NCBI GenBank assembly: GCA_963717525.1
Contig: OY970343.1
Location: 1,568,001-1,632,000 of the forward strand
DNA: 64,000 nucleotides
Origin: an uncultured Methanoregulaceae archaeon
GTDB taxonomy: Archaea > Halobacteriota > Methanomicrobia > Methanomicrobiales > Methanospirillaceae
Direction of reading: 5' to 3'
Shown here: positions 1 to 64,000 of the stretch, one piece after another
Numbering within the stretch: position 1 is the stretch's first letter
Layout of the letters: each line of letters starts with the position of its first letter
Translations under genes and position numbers: made by a program
Notes under the pieces: generated by a model
What the model was told of the DNA's origin: nothing
The model's database searches: none
What the model saw: only the letters and a program-made list of their open reading frames with translations

Positions 1-437
1 TTGTCCGCGATGATGTTAGCGCCGTACCTGAGATTCAGCTGGACTTTGCCACCGGCGATAGTCGTCTTGTTCTGGATCTTGCAGAGCCTCTTCTGGGCTG
101 CATCTGCATCGATCTCGACAGTCTTGTGCCGGCCTTTGAGGTCCCGGAGCATCCGGTAGTACTTGCCGATACGGGGAAGAGCGATCACATCGAAGATGCC
201 GATACCCATCTTGGGGTCCCGGCAGGGTCTGCCGTTGATGACGACATCCTTCTGCTTGAGGATCTGCTTGACTTCCTTCATGGTGCGGGCAAGGCCCTGC
301 TGATCACGGAGCCAGACAGCAACCGGCATTGCGTTTGCATTGTGCGGGCCGGGCGCCGTCTTTGCAACAAACTTCGTGGTCTTCTTGGTGATGTGCCACG
401 AATCCGGCGCGTTGAGCCTTTTCAAGTGATCTGACAT
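1..437 (-). CDS. rps4e: 30S ribosomal protein S4e (3' end runs off the window)
   Basis: Hand translation from ATG at 437 gives MSDHLKRLNAPDSWHITKKTTKF...PGPH. It follows L24 with a TAATG stop/start overlap. Confidence 0.95.
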   Translation of the reverse strand, partial: MSDHLKRLNAPDSWHITKKTTKFVAKTAPGPHNANAMPVAVWLRDQQGLARTMKEVKQILKQKDVVINGRPCRDPKMGIGIFDVIALPRIGKYYRMLRDLKGRHKTVEIDADAAQKRLCKIQNKTTIAGGKVQLNLRYGANIIAD

Positions 438-802
438 TATTCTTTCTCCCCGAGTTTTTCGACGCGGCGCTTGTCATCGAGCTTGAGCCTGGTGATCTCA
501 ACCTTGGATGGATCGACCGGGCGCGGAACTTCGGTGCCGTCAACCTTGGTGGACGAGACACCGTGGACGATGATCTTCAGGTTACGGGTGTCGATATCGT
601 CGACGAGTCCTTCCTCGCCGACGTGGTCGCCACGGGTAACCTTGACGGTATCGCCTTTGATAACGCGCACGGTCTTCTTCGCATATTGTTCTTTGAGCGT
701 TGCCGAGAGCGGCGCGTTGAGAAACTTGGACTTCATGTGTGAAGGTGCGTCATACCGCGCCTTTCTCTGCTTGCGCGGCTGTGAACTTTTAATTCTGACC
801 AT
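437..802 (-). CDS. rpl24: 50S ribosomal protein L24
   Basis: SSQPRKQRK...KGDTVKVTRGD (KOW motif); operon position. Start set at MVRIKSS. Confidence 0.96.
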   Translation of the reverse strand: MVRIKSSQPRKQRKARYDAPSHMKSKFLNAPLSATLKEQYAKKTVRVIKGDTVKVTRGDHVGEEGLVDDIDTRNLKIIVHGVSSTKVDGTEVPRPVDPSKVEITRLKLDDKRRVEKLGEKE

Positions 803-813
803 GTCCCGCCACC

Positions 814-1212
814 TCACACAATGATTGTCGCCATGGAGCCGAGCTTCGGGTACCGCTCTGCCACTTCACGGGCGACCGGTCCCTTGATCTCGGTTCCTTT
901 TGGCTCGTTCTTTTCATCGACAACAACGACCGCGTTGTCGTCAAAGGAGACGCGGATGCCATTGGGGCGGCGCATCTCTTTTTTCTGGCGGATGACCACG
1001 GCCCGGACCAGCTTCTTGCGCATGTCGGGCGTGCCCTTCTTCACGGTCACCGTCGCGATGTCGCCAAGGCCCATCTTGGGCTGGCGCCGGCGCACTCCAT
1101 GGTAGCCGAAGACCGAGACGATCTGCACAACACGTGCGCCGGTGTTATCGGCACAGGTCAGCTTGGTTCCCGTCGCAAGCGCCCTCGGCGTCTTGGACTG
1201 CTTTGCCTTCAT
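814..1212 (-). CDS. rpl14: 50S ribosomal protein L14
   Basis: CADNTGA...[16 protein letters not shown]...[13 protein letters not shown]. Start set at MKAKQSK. Confidence 0.97.
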
Positions 1213-1535
1213 GGCTGCTGCACCTCGACGACGACGTATGTCGTGCTCTTCGATAACGGTCTGCACTCAGCGATCTTCACGAGATCCCCCACCTTTGCCT
1301 GGATGCAGGGCGGGTTGTGGGCGTGAAGTTTCGAGATGCGCTTCTCGTACCGGTTGTATTTCCGGACGTAGTGCAGGTAATCCCGGGCAACTACGACCGT
1401 TCCCATCATCTTGTCGCTCACGACTTTACCGGTGATCACCTGGCCGCGCACCGGTAAAGTGCCATGGAACGGACAATTAACGTCCTTGCACTCCTGTTTT
1501 GGAGCCTGGACGTTCAATCCAATGTTTTGTGCCAT
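1209..1535 (-). CDS. rps17: 30S ribosomal protein S17
   Basis: [11 protein letters not shown]...KYNRYEKR...HNPPC...ECRPLSK. Confidence 0.97.
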
Positions 1536-1554
1536 TATGGTATCCTCTTTTTTT

Positions 1555-1821
1555 TTATGCTCGCCTGAGCCTCTTTTCCGGAGCCAGTATCAGTGCGGAA
1601 CCATGAATCTCAACAAGGGTGTTGTCAGGAAGACAGAGCCGGAATATGGTCCCAGATTTTGGGACCTTCTTTATTCCGGCGAGTGTCTGGATGACAACAA
1701 GATTCCTTGTCTCATCGATGATGTGTCCGCTTACCCCCGCATGAAACGGGTTTGTGGCCCCGGCTACCAGAACGTCAAGACCGATCAGTTCGTGCCTCGT
1801 GACGTTCTGGCAGGAGATCAT
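1555..1821 (-). CDS. rnp1: Ribonuclease P protein component 1 (Rpp29/POP4)
   Basis: RHELIGL...GHIIDETRN...VPK...PEKRL; canonical position between L29 and S17. Confidence 0.92.
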
Positions 1822-2021
1822 ACGCGGCTCCTGCGGTTCTTCTCGGTCATCAGGCGGGCGATGGTGCGACGGAGTTCCCGGATGTGCCCGGGGTTCTCGG
1901 TTGCGCCACCGGCACTGACCTTTCCGTAGTGCTGGACGAGCTCCATCCGGAGTTTTTCCATCTGTTCCTGAAGTTCGACATCAGTGAGCTGCCCGACATC
2001 GTGTGCCCGTAAGATTGCCAT
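1818..2021 (-). CDS. rpl29: 50S ribosomal protein L29
   Basis: MAILR...ENPGHIRELRRTIARLMT. Confidence 0.96.
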   Translation of the reverse strand: MAILRAHDVGQLTDVELQEQMEKLRMELVQHYGKVSAGGATENPGHIRELRRTIARLMTEKNRRSRV

Positions 2022-2024
2022 TTA

Positions 2025-2720
2025 TTACACCTCTTCGTCGATATTTGCATCAGGAAGGGCAGGCTCGTCGAGAGCGATGTCGCCGATAGCGGTAACCGTT
2101 GCCTTCGGTGCCGGGTGCTTCTTTACCTGTTCGATGATCGCAAAGTGGTCGGGCATCTTTGCATCCGCGGGCACAATCTTGACCTGCACACCGATCACAC
2201 CGAGTTTCTTGATGGCTATCGCATAACCTTTCTCAACGATGGTGTTGCTCGGTTCCCCGCAGTGCTTGATGTAGCCCTCGGTGAACTTCTGGGTACGGGC
2301 ACGTGCACCGGTCAGCTTGCCGGCGATAACGACCTCACACCCGAGGGCACCGGAGTCCATGACCCGGCGCATGATACTGGAACCTGCCTTGCGGAAGTAC
2401 CAGCCGCGCTCGAGAGCGTTTGCCAGCCGTTCCGCCATGATCTGGGCATTGAAACTGGGGTTCTGTACCTGCTGGACCTCAATCTGCGGAGACTCGACTC
2501 CGTAGTTCTGGGCAAGGTCCTGGGTCAGCTGGTGGACAAGTTTTCCGCCCTTTCCGATGACGATCCCCGGCTTTTCCGCAAAGATGGTGACCTGCGTCCC
2601 AAGAGGTGTGCGTGCGATGTCCATGCCGCCGAACCCTGCGCGTTTGAGCTCCTTTGTCAGGTATTTCTCGACGCGGGCCTTCCTGACACCTTCTGAAATA
2701 AATTTCCTTTCGACAGCCAT
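2025..2720 (-). CDS. rps3: 30S ribosomal protein S3
   Basis: KH motif KPGIVIGKGG; GALGCEVVIAGKLTGARAR. Start set at MAVERK. Confidence 0.97.
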   Translation of the reverse strand: MAVERKFISEGVRKARVEKYLTKELKRAGFGGMDIARTPLGTQVTIFAEKPGIVIGKGGKLVHQLTQDLAQNYGVESPQIEVQQVQNPSFNAQIMAERLANALERGWYFRKAGSSIMRRVMDSGALGCEVVIAGKLTGARARTQKFTEGYIKHCGEPSNTIVEKGYAIAIKKLGVIGVQVKIVPADAKMPDHFAIIEQVKKHPAPKATVTAIGDIALDEPALPDANIDEEV

Positions 2721-2721
2721 G

Positions 2722-3192
2722 TTATGCCACCTCTCGTACCACAATCTCGATGTTTACGGTTTCGCGGACCTTGGGGGATGCACGGCCCATTGCCCGCGGG
2801 AAAAACGCCTTCTGGGCGCGCCCGCGGTTGGCTGAGACATGGATGATCTCTAGGTTTTCGGTGTCAAGCCCGGTATATTCCGCGTTCTTCTTGATCGATT
2901 CGAGGATCCTGATATAAGCCTTTGACGCCTTGACCGGGTACCTGCCCGCATCCCAGTTGCCGGGGAGACCACGCTTGTGTGCGACGTTCCGGTTAAAGTG
3001 CCGGAACGGGATCGCTTTCTTGAGCGCAACGACATCGGCAAGGTAGTCGAGAGCATCATTGACGCGCTGGTGCCGGATGAAACCGGCGATCTCGATCGAG
3101 TGCTTGGGAGAGACAGAAAGCTCGTTTGCTTTGCCTCTGGCGATGTTGTCGCCTTCAATCTTCTTTGAATATGCAATGCGTGCCATTTCCAT
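2722..3192 (-). CDS. rpl22: 50S ribosomal protein L22
   Basis: VSPKHSIEI...GRYPVKAS...PRAMGRASP. Exact start Met uncertain (3186-3195). Confidence 0.95.
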
Positions 3193-3611
3193 CACTTCAG
3201 CGGTACGTACTTACTGCCCCTTGTTGCACCGATACCGGCGGAACCGTGGGAGACCTTCTTTCTGGTGAGTGCAAATTCTCCAAGGTAGTGGAAGACGGAC
3301 TCGGGCTGGAACTCAACTTTCATGAATTCCTTGCCGTTGTAGATCTCGATGCTCTTTCCAATCATCTCGGGCATGACTATCATATCACGAACATGGGTCC
3401 TGATCTTCTCGTCCCCGCCCCGGATCTTTGCAAGCAATGTCTCTTCGCCGCGGTTGAGCCCGCGGTTGAATTTGCGGCGTGCACGGGCTGGCATCAGGGG
3501 GATGAGTTCGCTCAGCCCCATGGCCTTGAGCTCGTCGATCTTATACCCGCGGTAGGTGAACTCTTCACGCCGTCTGGGCATTCTCTTCTGTGTCTTTTTT
3601 GGTGCTGCCAT
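3192..3611 (-). CDS. rps19: 30S ribosomal protein S19
   Basis: FTYRG...[15 protein letters not shown]...[11 protein letters not shown]...[12 protein letters not shown]. Confidence 0.97.
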
Positions 3612-3616
3612 ACCGT

Positions 3617-4332
3617 TCACTTCCTGCTCTTACCTGTCTGGCGTGCTGCCACGGATCCAACAGTCCTTCCCGGAGAAGTACCCGGGCAATGGTCTTGGGG
3701 CGACCCGTGTGCTGGTGGCCACCGCCACCGAACGGGTGATCGATGACGTTCATCGCGACACCACGGACACGCGGCCAGTTGGACGCGGTGTTCGCCATCT
3801 TGTGGTACTTGTTACCGGCTTTTACAAACGGCTTCTCGACACGCCCGCCACCGGCGACAATGCCGATGGTAGCACGGCAGCGTGCGTTGAACCACTTGGT
3901 CTTGCCGCTGGGCATCCTGACACCGACGCGTTCCCCAATCTTATCAACAACAACTGCCTGTACCCCGGTGGCACGGACGAACTTGCCGCCGTCATTGGGG
4001 CGTGATTCGATGTTGCAGATGTAGGACCCGGTCGGGATGCTCTGGAGCGGGAGTGTGTTCCCGTTCTTGACTTCGACGTCGTTCCCCCATGCTACGGTCT
4101 CACCAATACCCATTCCTTCGGTGACCAGCATGTAGACCTTTGATTTATCTTCGAGCTGCACAAGAGCAATCGGGGCGTTTCTCGCCGGATCGTGCTCGAT
4201 GTCGATGATCAGGCCGCTGATCTTCTTTGTTCCGTCCCCGACATGCTTCAACTCAGCCTTGTACCGGTGGGATGGGGCGCGATAGGTCGGGCCTCCCCTG
4301 CCCCGGTTCTGTGTAGTAATTCTATGTCCCAT
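3617..4332 (-). CDS. rpl2: 50S ribosomal protein L2 (apparent 1-nt frameshift near 3681)
   Basis: HDPARNAP, WPRVRGVAMNVIDHPFGGG. Adding one base at GTACCC (3678-3683) restores the conserved ending ARGTSPGRTVGSVAARQTGKSRK* with stop at 3617. Confidence 0.95.
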
Positions 4333-4342
4333 GTTCCCCACC

Positions 4343-4594
4343 TTACATAATGCCGAGCCGGCTCAGGATTTCCTCGGCGGCTTTATCGTTCTCGAAACTC
4401 ACAATGGCCTTTTTCTCACCGTGCATGGACATGATCGTGCGGACGCGCTTTACCTTCTGGTCAAATGCCTTCTCAATCTCGCGCTTGATGTCATGCTTGG
4501 TCGCTTTCTGGTCGACAATGAACTGGAGTTTGTTCTCGTTTTCCAGGAGCACCATGGCTTTTTCTGTGACAAACGGGTGTTTTAAGGTAGACAT
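4343..4594 (-). CDS. rpl23: 50S ribosomal protein L23
   Basis: PFVTEKAM...NKLQFIVD...KATK...GEKKAIV. Confidence 0.96.
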   Translation of the reverse strand: MSTLKHPFVTEKAMVLLENENKLQFIVDQKATKHDIKREIEKAFDQKVKRVRTIMSMHGEKKAIVSFENDKAAEEILSRLGIM

Positions 4595-5341
4595 TTACCT
4601 TCCCTCCAGTCGTATGACGGCACTTTCGGTCCAGACGGTCAGGCGGCCTGCCTGCATGCCCGGGGCGAGGTGCTCGACGTTGAGCTGGTCAACGGTCACC
4701 ACATCCACACCGGCAAGGTTGCGTGCGGCGCGGAACTCGGGGCCCGAGGTAACAATGAGCAGGCTCTTTCTCTGCTTATACCTGCGGCCACGGAGCTTGC
4801 CCCTGCCTGCGCGGACCTTGCGGCTGTCTTTTGCACGCTCGACATCGCTATAAACACCGATGCTTGTCAGTGCGGAGATGACATCCTGCGTCCGTCCGAG
4901 GGTTTCAAACTTATCCTCGAAGATCAGGGGGACGTTGCCATCAAAGGTGTGTCCCCGGCTGCTTATGAGGTCGGCGCGGATGCTTGCTGCAACCGCAGAG
5001 CGGAATGCCTTCTGCTTCTCTTTCTGGTTGATCTCTTTAATCAGTACCTTCGCGGTGACCGGAGGGTGTGCCTCACGTCCGCCTTTTGCCTGCGGGACCT
5101 TTGCTGCACGGGAACCGTTCTTGAGACGGGGTACATGCGATGCGCCCCGGCCGCTTCCCCAGCCTACCGCGGAGGAACAGATGCCGGCAAACGGGTATGA
5201 GCCGTGCGGCTGCCGCCGGGTGCTCTGGAGTGCCATCACTGCCTTCTTGATCAGGTCCGGGCGGTACTCTTCGGAGAACATGGCCGGGAGTTCGATATCC
5301 TTTGCCACTCCGCCTTCAATTGTCTTAACCTGCGCTTTCAT
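4595..5341 (-). CDS. rpl4: 50S ribosomal protein L4
   Basis: RPDLIKKAV...WGSGRGASHVPR...KGGREAHPP...LAPGMQAGRLTVWT. Confidence 0.97.
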   Translation of the reverse strand: MKAQVKTIEGGVAKDIELPAMFSEEYRPDLIKKAVMALQSTRRQPHGSYPFAGICSSAVGWGSGRGASHVPRLKNGSRAAKVPQAKGGREAHPPVTAKVLIKEINQKEKQKAFRSAVAASIRADLISSRGHTFDGNVPLIFEDKFETLGRTQDVISALTSIGVYSDVERAKDSRKVRAGRGKLRGRRYKQRKSLLIVTSGPEFRAARNLAGVDVVTVDQLNVEHLAPGMQAGRLTVWTESAVIRLEGR

Positions 5342-5347
5342 CTCTGA

Positions 5348-6361
5348 TCACCCCTGCTTGCTCTGGACGCTCACAAACTGGATCGCGGGCGAGCGAATAA
5401 CATGTTCTCCCTGGCGGATTGCCGGGCGGATACGGATAAGGCGTTTTGCCGGGCCCGGGATGGACCCCTTGATAACAACGTACGCGTTCCTGAGAACACC
5501 GTAGTTAAGGAATCCCCCTGCCGGTGTGATCTCCGCACCGTTCTCACCGATCTTTAAAATGCGCTTGTTGAACTCGGTGCGCTGCTGGTAGCCCATCTGG
5601 CCGCTCTGCGGGACTTGCCACCGCACATGGTGGGGGTTCCATGGCCCGAGCGTACCAACGTGACGCTCTTTCCCACCGACAGCGTGTTTCCTCTTTCGGA
5701 GAGCGATTCCCCAGCGCTTGACCGGTCCCCGCGTACCTTTACCGATGGTGATTGCAGTAATATCGGCATACGCACCGGTCTCGATCACATTGTTGAGCCG
5801 GATCTCTTTTCCGAGCACCCCTAGGGCAAACTCGTACTGCTTTGCAACATCCCCGCCGGCGATCTTGATCTCCATGATATCGGGTACCTTCTTTGGCACA
5901 CCGGTCATGGTTGCCGGCTGTGTGTACGCAACCGCGTAGATCTCTGCCACCAGGTTTGCGGCAAGGGCGTCTGCACATTTCTTCTTTGCCGCTGTACTGT
6001 CATAGTTCTTGGGCACGGTGACCCTGCGGGAGAGCTGGCTGTCCATCGGTTCTGCCCAGATCTCCGTGAACGCATGTCTGCCGTAGGTGTCCTGCGAATA
6101 TGCCCGGATGGCTGCAACTTTCATGGTCGGGATCTCTATGATCGTTACCGGGACCATAATCTCCTTGCCTTCTGTCGGGCTGTCTTTGTGGTCATCGACC
6201 ATGAGAACATGCGTCATCCCCACTTTATAACCGGCAAAGCCAAGCAACGCGGGTGCACCGGTGTGCTCTGGCCATGACTTGTATTTGGGTATGGGGCTCT
6301 GTGCACGTTTTCGTGGGCTGAATGCCAGTGAGCCTCGGCGTGGTCTGTTTATCTTTGGCAT
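5348..6361 (-). CDS. rpl3: 50S ribosomal protein L3
   Basis: [47 protein letters not shown]. Confidence 0.97.
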
Positions 6362-6893
6362 GTGTCAATCAATCCTTTTCATTCGTGTTTTTTTGGTTTT
6401 TTAATGGACACGAACTCTTGAGATGAATCCGAGACTGGAGTGATATCACTTGCCTGTCCGGTAAGCCAACACGCGATCCGGCACCATCGAACAGGGCCCG
6501 GATACTACCCGCATTTCGCGAATAGTATCTGTTCCGCCCTTTGTACCGGTTGCCCCGGAAACCGGGCAGCGTGGATAAAGATATCCCGCCACCCGGTGAA
6601 TTTCCGGTGTTTCTTTTTCTCGCGAAAGAAGACCCTGACATTGACGTATCTCCTGATTTTTTTATCAGGAGAACAGGCTCGTTATGAGAAACGTCCACCT
6701 GTACGTCACGGTCAGATCCAACTCTGTCAGCCCGTTGTGACGAATCACAACTCCTTCTCGGGATCCTCCGCATGGATGCGGAGGTCACCAATCGGGGAAA
6801 TACCCACGGCAGCATCATGCCCTGTGTCAATTCTGGCCTGATTCCGCCGGTGCCGTACCTTCTTTGCAGGAAGGCAGGGCAGGGATACCCCCA
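6362..6893 (-). ncRNA. Candidate large structured RNA / 5' leader of the L3 ribosomal protein operon
   Basis: No credible ORF. More than 10 complementary stems, with UUCG, GCAA and GCGA loops when read on the minus strand. TATA-like sequence at 6916-6933 upstream. Boundaries approximate. Confidence 0.6.
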
Positions 6894-6904
6894 TATCGGC
6901 TTCC

Positions 6905-6935
6905 TTAAATATTGATTAAAAGGGCATATATATGT
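6905..6935 (-). promoter_or_regulatory. Putative TATA-box promoter for the leader and ribosomal operon
   Basis: Minus strand reads CATATATATGCCCTTTTAATCAATATTTAAG, about 25-35 nt before the first stem. Confidence 0.45.
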
Positions 6936-7015
6936 ATGCCAGTGTTCCGGGGAACCAATCGTCCCGCAACAGCCTGGCGTTCATGAGGACTCACCCGTAC
7001 ACAAACACCGTGCAT

Positions 7016-7420
7016 CTATCCGAAATAGATCTCCCCTTCATCAGTGATATAGATCTGCACATCCTCGCAGATACACCGGGCCTTGTATGACTGGGGGCGC
7101 GCTTCCCTGAGACGGTTGATAAGAGAGATTGTATCGTATTTCACCTTGATCTTGGCTTTTTCAGCCTCAGCGAAGATCATGCCCGGGACCTCAAACAGAT
7201 CGGTTCCGGACGGGATTGTGCAGAGATGCGTGGCATCAAGAGTATACAAAAATTCAAGCGTCTCTTTTGCCCGCCGGATATTTTCCATTGCAGACTTTTC
7301 AATCGTGCAGACATTGGCTTTTGAGGTGCTGATGATGTCCGCGATCTGCTGCTGGGTCATTCCCTGTTTCCGGTACCGGAGTACTTCCATCTGCCTGTCG
7401 GTGAGAAGACCATCTTTCAT
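7016..7420 (-). CDS. tfx: Tfx family DNA-binding protein
   Basis: LLTDRQMEVLRYRKQGMTQQQIADIISTSKANVCTIEKSAMENIRRAKETL is the Tfx N-terminal HTH pattern. Confidence 0.88.
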   Translation of the reverse strand: MKDGLLTDRQMEVLRYRKQGMTQQQIADIISTSKANVCTIEKSAMENIRRAKETLEFLYTLDATHLCTIPSGTDLFEVPGMIFAEAEKAKIKVKYDTISLINRLREARPQSYKARCICEDVQIYITDEGEIYFG

Positions 7421-7768
7421 AACTATCCATTCCATTCCGGGAACTTAAACACTTTTCGTTAACATAGTACCCGCTGCGAAGATCAATCGGGACCTCATTT
7501 GTAATTATAACTTGAAAATATACCTCGAAAATTGTTATTTCACCGGGAAGCTCCCGGCTTTGAACAGGAGAAATCAACAATGAAGAGAAGAAGGCACCCT
7601 TTTTTTGCCCTGGATTTTCCGGCCTGGACCAAGGTTAAAGGAGGGGGCCAAATGTTGCAGGTGCAATAAACAAAGAAACCGCTTATCCGGGGTAAAAAGT
7701 GATTTCAAAATCTTTATAAGAACACCGGGTCATAATGTGCTATAAAACAAAATAGAGGTGAAATTTCA

Positions 7769-8611
7769 ATGGTTGTTAAAGTAGGTGTTGCCAAGTTAGG
7801 CAATATTGCAAGTGGTGTAATGGCAGAACTGCTTCTTGACGAGAGAGCAGACCGTGAAGACATGCAGACATTCATGGCGACCAGCGGTACAAAACTCGAG
7901 CCGGCAGATGTTGACCGTGTGGTTTCCAACCTGAAGGCATACAAACCGGACTTTTGTATCGTGGTCTCCCCCAACGGGGTTCTCCCCGGCCCGACAGGTG
8001 CCCGCGAACAGCTCGCTGCAGCAGGTATCCCGACAATCATCATCACTGATGATGTAACCACGAAGAAGGAGTGGGAAGGCGTCAAGGCTGACACCAAGTT
8101 CGGCTATATCATCATGAAGGCAGACTCTATGATCGGTGCACGCCGGGAATTCCTCGACCCCGTCGAGATGGCTGACTACAACGGCAACCTCGTCAAAGTC
8201 CTGGCACTCACCGGTGCATTCCGCAAACTCCAGATCGCCCTCGATAAGGTCATCGACCAGGTCAAGGCCGGCAAGAAGGGCACAGAAATCGAGCTCCCCA
8301 AGATCATCATGACCACCGACAAGGCGGTCGACGGCGAGTTCACCAACCCCTACGCCCTTGCAAAGGCACGGGCTGCCCATGAGATCGCCATGGCTGTTGC
8401 AGGCCAGAATGTTAAGGGTTGCTTCATGACCAAGGAATGGGAGAAATACATCCCGATCGTTGCAAGCGCTCATGAGATGATGAGGTGCGCCGCAGATCTC
8501 TGCGACCAGGCCCGCGAGCTCGAGAAGGGTGGCGACAGCATCCTGCGCCAGCCCCACAAGAAGGATGGAATGCTCGTTCGCAAGAACAAACTCGTTGCAA
8601 AATTCGAGTAA
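7769..8611 (+). CDS. mtd: F420-dependent methylene-H4MPT dehydrogenase
   Basis: KLGNIASG...[11 protein letters not shown]...SGTKL...SPNGVLPGP...[16 protein letters not shown]. Confidence 0.97.
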
Positions 8612-8640
8612 ATTTATTCACTTTTTTTTTCTTTTTTACT
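8612..8640 (+). terminator. Oligo-T archaeal terminator after mtd
   Basis: CTTTTTTTTTCTTTTT directly after the stop codon. Confidence 0.55.
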
Positions 8641-8664
8641 ACACTTCGTAATCCTTGACAGGAG

Positions 8665-9591
8665 TCACCGGCTTTCATTCCGGTAGTACCGGCCGAGATC
8701 CTCAGGCAGGGTCAGGATAATGGGTTCGTTGTGGAGACGCTCCATGAACGCCGAGTCGCTGGTGGACAAGGGGTTCGGATTGATCCGGGAGATCAGCGAA
8801 CAGAATGCAGAGAAATCTCCGGTTGTTTCCCTGCCAAAAACGATAGCCATATTGAACGCGTAGGTACCCAGTTTCCGGTAGAGCGACAGCACTTCGAGAA
8901 TTCCTTCAGCAAGGGATCCAACATAGCTTTCCAGCTCATCCAGCCGGGTAATCGGCAGGAGGCCCCGCACCTCACGCTCTCCCACCGGCACTGCATGGGC
9001 AGACCAGAGGATCTCATCGCCAAAGAGGTACCGGTCCGACGACCGTTCCTGCTCCCGCACGGCATCCCAGTACCGGTTCCCGGTCTTTGCGTGGTGCTCC
9101 TTCCCTGCGGACAGGTACCGCTCTGTTATCCACGACGGACGCTGATCGGCGATACCCTGCATATGGGGGTGAACGATGCTCGCCCCTGCTGAAGGCAGAT
9201 AATTCCAGTTGATGCTGGGATACCCCCCGGACCGGAGAAGCGATTCGGTCTGCGCCTGGAGTGCATCCATAATCTGCTGCCTCGTGAAAACCGGCACGGT
9301 ATGATTACGGGATATCACCGTTACAATGTGCCACTCCGCAAACGGGAACATGTTGGGAAACGTGACGCTTTCTCCCCGGGTTATGCGGGATCCATCCGGG
9401 AAGGTTGGGGTGACTGAGAAAATATTTTCCCGGCAGAACGGGCAGCCGGCCGCTTCACCGGGAAGGGAGAGCGGTTGATCGATATGCCTCTTGAGCCGCT
9501 CCGGACTGATCCGGCACCGGAGGCCGGTCAGGTATTCCTCACGGTACTGTAATGTTCCCCGCCCGGTGGCAACGTCAGTTACGGTAAACAT
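8665..9591 (-). CDS. Galactose-1-phosphate uridylyltransferase-like (GalT/HIT superfamily) protein
   Basis: CPFC, FPNMFPF, NWNYLPSAGASIVHPHMQ (HxHxQ motif). Confidence 0.85.
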   Translation of the reverse strand: MFTVTDVATGRGTLQYREEYLTGLRCRISPERLKRHIDQPLSLPGEAAGCPFCRENIFSVTPTFPDGSRITRGESVTFPNMFPFAEWHIVTVISRNHTVPVFTRQQIMDALQAQTESLLRSGGYPSINWNYLPSAGASIVHPHMQGIADQRPSWITERYLSAGKEHHAKTGNRYWDAVREQERSSDRYLFGDEILWSAHAVPVGEREVRGLLPITRLDELESYVGSLAEGILEVLSLYRKLGTYAFNMAIVFGRETTGDFSAFCSLISRINPNPLSTSDSAFMERLHNEPIILTLPEDLGRYYRNESR

Positions 9592-9787
9592 GTCCTCTCA
9601 TGAATAGAGTGCTGTCGGGGAGCAGATAGACATTTGCACGTCACTTCCTATCGGTGCAAAATCTCATAAAAGCCGGTTTTTCTTTAGCAGGGTTATGCCG
9701 TCAAAAGAAAAAAAAGATTTACTATCTGCCAGAAGCCTCTTTTGGGGGGCGGTTTCGGCGGGTATTTGCGGCAGATATGCGATCTGC

Positions 9788-10774
9788 TTATACAACGTAC
9801 TTGCCGAGCAGGCGGATAGAGGTGGTCATGTCGGGACCGAGTGGTGAACCGAAGATGATCTGGGTAACGCCGGCCTTTGTGAGGTCGTCACACTTTGCCT
9901 TGACCATTTCAGGGGTACCTGCAATGGTGAATGCGTCGATCTCCTTGTCACCCACAAGCTCTCCAACGGTCTTGAAGTCGAACTTTCCGAGCGCTGCCTT
10001 GATCTTGGCGACATTGTTGAGGTCAAGACCGTGGCGGGTGAGCAGCTCGGGCGGTGATCCTGCGGCGATAAATGCAGCAACAATCTTTGCTGCATTGCGT
10101 GCCTTCTTCTCGCTCCGGTCGATAGACATGGCGGTGTACGCACCGACATCAAAGCTCTTCTTGCCAGCTGCATCGCTCGCCTTCTTGATGATCGGGATAG
10201 CGATGTGGAAGTCCTTCGGGTTGGATGCGTTGATCAATGCACCGTCTCCAATCTTTCCGGCGAGCTCAAGAACCTTGGGGCCCTGAGCACCGATGTAGAT
10301 TGGAACGCCCTTCTTTCCGGGAAGGGTAACGCCGGTCAGCTTCGCACCATCGTAATCAAAGAACTTCATGCCGGACTTGTTAACCTGTTCACCGGCACAG
10401 AGTTTCCGGATCTGCATAACTGCCTCCTCGAGACGGGCGACCGGCTTCTCACCCTGAATACCGATCTTCGGGAGCGTCGAGAGGTCACCGGGTCCGATAC
10501 CGAGTGTTGCACGCCCATCGGAGATCTCGTTCAATGTGCAGAAGAACGATGCCATAGCGGCCGGTGTATCGGTAAACGAGTTCATGATACCCGGACCCAT
10601 CTTAAGGGTACTGGTTGCCTGTGCTACAGCGGCAAGGACTGCATAGCAGTGACGGTTGTTATAGTGGTTCGTGATCCACGCAAAGTCAATATCTTTTGAC
10701 TCAGCAAGTTTACAGAAGTTGACAACTTGCTTTACATTGACATTTCCTGGTACAAATTCAATTCCATATGTCAA
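9788..10774 (-). CDS. mer: 5,10-methylene-H4MPT reductase
   Basis: YGIEFVP, WITNHYNNR, LGIGPGD, IYIGAQGPK, GALINASNPKD, GSPLGPD; TTG start. Confidence 0.96.
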   Translation of the reverse strand: MTYGIEFVPGNVNVKQVVNFCKLAESKDIDFAWITNHYNNRHCYAVLAAVAQATSTLKMGPGIMNSFTDTPAAMASFFCTLNEISDGRATLGIGPGDLSTLPKIGIQGEKPVARLEEAVMQIRKLCAGEQVNKSGMKFFDYDGAKLTGVTLPGKKGVPIYIGAQGPKVLELAGKIGDGALINASNPKDFHIAIPIIKKASDAAGKKSFDVGAYTAMSIDRSEKKARNAAKIVAAFIAAGSPPELLTRHGLDLNNVAKIKAALGKFDFKTVGELVGDKEIDAFTIAGTPEMVKAKCDDLTKAGVTQIIFGSPLGPDMTTSIRLLGKYVV

Positions 10775-11097
10775 GGCTTGTTCACCTCATGGAGTATTAC
10801 CGTCCGCGCATTTAAATAAATTATCATTTAACGTTGTGCCCGGTGGATAAGCGGCATGGATTCATGCCCGATGCTCGATATTTAGCAATCATAGGGCGGA
10901 AAAGAGTGGCAAATCCGGGAAAAACGCAGGATGAGATCAATATTCAAGCCCCGATTTCGGGTTTACCGGCCCAACAGCCAGGAACGACCGGTATACATTT
11001 TTAGATGAGTATATCCTATAAGATATTGAACTTCAGGAGAGAATAATTAATCAGCTGTATACAGGATACTACACGGGGTATCCTGAAGGAAGAACTC

Positions 11098-13411
11098 ATG
11101 CGGATAATTGCAATTGGCGTGGGAGGCGCCGGCTGCCGGATTGCCGAAGCCCTCTATGCCAATGACCGGAAAAGCAGTAAAGTTACGTGCGTCCAGGCGC
11201 TTGCCGTCGATATTGATAGCGATGCACTAGCGCAGCTGCCGGCGCTCCCTGAACAGGCAAAGATCGATTTTTCGGCAGTTGAGCCTGCTATTTCAAATAC
11301 GGGACTTGAATCTCCCCAGCCCGCAACGATTGACATAGGGGAGATCATGGCCCGCATCCAGAATCTGGAGAGAGGAGAGACCGATGCCATCCTGATCTGT
11401 TGCGGCCTCGGCGGCAGGCTGACGGATGCGGTGCCGCAGCTCATCTCTGCACTCAGGGCATCAGTCACCGAACCGATCCTCGGTCTGGTCACCCTGCCTG
11501 CCCTTTCAGAGGGGGAGAAACGGTCGGCAAAAGCAGCAGATGATATCGATGCCATATCTCCCTTGCTTGATGGAACTATCCTTTTTGATAACGAGACCTG
11601 GTTAAAGAAGACCGCTGCCCGCCGCGATGCGCTGGTTGAGGAACTATCCAGAGGACCCGGCCTCTTTGGAAGGGGCAGGAACCAGCCAAAACTGACTGCC
11701 CAGGAAATCACGTATAAGCTCCTCAACCAGAGCATAATCCGGAGGATCAGCCTTATCCTGCGGGCCGGGGAGTTCCGGGCCGACGGGGGTATCGATCTCG
11801 CCGAGGTCGTGATGGATTCGAGCGAAGTGCTCAACACCATAAACGGGATGGGGTTCATCTCGATTGGATATGCCGTGGAGCGGTTGTCCCAGGGGCCGCT
11901 GGCATTTCTTTCACGGTTACGCACGGCCAATGCAGCTCTGGAACAGAGAAAGAGCGCAGAACGGATCATCGGACTTGCCAAGCAGGCCATCTACCAGGAG
12001 GTCTCTATCCCCTGCGACATGACCAGTGCCGCAAAAGCGTTGATCCTTGTAGCCGGCCCGTCCCATGAGATATCGATGAAAGGTTTCATGATCGTCCGTA
12101 AATGGATTGACCGCAGCATTGCAGGAATGGAGATGAGATCCGGTGATTACCCGGTCACCAACTCAGAGAACGTAGCAATCATTGTGGTCCTGAGCGGGCT
12201 TGAAAACATCCCGCGGATCACCGAGATCCGGGAGATCCGGGAGCAGTACCGGACCGGTGTCTCCCCGGGCACCGCCTCATCCCTTAACCTCCCGCCGGTT
12301 GGAGACCTGCGAAAAGCCGGTGGGGCACCGGAGATCAGAGCAGTGTGGAGTGGTACAGAACTCAGAGATGAGATGATCAGTCTGCCGGGAGAGAGGTCCA
12401 AAAAGAGAAGTACCCCCCATCATCCTGATGACGAGCCTGGCCGTTATCCGGATACTCCTTTACCACCGGTCCGGGCACCTCCATCACCTCAACCGGTCAG
12501 TTCACGGCAGCAGGGAGGACGTCCACGCATTCTTGAAGAAAGAGGAAAACCGGGCAGTGACAAAAACCCCATCCTTTCCTGAAGAATATGAAATACCCGG
12601 AAAACCTGCCATATCACAGAGATCTCCGCCTGTTGCGGTCCCGGTCAAGGGAGAGGAAGAGTCTTATCACCCCCCGCATAAGGAAGTTCATGGCATAGTA
12701 TACCCGGGGAATGACAGCCAGCACCCTGTGAAGAGATCACTTGAGTCGGGATACGAAGGGAACCTTCCGCTGAAACCCACACCGGTAATGAACAGGAATC
12801 CGGATCACCAGATGATTAAGCGGTCTCTGCAGGAGAAGCAGAAAATCATAAAATCCGGGATTCCTGACCGCAGGGACCATCAGGTAACCCCGGTAGAGGC
12901 CCGGTCCTTACCACCGGAGACGAAAACCATTATCCGGAGAATTACCGTAAAGACACCGGTTTCCGGGGCTGCAACTCCTGTTCAGCCGGTGGCAAAGGCA
13001 CCTGCAAAGACTGAGAGAACGATCATCAGGCAAAGGAAAAAGGAGACGGGGACTGATGAGGGATTGGCGTACGAGGAGCCCGTCAGCCAAAAAGACACTG
13101 TCCGTCAGGAAGAGCTCGAGCTTGCCATAGAAATGGAAAACTTCTCTTCACCAGCTCCTCCGGAAGAGATGAAAATCGGCATCAAAGATCGTCTCCAGCC
13201 GGTGCGTGACGAGATCTTCCAGGGAAAATCTGTCTCGCTCAAAGAGCCGTTGCGGGTAAAAGACGGTGCGCTGCTCCACACGGAGATCAAAACAAAAAAA
13301 GGCAGGCCAGGCACAGAGGACGAGGGATCCGCCGGAGAGCCTGGAAGCAATTTCCCCTCTCCCACGAAGAAGACCGGAAAATCATCTGTGCAGGAGGATG
13401 AAATTTCCTAA
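11098..13411 (+). CDS. Tubulin/FtsZ superfamily (CetZ-like) protein with a long low-complexity C-terminal tail (apparent frameshift about 12520-12575)
   Basis: IAIGVGGAGCRIA, FDNE, EVVMDSSEVLNT, RSGDYP, VVLSG. ORF 11098-12582 overlaps ORF 12428-13411; both are P/E/K-rich around the junction, so one gene is inferred. Confidence 0.75.
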
Positions 13412-13413
13412 AG

Positions 13414-14367
13414 TCAGCGATCGATATCCACCACTTTTGAGAAGGGGATATTTCCGGCGCCGATCTCCGTCCGGATCGCAATACCCTGTTCAACGCAGTT
13501 ACCGATATGGTTGAGGCCGCTGTATGCGACGATCGAGAGCCGGTAGGGATTGTCCGGCAGGTTGAATACCTGGTTACCCATGGTGACCGGATAGACAAAA
13601 CCACAATCGTTCATCAGCCGGATTGTTTCCTCGATGTCGTTTCGTGCCGAGCTGGGGACTTCGCGGACATTCGCGAGAGCGATGCCGGTCTTTGTACGGG
13701 CAAAATCATGGATAGAGGTCAGGCCCGAGGAGATGAAGAGTTCGAGGGGATCGATGGTGGTTCCCCGGTACCCGATCAGGTCGCGGAACCGTCGGGGCAC
13801 ATTCTCCTCGATCTCCAGTCTCCCGCCATACGCCATCTTTACCGGGATACCATTCCTCTGGAAAAGGCCGTCCATCGTGATACTGCACAGGGTGATTACC
13901 CCGACACAATCCGGGGGCACCCGGGGATCGTGATCGAGAATCCGGTAGGAGTTAAAGAACCCGCACCCGGCCTGGATGACCTCGTCAAATGCCCGGAGAG
14001 CCCGGTCAAGATCGTTTTTATGGACAAAGGAGAGATTGTATGCCACGTCCCCTGTTCCCGTTGCAGGATCAAAGGTGCTCCGGTACGCGAGCCGTTCAAG
14101 TTTAGAGATGATAAACCCGATCCGGTCATCGACGAGCGCATTATCGGTTTCCAGAAGACCGGCCGGTGTCAGGATCCGGCCCTGGTTCCCTATCTTCCCG
14201 GTAAATCCCATCGAGTCCAGATAGCTGAGGTAGTACTGGACGGCCCGGTCGCTTAAGACAAACCCCCGTTCTGCCATCAGTTCCGAGAGCCGTTTTGCCC
14301 CGACCGGATCACGGTGCTCCTTTAAGATGCGCAGGATCTCGATGTACTTGCGTTCAGTTCGTATCAT
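13414..14367 (-). CDS. NrpR-family regulator (wHTH plus a single NRD/DUF128 domain)
   Basis: EILRILKEH..PVGAKRLS...RAVQYYL; TLCSITMDG; YRGTTIDPLELF. Confidence 0.85.
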   Translation of the reverse strand: MIRTERKYIEILRILKEHRDPVGAKRLSELMAERGFVLSDRAVQYYLSYLDSMGFTGKIGNQGRILTPAGLLETDNALVDDRIGFIISKLERLAYRSTFDPATGTGDVAYNLSFVHKNDLDRALRAFDEVIQAGCGFFNSYRILDHDPRVPPDCVGVITLCSITMDGLFQRNGIPVKMAYGGRLEIEENVPRRFRDLIGYRGTTIDPLELFISSGLTSIHDFARTKTGIALANVREVPSSARNDIEETIRLMNDCGFVYPVTMGNQVFNLPDNPYRLSIVAYSGLNHIGNCVEQGIAIRTEIGAGNIPFSKVVDIDR

Positions 14368-14807
14368 GCCTCTTTTGCTCCCACCGCACCCGTACTGTCC
14401 TGGTATCGCCCGGCATATCGATCGCTCCCGTTCCTTACTTCGTGCAGGATCATCTGCACAATACGTTCTGACCGGTGGATCTCGATATCCTTCGACCCCA
14501 TGTTTGTCAGGCAGAGGGTCAGCTGGCCCCGGAATCCCGGGTCGACAAAACCTGCTCCCATCAGTACTCCCCGCCTTCCAAACGATGACCGGCAGCGAAG
14601 TGTCCCGGCAACATCCGGGGGCAACTCAACCCATTCCATGCTCGGTACAAGCATGCATGTGCCCCGGGCCAGACAAATATCATCTGCGGCACGAAGATCG
14701 TAGGATGCGGGCTGCTGGCATTCCGCGGCATAGGGAGTGATTCCCAGTTTTTCCTGTGCCTGTTCACTGTAGAGCCGGCGGGTAATCTCCTGCGCAGACA
14801 GTATCAT
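14364..14807 (-). CDS. dcd: dCTP deaminase / dUTPase family protein
   Basis: QPASYDLR, RSSFGRRG, GFVDPGFRGQLTL, YAGRYQ. Confidence 0.88.
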   Translation of the reverse strand: MILSAQEITRRLYSEQAQEKLGITPYAAECQQPASYDLRAADDICLARGTCMLVPSMEWVELPPDVAGTLRCRSSFGRRGVLMGAGFVDPGFRGQLTLCLTNMGSKDIEIHRSERIVQMILHEVRNGSDRYAGRYQDSTGAVGAKEA

Positions 14808-14863
14808 TCATTAGTTTATCGGTAGAGAATGCTTAATATCTTTGGATAAAGATACGTTGGGAA

Positions 14864-14935
14864 GGATCCATGGGGTAGAGGACATCCTCTTGGGCTTCGA
14901 ACCCAAGGACGCGGGTTCGATTCCCGCTGGGTCCG
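14864..14935 (+). tRNA. tRNA-Arg(TCG)
   Basis: Acceptor GGATCCA/TGGGTCC; anticodon arm TTGGG-CTTCGAA-CCCAA; T arm GCGGG-TTCGATT-CCCGC. Confidence 0.93.
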
Positions 14936-15076
14936 TTCATTTGGCGGCCGGGAAACCGGTTGCGCAAGGCCGGGAAAATTTCCTGTATAGGGATCCGAAC
15001 ACCATGTCAAGATCTCGCGCTTTTTTCCCAAAGACAGGACGTCACCGTTTTACACGAGTGAAAAAAGAATATCTGG

Positions 15077-16465
15077 TCAGATTTCGTTCCTTTTTACTGC
15101 GTGGTGGCGGTTCCTGTGCCTGGCCAGCTTGATGAGGGCGTACAGGAAAAGCACGATAAGAATACCAATACCGATAAGGGTCACATATCCCCAGCCCGTA
15201 TTCTTTTGGAGCGTTATGGTAAGGGGGGTTGTCGTATTCCCAAGAGGGATCTCCTGCTGGACCATCTGGGGGAGGTACCCGTCGTCAGTCACAGTGATAT
15301 TGTAGGATGTGTTATAGGTGAGCTGCGTGTCCAGCTGGCCATGCGGATCGGTGGTTCCCGCAAACGCCCCATTCAGAAGAACGGTAGCATTCGCGATATT
15401 TTTCTGGTCTGAATCCTGGACATAGAATGTCTGGCTCACCGTGGCAAGGGAAAGTACCACCGGGAATTCACTGGCACCTGTGGAAATGTCGATCAACTGG
15501 TTTACCGGGGTATAGCCGGCCTTGCTCACGACAATGGCATAGCTGCCGGGGACAAGGTTCTGGAGCGCGGCCTGGCCATATGCACTCGTGGTTGCTACTA
15601 CCGTACCATTGACAGATATATCTGCACCACTGATGGACTGGTTCTGGGAATCGTATACAAAGACAAAGCCGTTGACCGGTACTGGAGTGAGCGTGATAGA
15701 ATCTACTGCCTGGTTGGTATTGATAGCGATCAACTGATTTACCGTCTGGTAGCCGGTCTTTGTAACCGCAACGGTAACGGGGACGTTCCGGCTTACAGGT
15801 GCAGTCAGGATCCCGTGTGAATCGGTCGTTCCCAGCAGCACGGAATTGACACTGATGGTTGCCCCGGATACCGGGGCAAGGGTGTTCTGGTCTCTCACGA
15901 TAAAGGAGTACTGGTTTACTGACAACAGCCAGTACTGGACATTCTGGTTCGTGGCGTCCACTTCAATCGTATCGCTGCGGGGCTGGTAGTTGGGTGCGGT
16001 CATATTGAGGGAATAAAGGGTAAAGGAGGTCACGCCGAATGACGCAGCACCCGTTGGATCAGTAACCGCAGTCTGGGAGGAGTTCGCAGACGTTAAAAAC
16101 AGGTTCGCCCCGGATACCGGTGCAAGCGTGTTGGAGTCAAAAAGAGAGACATTCAGGTACAGGGTCCTGCGGTTCATGGTGACCGAAAGCGTTGTGGCAT
16201 TAGTGCTCACTGTTCCCGCCCAGTCATCATAACCACTCATGGTGATAAGGAGGTTGAGATCCCCTTGGCCGGACTGGAGCAGGAACTGGCCGGCATTATT
16301 GGTCAGACCGACGTTGGTTCCATCCAGGAATACCGTTGCGTGGGGAATAGATGTGTTGTCAAGATTGTCCTGCACCGTGATCAGCAGGTTCGTTGCCTGT
16401 ACTGCACTGCAGAACGCGATAATACAGAGCAGCGCAAAAAGGAAACGAATACGAGATGCTTTCAT
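15077..16465 (-). CDS. Secreted, membrane-anchored protein with repeated carboxypeptidase-regulatory/PEGA-like beta domains
   Basis: Signal peptide; about 5 repeats of 'PVSGATI.VN...GTTD..G......KTGY'; C-terminal TM segment plus basic tail; many NxT/S sequons. Confidence 0.8.
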   Translation of the reverse strand: MKASRIRFLFALLCIIAFCSAVQATNLLITVQDNLDNTSIPHATVFLDGTNVGLTNNAGQFLLQSGQGDLNLLITMSGYDDWAGTVSTNATTLSVTMNRRTLYLNVSLFDSNTLAPVSGANLFLTSANSSQTAVTDPTGAASFGVTSFTLYSLNMTAPNYQPRSDTIEVDATNQNVQYWLLSVNQYSFIVRDQNTLAPVSGATISVNSVLLGTTDSHGILTAPVSRNVPVTVAVTKTGYQTVNQLIAINTNQAVDSITLTPVPVNGFVFVYDSQNQSISGADISVNGTVVATTSAYGQAALQNLVPGSYAIVVSKAGYTPVNQLIDISTGASEFPVVLSLATVSQTFYVQDSDQKNIANATVLLNGAFAGTTDPHGQLDTQLTYNTSYNITVTDDGYLPQMVQQEIPLGNTTTPLTITLQKNTGWGYVTLIGIGILIVLFLYALIKLARHRNRHHAVKRNEI

Positions 16466-16523
16466 AGTAAATAATCCCTCCCTGCTCGTATTTTATCCCA
16501 TCGGTTCCTGAATTCCATTACCA

Positions 16524-18049
16524 TCAGATTTCAGAGAGGGATGGCACCCGGTCAAGAAGCATCCCTTCCACCATTACCGGCACGAGATGACGTCCCTCTT
16601 CTACGGCCTTCTGGAGCCGCCACTCCCGTTCGGCGTAAATCGTAAAGAGCGGTTCACCGGCCTTGATAAGGGTCCCTTTCTTTGCATGCAGCAGGATGCC
16701 GGCCCCACGGTCATGGGGTGCCCCCGCCATACGCGCAAGCGTGATCAGGGATACGTTGTTCATCTCTACAATGTATCCGGATGCCGGGGCGTTGACCACA
16801 AACTGGTGCTCGCCGGGCATGATGTCATCTGATCTGACCTTCGGGTCCCCTCCCTGGATCTCGATAATCTGCCGGAATTTCTCCAGCGCTTTTCCCTTGG
16901 TGAGGATCTCCTGTGCCAGCTGGGTGCCGGTACCCGGGCCGCTTTGCCGGACATCTCCAGAAGGATCCCGGCAAGCGAGAGGCTTTTCTGGATAAACGAG
17001 TTGGGCTCTGTTGAACCTTCGAGAACCCGGAGTGCCTCTTTGACTTCAAGATTGGGGCCGATACTGTGGCCGACCGGGATATCCCCGTAGGTAAGGGCAC
17101 ATTCGACTTTCATGCCGAGACGTTCGCCAAGTTCGATGAACTCGCGGGCAAGTTTCCTCCCATCCTGGACCGTCGGTACCTTGGTATGGTTGCCTACCGG
17201 GATGTCGATGACCACAAGGTTTGCACCGACGGCAAACTTCTTTGCCATCACGCTTGCAAGCATCTGGCCACGGGCGTCGATCTTGAACGGGTATTCCTGG
17301 AGAATAATGCGGTCATCCGCCGGGGCGATATTGGTAGCACCACCCCAGACAATACAGCCTCCGACGTTCTCGGTCATCTCCTGAACTTCGTGCGCAGAGA
17401 ACTCGACCCTGGCAAGAACTTCCATGAGATCGGCGGTCCCGCCGGCCCCGGTAATAGCACGGGAGCTGGTTTTGGGGATTTTGAGCCCGCTTGCGGCAAT
17501 GATGGGAACCACAAGGAGGGAGATCTTGTTGCCCGGTACCCCCCCGATGGAGTGCTTGTCGACAATGGGGCGCGATGCAAATTTTATCTGTTCCCCGGTC
17601 TCGACCATGGCCCGGGTGAGATGCTCGACCTCGTCCATGTCGAGGGGATTGATATACGACGCGGTGATGAATGCGGTAAGCTCGGCAGCAGAGATGTCAT
17701 CGTTGACCACGTCTTTTATGATCGTCAGGGTCTCGTCTTTTGAGAGGCGCCCCCCGTCCATCTTCTTCTTGATGAAATCGAGCGACGCGGGCCGGTCTGC
17801 CTCCCTTATGTCAGCCTCTTCTCCATCGGTGAGATTCAGCCGCTGGTTGGTACTCCGGTAAACTCCGGCACTTCCCTGCCCTTCAAGGGTGGTAGTTGTC
17901 GCCACAACGGCAGTGACGGCTACGCCGTTTTTCGGGTTAATGATCTGTACCCGGTCGCCATCCAGCACACCAATACTCCGAGCATCGAGGCGGTTGAGCA
18001 GTATCCCTCGTCTTGTTACAATATCGAGAATTTTTACGGTAAGTTTCAT
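16524..18049 (-). CDS. deoA: AMP phosphorylase (thymidine phosphorylase family; apparent frameshift near 16933)
   Basis: [27 protein letters not shown]. Adding one base at GTACCC joins ORF 16766-18082 to ORF 16524-16820 ([13 protein letters not shown]...[10 protein letters not shown]). Confidence 0.9.
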
Positions 18050-18383
18050 ACAGACTTGCCACGCTCCAAGGATATCCCCCAAGCCGGGGAATGTGCCCCT
18101 GTTACTGGAAGATAGGACGGTTCATCATAAAAAATCGTCCCGGACCCGGTGAGGGGGAAATAAAAAAAAAGTTTATTCACTCAGGTTGGGACAGGCATTC
18201 TCGGTTATCCCGTTGACTGGGTGAAAATCCGAAAATGCGAAGAGCGACGTACTAAAACAGGAGGGGTAATGATGGCGGAGAACGTGCGGGTTTCCCTAGA
18301 AATCCGGTGATATCGACACGTCTGTCAACAGAATAAAAACTTCTGATTGAACCGGGTGAAAAAAGAAAAATTTAGATTTTAGT

Positions 18384-21103
18384 TCAGTGCCTGCGCACAA
18401 CGAGGAGCGCAACTGCACCGAGACCAATCAGGGCAACAAGTGCACCAAAGCCCGGCTGTGTGGGGGTCTTGGTGGGTGCTACCGTGGTCGGCATCGGGGT
18501 TGCGACCATTGTCGGAACAGTGGTCACGGTTGCAACCGGTGTTGGGGTTGCAGTCGGGGGAGCTGCCTGAAGGACGTTGAACAGTGCAGTGCCTGTTGCC
18601 TGCGGCTGGAGAACTTCCTGTGCCGTAACGAGGTACTCGTCGGGTTTGAACGTGGATGCGTCAACATCGAACGAGAGCGCGTTAAGACCGTTGGTGCCCT
18701 GCGTGACTGCCACAGTGCCTGATGCGCCGCTGAACTCACCGCTCTGGGTCTTATCAGTCGGCTGGAATGATGATGAGTAGACTGTGAAGAGAACGTTGTC
18801 ACCTACCGCGAGGTTGGTGGTTGCCGTGATGGTGAACTTGTTACCAACGGCCTGGTCGCCAACCGGGTTGATAGTGATGACTGGCGTCTCAACGAGGAAC
18901 TGGAGCTTCGTGTAGGTATCATCGACATTTGGACTGTTGATGGCCTGGACCAGTGCCTCTGCTGCATCGGATCCCTGTAAGCTGCCTGCACCGGTGAGTG
19001 CGAAGTCCTGAGTCGGGCCTATCGCACTAGCGGTCCCGGACGGAGCTGCAGTCCAGACATACGAGGATGTGGTGTCAGTTGCTGTCGACGGTGATGCCAG
19101 TGCCGGTGATGCATAGACATCGAATACGCCGTTCTGCATCGGGTGCTGGACAACGACGAAGTACTGGCCTGCGTACATGTTCAGGGTATCCGTTCCCTTG
19201 AGTTCATACGAGAACGAGGAGTCGGAGTTCACGGCTTCCGTTGTGATCATTGCAAAGTTCTTACCGAGGATCCAGATCTGGACACCCAGTGAGGGCTGAC
19301 CCTGTGCGGTACCGGTGACGTAGACCGGGTCACCCTGTGCAACGGTGGACTGGGAAGCGGTTGCGCTGACGAACGGCTTCTTGATGATGATGGAAACCGT
19401 GCCATACGCGACATCATTCAGGTCATCTGTGCCATACGGCTGGCTGACTGCATACACCGTGTAGGTGCCTGCATCCAGTGCAACCGATGAGGTTCCCCAC
19501 TGCCAGGACCATGTATTGTCACCGTTAACAGCGACATCCTGGAACGTGGTTCCATCCCCATCTGCTACCTTGGCGTTCCTCGGGTCAAGACTCTGGATCT
19601 GACCACCGATGGTCGGCAGGTTGGGGCCGGTGATGAACAGGTAGACATCGTTGGATTCGGTGTCGGTACCGGAGAACTGGATCTCTTCGCCGAGATAGTA
19701 GCTCTGGGAACCGGCGGCCACGATAGTGACTGCGCCCTTCTGGACCTGGACGATCACTTCATCGCTCTTGAAGCCGGTTGCGCCGCCGAAGTTCTGCTCG
19801 ACACGGATGGTGTACTGCTGCGCCTTGGTCCAGTTGGTCGTGGAGAACTGGACGGTTCTCGTGCCGGTCTGGTCGAGGGTTACGTTGGCGTAGATGAATG
19901 TACCGTTACCGATTGCTGCAGAGATGGGGCCGGCAGTTAAGTAGTCGGAACCATGGGCAACGTACGACCAGAGGCTCTTTCCACCGCCATTCTGGTAGCT
20001 GTAGTTACCGTTTACTGCATTCGGGTAGGCGGCATTTCCAATCGTGGTGAAGTCCGGACCAGTTAGTGGATCGAAAACGACACCGGCCTGGTTCGCGGTG
20101 ATGATGGGCGGCTGGTTGTCGTAGGTGCCATCCATTGAGGAGGTGCCCTTGATGAACAGGTGGTAGGTGACACCGGGCTTGCCCGTGATCGTGACCGAGA
20201 ACGGCTTGCTGCGGACAACAGAGTCAACGTTCGCGGAGAGCGAGACTGTGTTGGAAGTGATGGTGACCATTGCGGGCTGGCTGACAGTCGCACCGGTGTA
20301 GGTTGCGCCACCGTTCAGGTAGTTATCGTACATGCCGTTAAGCCGGGACTGGGCGATAACCGTGTACACACCGGCCGGGTAGGCGTTTTGGCCGGTTGAA
20401 TCGACTGCACCGGTCGACCAGTTGGGTGCGTAGTTTGCCGCGCCGGGCTGGTTTCCATCAGAAGTGCCCCAGAACCATGAGGGCAGGTTGACATTCTGCT
20501 GGGTAATCGACTTGGTAGTCAGGTCAGTGGTGTTGGCAAACAGTGCGGTATACGTGTTACCGGAAGCACTCTTTACCTTGATATCGACGTTACCCGTGTT
20601 GGCAGTGTTAATCTGGTCCTGCCTCACGGTAGGCCGGGTTGAGCGCCTGGTCAAGGTTAGAGTTGATACGGAATGCCAGGTAGTCTCCCTGGATTACGGA
20701 TCCACCGGTTGCCGTGGTTCCCGTAGAAAGATCCCAGACATCGACGGTGATGCTCGGTGCTGCTACACTAAATGCTAACTGGGGCGTTGCACCGACAGGC
20801 AGAACATACCAGTTGCCTGCGTATGCCGCCAGTGTGGGCGAGACATAGAAGCTCTGGTTGTTCGTGATCGTGAGTGTCTGCGACGGAGCGGTGGTGTTAA
20901 TCGGTGCTGCCGATGCCCACCAGCCGACCTGAGTTCCTACAGGAACCCAGGAAAGGTTCAGTCTGCTGTTCGCCGATATAAATTGTTGCACCCGGTGCAT
21001 AAACCGTGTTGTTGATATCGTAGTAGGTTGCCGATACCGGCAGTACTGCGACAAGAACCAACGCGACCAATGCAATAAGGGCAATTGTTAATCGCTTAGT
21101 CAT
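18384..21103 (-). CDS. Major S-layer glycoprotein with PGF-CTERM sorting signal (two apparent frameshifts, about 20962 and about 20615)
   Basis: Signal peptide MTKRLTIALIALV; IYIGEQ; YYLGEEIQFSGT; GQYFVVVQHPMQNG; Thr/Pro linker, then PGFGALVALIGLGAVALLVVRRH. Split over three ORFs. Confidence 0.88.
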
Positions 21104-21675
21104 TCGTTTTCCTCCAAAGTTACATCATACATTTCAAGCCGGAGAACCATTTCGACATTTGCCGAATAACGATTCTGCGAGCCCCATACTCCGTTTAAAC
21201 GGAATATGGAGGAATATTTGTAAAAGAGCCAATATATCCTTTGTGGTTGGATTTATTCCCTGTTCCGGGGCAGAAAACTCCCGCTTTCCCAATTTCACCG
21301 TATTTTTGGAGATTTCCCGGTACCCCATCAGCAAGAGTGGTTGCCGGTCTGCGGTATCTGGTTTCTTTATAGGCTCAGCCGGATTCGCGCATGAACCCTG
21401 ATAGCTGTTCTGTGATTACTGTATGCTTTGCATAATGTATAATGATACACGGTATGGTGATGCTGCACACGCAGGCACATTATATGTAGCATTATATCTC
21501 AAGAGGAGAACCGAAGCGGTTCTAACAGGCAAGTCCTGCGCCATGCGAAGGTGGAGTATCCTCTCGGTAAAATATTGTTCTCATGGTGGCAAATCCCGGA
21601 TGAGTGCAGGCGTTCCATGATCGCACCGGCAGCATATTGCAATACATATATGATACCGGAACCAACCAATGTCCC

Positions 21676-22401
21676 ATGAGAGTCATCCGGGCCCCGTCAA
21701 TCGGGCGGGCACACGAACTGGTCGTGAAGATGATCCTGGAAAAAGGCCGGGTTCTCCAGACCGAAGATGACGAGGCCACCGTGGAATTTGAAGAGGTGGC
21801 CCTGCAGGTCGATACCCCGCTTGCCGGACCGCTGGTGAGCCCCCATTCCCGGTTCCAGCAGAAATTTGTCGAGCAGTACGCACGTGATCTCCTCCACGGC
21901 TCACACGCCTCGTTTGAATACGATTACCACGGCAGGCTCTTTGACTGGGGCGAACGGCTTTCTGTGGGCGGAAATCCCGTCCATGTCGATCAGATAGATT
22001 ATATCGCAAACAAGCTCCGGCAGTCCCCGGTAAGCCGGCGGGCCATCGCCATTACGTGGAACCCGGTGATCGACGAGAAACTCGATGACTGCCCCTGCCT
22101 CCAGCTCGTGCAGTGCATTCTCCGCGACGGGAAACTGGCAATGCGGGTGATCTTCCGGAGTAACGACATGCTCACCGCGGCCGGGGCGAATATGTACGCG
22201 CTTGTCCAGCTCCAGAAGTCCATCGCGGACCGGCTCGGGGTGACATGCGGCACCTACACCCACATCTCGCTTGTCCCGCACATCTATTACATCCGGGACA
22301 TGCACGACATTGAACCGTTCTGCGGGAAAGGAGAATATATTCAGCCGGTACAGGACGTCTGCCGGGCCTGCGGGCGCTGCGACCGGTCAAAAAAAGTCTG
22401 A
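21676..22401 (+). CDS. thyA: Thymidylate synthase (archaeal ThyA type)
   Basis: FEYDYHGRL, SRRAIAITW, PCLQ, FRSNDM...AN, HIY. Confidence 0.88.
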   Translation: MRVIRAPSIGRAHELVVKMILEKGRVLQTEDDEATVEFEEVALQVDTPLAGPLVSPHSRFQQKFVEQYARDLLHGSHASFEYDYHGRLFDWGERLSVGGNPVHVDQIDYIANKLRQSPVSRRAIAITWNPVIDEKLDDCPCLQLVQCILRDGKLAMRVIFRSNDMLTAAGANMYALVQLQKSIADRLGVTCGTYTHISLVPHIYYIRDMHDIEPFCGKGEYIQPVQDVCRACGRCDRSKKV

Positions 22402-22475
22402 TGCACCAGTCCACTGACAAACACAAAAGCCGTCACTTTAATTAGGCTCCAGCGGCAAAAAGTATGAGGCAACAT

Positions 22476-22548
<73 letters not shown>

Positions 22549-22596
22549 CTCTTTTGTTGAACTTTTCAACCGTGACGCAAGGTAATCCCTGTACGG

Positions 22597-22960
22597 GTAC
22601 CTGGTTTTCAGAAAAACTCCGCCCCAGTAGCTGGAGATTTCTAAAAATGAGCGGGTCATGAGCTGAAGATTATGAAAAAAGTGCAACACAGCAGCTGAAG
22701 ATTTTCAAAAAAGATCGACATGGTTCTGCACCAAAATCTGCCAATCCACTAATAATCATCACATTTTCCAACGGAGGATAGTAGAGATCCGCACGTTTGC
22801 AAAAAAAAGAGCGAACCAGGAGCAAAACATTTTCGAAAAAGTGCGGAACGCGAGATGAAGATTCCGGAAAATCTGTCACTCAGCTGCTGAAGATCTCTAA
22901 AAAAGTTCGGATCACGGGTGGAAGATCTCGGAAAATGATCGCCCCGACTTCTAAAAAAAT
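22597..22960. repeat. Degenerate 32-bp-period repeat array (consensus about AGCTGAAGATYTYNRAAAAA)
   Basis: Copies start at 22629, 22661, 22693, 22821, 22853, 22885 and 22917, all in one 32-bp register. Confidence 0.75.
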
Positions 22961-23170
22961 AGGTAGCAAGGATCGGATCGATCGATTTCAAAATCGATCG
23001 GGGTAGATCGTTTTTGAATGGACAATTGAATTCTCTCATGCCATTGCGATTCCGACACTCTACAAGCCATTCCTGAACGGACAGGGAGGGAAAGAGGGTA
23101 CCGGATCGACTACATGCACCAAGACTACGGCTCCATCTGCTTACAAACAGTCTTTTCGAACGTCCATAAC

Positions 23171-23896
23171 CTACGCAATCAGTGCGGACAGGAGGCACCC
23201 GATAAAGATCGCGCCAAACGTTCCCGCACCGCCGATGCTGAATCTCGGCACTTCGAGATCGCCCACGCGGTAAAGGTGCGCGATGTTTGCGCCCAGCAGC
23301 GTGCCGACCGTTGCGCTGACAAACGCAATAACCCCGGCGGAAAGCCCGGGTCCCCCGGCAAGAAGAACGCCGCAGAGAAGCGCGGTCAGCCCGGGGATGA
23401 AAAGCGGTGCCCGTATCCCCACGCCAACCATTGGCCGGGTCGTCACATAGGCAATCGCCGCGACAAGCAGGATACCGGCAAGTACCTTGAGATACACCAT
23501 ATCCCCGCTCATTACCAGTGACGCACGATCCAGAAGATAGACCGACAGGACAAGGGGAAGGATCGCTCCGCCCAGGTTGACCGCGATGGTCGTCTCCCAG
23601 AGCCCCCCGCCTTCGCCGGTTGTAACTTCGTCGGGGAACTGCCCCATCCCGCTGTGGGGCACCCGTATGGTCTCGCGCCGGACCTTCCACATCGGGATAT
23701 CCACAAAGCTGCAGAGCAGGATAAGGATGACAAGGGCGGTCGCCGTGAGCCATGAGAGGCCGACAAGGCTGGTAATCGCTTTTCCGGCAAGGCCAAGGAA
23801 CAGCAGCGGTACGATGATAACGACAAGCCCAATGACGACGAGCAGCGCGATGAGGGTCAGGGGGCCGGCAGAATAAAGACGGATTGAATCAGGCAT
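23171..23896 (-). CDS. DUF1614 family membrane protein
   Basis: SFVDIP, IAVNLGGAILP, GVGI..P, GTLLGANI, SIGGAGTFGAIF. Confidence 0.85.
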   Translation of the reverse strand: MPDSIRLYSAGPLTLIALLVVIGLVVIIVPLLFLGLAGKAITSLVGLSWLTATALVILILLCSFVDIPMWKVRRETIRVPHSGMGQFPDEVTTGEGGGLWETTIAVNLGGAILPLVLSVYLLDRASLVMSGDMVYLKVLAGILLVAAIAYVTTRPMVGVGIRAPLFIPGLTALLCGVLLAGGPGLSAGVIAFVSATVGTLLGANIAHLYRVGDLEVPRFSIGGAGTFGAIFIGCLLSALIA

Positions 23897-24518
23897 GGTC
23901 AGTTCCCAAAACCGAGTGTTCGAGGGTGCCAACAATGGCAGCGTGATCCTGGTGGTACGGCGCAAGCCATGTGCTCTCAGTCACTGTGATTCCTGCGGAC
24001 ATGAGGCTGTCGAGTGTGTCCTGGAAAACTTCAGCCGGTTCTTTCCTGATATCCACGCTCCGGGTCTTCAGCATGAGGATCAACTGACCGCCGGGTTTGA
24101 GGAACGCGCAGTTCCTGAGGGCGATGGCCGCCTGGTCAGGCTGGGCCACGTCCTGGTAGAGGAGATCCACGGTCTCCACCAGCGGAGCATACCGCTCCGG
24201 GCAGGACGCGTCCGCCATGATCGGCATGACGTTTGTGCGCCGTCGCGCCACCTCGAGCAGGTCCTGCATGGGGCGTGGGGCAAACTCCACCGCATACACC
24301 ACCTCTACGTAGTCGGCGACATGGGAGACCGTGGTCCCGTTTGCCGCCCCGAGGTAGAGGACCTTCATGCCCGGTGTCAGATCGATACCCCTTCCTGTAA
24401 GATACAAAGCGGCAAGCTTGCTCCGGTACGGGTCCCAGACCCGGTACCCGTCAAGCATCCGCTCACCGTAGACCCCTCCCTCGCCTTTCGAAACCAGCAC
24501 ATCGCCGACACGGATCAT
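23889..24518 (-). CDS. flpA: Fibrillarin-like rRNA/tRNA 2'-O-methyltransferase
   Basis: VYGE, WDPYRSKLAA, VLYLGAANGTTVSHV, QDVAQPDQA. Confidence 0.95.
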   Translation of the reverse strand: MIRVGDVLVSKGEGGVYGERMLDGYRVWDPYRSKLAALYLTGRGIDLTPGMKVLYLGAANGTTVSHVADYVEVVYAVEFAPRPMQDLLEVARRRTNVMPIMADASCPERYAPLVETVDLLYQDVAQPDQAAIALRNCAFLKPGGQLILMLKTRSVDIRKEPAEVFQDTLDSLMSAGITVTESTWLAPYHQDHAAIVGTLEHSVLGTDHA

Positions 24519-25405
24519 GGCCGATCCCCCTCCGGGCCTGCTCCTGCCCGGTCGATGCGTGTCTGTGCATCCTCAAGGAAGGATGGGACTGCACAGCCCC
24601 GGTAAAAATCCAGCCGGGCAGCAATCGCCAGTTTCCCGGCAAGCACCCGGGCGACTTTTCCCCTCACCTCGCGGGGGGCATTATGCACCCGACGGTGCTG
24701 GAAGATAATCCCGTGCTTGGGCGATGGCGCATGGGTCCTGATGTGCATGAAGAGTGCAGTCCTGGCCCCGAGTACCTGGATCGCGCTTGCAGGCAGCCGG
24801 GAGAGTTCCTTCAGGCCCCCTGCGTGGGAGAGGAGCCGGGCGGCTACAAGCCCACCGATGAGCGCGCTCGTATTGGGCATCACCTCGCACGCCCGCGCCG
24901 ACACTTCCTTAGCAAGGGCAGTCCGGGTATCGGCAAGGCTGGTGATCCCGGCGGCAACTTTCCCGAGCGCTCCCCCTCCTCCACCGCGCTCCCGGTTGCG
25001 CTCGCCGATGGATTTGACCAGCACGTGCGCCGGAGTCCTGCGGTACTTGCGGGAGAACGAGGGATGCCGGATCTGGTACCAGTCTGCCACCCGTTCCGAG
25101 AGCACGTTGATAACCGTGTCCATCTCATCGAGCGTCCTGACCATCTGGAGCAGTTCCACGTCTTTTGCCGCATACTGCTCCCGGACTGCCTGCTCCGATC
25201 CCGCGATACAGACCTTCTGAAGCAGGGCAAGGTATTCCAGACGGTCGCGGCAGACCCCGCAGACAACCGCCTTCTGCCAGTCTGGCAGCACAAAGGTATC
25301 CATGCTGGCCCGGATCTCCCGGACACGGCGGGCGTAAGCGGCGGCATCGCCGGTGAACGGGATGCATTTCCCCTTATCCACATCACCAAACCAGCAGGAC
25401 TGCAT
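24515..25405 (-). CDS. nop5: Nop5/Nop56 C/D sRNP protein
   Basis: PNTSALIGGLVAARLL, LPASAIQVLGA, PKHGIIFQH, RGKVARVLAGKLAIAARLD; directly upstream of fibrillarin. Confidence 0.92.
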   Translation of the reverse strand: MQSCWFGDVDKGKCIPFTGDAAAYARRVREIRASMDTFVLPDWQKAVVCGVCRDRLEYLALLQKVCIAGSEQAVREQYAAKDVELLQMVRTLDEMDTVINVLSERVADWYQIRHPSFSRKYRRTPAHVLVKSIGERNRERGGGGGALGKVAAGITSLADTRTALAKEVSARACEVMPNTSALIGGLVAARLLSHAGGLKELSRLPASAIQVLGARTALFMHIRTHAPSPKHGIIFQHRRVHNAPREVRGKVARVLAGKLAIAARLDFYRGCAVPSFLEDAQTRIDRAGAGPEGDRP

Positions 25406-25495
25406 GATACAGACTAAGGGGCGCCCGGCTAAAAAAAAGAATGGCTCACGGGAACAAAAGGGGCGTCTCGAACGCGCCACGCGACACGTTTGGGA

Positions 25496-26710
25496 TCAAA
25501 CCCACGCAAGACCAAACGAGTACAGGATCACTGGCACCATGATAGCACCCATGCAGTAGACCCTTGAAACGTTCACGATATGCGGCACGAGCCCGACGAT
25601 CACCGCAAGGAGCAGGACAAAGATGCCAAAGGGCCCGGTAAGGAGAATGCAGAGCCCCACCACAAACAGGATCACGGCCCGGTTGAGCAGCCGGCCGTTG
25701 ATCCCGTTAAGCCGCCCTGCTGATCGGGAGAGCCCCACGGTGACAATATATGCGAGACAGGCAGCAAGGACACCGACAATCATGAGCTCGCTCATTGAAG
25801 GCAGGGGCAGCTCCGCAAGAGCGACCATAACACCGTTTCTCATCCGGGAAATGGCAAAAAGGGCGGCAAGCCCGATAAATGCATTTGCCGTATTTGCCGC
25901 GCTGGTTGCAAGGATGTAAGCCCGGCGATCCTTCTCGTACCCGATCACCGACGCCAGCGTACCGTTTGCGGTTGCAGTCGAGAGCCCGGGAAGCCAGCCG
26001 ACAGTGATCCCGGCCAGGGTCCCAAGGACCGAACTCTTTGCGACGGTTTTCGTGTCCACCCGCAGGCCCTGGAAATGCTGCGCCGGCAGCGCTCCCTGCG
26101 AGGCGACCAGCAGTACCGAGATCCCGAAGAGGCCGGTCAGGAGGGGCATGAGCACAGCCGTCTCCCCGCCAAGCGTATGCCAGCTTAAAAATGCGTACCG
26201 GAGGGTAAATGCACCCAACAGGCCGGAGACGGCAAAGATCGCAAGCGCCCACCCGGGCGACTCGCTCATCACGATCATGTACCCGATGACGGCCACGATC
26301 AGGATCCCGATACCCCAGTCGAAGAAAGGCTGGAGTGCGGGGAGAAACAGGAAACAGAGCACGGAAACCGGGACGGCAATGATAATGGCGCAGGCGCTCC
26401 CGAGCGCGGCGATACGGACAGCCTCCTCACCGTTTCCCTCGAGGCAGAGGGCATGCGCCGGGAGCACAGAAAGAGAGGTGTCCGCATCGGGAATGCCAAG
26501 GAAGGTGGCCGGGATGCTCTCGACAAACGTATGCGTGATCAGGGCGGCAAACAGGGTCCCGGCAAGGGCAAGCGGCCCGAGCACGTCAAGGAGGACCACC
26601 TGCGCACCCAGCAGGACGCCTGCAAGCGTGTTGACGTGAACCCCGGGGATGAGCCCGCACGCGGCGCCAAGAAGGACACCGAGCAGCGTCCCGATCACGA
26701 TCTCGATCAT
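25496..26710 (-). CDS. TctA-family (tripartite tricarboxylate transporter permease-like) membrane protein
   Basis: GLIPGVHVN, IPATFLGIPD..TSLSVLPAH, GWLPGLS; multiple TM segments. Confidence 0.85.
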   Translation of the reverse strand: MIEIVIGTLLGVLLGAACGLIPGVHVNTLAGVLLGAQVVLLDVLGPLALAGTLFAALITHTFVESIPATFLGIPDADTSLSVLPAHALCLEGNGEEAVRIAALGSACAIIIAVPVSVLCFLFLPALQPFFDWGIGILIVAVIGYMIVMSESPGWALAIFAVSGLLGAFTLRYAFLSWHTLGGETAVLMPLLTGLFGISVLLVASQGALPAQHFQGLRVDTKTVAKSSVLGTLAGITVGWLPGLSTATANGTLASVIGYEKDRRAYILATSAANTANAFIGLAALFAISRMRNGVMVALAELPLPSMSELMIVGVLAACLAYIVTVGLSRSAGRLNGINGRLLNRAVILFVVGLCILLTGPFGIFVLLLAVIVGLVPHIVNVSRVYCMGAIMVPVILYSFGLAWV

Positions 26711-26789
26711 TATCCAGAAGGTACAGGAGAATGAACATAAATCAACCGAAATGCATACCCTCTTATCATTAAGGGATGATGAATCCGTA

Positions 26790-27483
26790 ATGAAGATAGC
26801 AGTCACCCGTCTTGCAGGAAAGGAGGGCCGGGATGCAGCCCGGTGCGCAGCATACGGGCACGCGTGCTACAGCGTCCACCCGCTCCGCTCCGAGATCCAA
26901 AACGAGGTCGTCTCGGCGTTTGTGGAGGCTGTCGAACGCGGGGAGTTCGACTGCCTCTTTTTCACGAGTGCACTTCCGGCAAAGATCCTTGCTCCTCTCC
27001 TCAAAAAGACCCCCAGGGTCATCGCGATTGGCCCCGAAACGGCACGGGAACTGGAGCGGTGCAGGATTGCCTGCGAGACCCTGCCCGGCTTCTATTCCCG
27101 CGATTTTGTCCCGTACCCTGGGAGACTGGATCAGGGGAAAGACGATCGGTCTCCCCCGGGCCGATGTCCCGAACGCCCCCCTCATCGATGCGATTGCCCA
27201 CGCGGGAGGAAAACCCCGGGAGTTCCGTTGTTACCGGCTCGCGCCGACCAATGAGCCGCTCGACCTTGACCAGGCCGAGGCTGTCCTTTTTACCAGCGCG
27301 ATGTCGTATAAAAAAGCGATCTGGACTCCGCGTTCGGATCTGCTGGTGATGGCTATCGGGGAGGTCACGGCCGGGGCGATGATGGGAGGAGGTACGCTGC
27401 CGGCGATTGTCGGTGATGGCTCTCTCGAGGGGACGCTTGCGGCGTTAAACGAACATCGGGGACGAATATGGATCATCCGATAA
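26790..27483 (+). CDS. hemD: Uroporphyrinogen-III synthase (apparent frameshift near 27116)
   Basis: MKIAVTRL, FFTS, AIGPETA. Removing one C at GTACCC gives FVPYLGDWIRGKTIGLPRAD...LFTSA...AIGEVTA. Confidence 0.82.
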
Positions 27484-27496
27484 CCGCAGCACAGGA

Positions 27497-28435
27497 ATGC
27501 CGGGGCCGGGACAAGTGCCTGCCGTGTCGCTCCGGCACGGCGCGGGTATCATCGTGATCGACAAGCCCCGGGGGCCATCGAGCCACCAGGTGGCTGCATG
27601 GGTGGGAAAGATGCTCGGCTGCCAAGTCGGCCACGCGGGCACGCTCGACCCGCAGGTCTCGGGCATTCTCCTCGTCATGCTCGGGAACGCGGTGCGCCTC
27701 GCGCCGCTGCTCCTGAAACACGATAAGGAGTATGTGTGCCTGATGAGGCTGCACAAGGAGGTTGACCGGGAGCGTATCGATGCGGTTGCGGCGGAATTTA
27801 CCGGCCGTATCTACCAGCGCCCGCCCCGGAGGAGCGCGGTGAAACGCCTCCTGCGCATCCGCACCGTCCAGCAGTTGGATATCCTCGGCATCGAGGGAAA
27901 ACTGGTGCTCATGAAGGTCAGGTGCGATGCGGGCACGTACATCCGCTCGCTCTGCCACCACATGGGCCTTGCGCTCGGGACGGGGGCGCACATGCAGGAG
28001 CTCCGGCGGACCCGGTCAGGAGCCTTTGACGAGGGTGCCATGCACACGCTCCACGAGCTTCAGGACGCCTGCTATGCTGCGGAAGCCGGGAACCGGGCCG
28101 CACTGGATACCATGGTAGTCTCGGTTGATGCCGCAGTCCCCGATCTTCCTGCCGTTATCGTACGGGATACCGCGATCGATGCGCTCTGCCACGGTGCGGT
28201 GCTGGCGGGGGTCGGCATGATCAGCTGCGATGAGTTCAGGAAAGACCAGATCGTCGCGGTCCTCTCGCAGAAACGGGAATTTGTCGGTCTCGGAAAAGCG
28301 CTCGCCCCGTCAGCCTCATGGAAGCCCGGCAGGCCCGGCCTGCTTGTTGCGACGACCACGGTATTTATGGCCCCGGGCACGTACCCGAAGGGCTGGAAAA
28401 AAGCCTGCACGCCGGAAAAGTCAGCCAAGTCCTGA
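27497..28435 (+). CDS. cbf5: Pseudouridine synthase Cbf5 (TruB family, with PUA domain)
   Basis: IDKPRGPSSHQV, GHAGTLDP, YQRPP..SAVKR, CDAGTYIRSLCH, ELRRTRSG. Confidence 0.95.
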   Translation: MPGPGQVPAVSLRHGAGIIVIDKPRGPSSHQVAAWVGKMLGCQVGHAGTLDPQVSGILLVMLGNAVRLAPLLLKHDKEYVCLMRLHKEVDRERIDAVAAEFTGRIYQRPPRRSAVKRLLRIRTVQQLDILGIEGKLVLMKVRCDAGTYIRSLCHHMGLALGTGAHMQELRRTRSGAFDEGAMHTLHELQDACYAAEAGNRAALDTMVVSVDAAVPDLPAVIVRDTAIDALCHGAVLAGVGMISCDEFRKDQIVAVLSQKREFVGLGKALAPSASWKPGRPGLLVATTTVFMAPGTYPKGWKKACTPEKSAKS

Positions 28436-28492
28436 CCCCATGAAAGGATAGCATTAAAAAAATACCCGGCAAATACATGGGATACACTTTTT

Positions 28493-28576
28493 GCTGAGGT
28501 AGTCTAGCGGTAGGGCGCAGGCCTGGAAAGCCTGTGGTGCGAAAGTGCCTCGGGGGTTCAATTCCCCCCCTCAGCG
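28493..28576 (+). tRNA. tRNA-Ser(GGA)
   Basis: Acceptor GCTGAGG/CCTCAGC; anticodon arm CAGGC-CTGGAAA-GCCTG; long variable arm. Confidence 0.93.
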
Positions 28577-28714
28577 TTGTTGTTTTTTTTTAAAGCCTGC
28601 ACCATCAGTCAAAGCACCCGAAACAGGGGTATGATCTCCCCTGTGCACTAGCAGCGATCCGGACATGCTTGACAGACTCGCGCAGGTGCGGCCTATGGGG
28701 GGTCACGCCCGGAT

Positions 28715-29428
28715 CTATTGGGACCGCAGGGCATCCCGGGCAAAGGCAACATACTCCGGGACGATCTCAAAACCAAGGAAATGCCGGCCTTCCTGCTGTG
28801 CGACAACCGCAACCGTGCCCGAGCCAAGGAACGGATCGAGGACGAGGTCGCCGGCGTTACTCGAATACCGGATGATCTTCTGTACCAGTTTCTGCGGGAG
28901 TTTTGTCGGGGTCTTCTTCTTTCCTTTCCAGTACTCCCGGTTGATCATCCAGACATCCTCGGGATAGTGGTCGATCTTGTTGAAGGTGTAGTCTTTCGGG
29001 TCTTTTACCACGTAGAGGATGTGGTAGTGGCTGGTGACATACTTGTTCTTCGTGAAGACCCCGAACTGGTACTTCCAGATAAGGTGGTTTATCGTTGTAA
29101 GCCCGGCCGCATCGATACCTTCGAGAATGTCACGGAGCCGGTTCCAGCCGGAAAAAACATACATGCTGCCGGAGGGAGAAAGCACCCGGGCAGCCTGCGT
29201 AATCCACCGGTGCGTAAACTCCCCGTATTCTCCGGCAGGGATCTCCCGGTAGCCTTCGATGACGTTACTGCCGGTCCGGTTATAGTTGAGCCTCTGGGCC
29301 GTAAAATCGATGGCAAAAGGGGGATCGGTTACGATGAGATCGACTGCCCCCGGCGGAAGTTGTTCCATGAGCGCACGCGAGTCTCCCTCGTACAGGGTAT
29401 CCGGCTCGAATGCGCCAAGGGATCCCAT
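28715..29428 (-). CDS. Solitary N4/N6 DNA methyltransferase (beta order)
   Basis: Motif IV DPPF precedes motif I DPFLGSGT. No adjacent endonuclease. Start overlaps the iorB stop. Confidence 0.9.
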   Translation of the reverse strand: MGSLGAFEPDTLYEGDSRALMEQLPPGAVDLIVTDPPFAIDFTAQRLNYNRTGSNVIEGYREIPAGEYGEFTHRWITQAARVLSPSGSMYVFSGWNRLRDILEGIDAAGLTTINHLIWKYQFGVFTKNKYVTSHYHILYVVKDPKDYTFNKIDHYPEDVWMINREYWKGKKKTPTKLPQKLVQKIIRYSSNAGDLVLDPFLGSGTVAVVAQQEGRHFLGFEIVPEYVAFARDALRSQ

Positions 29429-30012
29429 CAGCGCGTCCTGCCAAATGCCCGTCCCATCTCGAAGGCCCGGGCATTCGCCTCAACAGTTTTGGGCGGGACA
29501 AGTTTTTTTGTAGCGGCAAGCAGGGATTCCGCCTTCAGGGGGATCGACCACGATGCCGCACCGAGTATCACCACGTTCTGGGCAAGACTGCTGCCCGCCT
29601 CTAAGGCAATCCTGTCGGCATCGATCAGGCAGGGGTCGAACCGGGCCAGCTGCGCGATAACCTCGTCTTCGGTAAGAACCGGGCTCTTCTGCGTAAAGAC
29701 CGAGGTGGGGAGGACCATGTGCCGGTTGACCACCATCTTCCCGCCGGTTTTGAGGTAATGGGAGTAACGGAGCGCTTCGAGCAGGTCAAAGGAGATAAGG
29801 AGATCGGCAGTACCGGGCACGATCAGCGGGCCGTAAAGTCCGTCGATCCTGATATGGGTCTCGACCGACCCCCCGCGCTGCGCCATGCCGTGCGTCTCGG
29901 CGCCTTTCACGTGGCGGCCTTCACTGAGACAGGCCTCCCCGAGGACATTGGAGGCAAGGATGGTCCCCTGTCCGCCAATCCCGACGATCAGGATATCGAA
30001 ACTTTTTGTCAT
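29428..30012 (-). CDS. iorB: Indolepyruvate:ferredoxin oxidoreductase beta subunit
   Basis: GIGGQGTILAS, ETHGMAQRGGSV, NARAFEMG. Confidence 0.93.
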   Translation of the reverse strand: MTKSFDILIVGIGGQGTILASNVLGEACLSEGRHVKGAETHGMAQRGGSVETHIRIDGLYGPLIVPGTADLLISFDLLEALRYSHYLKTGGKMVVNRHMVLPTSVFTQKSPVLTEDEVIAQLARFDPCLIDADRIALEAGSSLAQNVVILGAASWSIPLKAESLLAATKKLVPPKTVEANARAFEMGRAFGRTR

Positions 30013-31781
30013 TTCTTTGCCTCCCGGGATATCGCGCCTACCGGACAGAGCTGGGCGCAAACTATACAACCGCTGCACAATTCGTTGATCCGGGCCTTCT
30101 TGTCTACGAGCTCAATCGCGGGACACCCGAACCGCACACAGGTGCCGCAACCGGTACAGGTTTCAGGGTTTACTGCATACTTTCCCCGCTTTACCCCGGC
30201 GCGGCGGGCCACGATCACGCACATCTGCTTTGCGATAATCACTTTGACGCCCTTCTTTGTCTTTGCCGCCTCCAGCACCCGGAGCATGCCGGTCAGGTCA
30301 TAGGGGTCGACGGTCTCGACAAACGTCACCCCGCAGGAACGGCAGACTGCATCGAGGGAGACAGGGGGAGTTTCCACGCCGGTTGCAGTTACCCCGGTGT
30401 TCGGGTTGGGCTGGTGGCCGGTCATCGCGGTGATGCGGTTGTCGAGGATAACCACGGTCATGTTCGCGCCATTGTAGACCGCGTTCATCAGCCCCTGGAT
30501 ACCGGTATGCAGGAAGGTGGAGTCACCGATCGTGCAGACCACGTCCCGGGACTCGCCGGAATGTGCGATCCCGCTCCCGACCGTGATCGAGGCGCCCATG
30601 CAGATGGTAGTATCCACGGCGCCAAGCTGGAGGCCCAGCGTGTAGCAGCCGATATCGCTGGGGTAGATGGCAGACTCGCCAAACACCTTTTTCATGGCGT
30701 AGAATGCAGCGCGGTGGTGGCAGCCGGCGCAGAGGATGGGAGGGCGCATAGGGAGGTCCTGGACAGGTGGGGGGGAGTCAAAGGGGTTCTTCTCCAGGAA
30801 CCCGGCCTTTACCATGATCCCCGCGACAACAGCCGGGGAGAGTTCCCCTTCGTAGGGGGCGTACCCGTTGATCTTCCCGAACACCGGCACGCACCCGGCA
30901 ACCTGGCGCACGGCCTCCTCGACAACGGGGGCGAGTTCTTCGATGATGAGGATCTTCTCATGCTGTTGTGCAAACTTCCCGAGCCATTCCTCGTCAACCG
31001 GGTATGCCCCGATCTTCATGAACAAAACGCCGGGGGGCAGGAGTTCCTGTACATAGGATGCGCCGATCCCGCTTGCGATGATAGCAGTTTTCCCACGGAT
31101 GGTGAAATGGTTGAGTCCTTTTTCCACGAGACGTTTTTTGAGGGCAGGCTGCTTCTCGTTGAGTTTTTTGTGCAGGATACGGGTATGGGCAGGGATAACG
31201 ACATACTGGCGCGGGTCCTTGTGAAACTCCCCGGTTCTTGTATTAGGTACAACGTCGCCCAGTTCCACGTCGCCTTTCGAGTGGCAGATCCGGGTCGTGG
31301 GACGGAACAGCACCGGCAGGCCAAACTCCTCGGAGATCTCAAACGCAGGAGCGATCATGTCATGCGCTTCCTGCACTCCCGAAGGGTCGAGACAGGGTAG
31401 CCGGGCGAAATGGGCATAGCACCGGGTGTCCTGTTCATTCTGGGAACTGTGCGCGAACGGGTCATCGGCACTCATGATGACAAGGCCACCGGTCACCCCG
31501 GTATAGGCGCTCGTCATGAGGGCGTCGGCGGCGACGTTGAGGCCGACGTGCTTCATGGTGCAGATCGCCCGAAGCCCGCACCACGCGGCAGCGAGGGCGT
31601 TTTCGAGGGCCACTTTCTCGTTCACCGACCATTCCACGTGACAGGTCAAGTCCTTCTGCACACGGAGCACATCGACTACCTCCGATGACGGGGTGCCAGG
31701 GTACCCGCTCACAAAACCGACGCCCGACTCAAGACATGCGTGGGCGATGGCTTCATTTCCGAGAAGATAATGTCGTTCCAT
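30009..31781 (-). CDS. iorA: Indolepyruvate:ferredoxin oxidoreductase alpha subunit
   Basis: LLGNEAIA, YPGTPSSE, MKHVGLNVAAD, SSQNEQD, GDSTFLHTG; C-terminal 2x[4Fe-4S] motifs. Confidence 0.95.
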   Translation of the reverse strand: MERHYLLGNEAIAHACLESGVGFVSGYPGTPSSEVVDVLRVQKDLTCHVEWSVNEKVALENALAAAWCGLRAICTMKHVGLNVAADALMTSAYTGVTGGLVIMSADDPFAHSSQNEQDTRCYAHFARLPCLDPSGVQEAHDMIAPAFEISEEFGLPVLFRPTTRICHSKGDVELGDVVPNTRTGEFHKDPRQYVVIPAHTRILHKKLNEKQPALKKRLVEKGLNHFTIRGKTAIIASGIGASYVQELLPPGVLFMKIGAYPVDEEWLGKFAQQHEKILIIEELAPVVEEAVRQVAGCVPVFGKINGYAPYEGELSPAVVAGIMVKAGFLEKNPFDSPPPVQDLPMRPPILCAGCHHRAAFYAMKKVFGESAIYPSDIGCYTLGLQLGAVDTTICMGASITVGSGIAHSGESRDVVCTIGDSTFLHTGIQGLMNAVYNGANMTVVILDNRITAMTGHQPNPNTGVTATGVETPPVSLDAVCRSCGVTFVETVDPYDLTGMLRVLEAAKTKKGVKVIIAKQMCVIVARRAGVKRGKYAVNPETCTGCGTCVRFGCPAIELVDKKARINELCSGCIVCAQLCPVGAISREAKK

Positions 31782-31911
31782 GATCCCAGATCCGTAAGGT
31801 ATGTATTTTTTGGCATGGTGCCCTATAGCATTATCCTGTCCACCCGGCCATTCACAACTTATAAAAACTCCGGTGGGATATCTAATACGGTAAATTTAAG
31901 GCAATCCTTTT

Positions 31912-31985
31912 GGGCCCGTAGCATAGCCCGGTGGTGCGCCCGGCTGATAACCGGGAGGTCATGCGTTCGAATCGCATCGGGCCCA
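31912..31985 (+). tRNA. tRNA-Ile(GAT)
   Basis: Acceptor GGGCCCG/CGGGCCC; anticodon arm CCCGG-CTGATAA-CCGGG. Confidence 0.94.
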
Positions 31986-32097
31986 TTTTCTTATTTTTAA
32001 AAGAATTGTTGTCCTGCCCGACCAGGAAAGTGTCCGGACCGCCCTGTAACGCCGGTGTTCCTGCGGGTTTTCTGCGGAAAAATAACAGAGATTCCGG

Positions 32098-32517
32098 TCA
32101 GGCCTTGCGAGTTGTGGCAAAGATAAAGCCGATCACTTTTTCAAGAGCCGAAATTAGGTCCTCTTCAGATTTCATGTAATCGTGCATGCCCTGGTACAGC
32201 ATGAACATGATATCGTACCCGTATGTATCGATCGCGCCCTTCGGATCGATCGGATTGAGGAACGAGTCCGTGAGAAAGCCGTCGGAGCTATACATAAGTT
32301 CATAGAATATGCCCCGTTCTGAAAGGACACAGAACTGGTCGGAGATCTTTTTTGTGGGGTCGTCAGGGCGGAGGGGGGCCGGCTCGCACTTCCCAAGGAC
32401 GATCATCTTCTCGTTATAGTAATTGGGGTGGTAAAGCTCGCCTTTGGTATCCTGCTTTCCGATCTTGAGCAGTTTGAGGCCGACGGATTTGACCACCGGT
32501 TTTGCCATGACTGCCAT
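32098..32517 (-). CDS. Hypothetical protein
   Basis: 139-aa ORF with protein-like composition filling the gap. Start uncertain. Confidence 0.6.
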   Translation of the reverse strand: MAVMAKPVVKSVGLKLLKIGKQDTKGELYHPNYYNEKMIVLGKCEPAPLRPDDPTKKISDQFCVLSERGIFYELMYSSDGFLTDSFLNPIDPKGAIDTYGYDIMFMLYQGMHDYMKSEEDLISALEKVIGFIFATTRKA

Positions 32518-32698
32518 GCGCCCCAGGAGTTCGCTGTCATGGGTACTGTACCTCTTCGGATAGCCGGGCGTCCGTCTTTTTCATGTCCTCAATCTTTTCC
32601 ATTATTTTCGTAAACCCGGCTTCGATCTCATCCATAGTATATCACCATAATCCGCCAGCTGGCGTAAAACAAGAATAGTTTATGTTCCGGCTATAAAA

Positions 32699-34009
32699 TC
32701 ACTCGTCTCTGCCGGCCATCGCACTCAAAGCAGGACCCCGGGAGACGGGGCTCCCCATAAAAAAGTACTTCCGGTCTTTTTTCAGGCATACCTCTGCCTC
32801 AGTCCCGACCGGGAGGTCTTGCCCGATGACGACACCCTGGTAGGACGCGGTCCGTGCCATGACCGAGCCGGCTCGGAGTTTTTCTGTCACGACGCAGGAA
32901 ACTGTCGTTCCAAGAAGAGGGAGGTTGAGAGCGCTATACTGTTCTTCCGCATGTGCATTGAGGAGCCGGGACCGGTCTTTTTTTACCGAGTCCGGAAAGT
33001 CCTTTTTCTCGAACGGCCCGGTGAACGGCCGTTGTGAATACCTCGTGACATTGACCTTGGCAGGTTTCAGGCGCCCGACAAGGGCAAGGGACCGGGAAAA
33101 GTCCTCTTCAGTCTCCCCGGGGAACCCGACAATAAAATCCGTCGCGATGCTGATGTCGGGATACTTCCTGCGGAAGGCAGAGACGATCTCCTCAAACTCC
33201 CGCACGGTGTAATCCCTTCCCATCCGTTTAAGGATGTCATCGGAGCCCGACTGGACCGGCAGGTGAACGAACCGGAAGAGCCGGTCGCTCTCAAATGCGT
33301 CCACCAGTTCACCGAGGATGCCGCCAGCGGTCGCCGGGTTCATCATCCCGACCCGGATGCGGAAGTTTCCCGGGAGGGAACACAGGTCTGACAGGAGATC
33401 CGGGAGCGTTTGTCCGGTATCCCTCCCCCACGCGCTGGTATCCTGTGCGGTCAGCTGGATCTCGTATGCGCCTGCTTCGATGAACGTCCGAACTTTCTTT
33501 CGGATCTCCCCAGCCGGGAAACTTACAAGCTGCCCCCGCGCCGTGCGCGTGATGCAGTACGTGCATCGCCCGAGGCAGCCCTGTGCGATCTGGACGATGC
33601 CCACATGTTCCGGGGCAACGGTCTGCACAGAACGGTAGGCCTCGCGGATCGCGTCCGGGGATATGATCACCGGCGAACAGACCGCAAAGATCGCCTCGCG
33701 CTGGACAAGCGGCATGCAGCCGGTGACAAAGAGCAGTTTTTCCCGCAGGGCAGCAAGACGCCGGAGCATCCGGCGCTCCGTGGGGCCGACCACCGTGCAG
33801 GTATTAATGACGACCGCATCTGCCCGGTCCGGGGAGGGAACGCAGGTACTTCCGTACCGTTTGAGCACCTCCACGAGGTTCGCCGTGTCCCCGAAGTTGT
33901 AACGGCAGCCGTAGGTCTCGATATAGACCCGTTTTTTTGCCAGCGCGGCAAACACGTCCTTCGTATCAGGGCCGGGATCCCCGGATCTCTCTTCCATGTA
34001 TCTCTCCAT
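32699..34009 (-). CDS. tRNA methylthiotransferase, MiaB/MtaB-like radical SAM enzyme with TRAM domain
   Basis: YIETYGC, INTCTV, GCLGRCTYC (CxxxCxxC), HLPVQSGSD, TDFIVGFPGETEEDF. Confidence 0.92.
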   Translation of the reverse strand: MERYMEERSGDPGPDTKDVFAALAKKRVYIETYGCRYNFGDTANLVEVLKRYGSTCVPSPDRADAVVINTCTVVGPTERRMLRRLAALREKLLFVTGCMPLVQREAIFAVCSPVIISPDAIREAYRSVQTVAPEHVGIVQIAQGCLGRCTYCITRTARGQLVSFPAGEIRKKVRTFIEAGAYEIQLTAQDTSAWGRDTGQTLPDLLSDLCSLPGNFRIRVGMMNPATAGGILGELVDAFESDRLFRFVHLPVQSGSDDILKRMGRDYTVREFEEIVSAFRRKYPDISIATDFIVGFPGETEEDFSRSLALVGRLKPAKVNVTRYSQRPFTGPFEKKDFPDSVKKDRSRLLNAHAEEQYSALNLPLLGTTVSCVVTEKLRAGSVMARTASYQGVVIGQDLPVGTEAEVCLKKDRKYFFMGSPVSRGPALSAMAGRDE

Positions 34010-34124
34010 ATCTTTTGGACCCGGAGCAGTTAAAAGTGGTTTTCCCCGAAGATGGCGCCCCTTTTTCCTTATGGCGTTTCCCTGAGGATAACCATTAATC
34101 CATGACGCCCATAACCTGTTTACC

Positions 34125-34883
34125 ATGTTACGGATCGGGCTGCTGGGCTGCGGCAATATCGGGCATATCATCGCCCGGCACGCAGACGGGTTTGTAATCC
34201 CTGCAGTCTATGATACCATCCCCGAACGGGCCCGGGAGATCGCAGGCCTCTGCCAGGGAACGGCATACGGGGATTTTGCAGCGTTCCTGAACGCGGATAC
34301 CGGTATTGTGGTCGAAGCAGCATCAGTCGGCGCCGCACGGGCGCATGCACAAGAGATTCTCCTGCACAAAAAGAATCTCGTGATCATGAGCGTGGGGGCG
34401 CTTACCGATCCAGCGTTCAGGGATGACCTCGTGGCCATCGCACGAAGGACCGGGACAAAGATCTACGTCCCGAGCGGGGCAATATTCGGGTTGGACAACC
34501 TGAAGATCGGGCAGATCTCCCCGATCTCAAAACTGCTCCTGAAAACCACCAAAAGCCCGCAGTCGCTGGGTCTAGGCGTGACTACCCGGCAGCGGATCTT
34601 CTCCGGCAAAGCGCACGAGTGTATCAAGTCGTATCCCAAGAACGTGAATGTCTCCGTCGCCATGGGCCTTGCTGCCGGGCAGGATGCGGACGTGGAACTC
34701 TGGGTGGATCCTGCAGCGGACAAGAACGTCCACGAACTCTTCATCGAGGGAGATTTCGGCGAAACCTATATCAGGGTGACCAACGTGCCCAGTCCTGAGA
34801 ACCCGGCGACCAGTTACCTTGCGGCACTCTCCATCCTGTCGCTCCTGAAAAATATCGACAGCCCGCTGGTTATCGGGACATGA
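34125..34883 (+). CDS. nadX: L-aspartate dehydrogenase
   Basis: GLLGCGNIG, VVEAAS, MSVGAL, PSGAIFGLD, PKNVNV, PENPATSYLAALS. Confidence 0.93.
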   Translation: MLRIGLLGCGNIGHIIARHADGFVIPAVYDTIPERAREIAGLCQGTAYGDFAAFLNADTGIVVEAASVGAARAHAQEILLHKKNLVIMSVGALTDPAFRDDLVAIARRTGTKIYVPSGAIFGLDNLKIGQISPISKLLLKTTKSPQSLGLGVTTRQRIFSGKAHECIKSYPKNVNVSVAMGLAAGQDADVELWVDPAADKNVHELFIEGDFGETYIRVTNVPSPENPATSYLAALSILSLLKNIDSPLVIGT

Positions 34884-34902
34884 GAGGGAAAGGGGATCCG
34901 CC

Positions 34903-35733
34903 ATGGTACCTTTGGAATACCTGCTCAGATTCATTGATGAGGACGCACCTTCAGGTGACCTGACTTCAGAATCCATCATTCCCGAAGTGTCCTGCCGTGC
35001 GGTTATCCGGGCCGAGCAGGACGGTGTCGCTGCAGGACTTGAAGAAGCCGGGGCACTCTTTTCCTATTTCAGGGTGGACGTGCGGCAGGAGATCGGCGAC
35101 GGCAAGACGGTAAAGGCCGGGGACGTCCTCCTCTCGCTCTCGGGCCCGGCAAAGAAGATCCTCCTTGTGGAACGTACCGCGCTCAACATCATCGGCAGGA
35201 TGAGCGGGATTGCCACGCAGACAAGAACCATGGCAGACCTGGTGCGGGCTGAAAATCCCCGCTGCCGGGTGGCAGGGACGCGCAAGACCTGCCCGGGCCT
35301 GCGGGAGCTGGACAAAAAAGCGGTTGTTCTGGGTGGAGGCGATCCCCACCGGTCGGGCCTGAGCGATGGCGTGCTAATCAAGGACAACCACCTTGTTCTG
35401 GTGCCGGTCAACGAAGCGATCGCGCGGGCAAAGGCGGCAGGCGCCTGCCGGAAGATTGAGATCGAGGTGGAGACCGCCGGAGACGCCGTTGCGGCCGCAC
35501 GGGCAGGCGCCGATATCCTGCTGTTCGATAACATGACTCCTGACAGTGTCCGGAAAACCATCGGCAATCTCAAGGAAGCCGGGCTCCGGGACCGGGTCAC
35601 CATCGAACTCTCGGGGGGCATTACTGCAGGAACCATCAGGGAGTACGCGCAGACCGGCGCCGACCTGATCAGCCTTGGCGCACTCACCCATACGGTCAGG
35701 AATTTTTCGGTAACGCTGGAGATCCTGGAGTAG
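34903..35733 (+). CDS. nadC: Nicotinate-nucleotide pyrophosphorylase (QPRTase)
   Basis: ERTALN...MSGIAT, TRKTCPG, HRSGLSDGVLIKDNH, EIEVE, DNM, SGGI. Confidence 0.95.
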   Translation: MVPLEYLLRFIDEDAPSGDLTSESIIPEVSCRAVIRAEQDGVAAGLEEAGALFSYFRVDVRQEIGDGKTVKAGDVLLSLSGPAKKILLVERTALNIIGRMSGIATQTRTMADLVRAENPRCRVAGTRKTCPGLRELDKKAVVLGGGDPHRSGLSDGVLIKDNHLVLVPVNEAIARAKAAGACRKIEIEVETAGDAVAAARAGADILLFDNMTPDSVRKTIGNLKEAGLRDRVTIELSGGITAGTIREYAQTGADLISLGALTHTVRNFSVTLEILE

Positions 35734-35808
35734 TCTTTTTTTCCGATGGATACCGGAAGCATGCGATCCAGCATGCTGAAACCCACGTCAAAATGTTAAT
35801 TACCCCTT

Positions 35809-36402
35809 ATGGCATACGGTGGGCCTGAGGAGCACGGGATGGAAAATCCAGGGGCACCCGCAGTGGTACCGCTTCAGGAAGAGCCACCGACACCGGAAGA
35901 GTTAGCCGCGCGTGAAGAGAACCGCAGGCTGCGGGTACAGGAATATATCCGGCTGCTCAAAAGCGAATATCTTCATTTTCGCTGGCATGCGGCGGAGGCG
36001 CTCGGTGAGGAAGAGGATCCGGCAGCGATCGGGCCGCTTATCGAGGCACTCAGGGACCCGTACGTGGATGTTGCATGGCTTGCGGCAAAATCGCTGGGGA
36101 TGATCGGGGATCTCCGGGCGGTCGAACCTCTCCTTGCACTCCTGGCATCCAATGAAAAATGGCTCCGTACAGGCGCCGCGTGGGGGCTTGGAAGTCTCCG
36201 GGACAAGCGTGCAGTCGATTCTCTGATCCTGCTCCTGTCCGATCCAAAGCACGGGGTCAGGAAGACGGCCGCATGGGCACTGGGGGAGTGCGGGGATGAC
36301 CGCGCCATACCGGCACTGACTGGTGCACTCAAAGATCCCGATGCCGGTGTCCGCGCAGCGGCACAGGAAGCGCTTGACACTCTTGCGAAGACGAAACCGT
36401 AA
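35809..36402 (+). CDS. HEAT/PBS-lyase repeat protein
   Basis: Repeated 'AA.ALG..GD.RA..PLI.AL.D' units. Confidence 0.88.
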   Translation: MAYGGPEEHGMENPGAPAVVPLQEEPPTPEELAAREENRRLRVQEYIRLLKSEYLHFRWHAAEALGEEEDPAAIGPLIEALRDPYVDVAWLAAKSLGMIGDLRAVEPLLALLASNEKWLRTGAAWGLGSLRDKRAVDSLILLLSDPKHGVRKTAAWALGECGDDRAIPALTGALKDPDAGVRAAAQEALDTLAKTKP

Positions 36403-36456
36403 TCGCTGCAGCAATACAATAACAGGCGCGCATAAGCGGGCAAACAACCGGGTACG

Positions 36457-36821
36457 TTACCGGATTTCCTGGATATCATCCGCCGAGCCGATGACGATCT
36501 CTTTTTCCCCCGGTATGTCTGGACGGTCCCGTAGAGTGAAACGGTCGTCCCGCTGGCAAAGGCCTGATCACCGGCAACGGTGGCAGGAACAAAAACGGTA
36601 ACATTATTGACCGAGAGCACTACATGGCCGCCGTTTGAAAGAACAGTTACCTGGTCGATGGTGCCCGACAGGCTGACCAGCGTCCCGTCAGCCGACTGAT
36701 CGGTGTATGCCGATGCAAACGGCCCTTTCCCGATGTGGACGAGCACGATATGGGCAAGAATGACGGCAACGGCAACCGCGATCAACAGCAGGATCGCAAC
36801 CCGCTCCTGGCGGCCAAACAT
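36457..36821 (-). CDS. Small membrane-anchored OB-fold protein (apparent homopolymer frameshift near 36505)
   Basis: N-terminal TM (MFGRQERVAILLLIAVAV); GTLVSLSGTI...VSLYGTVQTYRGK. One added base gives KEIVIGSADDIQEIR*. Confidence 0.65.
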
Positions 36822-36861
36822 ACGTGATGGTTGAAACCGGGGATATAAATTACCGACAGGT

Positions 36862-36889
36862 TGATATGTTAACACTGTTAACATTATCA
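36862..36889. promoter_or_regulatory. Putative operator: tandem TGTTAACA palindromes
   Basis: TGTTAACA at 36867-36874 and 36876-36883, flanked by TGATA/TATCA, immediately before a wHTH gene. Confidence 0.55.
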
Positions 36890-36891
36890 TC

Positions 36892-37137
36892 ATGTATCAG
36901 CATACCTTACCACCCTCCTCAAAGACGGTACTGGAGATACTGGGCACCGGTGGTGCCATGACCCACAAAGACCTAGTCAAGAAAAGCCGGCTCGCACCGC
37001 GGACCGTAAGATACGCCTTAAAAAAACTCAAAGAGCGTCACCTCATCATCGAGAAGTTCAACTTCCGGGATGCGCGACAGATCATCTACCAGAACAGGCC
37101 CGTTATCACCCCTGAGTCCCAACCGGCACTCGTATGA
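36892..37137 (+). CDS. Small winged-helix DNA-binding protein
   Basis: LPPSSKTVL...MTHKDL...LAPRTVRYALKKL...DARQIIY. Confidence 0.85.
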   Translation: MYQHTLPPSSKTVLEILGTGGAMTHKDLVKKSRLAPRTVRYALKKLKERHLIIEKFNFRDARQIIYQNRPVITPESQPALV

Positions 37138-37442
37138 CGAAGCACACCTGCACGCTCATGCACTGCGACAGCATGGTCAGAAACCTCCTGCCCCCCATGC
37201 GGGCGGAGATGGTATGCCGGCTTGTCAATGACCAGGGCCTCAGCCAGAGCGATGCAGCGAAGAGACTGGGTGTCACCCGCGCTGCGGTATCCCAGTACCT
37301 GAGCAGGAAGAGAGGGTACGGGGCGATTGAACTGTCCTCTGAACTCGACGCGATGATCGATCGCTGGGCGCTTGCCGTAATTACCGGAGAAAGCGACATC
37401 AATCTCTGCGATGTGTGCCAGTGCGCACTTAAAAAATTCTAA
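37134..37442 (+). CDS. HTH transcriptional regulator with Cys motifs
   Basis: LLPPMRAEM...GLSQSDAAKRLGVTRAAVSQYLSRKRG; C-terminal CDVC; ATGA overlap with the previous gene. Confidence 0.85.
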   Translation: MTKHTCTLMHCDSMVRNLLPPMRAEMVCRLVNDQGLSQSDAAKRLGVTRAAVSQYLSRKRGYGAIELSSELDAMIDRWALAVITGESDINLCDVCQCALKKF

Positions 37443-37547
37443 AAAATCTCCAATGGCACTCGGCCACTTGCCGGTTCTGACAGCCGGTTTTTGTTTTTGT
37501 GGATGTTACCGACGAGCCCCGGTGCTCCCTGATGAGATATAACCCGA

Positions 37548-39218
37548 CTACCGGATGTGCCGCCGGTAATACAGGACCATGAGCAGGCCGATAACCGTCG
37601 CAACACCGGCAATTTTCAGGTAATCCATTGAGGGTTGCGGCGAGCGCACCGCAGGGCTCCAGTCTGCATCGAATACCGCACGGAAATACACCGCCACCTC
37701 CGGCTGCTCGATGATGACGCCGGCTTCCCGGTTGAACCCGGGGGAGTTGGTGTTCCAGTTGATGCTGCTCACCAGCACCTCACGATCATCAACAATAACT
37801 CCCTTGTTATGGATTTTCTCTAAACCACTTGCTGCAAGATTGGCGCAACGCGCTTCAAGCGGCAGATGTTCGATAGCAGCGATCCGGTTGATGAGCGCCA
37901 CCATCTCATCGTTGTCCGCCTCATCTGCCGTGTTATACCAGTAGGAATCGAGGAGAATCCGTACATGCACCCCGCGCCGCGAGGCATTGATCGAGGTTGC
38001 GAGGTAGGGGTTCAGGCCGGTCTTCGATTCGTTGGTTATATACGCCTGCTGGATCTCGATACTTTCCTGTGCAGAATCCAGCAGTCCGGTGACAGCACTG
38101 CTGGTATCCGGGGCGATGACCGGCGTCACCCGCGCACCATTAAAGGTTTTAGGTGTGACCGGCGACGGATAAGGGATTACACGATATGCCTCCGCCGGCC
38201 CCTCGCTCCCATATACGGGAACAATTGCCGGACCACCGGTATCGATCAGGTACATGTCCTTAAAATACGTCGCAAGACCAGGATCTTCAAGGTAGACCCC
38301 CCACCCCCGGTTCCCGGCCTCCCCTTCCGGGGGAAAACCACTGTGCCCGAAATTTTCGCTGGTCAGGAGAACAGCTACGTCATCGAAGACTACATACTTT
38401 GCATGATCGTACCGGTACGGCGCATGCCCTCCTTCCGGTGCAGCCATCTCGTATACCGGGATCCCGCTCTGGTTCAGCCGGAAAATTGCCGCTTTTTCTT
38501 CGGCGCTGATACCGCCTACCGGACCTCCTTCGAGAAGGACTTCCACATCCACCCCGCGCTTCTCCGCACCGATCAGGGCGGCCGTGATATTGGCGCTTGA
38601 GAGTTCGTAGACATTTACCAGCACCCGGTGCTGTGCCGATGCGACCGCGCTGGAAAATATATCGAGAGAGCAGTCCGGGGAGACAAAAGCGGTAACTGTC
38701 ACATTTTCAAAAGTCACCGGTAAAAGCCGCGACTGCCCGAGCATGAGCGGCCGGGGATCCCAGACGCCGTTTTCGAGGAAATGCACCTGTCCCTGCCGGG
38801 GGCTGACATCCCCGGGCCAGCTGATCTTCTGAACGAGCCGGCTGTTCTCGTAGACCAGCAGTTCGTCACGGGAATTTGCCAGGCGCAGTGTCCCGCGGGA
38901 GATAACATCCGGCACCTGCGGGGAATGGTCCTGCCATTCAAAATCCGGGAGACTCCCGTGGGTCTTTTCAAACGCCGGTCCATCCCGTGCGACCGTCAGG
39001 GTGCCATTCATGAAAGTACCGTCAGGAAACCGGAAGCTGCCATGGTTATCGGCTATGGCAACGCCATCAAGAGACCCGATGCCTGACAGTACCACGTATT
39101 CGTCCGCATCATCGGCAAGGTAGGGATCCGGGCAGAATTCGATGATCTGTACGGCACCGCAGGATACGACGCAGAGACAGAGAAACATGAAGACGGAGAG
39201 GGAGCGTGAAAAAGACAC
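37548..39218 (-). CDS. Phospholipase D-family protein (two HKD motifs; secreted, C-terminal TM)
   Basis: HAKYVVFD...TSEN and HNKGVIVD...SSINW...NREAG. GTG start inferred. Confidence 0.88.
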   Translation of the reverse strand: MSFSRSLSVFMFLCLCVVSCGAVQIIEFCPDPYLADDADEYVVLSGIGSLDGVAIADNHGSFRFPDGTFMNGTLTVARDGPAFEKTHGSLPDFEWQDHSPQVPDVISRGTLRLANSRDELLVYENSRLVQKISWPGDVSPRQGQVHFLENGVWDPRPLMLGQSRLLPVTFENVTVTAFVSPDCSLDIFSSAVASAQHRVLVNVYELSSANITAALIGAEKRGVDVEVLLEGGPVGGISAEEKAAIFRLNQSGIPVYEMAAPEGGHAPYRYDHAKYVVFDDVAVLLTSENFGHSGFPPEGEAGNRGWGVYLEDPGLATYFKDMYLIDTGGPAIVPVYGSEGPAEAYRVIPYPSPVTPKTFNGARVTPVIAPDTSSAVTGLLDSAQESIEIQQAYITNESKTGLNPYLATSINASRRGVHVRILLDSYWYNTADEADNDEMVALINRIAAIEHLPLEARCANLAASGLEKIHNKGVIVDDREVLVSSINWNTNSPGFNREAGVIIEQPEVAVYFRAVFDADWSPAVRSPQPSMDYLKIAGVATVIGLLMVLYYRRHIR

Positions 39219-39261
39219 GGTATCTTCCCTTTTTATAATCAGGGAATATAACCCTTGGGAA

Positions 39262-39888
39262 ATGAGAGTGCAGGCACAGCACGGGAAGAACATAAAAAAG
39301 TCACCCGTCACGGTGGTGAAATTAGGCGGCAGCCTTGCACCACATGCAGGAGAGATCATCCCGGCCCTGCGATCTGCCTCCCGCCCCCTGCTGATCGTCC
39401 CGGGGGGCGGGGCATTTGCCGATGCAGTCCGGCAGTCGGGGGCAGATGAGGTTGCTGCCCACTGGATGGCGTGCGCTGCGATGGACCAGTACGGGTGGAC
39501 ACTCGCTGCCAGGGGAATAGGAACAACAACGCGGATCGCACGCCCCCGTTTTCCGTGCATCCTCCTTCCCTACTGCGCCCTGCGCAGGTACGACCCCCTG
39601 CCCCATTCATGGGACGTAACGTCCGATACCATTGCGGCATGGGTCGCCGGCAAACTCGGGGGCGACCTGCTGGTGCTCAAGTCCGTGGACGGTCTTGAAA
39701 CCGCCGGGAAACTCCTCACCTCTATAGAAAAACCCGTGGCAACCGATGTTGTCGACCCCTGTTTCATTCCCTATGTGCTCGAACACCGGATCAGGACATT
39801 TATCCTCAACGGAACCGACACCACAGGTATCTGCCGGTGGCTTCGCGGGGGGCAGGTTCGCGGGACCGGCATTGGTACAACCTTTTAA
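39262..39888 (+). CDS. Amino-acid kinase family protein, MfnE-like (methanofuran biosynthesis)
   Basis: VVKLGGSL, PGGGAFAD, AHWMA..AMDQYG, LPHSWDVTSD, KSVDG. Start uncertain. Confidence 0.8.
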   Translation: MRVQAQHGKNIKKSPVTVVKLGGSLAPHAGEIIPALRSASRPLLIVPGGGAFADAVRQSGADEVAAHWMACAAMDQYGWTLAARGIGTTTRIARPRFPCILLPYCALRRYDPLPHSWDVTSDTIAAWVAGKLGGDLLVLKSVDGLETAGKLLTSIEKPVATDVVDPCFIPYVLEHRIRTFILNGTDTTGICRWLRGGQVRGTGIGTTF

Positions 39889-39932
39889 AGGTACTAAAAG
39901 AGATACTATAGGAATCCTTACAGGAGCATGTC

Positions 39933-40094
39933 ATGTCAGATAAAAAATGTACGTCCTGCAGCGCTCCGCTTGCAGAAGAGGGCTCAACGGCTTTCGCGTG
40001 CCCCGCATGCGGCGTCGAGATCACCCGGTGCTACCGGTGCAGGGAGCAGAGTATTCCCTACGTCTGCCCGAAATGCGGATTCGGGGGACCGTGA
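39933..40094 (+). CDS. Small zinc-finger protein (DUF1610/HVO_2753-like), below the ORF-track length cutoff
   Basis: Hand translation MSDKKCTSCSAPLAEEGSTAFACPACGVEITRCYRCREQSIPYVCPKCGFGGP* has 4 CxxC; conserved position before EF-1beta. Confidence 0.9.
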   Translation: MSDKKCTSCSAPLAEEGSTAFACPACGVEITRCYRCREQSIPYVCPKCGFGGP

Positions 40095-40097
40095 GGC

Positions 40098-40355
40098 ATG
40101 GGGAGCGTAGCCGTAATCGTCAGGGTCATGCCGGAATCACCGGAAGTTGACCTCGAAAAACTCAAACGCGCACTCAAAGAGAAACTGCCCGGCATCCAGG
40201 ACATCCAGGAAGAGCCGATCGGCTTTGGGCTCAAGGCAATCAAGCTTGCCGCGATCGTCAACGATGCCGGCGGCGAAACGGATGCCATCGAGGGGAAGTT
40301 GAACAGTATCCCCGGCGTCGAGCGGGCAGAGATTGTTGAAGTAACGCTCACGTAG
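40098..40355 (+). CDS. ef1b: Elongation factor 1-beta
   Basis: RVMPESPEVDLE...EEPIGFGLKA. Confidence 0.95.
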   Translation: MGSVAVIVRVMPESPEVDLEKLKRALKEKLPGIQDIQEEPIGFGLKAIKLAAIVNDAGGETDAIEGKLNSIPGVERAEIVEVTLT

Positions 40356-40418
40356 AACCGGGATTTTTTGTATCCCTGTTCCCGCTTTTTTCCATCCGTC
40401 AGAATTTACAAAAAGAGC

Positions 40419-41414
40419 TTATACGCGGGATTTTTTCTGCCGTTTGGGGGCAGGACCTATCTCTTTTTCATTTTCCAGCTGCCCGACAATCTTGTGGATG
40501 GTTTCCCTGATCTTCTCGACGGATTCACGGTAAGCGATAACCTCGGATTCATCGATCCTGATGGTCACCGGGAACGCGCCGTTCTTGTTGATCCGGGCCG
40601 GTACGCCGATACAGACACCGCCAATACCGTGGACCTCGCTTTTCACATACGATGAAACCGTCAGGATCCGGTTCTCATCACCAAGGACGGTCTTTACCAG
40701 CGACGCGATCGCCTCGCCGGGGCCAAATACCGTGGACCCCTTGTTTTTGATGATCTGCTCACCGCTGGACTTCACGGACTGGATGAATTCCTGCACCGGC
40801 AGGTGGGCAAATGCCGGGAGGTTGGAAATCTTGATCCCGCCTATTGTTGTTGCCGACCAGAGCGGTACCATGCTCTCCCCGTGTTCGCCGATAATACGGG
40901 TGTGTACTTCGCTGACGTGCACTTTGAAATAGGTCGCGATCAGCGATTTTAACCGCATCGAATCGAGATGCGTGCCAAGGCCAAAGACCTGGTTTGGTTT
41001 CAAGCCCGAATATTTCAGGGCGACACAGGTCATCACATCAACCGGGTTTGTCACCATGATGATCTTGGTATCCGGTGCAACAGCGCCGATAGTCCGGGCT
41101 ATCGGGGCAACAATCCGCGCATTCCCGAGCGCCAGGTCAAGACGATCCTGGCCCGGTCCGCGGGGAGTGCCCGCCGAAACGACAACGATATCCGAACCGG
41201 CTGCATCCTTGAGGCTGGTTGTCCAGGTGACCCTGATATTTGTCCCCCGGGCCGCAAAGGAGTCGGCAAAGTCCTGGGCGATGCCTTTTAAAAACGCTTC
41301 ACGTCCTTCACGGCCGTACAGCAGGATCTCGTTGACGTGGGGATCGACAGAAACTGCATATGCGGCAAACATACCGACATTGCCAGTTGCACCGATGATG
41401 GTGACTTTCGACAT
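40419..41414 (-). CDS. mdh: Malate/lactate dehydrogenase family protein
   Basis: IIGATGNVG, AGTPRGPGQDRLDL, VTNPVD, LDSMR, GEHGESM. Confidence 0.9.
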   Translation of the reverse strand: MSKVTIIGATGNVGMFAAYAVSVDPHVNEILLYGREGREAFLKGIAQDFADSFAARGTNIRVTWTTSLKDAAGSDIVVVSAGTPRGPGQDRLDLALGNARIVAPIARTIGAVAPDTKIIMVTNPVDVMTCVALKYSGLKPNQVFGLGTHLDSMRLKSLIATYFKVHVSEVHTRIIGEHGESMVPLWSATTIGGIKISNLPAFAHLPVQEFIQSVKSSGEQIIKNKGSTVFGPGEAIASLVKTVLGDENRILTVSSYVKSEVHGIGGVCIGVPARINKNGAFPVTIRIDESEVIAYRESVEKIRETIHKIVGQLENEKEIGPAPKRQKKSRV

Positions 41415-41429
41415 GGTATCACAATAAGC

Positions 41430-41736
41430 GGGGACGTGTTATCGGTCGACTGTACGTTACTCCTTTTGCCAAAGTACTCATCCTCCGCCCCGTTACCCCA
41501 TGGGCGCCGGATGTCTGCGGTAAGTCTGCTCCCTTCCGGGCCTGAACCGGTACCCGCAGCGACAGGTCGCCATTCCCTCCGGAATTTTGATCCCTGGCCA
41601 TCGACCTCATGGGACGAGGTTTCAACGTCAGAATACACAGGCTCCAGCAGATCGTTGCAGCCTTCGTCAAACTTCGCCCCCCGCGTACCGACGGTTTCGG
41701 GTTACAAGTGACGCCGAGCCACCCGGGCTAGTCCCC
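41430..41736 (-). ncRNA. ffs: Archaeal SRP (7S) RNA
   Basis: Minus strand: 5' GGGGACTAGCCCGGGTGG...TGTAACCCGAAACC (Alu domain); helix 8 GGTTCAGGCCCGGAAGGGAGCAGAC; helix 6 CCC-ATGGGGTAACGGGG; 3' GTCCCC pairs with the 5' end; about 307 nt. Confidence 0.92.
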
Positions 41737-41838
41737 ATATAACTTTGTCTGCCGGTCAATAAATCCTTGTCACGCAGGGGACCAATCTCCCCGGGGGATA
41801 TCCGGAAATCCTCTTCGACTCGTCGCGGTACACGTTTT

Positions 41839-42870
41839 TTAGGGAATGAATGCTTCCCCACCTATGCGCACGCGCCATTCGCTGATGAGATCGGAGACCT
41901 CCTTCTTGTTGTCCTTGTTAAAAATATCCAGCGCGGCTACCGGGTGGGCATCCCGGGGAATCACCTGATCCAGGTGCCGGAGATCTCCCTGGTAAACTTC
42001 GATCATCTGCCGTCCCGAGGTCTCGGCAATTTTCACCGGGTCACGGACCACCGGCTGACGGGCCATATCCTCAAGAGTCCTGAGGATGTGCACCTCACCG
42101 GTATCCATGTATACATGGTTGACGTTGAGGTTGAACGCCGACCAGAATGCCGAAGCGTACCATGCATCGTTTAATATCACGTGGGGGACGCCGAGGCAGG
42201 CTGCCGCGAGGCCCAGCGTTCCCGGCCCCGAACAGGCATCCACAAAAAAAGGGACCGGAGGTGTTCCCACGTGGGCGGCTACTGACCGTAGCTTGGGATA
42301 TCCTGCGCGCGGGAACTCTACGTGAATCAGGGACTGCTGCTTGTATACGACAAGGGGACCGGTGGCAAGCGGGTAGATGTCGGCCCTGACATCGCAGCCG
42401 GCAAGGAGCGTGTAGACCCTCGGAGACTCATCAGGATCAAGTGAGACAAGCCCCGGGATATAGTCTGCGCTTTTGACAACGCCCCGGACTTCGGGGACCT
42501 CGATAATGATCCTCCGGGCCGCTTTCTCCCGAACCCTTCCTGACAACAGCAGCAGGGATTTGGCCGGGAGAAACGGTGGGCGGTCCATCGCCATACCGGG
42601 ATGGATGAGTGGTGATCCGACCGCAATGAGAGGATCCCGGGGGGCGAGATCACCTTCTTCCTGCATGATCACGTACATGTGTGCAAAAACTTCGTCGATA
42701 AATCGTTTGCCGCAGGAACAGGGTTTGCCATACTCCAGGGAAGGGAGCGGGGAGCGTTTGTCAAGGACCCGCATGCTGCACTTTTCGCACGGAAGAAACC
42801 GTGTGGGAAGATCCCTGAGGATATCCGGCGCCGATTGTACGCAATCACTGCCGCATGCAGGACATTCCAT
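41839..42870 (-). CDS. Conserved hypothetical protein with Cys-rich N-terminus and a SAM-binding-like motif
   Basis: CPACG, CEKC, CSCG; FVDACSGPGTLG...ILND resembles class I methyltransferase motif I. Confidence 0.75.
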   Translation of the reverse strand: MECPACGSDCVQSAPDILRDLPTRFLPCEKCSMRVLDKRSPLPSLEYGKPCSCGKRFIDEVFAHMYVIMQEEGDLAPRDPLIAVGSPLIHPGMAMDRPPFLPAKSLLLLSGRVREKAARRIIIEVPEVRGVVKSADYIPGLVSLDPDESPRVYTLLAGCDVRADIYPLATGPLVVYKQQSLIHVEFPRAGYPKLRSVAAHVGTPPVPFFVDACSGPGTLGLAAACLGVPHVILNDAWYASAFWSAFNLNVNHVYMDTGEVHILRTLEDMARQPVVRDPVKIAETSGRQMIEVYQGDLRHLDQVIPRDAHPVAALDIFNKDNKKEVSDLISEWRVRIGGEAFIP

Positions 42871-42997
42871 AGAGGTTGCTGGTCTCTCCAGCCATAGATA
42901 CTTTATTAATTATCTAGGGAACTGCGAATTTATTGGAGTAAACAGACGCAACTGACCAAGAGAAGCTGTGTAAAAGAGAGTCAGAGCGAGGGTTCAA

Positions 42998-43072
42998 TGG
43001 GCCTGATGCGATTCGAACGCATGACCGCCCGGTTATGAGCCGGGCGCTCTGACCGGACTGAGCTACAGGCCC
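42998..43072 (-). tRNA. tRNA with CAT anticodon, most likely tRNA-Ile2
   Basis: Anticodon arm CCCGG-CTCATAA-CCGGG; anticodon and T arms nearly identical to the tRNA-Ile(GAT) at 31912. Confidence 0.88.
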
Positions 43073-43077
43073 AAAAG

Positions 43078-43150
43078 CGCCGCCAACAGGACTCGAACCT
43101 GTGACATGCTGGTTAACAGCCAGCCACTCTACCAACTGAGTTATGGCGGC
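43078..43150 (-). tRNA. tRNA-Asn(GTT)
   Basis: Acceptor GCCGCCA/TGGCGGC; anticodon arm GCTGG-CTGTTAA-CCAGC. Confidence 0.94.
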
Positions 43151-43285
43151 AACAGTTTCCTGCGCCTTATTAGATTCTTTGTAAGGCTTTTTAAAGGTAA
43201 CGAAGGGAAGAACATGGACGACAGGCAGGCGGGTACCGCAGGACAGTGGTATACAAAACACGCTATCCGCGAAGGGAATTGCCGG

Positions 43286-43570
43286 TCAGGGTTTTTTCAT
43301 CGCGTTCACGAGGTGGATGATATCGTCCAGGTCCTCGTTTAAGTGCGCGAAGAGCTCATGGGTTTGCCCGGTTGCAACCGCCCCTTCCGGGGATGCGCGG
43401 ATGTACCCCAGCTGCTCGAGTATGTGGAGGGAATACCGTATCCGGTGAGACGGGAGGTCGAGAATCTCGGAAAGCTTCATAATACCGATCGGCTGGTGCT
43501 CTTCCACGGTCCGGGCCACTTCAATGTGCCGGCTGAGGAGCTCGATCTCATCCTTCATCCTCTTGAGCAT
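43286..43570 (-). CDS. Small winged-helix protein
   Basis: HQPIGIMKLS...HRIRYSLHILEQLGYIRASPEGA. Confidence 0.8.
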   Translation of the reverse strand: MLKRMKDEIELLSRHIEVARTVEEHQPIGIMKLSEILDLPSHRIRYSLHILEQLGYIRASPEGAVATGQTHELFAHLNEDLDDIIHLVNAMKKP

Positions 43571-43616
43571 GCCATCGCCGCGGAACTATCCCGCTCCCCC
43601 TGTACTTACCTTTACC

Positions 43617-43841
43617 TCAATGCTCATCAAGCCATGCCTTGGTCAAACGGTAACTGATGACAAAGTACCAGGAGAGCAGGAGGGCGAGGGCGAGCAGGAT
43701 AATCACGGCAGGAATGCGGTACGGGCCCGGGACCAGGAAAAGGGAAAGTACAGCAAGCGCCGCGAGCAGGATAATCACATTGAGCTGGACCGCCAGCCGG
43801 TAGAATTTCCACTTGTACTGTTCTTTTGAGGTTTCGTCCAT
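43617..43841 (-). CDS. Small two-TM membrane protein
   Basis: MDETSKEQYKWKFYRL followed by two hydrophobic segments, ending YRLTKAWLDEH. Confidence 0.65.
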   Translation of the reverse strand: MDETSKEQYKWKFYRLAVQLNVIILLAALAVLSLFLVPGPYRIPAVIILLALALLLSWYFVISYRLTKAWLDEH

Positions 43842-43903
43842 CACTCGTACGTTAGAATCCGGGAATAAAAGTACTTGACGTTTCAGCGCGTAGATGTACG
43901 GCA

Positions 43904-45031
43904 ATGGATCCACTGGATGCGGCCATGAAGAAGTGCGGGGCGGATGCCTTCGTGCACTATGCCACAGGGGAGGATGCCGATATGCGCTACCTTACCCGGT
44001 TCGTGATGCATGACTCCTTTGTCTTTTTCAAGAGGCGCAGGCAGCCCGGCACCATCATCGTTCCCCAGATGGAAGCCGAAAGGGCTTCACGGGAATCGAC
44101 AGCTGCCGTGATGACACGAACACAGGCAGGGCTTCCCGACATCACAAAAAAAGAGAAGGACCCCTGGAAGGCGACCGCGCAGATGATCGCAGGGCAGGCA
44201 GGAAAGACCCTGCTTGTTTCACCGGAACTTCCCGCAGCACTTCTGCGGGCACTCGAGGAGCATGGCCGGGTTATCGTTGATGCGGGAACCGTCGGGCAGG
44301 TGCGGGCGAAAAAGAGTCCCGAAGAGATCCGGCTCATGCAGGAGGTGCAGAAGAAGACCGAACACGCGATGGCCCTTGGGATCTCGCTTATCAGCCACGC
44401 GACGGTCAGGAAGGGCATCCTGTACCATAACGGTGCGCCACTCACCTCGGAACTTGTGCGGGTCGCGATGCACAAGCAGCTCATGGACGAGGGTTGTCGT
44501 GCGGTGGAGACCATCATCTCGTGCGCCGGGGATACCGCGTTTCCCCACATCATCGGGAGCGGTCCGTTAAAGCCCCATGCACCCATCGTGATCGACATGT
44601 TCCCCCGGGACGAGGCCACAGGATATTACGCCGACATGACCCGGACGGTTTCGAAGGGAAAGCCGGGTTCGCAGATTTCCGAGATGTATGAGGCGGTGCG
44701 TGAAGCCCAAAAGATCGGGATCTCGCATATCAAAGCCGGGGTGACGGGAGCGGAGGCCCATAACGCTGTCGTAGATTATTTCAAAAGCAGGGGATACGAG
44801 AGCGATACCCGGGGGTTCATCCATAACCTCGGCCATGGGGTCGGGCTCCAGGTCCATGAGATCCCCACAGTAGGACCGGCGGGAGCGGTGCTCGAAGCAG
44901 GTCATGTCGTCACGGTCGAGCCCGGGCTTTATTATTCCGGGGTCGGCGGTGTACGGCTCGAAGATATGGGCGCGGTGCGTGCAGGAAAATTTGCGGATTT
45001 CACACAATATGAGGAGACGCTGATCGTATGA
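43904..45031 (+). CDS. pepQ: Xaa-Pro peptidase (M24B family)
   Basis: IDMFP...GYYADMTRT, HNLGHGVGL.VHE, TVEPGLY...GGVRLED. Confidence 0.9.
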   Translation: MDPLDAAMKKCGADAFVHYATGEDADMRYLTRFVMHDSFVFFKRRRQPGTIIVPQMEAERASRESTAAVMTRTQAGLPDITKKEKDPWKATAQMIAGQAGKTLLVSPELPAALLRALEEHGRVIVDAGTVGQVRAKKSPEEIRLMQEVQKKTEHAMALGISLISHATVRKGILYHNGAPLTSELVRVAMHKQLMDEGCRAVETIISCAGDTAFPHIIGSGPLKPHAPIVIDMFPRDEATGYYADMTRTVSKGKPGSQISEMYEAVREAQKIGISHIKAGVTGAEAHNAVVDYFKSRGYESDTRGFIHNLGHGVGLQVHEIPTVGPAGAVLEAGHVVTVEPGLYYSGVGGVRLEDMGAVRAGKFADFTQYEETLIV

Positions 45032-45903
45032 AGGACGAAATTCTCGAAAAATACTTTGCAGCAGGGAAACTCGCCGCCACCATTCTCAGGGAGAGCGCGC
45101 AGGAGATCCGGGTGGGCCGGTCCTACCTTGAGCTGGTCGAATCCGTGGAGGGTCGGGTGAAAAACGAGGGCGCTGACCTTGCCTTCCCGCTCAACGTCTC
45201 CTTAAACGAGGATGCGGCGCATGATACGGCATCGGCCGGCGACGAACGGGTCTTTGGCAAAGGGGATGTGGTCAAGCTCGATCTCGGGGTGCAGATTGAC
45301 GGATATATCGCAGACACTGCGACCACGGTCGATCTCGGGAACAACGGGCTCCTCCTTGAAGCATCCCGCGAGGCCCTCGAAGCGGCAATCCGTGCAGTCA
45401 GGCCCGGGGTGACCGCAGGAAAGATCGGGGCGGTCGTGGAAAACGAGATCGCGCGCCGGGGATACCGGCCCATTGCAAACCTCACCGGCCACGGTCTCGA
45501 CCAGTATGTGCTCCACCAGGACCCGACCATCCCCAATATCGCGATCAACGGCGGGACGGTACTCGAAGAGGGCATGGCATTTGCCATCGAGCCGTTCGCC
45601 ACGACCGGGAGCGGACGTGTCGGCGAGAAGGCCCGGGTCGAGATCTACTCCCAGATCGCGGAAAAACCGGTCCGGATCCCGTCTGCCAGGTCGGTCATGG
45701 AGCGGGTCAGGGACCGCCGGGGGCTCCCGTTCTCCCGCCGCTGGCTTAACGATAAAAAGATGGAGTTCGCGGTTCCCGGCCTTGTGCGGTCCCAGATCCT
45801 CCACGGGTATCCCGTTCTTGCCGATATCCCGGGCTCGCTCGTCTCCCAGCACGAGCACACCCTGATCGTGACTGCCGACGGGTGCATCGTGACAACCCGG
45901 TGA
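45028..45903 (+). CDS. map: Methionine aminopeptidase type II
   Basis: AFPLNVS, AAHDT, KLDLGVQIDGYIAD, NLTGHG, AIEPFAT, SQHEHT. Confidence 0.95.
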   Translation: MKDEILEKYFAAGKLAATILRESAQEIRVGRSYLELVESVEGRVKNEGADLAFPLNVSLNEDAAHDTASAGDERVFGKGDVVKLDLGVQIDGYIADTATTVDLGNNGLLLEASREALEAAIRAVRPGVTAGKIGAVVENEIARRGYRPIANLTGHGLDQYVLHQDPTIPNIAINGGTVLEEGMAFAIEPFATTGSGRVGEKARVEIYSQIAEKPVRIPSARSVMERVRDRRGLPFSRRWLNDKKMEFAVPGLVRSQILHGYPVLADIPGSLVSQHEHTLIVTADGCIVTTR

Positions 45904-45950
45904 TGGGATAGGTATAAGGATTCAGGCGTTAAATAATAAAGGTTACAGCC

Positions 45951-47225
45951 ATGTCCGGTGATTTGGAAAGCCAGCGCATCATGGAAATCCTGCTGACTGC
46001 AGAAATTTTCAACCAGAGCCCGACGCTCGATCTCAATGACCTGACACCAGTGTGCCGGGAGATCTTCTGCTCGGGGGACACAAAATGCATCAAAAGGCCG
46101 GTCTACGTCAGCGACGGGCTGATCCGGCGCACGCTCAATATCGCGGATGCGCATGAGAAGATCGCTAAGAACCCGTTCGTATCGTACGAGGACTTCGGGC
46201 AACGTATGAAGATCACGACGCTGCGGCCGGCGGCGGAATGGTTCCTTGCACAAGGGGGTAAAGAGCTTATCAGGCAGAACCCGGCGCTCGCCTTTTTCTT
46301 TGAGTCATTCGATGGCACAGGGATCTCTTACCAGGACGTGCGCAAAGCAAACCCGCCCTATGAGGATACCCGGGCCAGTCTCGAAACCAGGATTTCCAAA
46401 CTGATCGGCGAGGACGAGAAATTCCGGGGGGCCCTCGACCTTGTGATCGTGAGCGCACCTGAAGAGGTCGAACAGAGTATGGAGGATCTTGTCTGTTCAC
46501 CGGAACAAACCGCACTCATCAACAAGATCCACCATGCCCTGCATCACCGGGATTTCCTGAACCGGCACCGTATTTACGAAGTAGGAAAACTCCTTTTCGT
46601 CGGCCCGCCCGGTACCGGGAAGACATCCTTAGCGCTTGCGATGTCCCATTCCATGCACATGCCGGTTCTCGAAGTCAGGCTCTCGATGATCACTTCCCAG
46701 TATCTCGGAGAGACTTCCAAAAACATTGACAAGATCTTCGAGCTCGCAAAGAAACTCTCCCCCTCAATCCTCTTTATCGACGAGTTCGATTTTGTCGCAA
46801 AAAGCAGGGTCACTGATGATCACGGCGCGATGAAGAGGGCGGTCAACGCACTCTTAAAAAATATCGACCGTATCAGCCTCGTCAAAAACGGCGTCCTCCT
46901 GATCGGCGCGACGAACCATCCGCAGCTGCTGGATGAAGCGGCGTGGCGGCGGTTCGATGAGGTCGTGGAATTTTCCATGCCAAGTGAAGAGATGCGCAGG
47001 GAGATCATAAGAAGCGTCACCTCATCCATGGCCTGCACCTGCGACTACCAGGAGATGGCGGCCCTTACCGAGGGATTCTCGGGAGCGGATATCCGCATGA
47101 TGGTAAAAGAGGCCCTGCTCTCGGCGCTCATGGACAAGCGCGAAGCCATCAATAGTAAAGACCTCGAGACAGGGATACGCATGGTCAGGAACCGTGACGC
47201 GATCCGGAACCTGAACTGGATATAG
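45951..47225 (+). CDS. AAA+ ATPase with an N-terminal extension
   Basis: Walker A GPPGTGKT, Walker B LFIDEFD, SRH ATNHPQLLDEAAWRRFD. Confidence 0.92.
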   Translation: MSGDLESQRIMEILLTAEIFNQSPTLDLNDLTPVCREIFCSGDTKCIKRPVYVSDGLIRRTLNIADAHEKIAKNPFVSYEDFGQRMKITTLRPAAEWFLAQGGKELIRQNPALAFFFESFDGTGISYQDVRKANPPYEDTRASLETRISKLIGEDEKFRGALDLVIVSAPEEVEQSMEDLVCSPEQTALINKIHHALHHRDFLNRHRIYEVGKLLFVGPPGTGKTSLALAMSHSMHMPVLEVRLSMITSQYLGETSKNIDKIFELAKKLSPSILFIDEFDFVAKSRVTDDHGAMKRAVNALLKNIDRISLVKNGVLLIGATNHPQLLDEAAWRRFDEVVEFSMPSEEMRREIIRSVTSSMACTCDYQEMAALTEGFSGADIRMMVKEALLSALMDKREAINSKDLETGIRMVRNRDAIRNLNWI

Positions 47226-47226
47226 G

Positions 47227-47949
47227 ATGAAGTTTTCACTGCTCGGTACCGGAGATGCCATCGGAACCCCGAAGATCGGGTGCGACTGCCCCCAGTGCGT
47301 GCGTGCGCGGGAGACCGGCACCGGCCGGTTGCGGACATCTATCCTCATCGAACATGAAGGATGTCACATCCTTGTCGACTCCTCCCCCGACCTCCGGCAG
47401 CAGCTGCTCAGGAGCGGTTCCCCGCATATCGATGCAGTACTCTGGACCCACGGGCATTACGATCATTTCATGGGTTTCGGCGAGTTCTACCGGGTCCAGA
47501 AGTGCCCACCGGTTTTTGCCACGGATCCCGTGCTCCGGTATTGTGGCGAAACATTCCGGTTCCTTGACTTTAAACGAAACACGGTGGAGCCGTATGTACC
47601 GTTCGATCTCTTCGGGATCACGGTCACGCCGTTTCTGGTGAAACACCCCCCGGCGTACACCTGCGGGTTTGTCTTTGAGGCGTGCGGGGCGAGGGTAGGA
47701 TACACCTCAGACACCAACCGGGACATCCCGCAGAAAAGCCTCGGACTGCTTGAAAACCTTGACCTCCTTCTCCTTGACGCCCTCGTTCCCTCGCATATGA
47801 AGATTACCAAGCACATGAACTATCTCGATGCCTGCACGCTGGCCGAAAGCCTGCACCCGAACGTGTTCCGGTGCGTCCATATCAGCCACGTGATGCCATG
47901 GGAGTACCCGCACCTTGGATTTGACGGCGAAGTCTTCGATTTTCCATAA
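47227..47949 (+). CDS. Metallo-beta-lactamase fold hydrolase (PhnP/YycJ-like)
   Basis: LGTG..GTP..GCDCPQC, THGHYDH, YTSDT, HMN, HISH. Confidence 0.9.
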   Translation: MKFSLLGTGDAIGTPKIGCDCPQCVRARETGTGRLRTSILIEHEGCHILVDSSPDLRQQLLRSGSPHIDAVLWTHGHYDHFMGFGEFYRVQKCPPVFATDPVLRYCGETFRFLDFKRNTVEPYVPFDLFGITVTPFLVKHPPAYTCGFVFEACGARVGYTSDTNRDIPQKSLGLLENLDLLLLDALVPSHMKITKHMNYLDACTLAESLHPNVFRCVHISHVMPWEYPHLGFDGEVFDFP

Positions 47950-48284
47950 ATTACAGGAATAATCCGACGTGGTTTTCGCCGGAATTATAAAAAATTGTTT
48001 GAATAAATGTGAGGGTTCCCCGTCCCAGTGCCTCTCCGAGGCACGGCTGGGCAGGAAATTTTTTGTTATTTTAAAATCGTTGATCCGCCGCGGGGGCGCC
48101 CCGTCGGGGGCGGCGGCGTCCATCGTTCATTGGAATGAAGGCAAGAATCTTCTCATTACTTTAGAATGATTCCAATTTCTACAAAACAATCCTTTGTTCC
48201 GGCCTCCCTGATACAGGATTTATTCCCGGCGCCGGCCGCCCTCACCCATACTTTAATAGTTCACCCCTCCCCAAACATAGGTGC

Positions 48285-48560
48285 ATGATTGTAAAAGTAC
48301 TCGAACTCGAAAAAGACAAGGCACGACTCGTCATCCTGGGGGAGGGTCATACGTTCATGAACGCCCTTGTCGAGGAAATCCTGACCGACCCTGACGTTGA
48401 TGTCGCAAAATACACCATCGAGTTCCAGTTCTCAGACCCCGAACTGCTGGTCACCACGAAGAGCGCAAAGAAAAACCCCCTGACGATCATAAAGAAAGCC
48501 TGCAAGAGACTCTCCGGCAACTGCGACGAGCTCCTCAAAGGCCTTGCAAAACAGAAGTAA
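48285..48560 (+). CDS. rpoL: RNA polymerase subunit L (Rpo11)
   Basis: GEGHTFMNAL...DPDVDVAKY...SDPEL. Confidence 0.9.
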   Translation: MIVKVLELEKDKARLVILGEGHTFMNALVEEILTDPDVDVAKYTIEFQFSDPELLVTTKSAKKNPLTIIKKACKRLSGNCDELLKGLAKQK

Positions 48561-49252
48561 GTCCCTTCTCAATAATTTTTAAAATTCTTTTTACGGCTCT
48601 GGAGATCCGCGCATTCTTCGCTGTCACAAACCTGCAAGCCTGAAAAACAAAGAGGTTTTTTAGGAAGTTTGTGACGAGAAGTGATTGGAAAAAGATTTTT
48701 TGGATCTGAACCGGCATGGGCGGTACCAGCGCCAGCATTCACTTGGGATTTTGACCCATCCCTGATCTTTGGGAGGGGACGTTTCCACGCCCAATCCCGG
48801 GATCTCCTCCCCGTCGCAAGCGAACCCTGTTCAAATCCCTGTTCAATGGCAAATTCAAGCCCGTAAAACCGCCCGTTTTGATGGTGCTGAAAAATACGCC
48901 ATTTATTAACCCCGTTTTCAAAAATAAGCCAAAATTGAGCCCCATATAATGCCCTTTGTGGCCCGATAGTGGCCCTGCAAAGGCCACTTTTTTCTTTATC
49001 AACAGAAAACCCAAGCGGGCCTTGAAATGGTCCTCAAAACGCTTCTATGAGAACGTTTTAATTTGTCCGATTGCCAAAATAAGGCCGATTTAGGGTTATT
49101 TTGAAACGGAGCCTGATACGGGCTTCTTTTAGGATTGCCAGACACCAATCGGAGCCCGGATTGAGCCTGGATTGGATGAGGTCATGGGCAGGGATGTGAA
49201 AGGACTATCCCCGGGCCTCCCCGCGCAACCTGTATTCCCTGTTGGTCCGGCC

Positions 49253-49870
49253 TTACTCGGTGGCCCGTTCGGTAAAGACGATGGAGCCGGATATACGGGA
49301 GATCTTGATCTTCACGCTCTGGCCGGGTTTTGCGTTTGCAACGTACATGATGTAGCGGCCCATCTTCACTACGCCGTCGCCACGTTTTGAGAGCGACTGG
49401 ATCTCGACATCCATGACCTGACCCTCTTCAAGGTTTTCCGAGACCGGTTCGGTCCTTACCTTGCGCTTCCGGACCGGGCGGTGACCACCGCACGCATCAC
49501 AGCGGAGGAGAAGGACCCGGTCATCCTTGACCAGCCGGGTATCGGGCTTCCCGCACTCGGAACAGATCACGTAATCGTCCACGTAGCTCTTGATAATGTT
49601 CCGTAAAAGGCTGGTCTCGAACTTCCCGTTGAAGATCGCCCGGGTCCCATCAATCTTTCCTGACGTCCCCAGCTCGCCGAGAAGGTATTTCATCAGGTGA
49701 TCCTTGTCGCGACGGACTTTGTCAGCGATCTCGGCAAAATTTTCAAGGATAGTGGTCTTACCCTCGACGTATACCTTTGCCTCGGGCACTACAAAACGTT
49801 CCGAGGATATGCTTTTTTCAGATATATGAGAATAAGCCTTTTTTAAGAGATCATCGTAAGAGTCCGTCAT
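49253..49870 (-). CDS. eif2b: Translation initiation factor 2 beta subunit with C-terminal TRAM domain
   Basis: [39 protein letters not shown]. Confidence 0.93.
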
Positions 49871-49943
49871 ACCAGTATAATACAAGGGAGGCGCGGGGGC
49901 AAAAGTCTTTCCCAGCACCGGACATGAATCCCTCTTTTCAGCC

Positions 49944-50435
49944 TTACGTCAGTTTTGGCCCGGCCGCCATCACAAAGGCGACAAGTTCGGCATTGGCTGC
50001 ATCATTCTCGATATCCTTCTGGTTTACGGACTTAAATCCCGCAAATACCATGCCCCGTCCCTCGATCCACTTCCTGAATACATCCTCGCTCCCTCCGGGC
50101 CGCCCGCCGCAGGTGACAAACGCAACCGCCCGCTTCTTCTCGCAGTTGGCAAGCGCATCGATGATCGTGTGGATGGCCGGCGTCGGCTTGAAGGCCCATA
50201 CCGGGGATCCGAACACGAGAAGATCGTAATCCTTCGCATCCAGGTGGGATGGCTCGATCTCCGTCTTGTCTTCACTCCGTGCAGCCTTGCACTGCATAAG
50301 AAAACGTGTCAGGGCAGAGTGCCGGGCACGGTCGGTCACTTCGACAAGGCGGCTGTCTACTGTAACAGACGCGATATGCTGGGCAACGTGCCGGGTGTTC
50401 CCTGTCTCAGAATGGTAAATGATGCAGATCCTCAT
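49944..50435 (-). CDS. Flavodoxin-like protein
   Basis: [26 protein letters not shown]. Confidence 0.85.
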
Positions 50436-50542
50436 ACAGAATAGAACGTACCCCTTCCCCAAAAAGTTTTCATCTGTTTCGGGAAGCACAAATAACGAGC
50501 CGCACGCTGGAATAAAATAGCGTATAGGAAAAAAGGGGAGGA

Positions 50543-51533
50543 TTATTTTCTGAATTGGGGCATCATGGCTCGAACTTCCTTACCGGTCTCTTCAAGGAGA
50601 TGCTCCTCGTCTGCCTTCGTGAGCGCGTTAAAGACCGGGCGGTTGACCATATTCTCAAGCATCCATTCCTTGGCGAACTCGCCGCTCTGGATTTCGGCGA
50701 GGATCTCCTCCATCGCCTCATAGGCTTCCGGCCCGATGACGCGGGGGCCCCGTGTCATATCCCCGTACTGCGCCGTGTTGCTCACGTACTGGCGCATGTT
50801 CGTGAGCCCGCCTTCGTAGATCAGGTCCACGATCAGCTTGAGCTCGTGGCAGACCTCGAGGTATGCCATCTCGGGGGCATAGCCGGCATCGACGAGCGTC
50901 TCGAACCCCGCCTTGATAAGCGAGGCAGTCCCGCCGCAGAGCACTGCCTGCTCCCCGAACAGATCGGTCTCGGTCTCCTCGCGGAAGGTGGTCTCAAGGA
51001 CAACGGCACGCGTCGCTCCGATCCCCTTCGCGTACGCAAGTGCAGTCTTGTGGGCATTTCCCGTGTGGTCCTGCTGGATGGCAATGAGTGCAGGAACGCC
51101 CTTGCCTTCCTCGGTACTGCCGCCGGACCATGAAGCCGGGACCCTTGGGTGCCACCATGATCACGTCGATGTTTACCGGTGGCTGGATCTGGCCGAAATG
51201 GATATTGAACCCGTGGGAGAACATCAGGACCTTGTTCTCGGTGAGGTGGGGCATGATCTCGCTTTTGTAGACGCCCGACTGAAGCTCGTCCGGCAGGAGA
51301 ATCTGGATGATATCGGCCTTCTTTGCCGCCTCGGGAACGGACATGACACTCATGCCGTCCTTTACCGCTGCATCCCAGCTCTTTCCTTTGCGCAGGCCGA
51401 TGATCACATCGAGTCCGCTGTCCCGTAAGTTCAGCGACTGCCCGCGTCCCTGCGAACCGTACCCGATGACCGCGATCTTTTTGCCCTTCAGCACCGAAAG
51501 GTCGGCATCGGATTCATAGTATTTTTTCATCAT
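50543..51533 (-). CDS. ilvC: Ketol-acid reductoisomerase (apparent frameshift near 51113)
   Basis: [22 protein letters not shown]. Removing one base at CGGTAC gives [15 protein letters not shown]...[14 protein letters not shown]. Confidence 0.95.
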
Positions 51534-51644
51534 AGGGTAATCCCTTTGATATCAGCAACAAAGCACATAAATATTATATAAAAAAACTAAAGAAGCACAC
51601 TTGCACAACCAGCAGGGATGCGATGACTTATTAAACACGCAGCA

Positions 51645-52619
51645 GTGGACAACGCCCCGGATCAGCCGTTCAGCGGGAAACTGCCCGATGTCCAGGCAAC
51701 ATCTCCCGATGTCAGGATCAACCTCACCCGGGTCGGGGTAAAAAACGTAAAAAAACTCGTTGAAGTTACCCGCCCCGATAAGAGGCCGGTCGTTTTTATC
51801 TCGAACTTCGACGTCTACGTGGATCTTCCCGGCAGCCTCAAGGGGGCAAACCTCTCCCGGAATTTCGAGGTGATCGACGAGGTGCTCCAGCAGGCGATCG
51901 ATGGCAAGGTCAACGAGATCGAGAACCTCTGCAGCGCGGTGGCGCGGAAACTGCTCGACCGTCATGAGTACGCCGATCGCACGGAGGTCCTCATGCGCAG
52001 CGAGTTCATGGTCAAGCGCGAGACGCCGGTGAGTCATACGACCTGCCACGAAGTGGTCAAGGTCCATGCGCGGGCGATTGCAAAAAGGACCTTCCGCGAG
52101 CCGATCGTGAGAAAGAGCGTCGGTGCCGAAGTCACGGGCATGACCGCGTGTCCCTGTGCCCAGAATATCATGAAGGAGCGGGCAAACAACGTCCTTGAGA
52201 ACCTGGGTATCGACCAGAATACCATAGATGCGTTCTTTGCCGAAGTCCCGATGGCCACCCATAACCAGCGGGGCCGGGGTTTTCTCTGCATCGAGACTGA
52301 TGACGACCAGTACGTCGACCTTGAGAAGATCATCCATATTCTCAAGGATTCCATGAGCGCCGGTATCTACGAGCTCCTCAAGCGCGGCGACGAAAGTGCA
52401 GTGGTGCTTGCCGCGCACAAGAATCCGCGGTTTGTGGAAGACTGTGTCCGGGAGATGGCAAAAAAAGTCCTGACCGGATTTGACTATCTTCCGGGCGATG
52501 CCGTAGTCACCATCAAGCAGACCAATGAGGAAAGCATCCACCAGCATGACGCGTACGCCGAACGGAGGGCTACGCTCGCAGAACTTCAGGATGAGCTTAA
52601 TGGCGAGAGGAGATTATGA
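51645..52619 (+). CDS. mptA: GTP cyclohydrolase MptA (FolE2 family)
   Basis: LPDVQ, LTRVGV, KGANLSR, TACPC, THNQR, NPRFVED, NEESIHQHDA. Confidence 0.93.
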   Translation: MDNAPDQPFSGKLPDVQATSPDVRINLTRVGVKNVKKLVEVTRPDKRPVVFISNFDVYVDLPGSLKGANLSRNFEVIDEVLQQAIDGKVNEIENLCSAVARKLLDRHEYADRTEVLMRSEFMVKRETPVSHTTCHEVVKVHARAIAKRTFREPIVRKSVGAEVTGMTACPCAQNIMKERANNVLENLGIDQNTIDAFFAEVPMATHNQRGRGFLCIETDDDQYVDLEKIIHILKDSMSAGIYELLKRGDESAVVLAAHKNPRFVEDCVREMAKKVLTGFDYLPGDAVVTIKQTNEESIHQHDAYAERRATLAELQDELNGERRL

Positions 52620-52924
52620 GGCTGAAAAATACAAAAAAGAAAATAATAATGACCAGTAAATAGAACAAAGTTGTATTTTTTTCAACCTGCTTGCGCGGCC
52701 GGAAAAAACGATAATTTTCCCACCGTTTTTATTTTAATGGCCGATTTGCCCGTTTATTCCTTTTTCAGGTTCCGGGAAATTAAAACAATAAACGTTATAA
52801 AATGGCTCGTTGTAGATAGAGTTGAACGTACTTTGTACGGTCAATTATCTCTAGAGATGAGAGAGTATAGAGTAAATTTTGTACCGCATTACGAACAACT
52901 CAACATACTAATGAGGCGATAATA

Positions 52925-54293
52925 TTGTCGAAAGTTGTAGAGATTTCCCCAACCACAAGACACGAAGGACACTCCAAACTTGTCTTGAAGGTTAACGATC
53001 AGGGTATCATCGAGACGGGTAACTGGTGTTCTATTACCCCGGTGAGGGGCGTCGAGAAGCTTGCCGTTGGCAAGACCCCCGAACAGGTGCCGAAGATCGC
53101 ATCCCGTGTCTGTGGTATCTGTCCGATTGCCCACAACATCGCAGGTACCGAAGCGATGGAAGCATCCATCAAGTGCGAGATCCCGAAGGACGCAAAGATG
53201 CTCCGTCACATCCTGCAGCTGGCCAACCGGTGCCACAGCATTGCACTGCACGACATCCTGATCCTGCCCGATTTCTATATCCCGGGCACCGAGACCAAGA
53301 TCAACCCGTTCACGGCAGAAGAGCCGGTGCGCACCGTTGCAAAGCGCATCCAGCGCCTCCGTGAGATCGGCCAGACCATCGGCCAGATCTCCGGTGGCGA
53401 CTGCATCCACCCGAGAAACACCCGTGTCGGTGGTATGTACCGGAACTGCTCCGAGCAGGCCAAGACCAAGATGTACGACCTCGCGAAGGAAGGACTTGTC
53501 CTCGCCCACGCTCAGGCAGAGTTCATGATCGCGGTTATCCGCGCCTACCACAAGAGAGACTCTGTTGATGTCGGCGGCATGAAGGTTGCACTTCCCAAGG
53601 ATCTCGGCTTCCACGACCAGGGCTACCTTGCAACCCACGCGTTCTACGGCAGCTCGAGCCTGGAAGAGTGCCCCAGCTGGGACATCGACCGGTTCAAGGA
53701 AGTCCGGCCGTGGGACTGGTACATGGGTGAGATGGAAGTCTCGCTCGAAGAGCCCAGGTATCCCGTTGGCGGAACCACCAAGATCGGCACCAAGGTCAAC
53801 CCCCAGATGGAAGCCTGCACCGGTATCCCGATGTACGACGGCCAGCCTGTTGAAGTCGGCCCGCGTGCCCGTCTCGTCACGTACAAGCACTTTGACGAGA
53901 AGGGAACCCAGGGACAAAACGTTGCCCGTGAAATGGAGTACCAGGACTGCTTCTATGAGATGATCGACTGCCTTGACGAGCTGAACACGAGCGGTAAGGT
54001 CATTGCGGACTACATCCCCGACGGCGACGGCTCTCTGGGCTGGGCATCCAACGAGGCCCCCCGCGGTACCGATGTCCACATTGCACGCGTAAAGGACTGG
54101 AAGGTCCAGGTACTACAGCATGCTCGTCCCGACCACGTGGAACTTTGCGACCTGCAGCGCCGCACTCAAGGGTGCACCCTGGCAGCTCGCTGAAGTCATC
54201 ATGCGCGGGTACGACCCCTGTGTGTCATGTGCAACCCACATGATCGTCGTGGATGAGGACAACAAGTTAGTGGCTCAGAAGCTCATCCAGTGA
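52925..54293 (+). CDS. frhA: F420-reducing [NiFe] hydrogenase large subunit (apparent frameshift near 54109)
   Basis: PTTRHEGH, RVCGIC. Removing one G at CAGGTAC restores VQYYSMLVPTTWN...YDPCVSCATH plus the C-terminal extension to the stop at 54293. Confidence 0.95.
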
Positions 54294-54847
54294 GTAACCC
54301 CACCATGCTGTATCCGGAGATCGTGGTTGCAGGGTGTGGAAACCCCCTGTTTGCCGATGACGGCTTTGGCCCGGCAGTAATCGAAGAGATGGAAAAACTC
54401 ACGCTTCCCGACAATGTAATGATAGTGGACGCGGGCCTTGGCGGCCCGCACTTTATTTTTACACTGCTCGACCCGGAAGTGACAAAGAAACTCGTGATCG
54501 TTGATATTGCTGATTATGGGGCGGAGCCGGGATCGATTACCAAGCTCCGCGTCGAGGATCTCCCCCCGGGATCGTATCGCGATGCCCATTCGTGGGACCT
54601 CGCCGAACCATTGCAGCGTATCAAGGACCGGATAGAGATTACGGTCATCGGATGCCAGCCGGCACGGGTTACATCCCCGGAATTTGAGATCGGGCTTTCG
54701 GACGAAGTCCAGAAAGCGATCCCCAAGACCATCCGGGTGATACTGGAAACAATCGGAGTGGATTATGGGACTACTATCAAGTGTATTCAAGAAGAACGCC
54801 AGCCCGGAACCGCCAAAACCAGCTGCGGCTCCCTCAAAATCAGCTGA
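54290..54847 (+). CDS. frhD: Hydrogenase maturation protease FrhD
   Basis: GCGNPLFADDGFG, VDAG, DAHSW, GCQP. Confidence 0.92.
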   Translation: MSNPTMLYPEIVVAGCGNPLFADDGFGPAVIEEMEKLTLPDNVMIVDAGLGGPHFIFTLLDPEVTKKLVIVDIADYGAEPGSITKLRVEDLPPGSYRDAHSWDLAEPLQRIKDRIEITVIGCQPARVTSPEFEIGLSDEVQKAIPKTIRVILETIGVDYGTTIKCIQEERQPGTAKTSCGSLKIS

Positions 54848-55652
54848 CGTTGCAGTAAAACCAGCAGAAACAAAAAAGGAGGTTAAGCCTGTGGCTGATA
54901 AGATTACATTAGGTTACACACACCTGAGTGGGTGTACCGGTTGCACTGTGGCACTCGCAGACAACTATGCCGGATTATTAACTCTCCTCGACAGATATGT
55001 CGACCTGAAATATATGCCAACCCTTGCAGATGTCAGGCATGTCCAGAAGGTCGATGTTTCATTTGTCGAAGGTTCATGTTGTATTAACGACAAACTCGCA
55101 GTAGAGGAACTCAAGGAAACCCGTGAGAAGTCAGCAGTGGTCGTCGCCCTTGGCGGCTGCGCCTGCTACGGCAACATTACCCGGTTCTCCCGCGGTGGCC
55201 AGCAGAACCAGCCGGCCCACGAAGCATACCTGCCGATAGGCGATATCATCAAGGTCGACGTGTACATCCCCGGATGCGCACCTACCCCGCAGATGATCAG
55301 GAACGTCGCTGTCATGGCGTACCTGCTCCTCAAGGGAACCAAGGAACAGAAAGACCTCGCAACTGCATTCCTCAAGCCCCTTATGATGGCGGCAAACGAA
55401 GGAACCAGCGCCTGCTTCTGCGACCTGATGACCAAGGTTATCAACCAGGGTCTCTGCATGGGATGCGGCAGCTGTGCATCAGCCTGCCCGGTCAATGCAA
55501 TTACCCACGAGTACGGCAAGCCCCAGGGCGAGCGCGACCTGTGCATCAAGTGCGGTGCGTGCTACAACCAGTGCCCGCGGAGCTGGTTCAGCTTCGATGT
55601 TGTCGAGAACTATGAGGCGATCAACGAGGCCATCATGGCGGCACTCCAGTGA
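54765..55652 (+). CDS. frhG: F420-reducing hydrogenase gamma subunit
   Basis: GCTGC, EGS, GGCACYG, PGCAP; C-terminal ferredoxin motifs. Confidence 0.94.
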   Translation: MGLLSSVFKKNASPEPPKPAAAPSKSADVAVKPAETKKEVKPVADKITLGYTHLSGCTGCTVALADNYAGLLTLLDRYVDLKYMPTLADVRHVQKVDVSFVEGSCCINDKLAVEELKETREKSAVVVALGGCACYGNITRFSRGGQQNQPAHEAYLPIGDIIKVDVYIPGCAPTPQMIRNVAVMAYLLLKGTKEQKDLATAFLKPLMMAANEGTSACFCDLMTKVINQGLCMGCGSCASACPVNAITHEYGKPQGERDLCIKCGACYNQCPRSWFSFDVVENYEAINEAIMAALQ

Positions 55653-55663
55653 AGGTGATTGAA

Positions 55664-56590
55664 ATGGGAGCAGAACTCGGTAAATACAAGGCATGCGTCT
55701 CAGCACGAAGCACCGACAAGGAGATTCTCAAGCACGCCCAGGACGGCGGCATTGTTACATCCCTCTTCGGATATGCACTCGACGCAGGTATCATTGACGG
55801 CGCAATTGTCGCTGCAACCAAGGAATTCGCGCACAAGCACCCGGAAAAAGCCATGCGGGACAACTCGAATATGGAGTTCCATGAGCCCTGGAGACCAATT
55901 CCGGTCATTGTTACATCAAAGGCGGATCTGCTTGCAGCAGCAGGCACCAAGTACAACATCAGCCCGAACGTCTCCATGATCAAGGAGGCAACCCGCAGCT
56001 TCGGCCTGGACAAGGTCGGTATCGTTGGAACCCCCTGCCAGATGCAGGCAATCCGGAAACTCCAGCTCTACCCGATCGGTGCCCGTGACGTTGGCGCCAG
56101 CATTGCTCTTGCAGTCGGTATCTTCTGCATGGAGAACTTCCCGTACCAGAGCATCCTCCAGCTCGTGGAAGACCACGCGGCGATGAAGCTCGAGGCCGTC
56201 AAGAAGATGGAGATCGGCAAGGGCAAATTCTGGGTCTACGGCAAGCGCGGACAGGTCGTTCAGCTGCCGCTCAAGGTGACCCACAAGTACGAGCAGCCCG
56301 GCTGCCACGTATGCCTCGACTACGTTGCAAACCTCGGCGATATCTCCACCGGTTCCGTTGGCAGCCCCGACGGCTGGTCCACCGTCTTTGTCAGGTCAAA
56401 GATCGGTGACGCAGTCTGGGCAAAGGCAATGGCAGACGGTGTCTTCGAGACCCAGCCTATCGAGAAGGTCAAGCCCGGCCTTGAACTCGTGACCAAGCTC
56501 GCAACCGAGAAGATCACGAAGAACAAGAACACTCTTGAGGCCCGCAAGACTTTCGGTGTTGGCAAGGCTCTCCGGAACCCCTACATCTAA
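55664..56590 (+). CDS. frhB: F420-reducing hydrogenase beta subunit
   Basis: AQDGGIVT, AAGTKY, VGTPCQ, GIFCMENF, GCHVC.DY...DISTGSVGSPDGWS. Confidence 0.95.
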   Translation: MGAELGKYKACVSARSTDKEILKHAQDGGIVTSLFGYALDAGIIDGAIVAATKEFAHKHPEKAMRDNSNMEFHEPWRPIPVIVTSKADLLAAAGTKYNISPNVSMIKEATRSFGLDKVGIVGTPCQMQAIRKLQLYPIGARDVGASIALAVGIFCMENFPYQSILQLVEDHAAMKLEAVKKMEIGKGKFWVYGKRGQVVQLPLKVTHKYEQPGCHVCLDYVANLGDISTGSVGSPDGWSTVFVRSKIGDAVWAKAMADGVFETQPIEKVKPGLELVTKLATEKITKNKNTLEARKTFGVGKALRNPYI

Positions 56591-56740
56591 ATCTTTTTTT
56601 AAAAGAGAAGGCAGCCTTCACAAGGTGCATGTGCGGTAAAACTTAAAGATATGCCAGACTGCAGGTGCCGCCGGTGCAGGGAAAGTTACTGAAAGGCGTC
56701 AAACACGCGAAGATGAGCCATCCTCTCTGAACGCGGGTTG

Positions 56741-57052
56741 TCAGACTCCCCAGTTCCTGATCTCCCGGATCGAGGCGCCCGGGGTCAGGTGCAGGAAAAA
56801 TCCTGCAATTGCCCCCTGAAGCGCAGCCTCCTTTGAAGGATACGTCCCGGTATCGCGGTGATAGTCCTTGCCACCTTTCTCCCGCACGGCAAGGTTTGCG
56901 ATCCCGGAATACGTGCTGCCCGAACGTATTATCTTGACCTTGAGGGGGACATCGACATCCCTGATATCGATCTCATAGATCCCGACCAGTTCGCGTACCT
57001 GCAGGATATCCGGGTACTGCCGGGCCAGGTCATCATCCGGTGATGGTGTCAC
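56741..57052 (-). CDS. Hypothetical protein
   Basis: 103-aa ORF with GTG start preceded by GAGG. Confidence 0.6.
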   Translation of the reverse strand: MTPSPDDDLARQYPDILQVRELVGIYEIDIRDVDVPLKVKIIRSGSTYSGIANLAVREKGGKDYHRDTGTYPSKEAALQGAIAGFFLHLTPGASIREIRNWGV

Positions 57053-57322
57053 ACCCCTCTATGGACTGCCGGACAGGAAAAAGGGATCCGTTTTTCTCAC
57101 ATGTCATACACCCCACCGGATTGGGTCCGGGACCCGGAGGATTTGATTTCTTGGGCCATATGGCCAATAAACTGCCGGCTGATTTATACTAAACCAATCC
57201 GAACGGGAAGTCCCGCTCTCGCGAAAAAAAATTCCCGTGGGCTGCCGTATTGGTATTTCTCCCCGATTGCGTCGAAACCGCAGTCTTTATGCAGCGACGC
57301 AAGGAATTTACTAGAGAAGAAC

Positions 57323-58033
57323 ATGGCCAGAAAATGCGGGAACTGCGGCGCTCCTGCCCCCGATACCAATTCGCGGTTCTGCGACCTGTGCGGGGCGCCG
57401 CTCATCGAAGAGCCGGTTACACCGCAGGGGCTGCCGGTCTGCCCGGCCTGCGGGACCATCGTCTCCGATAAGAAGGCACAGTTCTGCGATGTATGCGGGG
57501 CTCCGCTGGCAAAACCGGTCTGCCCGGCCTGCGGCACCCCGGCACCGTCTTCCCGCTCAAAATTCTGTACCCGGTGCGGTGCCACCTTCGGGCCCCCGGT
57601 CCCGGGGAAAAGCCGGACTGTCCCCGCTGTTCCTGTTGCACCTGTTCCAGATCCGGAACCAGAACCGGTTGTAGTCAGGTCACGGAAAGGGCGGCTGCCG
57701 GCACCTGGTGATCCCCCGGAGGAATGGGATCCCTGGACTGACGGGGACCCGCTCTATGATATATCGACGCCGCTGCCCCTGCAGCCACAGCAGAGACCTC
57801 TCACCGACCTCGAACGCATTGCCGGGGGAATGGTGCCACGGCCCAAGCCTGTCAAAGACCCTGAACCACAACCCCCTGGCTCACAGAAAAAATATGCCCA
57901 CCTCCCCCTTGTCGCCGATGAATTAAAGCAGGACGCCGAACGCCGCGCCGCTCCCGGAACTGCGAAGGGTGCTGAGCCCGGGAAGAAGGGACGACAGGGA
58001 AAAAAGGGCGGGATGTTCAAATTCCTGAAGTGA
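57323..58033 (+). CDS. Double-zinc-ribbon protein with Pro-rich tail
   Basis: Three 'CxxCG...FCxxCG' modules. Start set at MARKCGNC. Confidence 0.8.
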   Translation: MARKCGNCGAPAPDTNSRFCDLCGAPLIEEPVTPQGLPVCPACGTIVSDKKAQFCDVCGAPLAKPVCPACGTPAPSSRSKFCTRCGATFGPPVPGKSRTVPAVPVAPVPDPEPEPVVVRSRKGRLPAPGDPPEEWDPWTDGDPLYDISTPLPLQPQQRPLTDLERIAGGMVPRPKPVKDPEPQPPGSQKKYAHLPLVADELKQDAERRAAPGTAKGAEPGKKGRQGKKGGMFKFLK

Positions 58034-58096
58034 TGGCAGGCTCCCGCACTCATCTCCCTTCTTTTACCGTAGTGCCGGAAACAGGAGCGGCAGTCC

Positions 58097-58936
58097 TCAT
58101 TCGAAGTATCGGACAATATTCCGGAAGATTGCCATGTTGAGCGATTCTTCAGGGATCCGCTCGCCGCTCCGCCGCATCTGCTCTTTCTGGAGCGGCCAGT
58201 CATAGAGGCCGGTAAACTCCATCGCCCGCTCGGGGTGCGGCATCATACCCAGCACCTTGCCGTCTTTTGAAGTGAGGCCGGCGATATCCTCCATCGAACC
58301 GTTCGGGTTGAACGGATACTCACCGCCGGCCGGGCTCAAATCATCCCGGCAGTAGGTGAACGCGATCTGCTTGTGCTTCCTGATTTTCTGGAGAGTCTCC
58401 GCGGAGCAGGAGAGGTTTCCCTCCCCATGGGATACCGGGCACCAGAGCTTCACGATCCCGTGCGTCCAGATGGTGTCTGCCGCAGGACGGATTGTCACGA
58501 ACCGGCATTCGAGCCGCCCGCTCCGGTTGGGCATCAGGGCGATATCCCGGGCGTACGACCGGTCAAATGCAGGGACGAGCCCGAGGTTTGCAAGGATCTG
58601 GAACCCGTTGCAGATCCCCAGAACGAGGTTGTCGCCGTCCAGAAATTCCAGGAGATCGTCCCAGAGGTTGTTTCTCACACGGTTTGCGTATGCGTTGCCG
58701 GCGCCGGTATCGTCCCCGTAGGAGAAGCCCCCGGGAAAAACCAGGAGCCGGTAATCCGCGAGGCGTTCCCGCCCGGTAATCAGGTCGTTGATGTGGACAA
58801 TCTCCGCGTCCATGCCGGCCCGGAGGAGCGCCTCCCGTGTCTCCATCTCCGAGTTGATCCCGTACCCGCTCATGATAAGGGCCTTCTCCGGGATAATGGG
58901 CTGGCGGGACGAGGGTGATGTATGTGCGGAGGGCAT
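58097..58936 (-). CDS. purQ: FGAM synthase glutaminase subunit
   Basis: GYGINSE, PGGFSYGD, GICNGFQ, SHGEG, MMPHPER. Confidence 0.95.
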   Translation of the reverse strand: MPSAHTSPSSRQPIIPEKALIMSGYGINSEMETREALLRAGMDAEIVHINDLITGRERLADYRLLVFPGGFSYGDDTGAGNAYANRVRNNLWDDLLEFLDGDNLVLGICNGFQILANLGLVPAFDRSYARDIALMPNRSGRLECRFVTIRPAADTIWTHGIVKLWCPVSHGEGNLSCSAETLQKIRKHKQIAFTYCRDDLSPAGGEYPFNPNGSMEDIAGLTSKDGKVLGMMPHPERAMEFTGLYDWPLQKEQMRRSGERIPEESLNMAIFRNIVRYFE

Positions 58937-58937
58937 A

Positions 58938-61879
58938 TCAAAATCCCCTGAAGGGCGCTTTGTAGACCTCTTCCAGTGCTGCGATCTCCTGCTCTAAAAG
59001 GAGCGTTCGGCCGGTGACCCGGAGCCGGCCCCCCCGGTTTTTCCGAGCAGCAGCGCATCGGCGCCGAGCGCCGTTTCGAATGCCCGTTTATGATCCGGCG
59101 CGACGGTAACGACGAAACGCCCGAGCGTCTCGGAAAAGAGGAAGAAATCTGGTCGCAGGGTGCCGGGAATAGTGATATCCATGCCGAGCCGGCCGGCGAT
59201 TGCGACCTTTGCAAGCGCCACACAGAGGCCCCCATGGCCGACCGGGTACGCAGAGGCCACGAGCTCGTGGGCGATCGCGTCTGACAGTTTGGTGTAGCGC
59301 ACCCGTGCCGTAGCAGCATCGAGCCGGGGCACGGTGCTCCCCACTGCGCCGAGATGGGCAAAATATTCCGACCCGGCCAGCTCTTCCTCCGTCCCGCCGA
59401 TCACGTACACGAGGTCTCCGGCAATTTTTGCATCGAGCGAGACGGCCTTTGCCACATCGCTGTGGATCCCGATGGACGAGATCAGGAGCGTGGGCGGGAC
59501 AGAAACCTTAACCCGGTTGTTTTCCTCGTCGTAACCAGAAAAATCGTTGAACATGCTGTCCTTGCCGGAGATAAACGGCGTCCCGAAGGCTTTTGCATAA
59601 TCGTAACACCCCATGGCAGCCTGTTTGAGCTGCCACAGGCGCTCCGGCTCATCGGACGAGCACCAGCAGAAATTGTCAAGGAGCGCGATTGATTCCGGAG
59701 AGATCCCAATCGCGACAAGCCCCCGGATAGCGGTGTCGATCGCGGCCCCGGCCATGCGGTACGGATCGATCTCGGAGTACGAATGGAAGAGCGCCTGCGA
59801 GAGCCCGACGCCTTTTTTCGATCCGGGCACCACTTTTGTGAGCGTCGCCACCGACTGTACACGGCCTTTTCCCTGCACGGGCCCGAGCACGTGGCCGCCC
59901 TGCACGGTATGGTCGTACTGGATCGAGACAAATTCCGTCGAACAGATATTCCGGCGCCCAAGCATTGCAAGAAGAGTATCACCGAGCCGGTCCGGGCAGG
60001 GCGGGAGAGGGCCGGGCTCCACCGCCTTCACCAGCGTTGTAGTGAGGTGTTTTTTCGGCAGTCCGTCATGCAGGAACGCGAGATCGATGTCCATCACAAC
60101 CTTCCCGTGGTACTCCACCACGCACCTTCCCGTGTCCGTGAACCACCCGATCACCGTCGCTTCGACCTCCCGGCGGGCAAGGAGCCCGGTGAAGTTCTCA
60201 AGCTTGTCCGGCGGGACGGCGAGCGTCATGCGCTCCTGCGATTCGGAGATCCAGATCTCCCACGGGGCCATCCCGGGGTACTTCAGGGGCACCCGGTCGA
60301 GCTCCACGTGGCAGCCGTTGCATTCCTTTGCCATCTCGGCCACCGAGCAGGAGAGGCCGCCGGCGCCGTTGTCTGTGATACTCCGGTACAGGCCGAGATC
60401 CCGGGCCTCTTTCACAAGCACATCCGAGAATTTCTTCTGGGTGATCGGGTCGCCGATCTGTACCGCGGTGACCGGACTCTCCGGGTCAAGGGCCTCGGAC
60501 GAGAACGTGGCGCCATGGATGCCATCTTTTCCAACCCGTCCGCCCACCATCACGATAAGGTCGCCGGGCTCCGCTTTCTTCTCAAAGAGTTTCCTTCCCT
60601 CATGTTCCCGTGGCATCACGCCGACCGTGCCGGCAAAAACGAGAGGCTTGCCTGCGTACCGGTCATCGAACCAGCAGAAGCCCTGCGGCGTCGGGATACC
60701 CGAGCAGTTACCCCCCACACCTACACCCCGCACGACACCGTCGAGGATCTGCCGGGGGGACAGGATGGGGCTTGTACCGTCCCTGCCCCGGTACAGCTTC
60801 GGGTCTGTTGCCGGGTCGCCGACGCAGAACCCGTAGATATTGATACAGGGCTTTGCACCGAGGCCAAAGCCGATCGTGTCCCGATTCACACCGACAATCC
60901 CGGTGAGCGCCCCGCCGAACGGGTCAAGGGCGGAGGGCGAGTTGTGGGTCTCGACCTTGTGGGTCACGAGATACTCGTCGTCGAAAATGATCGCGCCGGA
61001 GTTGTCGGTAAAGACCGTAACGCAGATGTCGCGGTCCCCTTTCTCCGCCCGGATCTCGTTTGTCGCTGCCTGGATGCAGGTCTTGTACAGGCCTTTTGGG
61101 AGATCGTCATCCATAGCCGACGCGAAGATCGTGTGCTTGCAGTGCTCGCTCCATGTCTGGGCAAGGGATTCGATCTCGACGTCAGTAGGCGCGCGCCCGG
61201 AACGGTTGAAATAATCGCGGATCGCGTGGAGCTGGGCAAGATCGAGCGCGAGCGGGCCCCTACGCTGGCCGGTCTGCGGGTCAATGATCCCCTCCTTTCC
61301 CAGCCGTGCGAGCTCCGCATCCGGGATTGCGAGGTCCACCGTTCCTGCGGCGGGAAGCTCATGGAGCCTGACCTGCGGGACAACCCGGTCCATCCCGGCC
61401 TCCCCGTATTCCTGACGGGTCTTCGTGCTCACCCGGTTGACGAGCGGGTTTGCAAGGGTCGCCGCGAGACGTGCGAGAACGTCGGGGGCGAGCCTGCCGC
61501 GGACGAGGTAGAGGGACGAGGATGAAACGGTCTCGCCCTCACCAAAGGAGATGCCGAGATAGTCCTCGATCATCTGGCGGGCGGTCGCACCCACATTATC
61601 GGTCACACCGGGCAAAAACCCGACCTCGATCGCGTACTCGAAAAGTGCCCGTGTCGCTTCGTCCACCACGAAGTCCTGCACCACGGGATTGGTGAGCCGG
61701 GCGCCGATCTCCGCGAGTTCGGCACGGGAAACATCCTTCTGAACAGTTGCAATGGTGTAGACCTCCACAAGATGCAGCTCGTCGATCAAAAACCCGAGCG
61801 ACCGGATCCGGTCCGTACGGATTTTTTCGCGGGGATCTTTTTTATAGTGAACTTCTATGCGGTGGACAAAAGAAGCCAT
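58938..61879 (-). CDS. purL: FGAM synthase PurL with N-terminal PurS-like extension (apparent homopolymer frameshift near 59030)
   Basis: WSEHCKH, KVETHNSPS, DGIHGA, DNGAGG, SESQERM, SGKDS. One added G in the G7 run extends the frame to ...YKAPFRGF* at 58938, next to the purQ start. Confidence 0.95.
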
Positions 61880-61994
61880 GCGTAATGGTGTGCCCTAAAA
61901 GAAGAAAATACGTACCGTCCCGGCCTGCATAGGATCCGGGCATTCCTGAAAGGATGACCAGCGATTCCCACAAGCTCAAGGAAAAACCAGAAAA

Positions 61995-62489
61995 TTATTT
62001 TTCCTGCCGCTTCACGGTCACCGGGTCGATCATCGCGTTGATCGCGAGGTCAAACGGCACCACCCCGGTCCAGCCTGCACGGGCAAACATGTCCTGGAAA
62101 CAGACGCCCACGACCTTTGCCCCGGAGTGACGGGCGGCCAGATCGCGGACCTGCTCTTTTGTCACCGGCATCAGGGGCATCGCGAGCCCGCCCATAATGA
62201 CGAGAACACGGGGACTGGTCACGGAGACCGGTTCACCCGCAGCCTGCATGCCAACGTCGGGCACGTCATGGATTGCATGCGCCTTTGCCTCGTCAAGCAG
62301 TGGCACGAAGGCCTGCCGGAGGTGCAGGCCCCGGATCGCGACAGCGAGCAATTCGGCAAACGGCGTGCAGGTCCCCACGCAGCCGTAGTACACGATAAGA
62401 TCTCCCTCGCTGAGGTTGAGGCTTTTGATATATTCCTTGAACGGGCGCAGGATGCCGGGGATGCCGCGAAGGGCCTCTTGTTCTGTCAT
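61995..62489 (-). CDS. DUF2124 family protein
   Basis: GCVGTCTPFAELL, MGGLAMP, GVCFQDMF. Confidence 0.8.
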   Translation of the reverse strand: MTEQEALRGIPGILRPFKEYIKSLNLSEGDLIVYYGCVGTCTPFAELLAVAIRGLHLRQAFVPLLDEAKAHAIHDVPDVGMQAAGEPVSVTSPRVLVIMGGLAMPLMPVTKEQVRDLAARHSGAKVVGVCFQDMFARAGWTGVVPFDLAINAMIDPVTVKRQEK

Positions 62490-62554
62490 ACCAGATCAAC
62501 CATCGGGGCAAATTGCTATTAAAAGTTCCCAAACCGGCCCGCCAGGCCTGTTTT

Positions 62555-63052
62555 TCACCGGAACCGGTCATCGGACCTTGTATGGTGTGCATTGTGCGCG
62601 ACCGGTTCAAGCCAGCCGCAGCGCTTATCGGGATAAGAATCAAAGGCCGGCACATAGGGCTTGATATCCAGGAGCGGCGTGCCATCGAGAACGTCCACAT
62701 CCTCGATCGAGAGCGTGCACCCGTCAATACCGGTGAGCCGGACAACCGAGAGGCCGATCGCGTTGGGGCGTTTTGGCGACCGGGTCGCAAAAACGCCGCG
62801 GGGCACCGGATCGAGAAATGGCGTAACCTTCAGGGAATATCCTGAACACCGGTGGAGGGCATACAGCAGGATAATCCGTGAGAACCCGCCAAGGTCAGTG
62901 AGCCCCCCACAGAGGCCGGGTTCGAGCTCGATCGTTCCCTGCACGCCCCGTGCCCCGTTCGGCTGGATGGGCATGCCGGCGATATCCGAAAACGGTGAGT
63001 GGATCGTCCCAATCGGATGATATACAATGGCCGGGCCGGAAGCATCGTCCAT
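62555..63052 (-). CDS. trmO: tRNA m6t6A37 methyltransferase TrmO/TsaA
   Basis: PIGTIHSPF, GVFATRSPKRPNAIGLS, DVLDGTPLLDIKPY. Confidence 0.92.
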   Translation of the reverse strand: MDDASGPAIVYHPIGTIHSPFSDIAGMPIQPNGARGVQGTIELEPGLCGGLTDLGGFSRIILLYALHRCSGYSLKVTPFLDPVPRGVFATRSPKRPNAIGLSVVRLTGIDGCTLSIEDVDVLDGTPLLDIKPYVPAFDSYPDKRCGWLEPVAHNAHHTRSDDRFR

Positions 63053-63151
63053 GGATGAGGGTTTGACCTGTGAAGGTAAAAAATCCCGGTACCACTGGCC
63101 GGGAACTTCTTTAGGTATAACGATCAACGCTCCTTCCAAAGGGACACCCGC

Positions 63152-63922
63152 ATGGGACGGAATGCATTTTACCGGAAAGATAATCTCACAATCATCAACG
63201 AGGATGTCTTTGCCACCCGTGCCATCCCGGCGAAGGGGATCGACCTCGTGGTCACCTCGCCGCCGTACAATGTCGACATCAGGTACAACTCCCACGATGA
63301 CAAGCTCACGTATGCCGAGTACCTCGCCTTCTCGAAACGCTGGATGAAGCGCTGTTATCGGTGGCTCAGGACCGACGGTAGGTTCTGCCTCAACATCCCG
63401 CTTGACAAGAACAAGGGAGGCCAGCAGAGCGTTGGTGCCGATCTGACCACCATCGCAAAGGAATGCGGGTTCTCCTATCACTCCACCATCATCTGGAACG
63501 AAGGCAACATTTCGCGCCGGACCGCATGGGGATCGTGGGCGAGCGCCTCCGCGCCGTTCGTGATCGCTCCCGTGGAGCTGATTGTCGTACTATACAAGGA
63601 CTCGTGGAAGAAGACCAGCGGATCGCGGCAGTCTGATATCACGCGGGAGGAATTCATGGAATGGACAAACGGCCTGTGGACGTTCAACGGCGAACGCAAG
63701 ACCCGGATCGGACACCCCGCCCCCTTCCCGGTCGAGCTGCCGCTGCGATGCATGAAACTCTTTTCCTTTGTCGGCGATACCGTGCTCGACCCCTTCATGG
63801 GAAGCGGGAGTACGCTTGTGGCGGCCGCCCGCTGCAACCGCACCGCGATCGGGATCGAGATCGATCCGCACTACTGCGGGATTGCACAGCGCCGGATCGC
63901 GGAGGAAGGGCGGGAGGAATAA
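63152..63922 (+). CDS. N4/N6 DNA methyltransferase (beta order, SPPY motif, probably m4C)
   Basis: VVTSPPYN...HPAPFPVEL...VLDPFMGSGST...GIEID. No endonuclease upstream; downstream context lies outside the window. Confidence 0.9.
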   Translation: MGRNAFYRKDNLTIINEDVFATRAIPAKGIDLVVTSPPYNVDIRYNSHDDKLTYAEYLAFSKRWMKRCYRWLRTDGRFCLNIPLDKNKGGQQSVGADLTTIAKECGFSYHSTIIWNEGNISRRTAWGSWASASAPFVIAPVELIVVLYKDSWKKTSGSRQSDITREEFMEWTNGLWTFNGERKTRIGHPAPFPVELPLRCMKLFSFVGDTVLDPFMGSGSTLVAAARCNRTAIGIEIDPHYCGIAQRRIAEEGREE

Positions 63923-64000
63923 GGCGACCGACGAAGTCGTGCCGATAAATGCCCGGCACCACCAGTGGATTTTTTTTGAATAACACACTGTAAACTGTGA

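Follow-up and report, generated by a model that had tools for sequence, protein, structure and literature searches.

A structured leader of the rpl3 operon in Methanomicrobiales whose core very probably descends from a methyltransferase gene

Introduction

What is the nature, and what is the origin, of the roughly 544 nt that precede the first gene of a ribosomal-protein operon in an uncultured Methanoregulaceae archaeon? The locus lies in a 64,000-nt stretch of DNA (contig OY970343.1 of assembly GCA_963717525.1, positions 1,568,001 to 1,632,000), which is called "the window" in the following and to which all coordinates refer. A preliminary description, made by a model from the sequence alone, had proposed a densely structured RNA at this place, i.e. 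an unusually large ribosomal leader, a riboswitch-like element or a co-transcribed non-coding RNA. Few cis-regulatory RNAs are known in archaea, according to the accessible text of PMC7247131. We therefore examined structure, conservation, genomic context and origin of the region.

Results and discussion

A long folded leader at the head of the rpl3 operon

The operon is encoded on the minus strand. Its first gene in the list of open reading frames (5348..6361) and the gene downstream of it (4595-5341), which we take from their translations to be rpl3 and rpl4, are followed by more ribosomal-protein genes. On the other side lies a gene for a Tfx-family DNA-binding protein (7016..7435, minus strand; PF14601), and synteny showed that tfx is the upstream neighbour at most loci of the order, irrespective of whether a methyltransferase gene (see below) is present or absent. 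A BRE/TATA-like promoter of the operon is predicted at 6925..6940 (minus strand), based on its sequence and its conserved spacing to a 5′ motif. A TATA-like box is found 17-25 nt before this motif in 94 of the 132 leaders and genes examined, and the combination occurs only once in this genome. Because the box precedes the conserved 5′ motif, we infer a leader start near 6905, so that the leader extends over about 544 nt from there to the rpl3 ATG (6362..6905, minus strand). The lengths of 91 gene-less leaders of the order range from 381 to 696 nt, with a median of 552 nt, and the distance from the core of the leader (see below) to the start codon is 230-430 nt. The leader is single-copy in the genome, and in the genomes searched the element is always found in sense orientation upstream of rpl3. 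Contigs from RNA runs of relatives span the core in four of four runs, some of them bridging to the 3′ part; these contigs lack strand and start information and may stem from DNA. Relatives make up a small share of each run, and contigs do not allow an expression level to be read.

The proposed folded RNA at the head of the operon is borne out by the folding energy of the minus strand and by its conservation in relatives. The stretch 6362-6893 reaches -223.8 kcal/mol, compared with -172.7 +/- 7.1 kcal/mol for 100 dinucleotide shuffles (z = -7.18). The plus strand of the same stretch also reaches z = -6.45, and therefore energy alone leaves the strand unsettled. For 20 other stretches of 544 nt the median z was -1.2 (8 shuffles each), with two values near -5, one of them from a stretch with a tRNA. 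The leaders of 18 genera, one each, have a median z of -4.0, and 14 of the 18 are below -3 (10 shuffles each). The minus strand folds into all ten stems of the preliminary description, close to where it had placed them. Minor corrections apply to two of them; the stem at 6765-6784 has 8 bp and a 4-nt loop, and the GCAA loop at 6858-6874 requires a bulged C, the isolated minimum-energy structure leaving a 7-nt loop. The view that the region has no credible reading frame can be maintained: a 153-codon frame with a TTG start (6369-6830) has no Pfam match, and a sense frame of at least 150 codons is present in only 2 of 39 leaders of the genus. It was also correct that the region is not SRP RNA, which sits at 41428-41738, and an Rfam scan gave no match to RNase P.

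A catalogued centre within a larger fold

The Rfam model RF03135 matches at 6635..6715 (minus strand) over its full length (positions 1-85 of 85) with 55.8 bits, the gathering cut-off being 34.5. Besides it, the other Rfam families, including SRP, RNase P and riboswitches, gave only chance matches (E 4.8-9.3). RF03135 is the L4-Archaeoglobi ribosomal leader candidate (Eckert and Weinberg 2020, PMC7247131), a three-way junction that is identical with the "multibranch domain" of the preliminary description and whose closing helix here reaches 6718/6631. In the part of that publication available to us, 254 examples (54%) are within PF02598 methyltransferase genes and 215 (46%) outside of them, L4 was picked as the ligand by prior only, and the motif was graded borderline; one non-overlapping example was tested and had no similarity to the gene. 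The terms "pseudogene" and "pseudoknot" are absent from the text of its supplement 1, of which 3 of 39 pages are pictures, and figure S2 may show more.

The present element shares with RF03135 the full-length match and the position on the sense strand upstream of rpl3-rpl4. It differs in extent, i.e. about 200 nt plus a 5′ helix, with P1, P4, P5, P9 and a kissing loop, versus 85 positions. The earlier suggestion that the RNA may be undescribed thus applies to about 460 nt outside the model, while the central 81 nt belong to the candidate already in Rfam. A search of the literature outside subscription journals revealed no published account of the larger fold, of the pseudoknot or of the repeated release from a gene.

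The 5′ domain (6787..6905) consists of helix P1 (6900-6895 with 6792-6787, extended by 6892-6883 with 6805-6794), which encloses hairpins P2 (6881-6851) and P3 (6849-6807). It is followed by a core of about 200 nt (6590..6790), which matches the middle of a PF02598 gene (about codons 100-170, see below). The core contains, in addition to the three-way junction, hairpin P4 (6765..6784), which lies beyond the Rfam model, hairpin P5 with a UUCG-containing loop (6734..6751), and hairpin P9 (6593..6607). Further downstream are variable hairpins (6475..6589), including P10 at 6586-6573, and the 3′ end (6368..6427), with an AAUC/CAUC strand (6427-6422), hairpin P12 (6412-6384) and the predicted ribosome-binding site AGGAUUGAU (6376-6368). 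All of these elements are on the minus strand. The 3′ end is conserved in the genus, and the 3′ third and the variable hairpins beyond P10 are lineage-specific and align poorly.

The preliminary description had looked to conservation and covariation in relatives, and only helix-level tests were significant. They used the helices of this genome's fold and the genus alignment, and their P values are too small because pairs were treated as independent. Within the genus (n = 42), the observed versus expected numbers of compensatory events are 19.7 versus 2.2 for P2, 8.8 versus 0.6 for P4, 12.1 versus 0.8 for Pc, 3.0 versus 0.09 for P9, 6.8 versus 0.7 for P10, and 2.2 versus 0.2 for Pa. P1a, P5, X, Y and P12 are 94-100% paired in the genus with zero events, and P1a is nearly invariant. 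Within the order (n = 132), all three stems of the three-way junction covary (Pa 7.5 versus 1.3, Pb 4.3 versus 0.1, Pc 16.6 versus 2.4), as do P5 (14 versus 0.5), P4 (16.2 versus 4.3), P9 (6 versus 0.9) and P7 (2 versus 0.3). The GCGA-capped stem of the preliminary description (P8) forms in this genome, but as a conserved helix it is unsupported (0 events versus 0.7 expected).

In an independent alignment of 44 sequences, 84.4% of the cells pair, compared with 35-44% in slid controls, and 23 of 36 pairs have two-sided changes; for P5 these were seen in 7 of 7 pairs. Across genera, the own 5′ strand of P1 beats foreign strands in 16 of 20 cases and shuffled strands in 18 of 20. An all-pairs, R-scape-like G-test on a sequence-only MAFFT alignment (132 sequences, 215 columns) yielded a single pair with E < 0.05, which is an indel artefact, and the best value of an all-pairs test for co-substitution on branches was E 0.5 with the same alignment.

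Strand X (CCGAGA, 6756..6761, minus strand) complements UCUCGG at 6434-6429. The resulting helix is 94% paired in the genus without covariation. A downstream complement is present in 82 of the 86 sequences that have CCGAG, versus 25 of the 46 without it, and the cognate strand beats foreign ones in only 18 of 32 genera. These values are suggestive of a long-range helix by which X closes the leader near the start codon. A second candidate, helix Y (6731-6725 with 6471-6465), was rejected; it is 95% paired in the genus, shows no covariation and won the cognate test in 15 of 32 genera, and a leader stretch of family f5 considered as a Y partner turned out to be wrong. In single-sequence folds X and Y seldom exceed p 0.4.

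In most relatives, the inner loop of the junction (6683..6690, minus strand, in this genome) carries the motif GUGCA, which complements UGCAC in the loop of P9, and the pair is also present in the intact genes of the order. Both loops were found in 58 of 132 sequences, neither in 72 and only one in 2, as classified with patterns that were tuned after viewing the data; with rougher versions the discordant cases numbered 10 and 15, most of which were parsing errors. When the loops are left out of the tree building, 7 of the 8-9 loop changes coincide on the same branches, compared with 0.4 expected. Six sequences from two sister genera combine GUGGA with UCCAC, and one combines GUGGA with UUCAC, which, judged from the sequences, probably represents one compensatory event and a wobble pair. 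Because the clade of the genome studied here has lost both loop motifs, the contact is not essential everywhere.

A methyltransferase gene as the very probable origin of the core

An intact gene of about 280 codons occupies the place between tfx and rpl3 at three loci, and the two genes that were tested both match PF02598. The intact gene has the same slot, the same promoter motif and the same tfx neighbour as the leader, and it lies directly before rpl3 in 31 of 33 intact loci (the best-scoring ones). PF02598 (COG2106) comprises SPOUT methyltransferases of the SPOUT1/Ptch family, associated with m3U at the peptidyl-transferase centre; this modification is made by the enzyme family in animals, and in Haloferax the family is the predicted m3U enzyme, as far as the available text of PMC11641110 and PMC2584109 shows.

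A profile of 42 leaders of the genus matches the three intact transcripts over about 200 nt, with E values from 5e-35 to 4e-29. With the same profile, the first 30 nt or so of the leader match the 5′ end of the intact-gene transcript (E 0.003-0.006). The homology is therefore collinear at the nucleotide level and at an orthologous position, comprising the 5′ 30 nt and the core of about 200 nt. The remaining flanks of the leader in this genome, about 310 nt, align to the gene no better than shuffled sequences (p 0.07-0.62). For 11 leaders, 17 of 44 flank comparisons had p <= 0.05, the 3′ test being unclean because it included P9.

A codon alignment revealed an in-frame insertion of 18 nt in 4 of 4 intact genes of the order and in 0 of 29 outgroup genes. 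The insertion forms hairpin P5, which is also present in the non-coding leaders. The shared, order-specific insertion points to the gene of the order itself as the ancestor of the leaders. In summary of these comparisons, the core of the leader is very probably a relic of a PF02598 methyltransferase gene: it is homologous to the middle of the gene and occupies its slot. In contrast to the gene, the leader has no reading frame, the frame being broken in the core, and a functional PF02598 gene of about 280 codons was found neither in the leader nor elsewhere in the genome (assembly 87% complete).

Repeated loss of the gene and retention of the RNA

Of 201 genomes of the order, 4 have the PF02598 gene, compared with 80 of 151 in the phylum. 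Five ribosomal proteins from 41 genomes were used for a tree (FastTree topologies), in which the two genera with an intact gene fall within two different families. An approximate AU test (2000 replicates, delta lnL 154.5) rejects the alternative that all gene-less lineages form one clade. If descent was vertical, the gene was lost six times or more, and eight times on the tree as drawn; fewer losses would suffice if the gene had passed from one of the two genera to the other. Genus g52 belongs to another family; four of its five loci are broken, each with 4-5 collinear blocks and a kept core, and one is intact. This decay is independent and younger. Two split PF02598 genes (G251:C1:2228222-2228975 and G260:C8:219411-220164) still contain RF03135 and may represent early decay or assembly errors.

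Within the genus, 34 of 36 genomes have matches to the leader DNA, as do 43 of 61 relatives. With an iterated profile, the core was detected in 113 of 116 rpl3-upstream regions of the order; the RF03135 model alone found 17 of the 20 regions tested, 14 of them above the cut-off. The core is also present in records named Methanoregula and Methanoregulaceae (pattern scan of contigs: 6 loci, 4 relevant). In most of the phylum, the element sits inside a translated frame. In several gene-less families the motif could not be detected (0 of 18 and 0 of 19), and therefore it is dispensable there.

Some leaders deviate from the typical form. Five gene-less leaders of family f7 (L177, L178, L181, L183 and L184) look by eye as if they had a worn core 250-450 nt before rpl3, and leaders of this family gave no match with RF03135 or with our model R1. 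A minimal leader of about 130 nt (L192:1338-1464, genome G232) has a weak R1 match (E 0.04) and is possibly the shortest form. In genus g2 (L061, L068 and L174-L176), the junction is followed, just 3′ of the core, by several UUCGCGA-like units in tandem rather than by a single one.

Intact genes bear a trace of selection on the RNA. In 30 of them, the codons of the core are more uniform than the others, with a top-codon share of 0.69 (24 codons) versus 0.52 (97 codons), p = 1e-5, a value that is too small because the genes are related. Genes that adjoin rpl3 have the motif in 16 of 16 cases tested, 13 above the cut-off. In contrast, it was found in 0 of 4 genes detached from rpl3, nor was it found anywhere else in those four genomes. 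In three of the four, the region before rpl3 was inspected and lacks the motif as well. Being absent at the gene, in the genome and before rpl3, the motif was lost altogether in these lineages. The RNA travels with the operon, not with the enzyme. That the gene was lost repeatedly while the fold was kept indicates that the fold probably controls the operon; to be kept when the gene dies and to be undetectable when the gene leaves rpl3 is the behaviour expected of an operon regulator. The published motif was deemed doubtful because half of its copies lie in a gene, and the present pattern reverses that doubt.

Possible functions of the leader

The leader is structured and linked to rpl3, its core is homologous to the gene, and the gene was lost repeatedly. 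By analogy with known ribosomal leaders, the folded core may well be the place where a protein encoded by the operon binds and may mediate feedback on the rpl3 operon, a reading that we hold to be somewhat better than an even bet. The likeliest ligand would be uL4, otherwise uL3. In this scenario, the ancestor would have had a cis-acting RNA overprinted on the first gene of the operon, which encoded the PF02598 SPOUT rRNA methyltransferase. The dispensable enzyme would have been lost repeatedly, and the promoter, the 5′ end and the RNA core of about 200 nt would have stayed, while the remaining leader sequence shrank and refolded into hairpins. The three-way junction, the flanking hairpins and, in most lineages, the kissing loop would bind the operon protein. 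When rRNA is scarce, the protein would bind the leader and alter how the region around the ribosome-binding site pairs or is processed, and operon expression would drop.

The ribosome-binding site is predicted to be mostly paired (mean unpaired probability 0.31-0.46 in six families, values that have no control), and it becomes free in the prediction when the leader is cut to 45 nt. A helix-level test revealed no covarying anti-SD helix. A search for sequence mimicry of 23S rRNA was negative, with 14 shared 8-mers versus 25.8 in shuffles, and model R1 had no match in the rRNA locus. This result, the distance between core and start codon, and the lack of the motif in several gene-less families speak against feedback. 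As a mere lead, an arm of the form GGG..GA..AG..CCC resembles 23S positions 343-355, which we take to be helix 20, near the uL4/uL24 site.

The best comparison is the S10 leader of E. coli, a long structured leader before an operon that encodes uL3 and uL4, as is the case here; it is bound by uL4 (PMC10931766, available text). The differences are that the E. coli leader has a narrow bacterial range and acts with NusA and a Rho-independent terminator (PMC10931766), whereas the archaeal leader has no Rfam match to it and its protein binding is putative. The accessible text of PMC10450193 contains nothing on this operon. A much wider claim would be that a tertiary-folded RNA of at least 200 nt, with junction, kissing loop and long-range helices, is overprinted on a gene across the Halobacteriota, controls the main large-subunit operon of archaea by an undescribed mechanism in which a ribosomal protein, a metabolite or an ion takes part, and was freed at least seven times. 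We regard this as possible but doubtful; if true, nature would offer a series of stages that leads from mRNA to a purely regulatory RNA.

Among the alternatives, the one that survives best, although unlikely, assumes the same origin and takes the RNA as a platform for processing or stability: a nuclease or chaperone would read the fold, and cleavage would free the ribosome-binding site without any ribosomal protein. The predicted release of the site upon trimming to 45 nt is compatible with this. Long leaders of ribosomal operons in Methanolobus psychrophilus are processed, which raises stability and translation (PMC5499594, in the part available); these methanogen 5′-UTRs are likewise long and folded with a hidden ribosome-binding site, but average 154 nt, compared with about 550 nt here. 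On the other hand, near-invariant unpaired bases and the order-wide kissing loop suggest specific recognition, although processing and feedback by an operon protein could both apply.

It is less probable still that termination or cleavage releases the leader as a stable RNA that serves a separate function, e.g. in ribosome assembly or as a metabolite sensor. P1 and X could indeed close a compact domain, and in RNA run X3 the contigs are deeper over the core than over rpl3, a depth that cannot rank expression. However, the RNA is single-copy and was never found apart from rpl3 in the genomes searched, its length and periphery vary widely, and in most of the phylum it is inside a translated frame. 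The absence of the motif from detached methyltransferase genes argues against sensing on behalf of that enzyme. Nothing favours a riboswitch-like element or a separate non-coding RNA, two options of the preliminary description, over a cis-acting leader.

A neutral pseudogene remnant, the folding of which would reflect general selection for structured, nuclease-resistant leaders, is very unlikely. It would agree with the poorly conserved, lineage-specific 3′ third and with the loss of the motif in some families. For the core, sequence comparison largely refutes it: the same stretch of about 200 nt is kept in every loss and has compensatory changes, while the catalytic coding parts vanish, and the synonymous constraint predates gene loss. 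The weakest alternative takes the non-coding leader as the ancestral state of the order, to which transfer or recombination would have brought back the four intact genes. This would suit the rarity of the gene (4 of 201 genomes) and the reduction of losses by one transfer between two genera. It is most improbable, given that the gene precedes rpl3 in 31 of the 33 intact loci examined and that the intact genes carry the order's P5 insertion and promoter motif, so that any donor lay within the order.

If feedback by an operon protein on a gene-derived leader applies, the locus would show clearly how a regulatory RNA can be what is left of a coding gene. Natural variants that have or lack the kissing pair are present among the relatives.

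Other features of the window

Within rpl2 (3565-4341, minus strand), the L2 frame departs at about 3680 from the conserved C-terminus, the latter continuing in another frame, which is probably due to a one-base sequencing error; therefore, homopolymers in the leader may likewise have a wrong length. A weak partial R1 match at 26829-26887 (minus strand; 16.6 bits, GC 0.73) is absent from the genome search and probably due to chance. The SRP RNA mentioned above is of the archaeal type and is encoded on the minus strand (172.6 bits), and six tRNAs are found elsewhere in the window. The coding sequence of rpl14/rpl24 at 500-1044 (minus strand) folds with z of about -5 (8 shuffles) and is possibly a second structured stretch.
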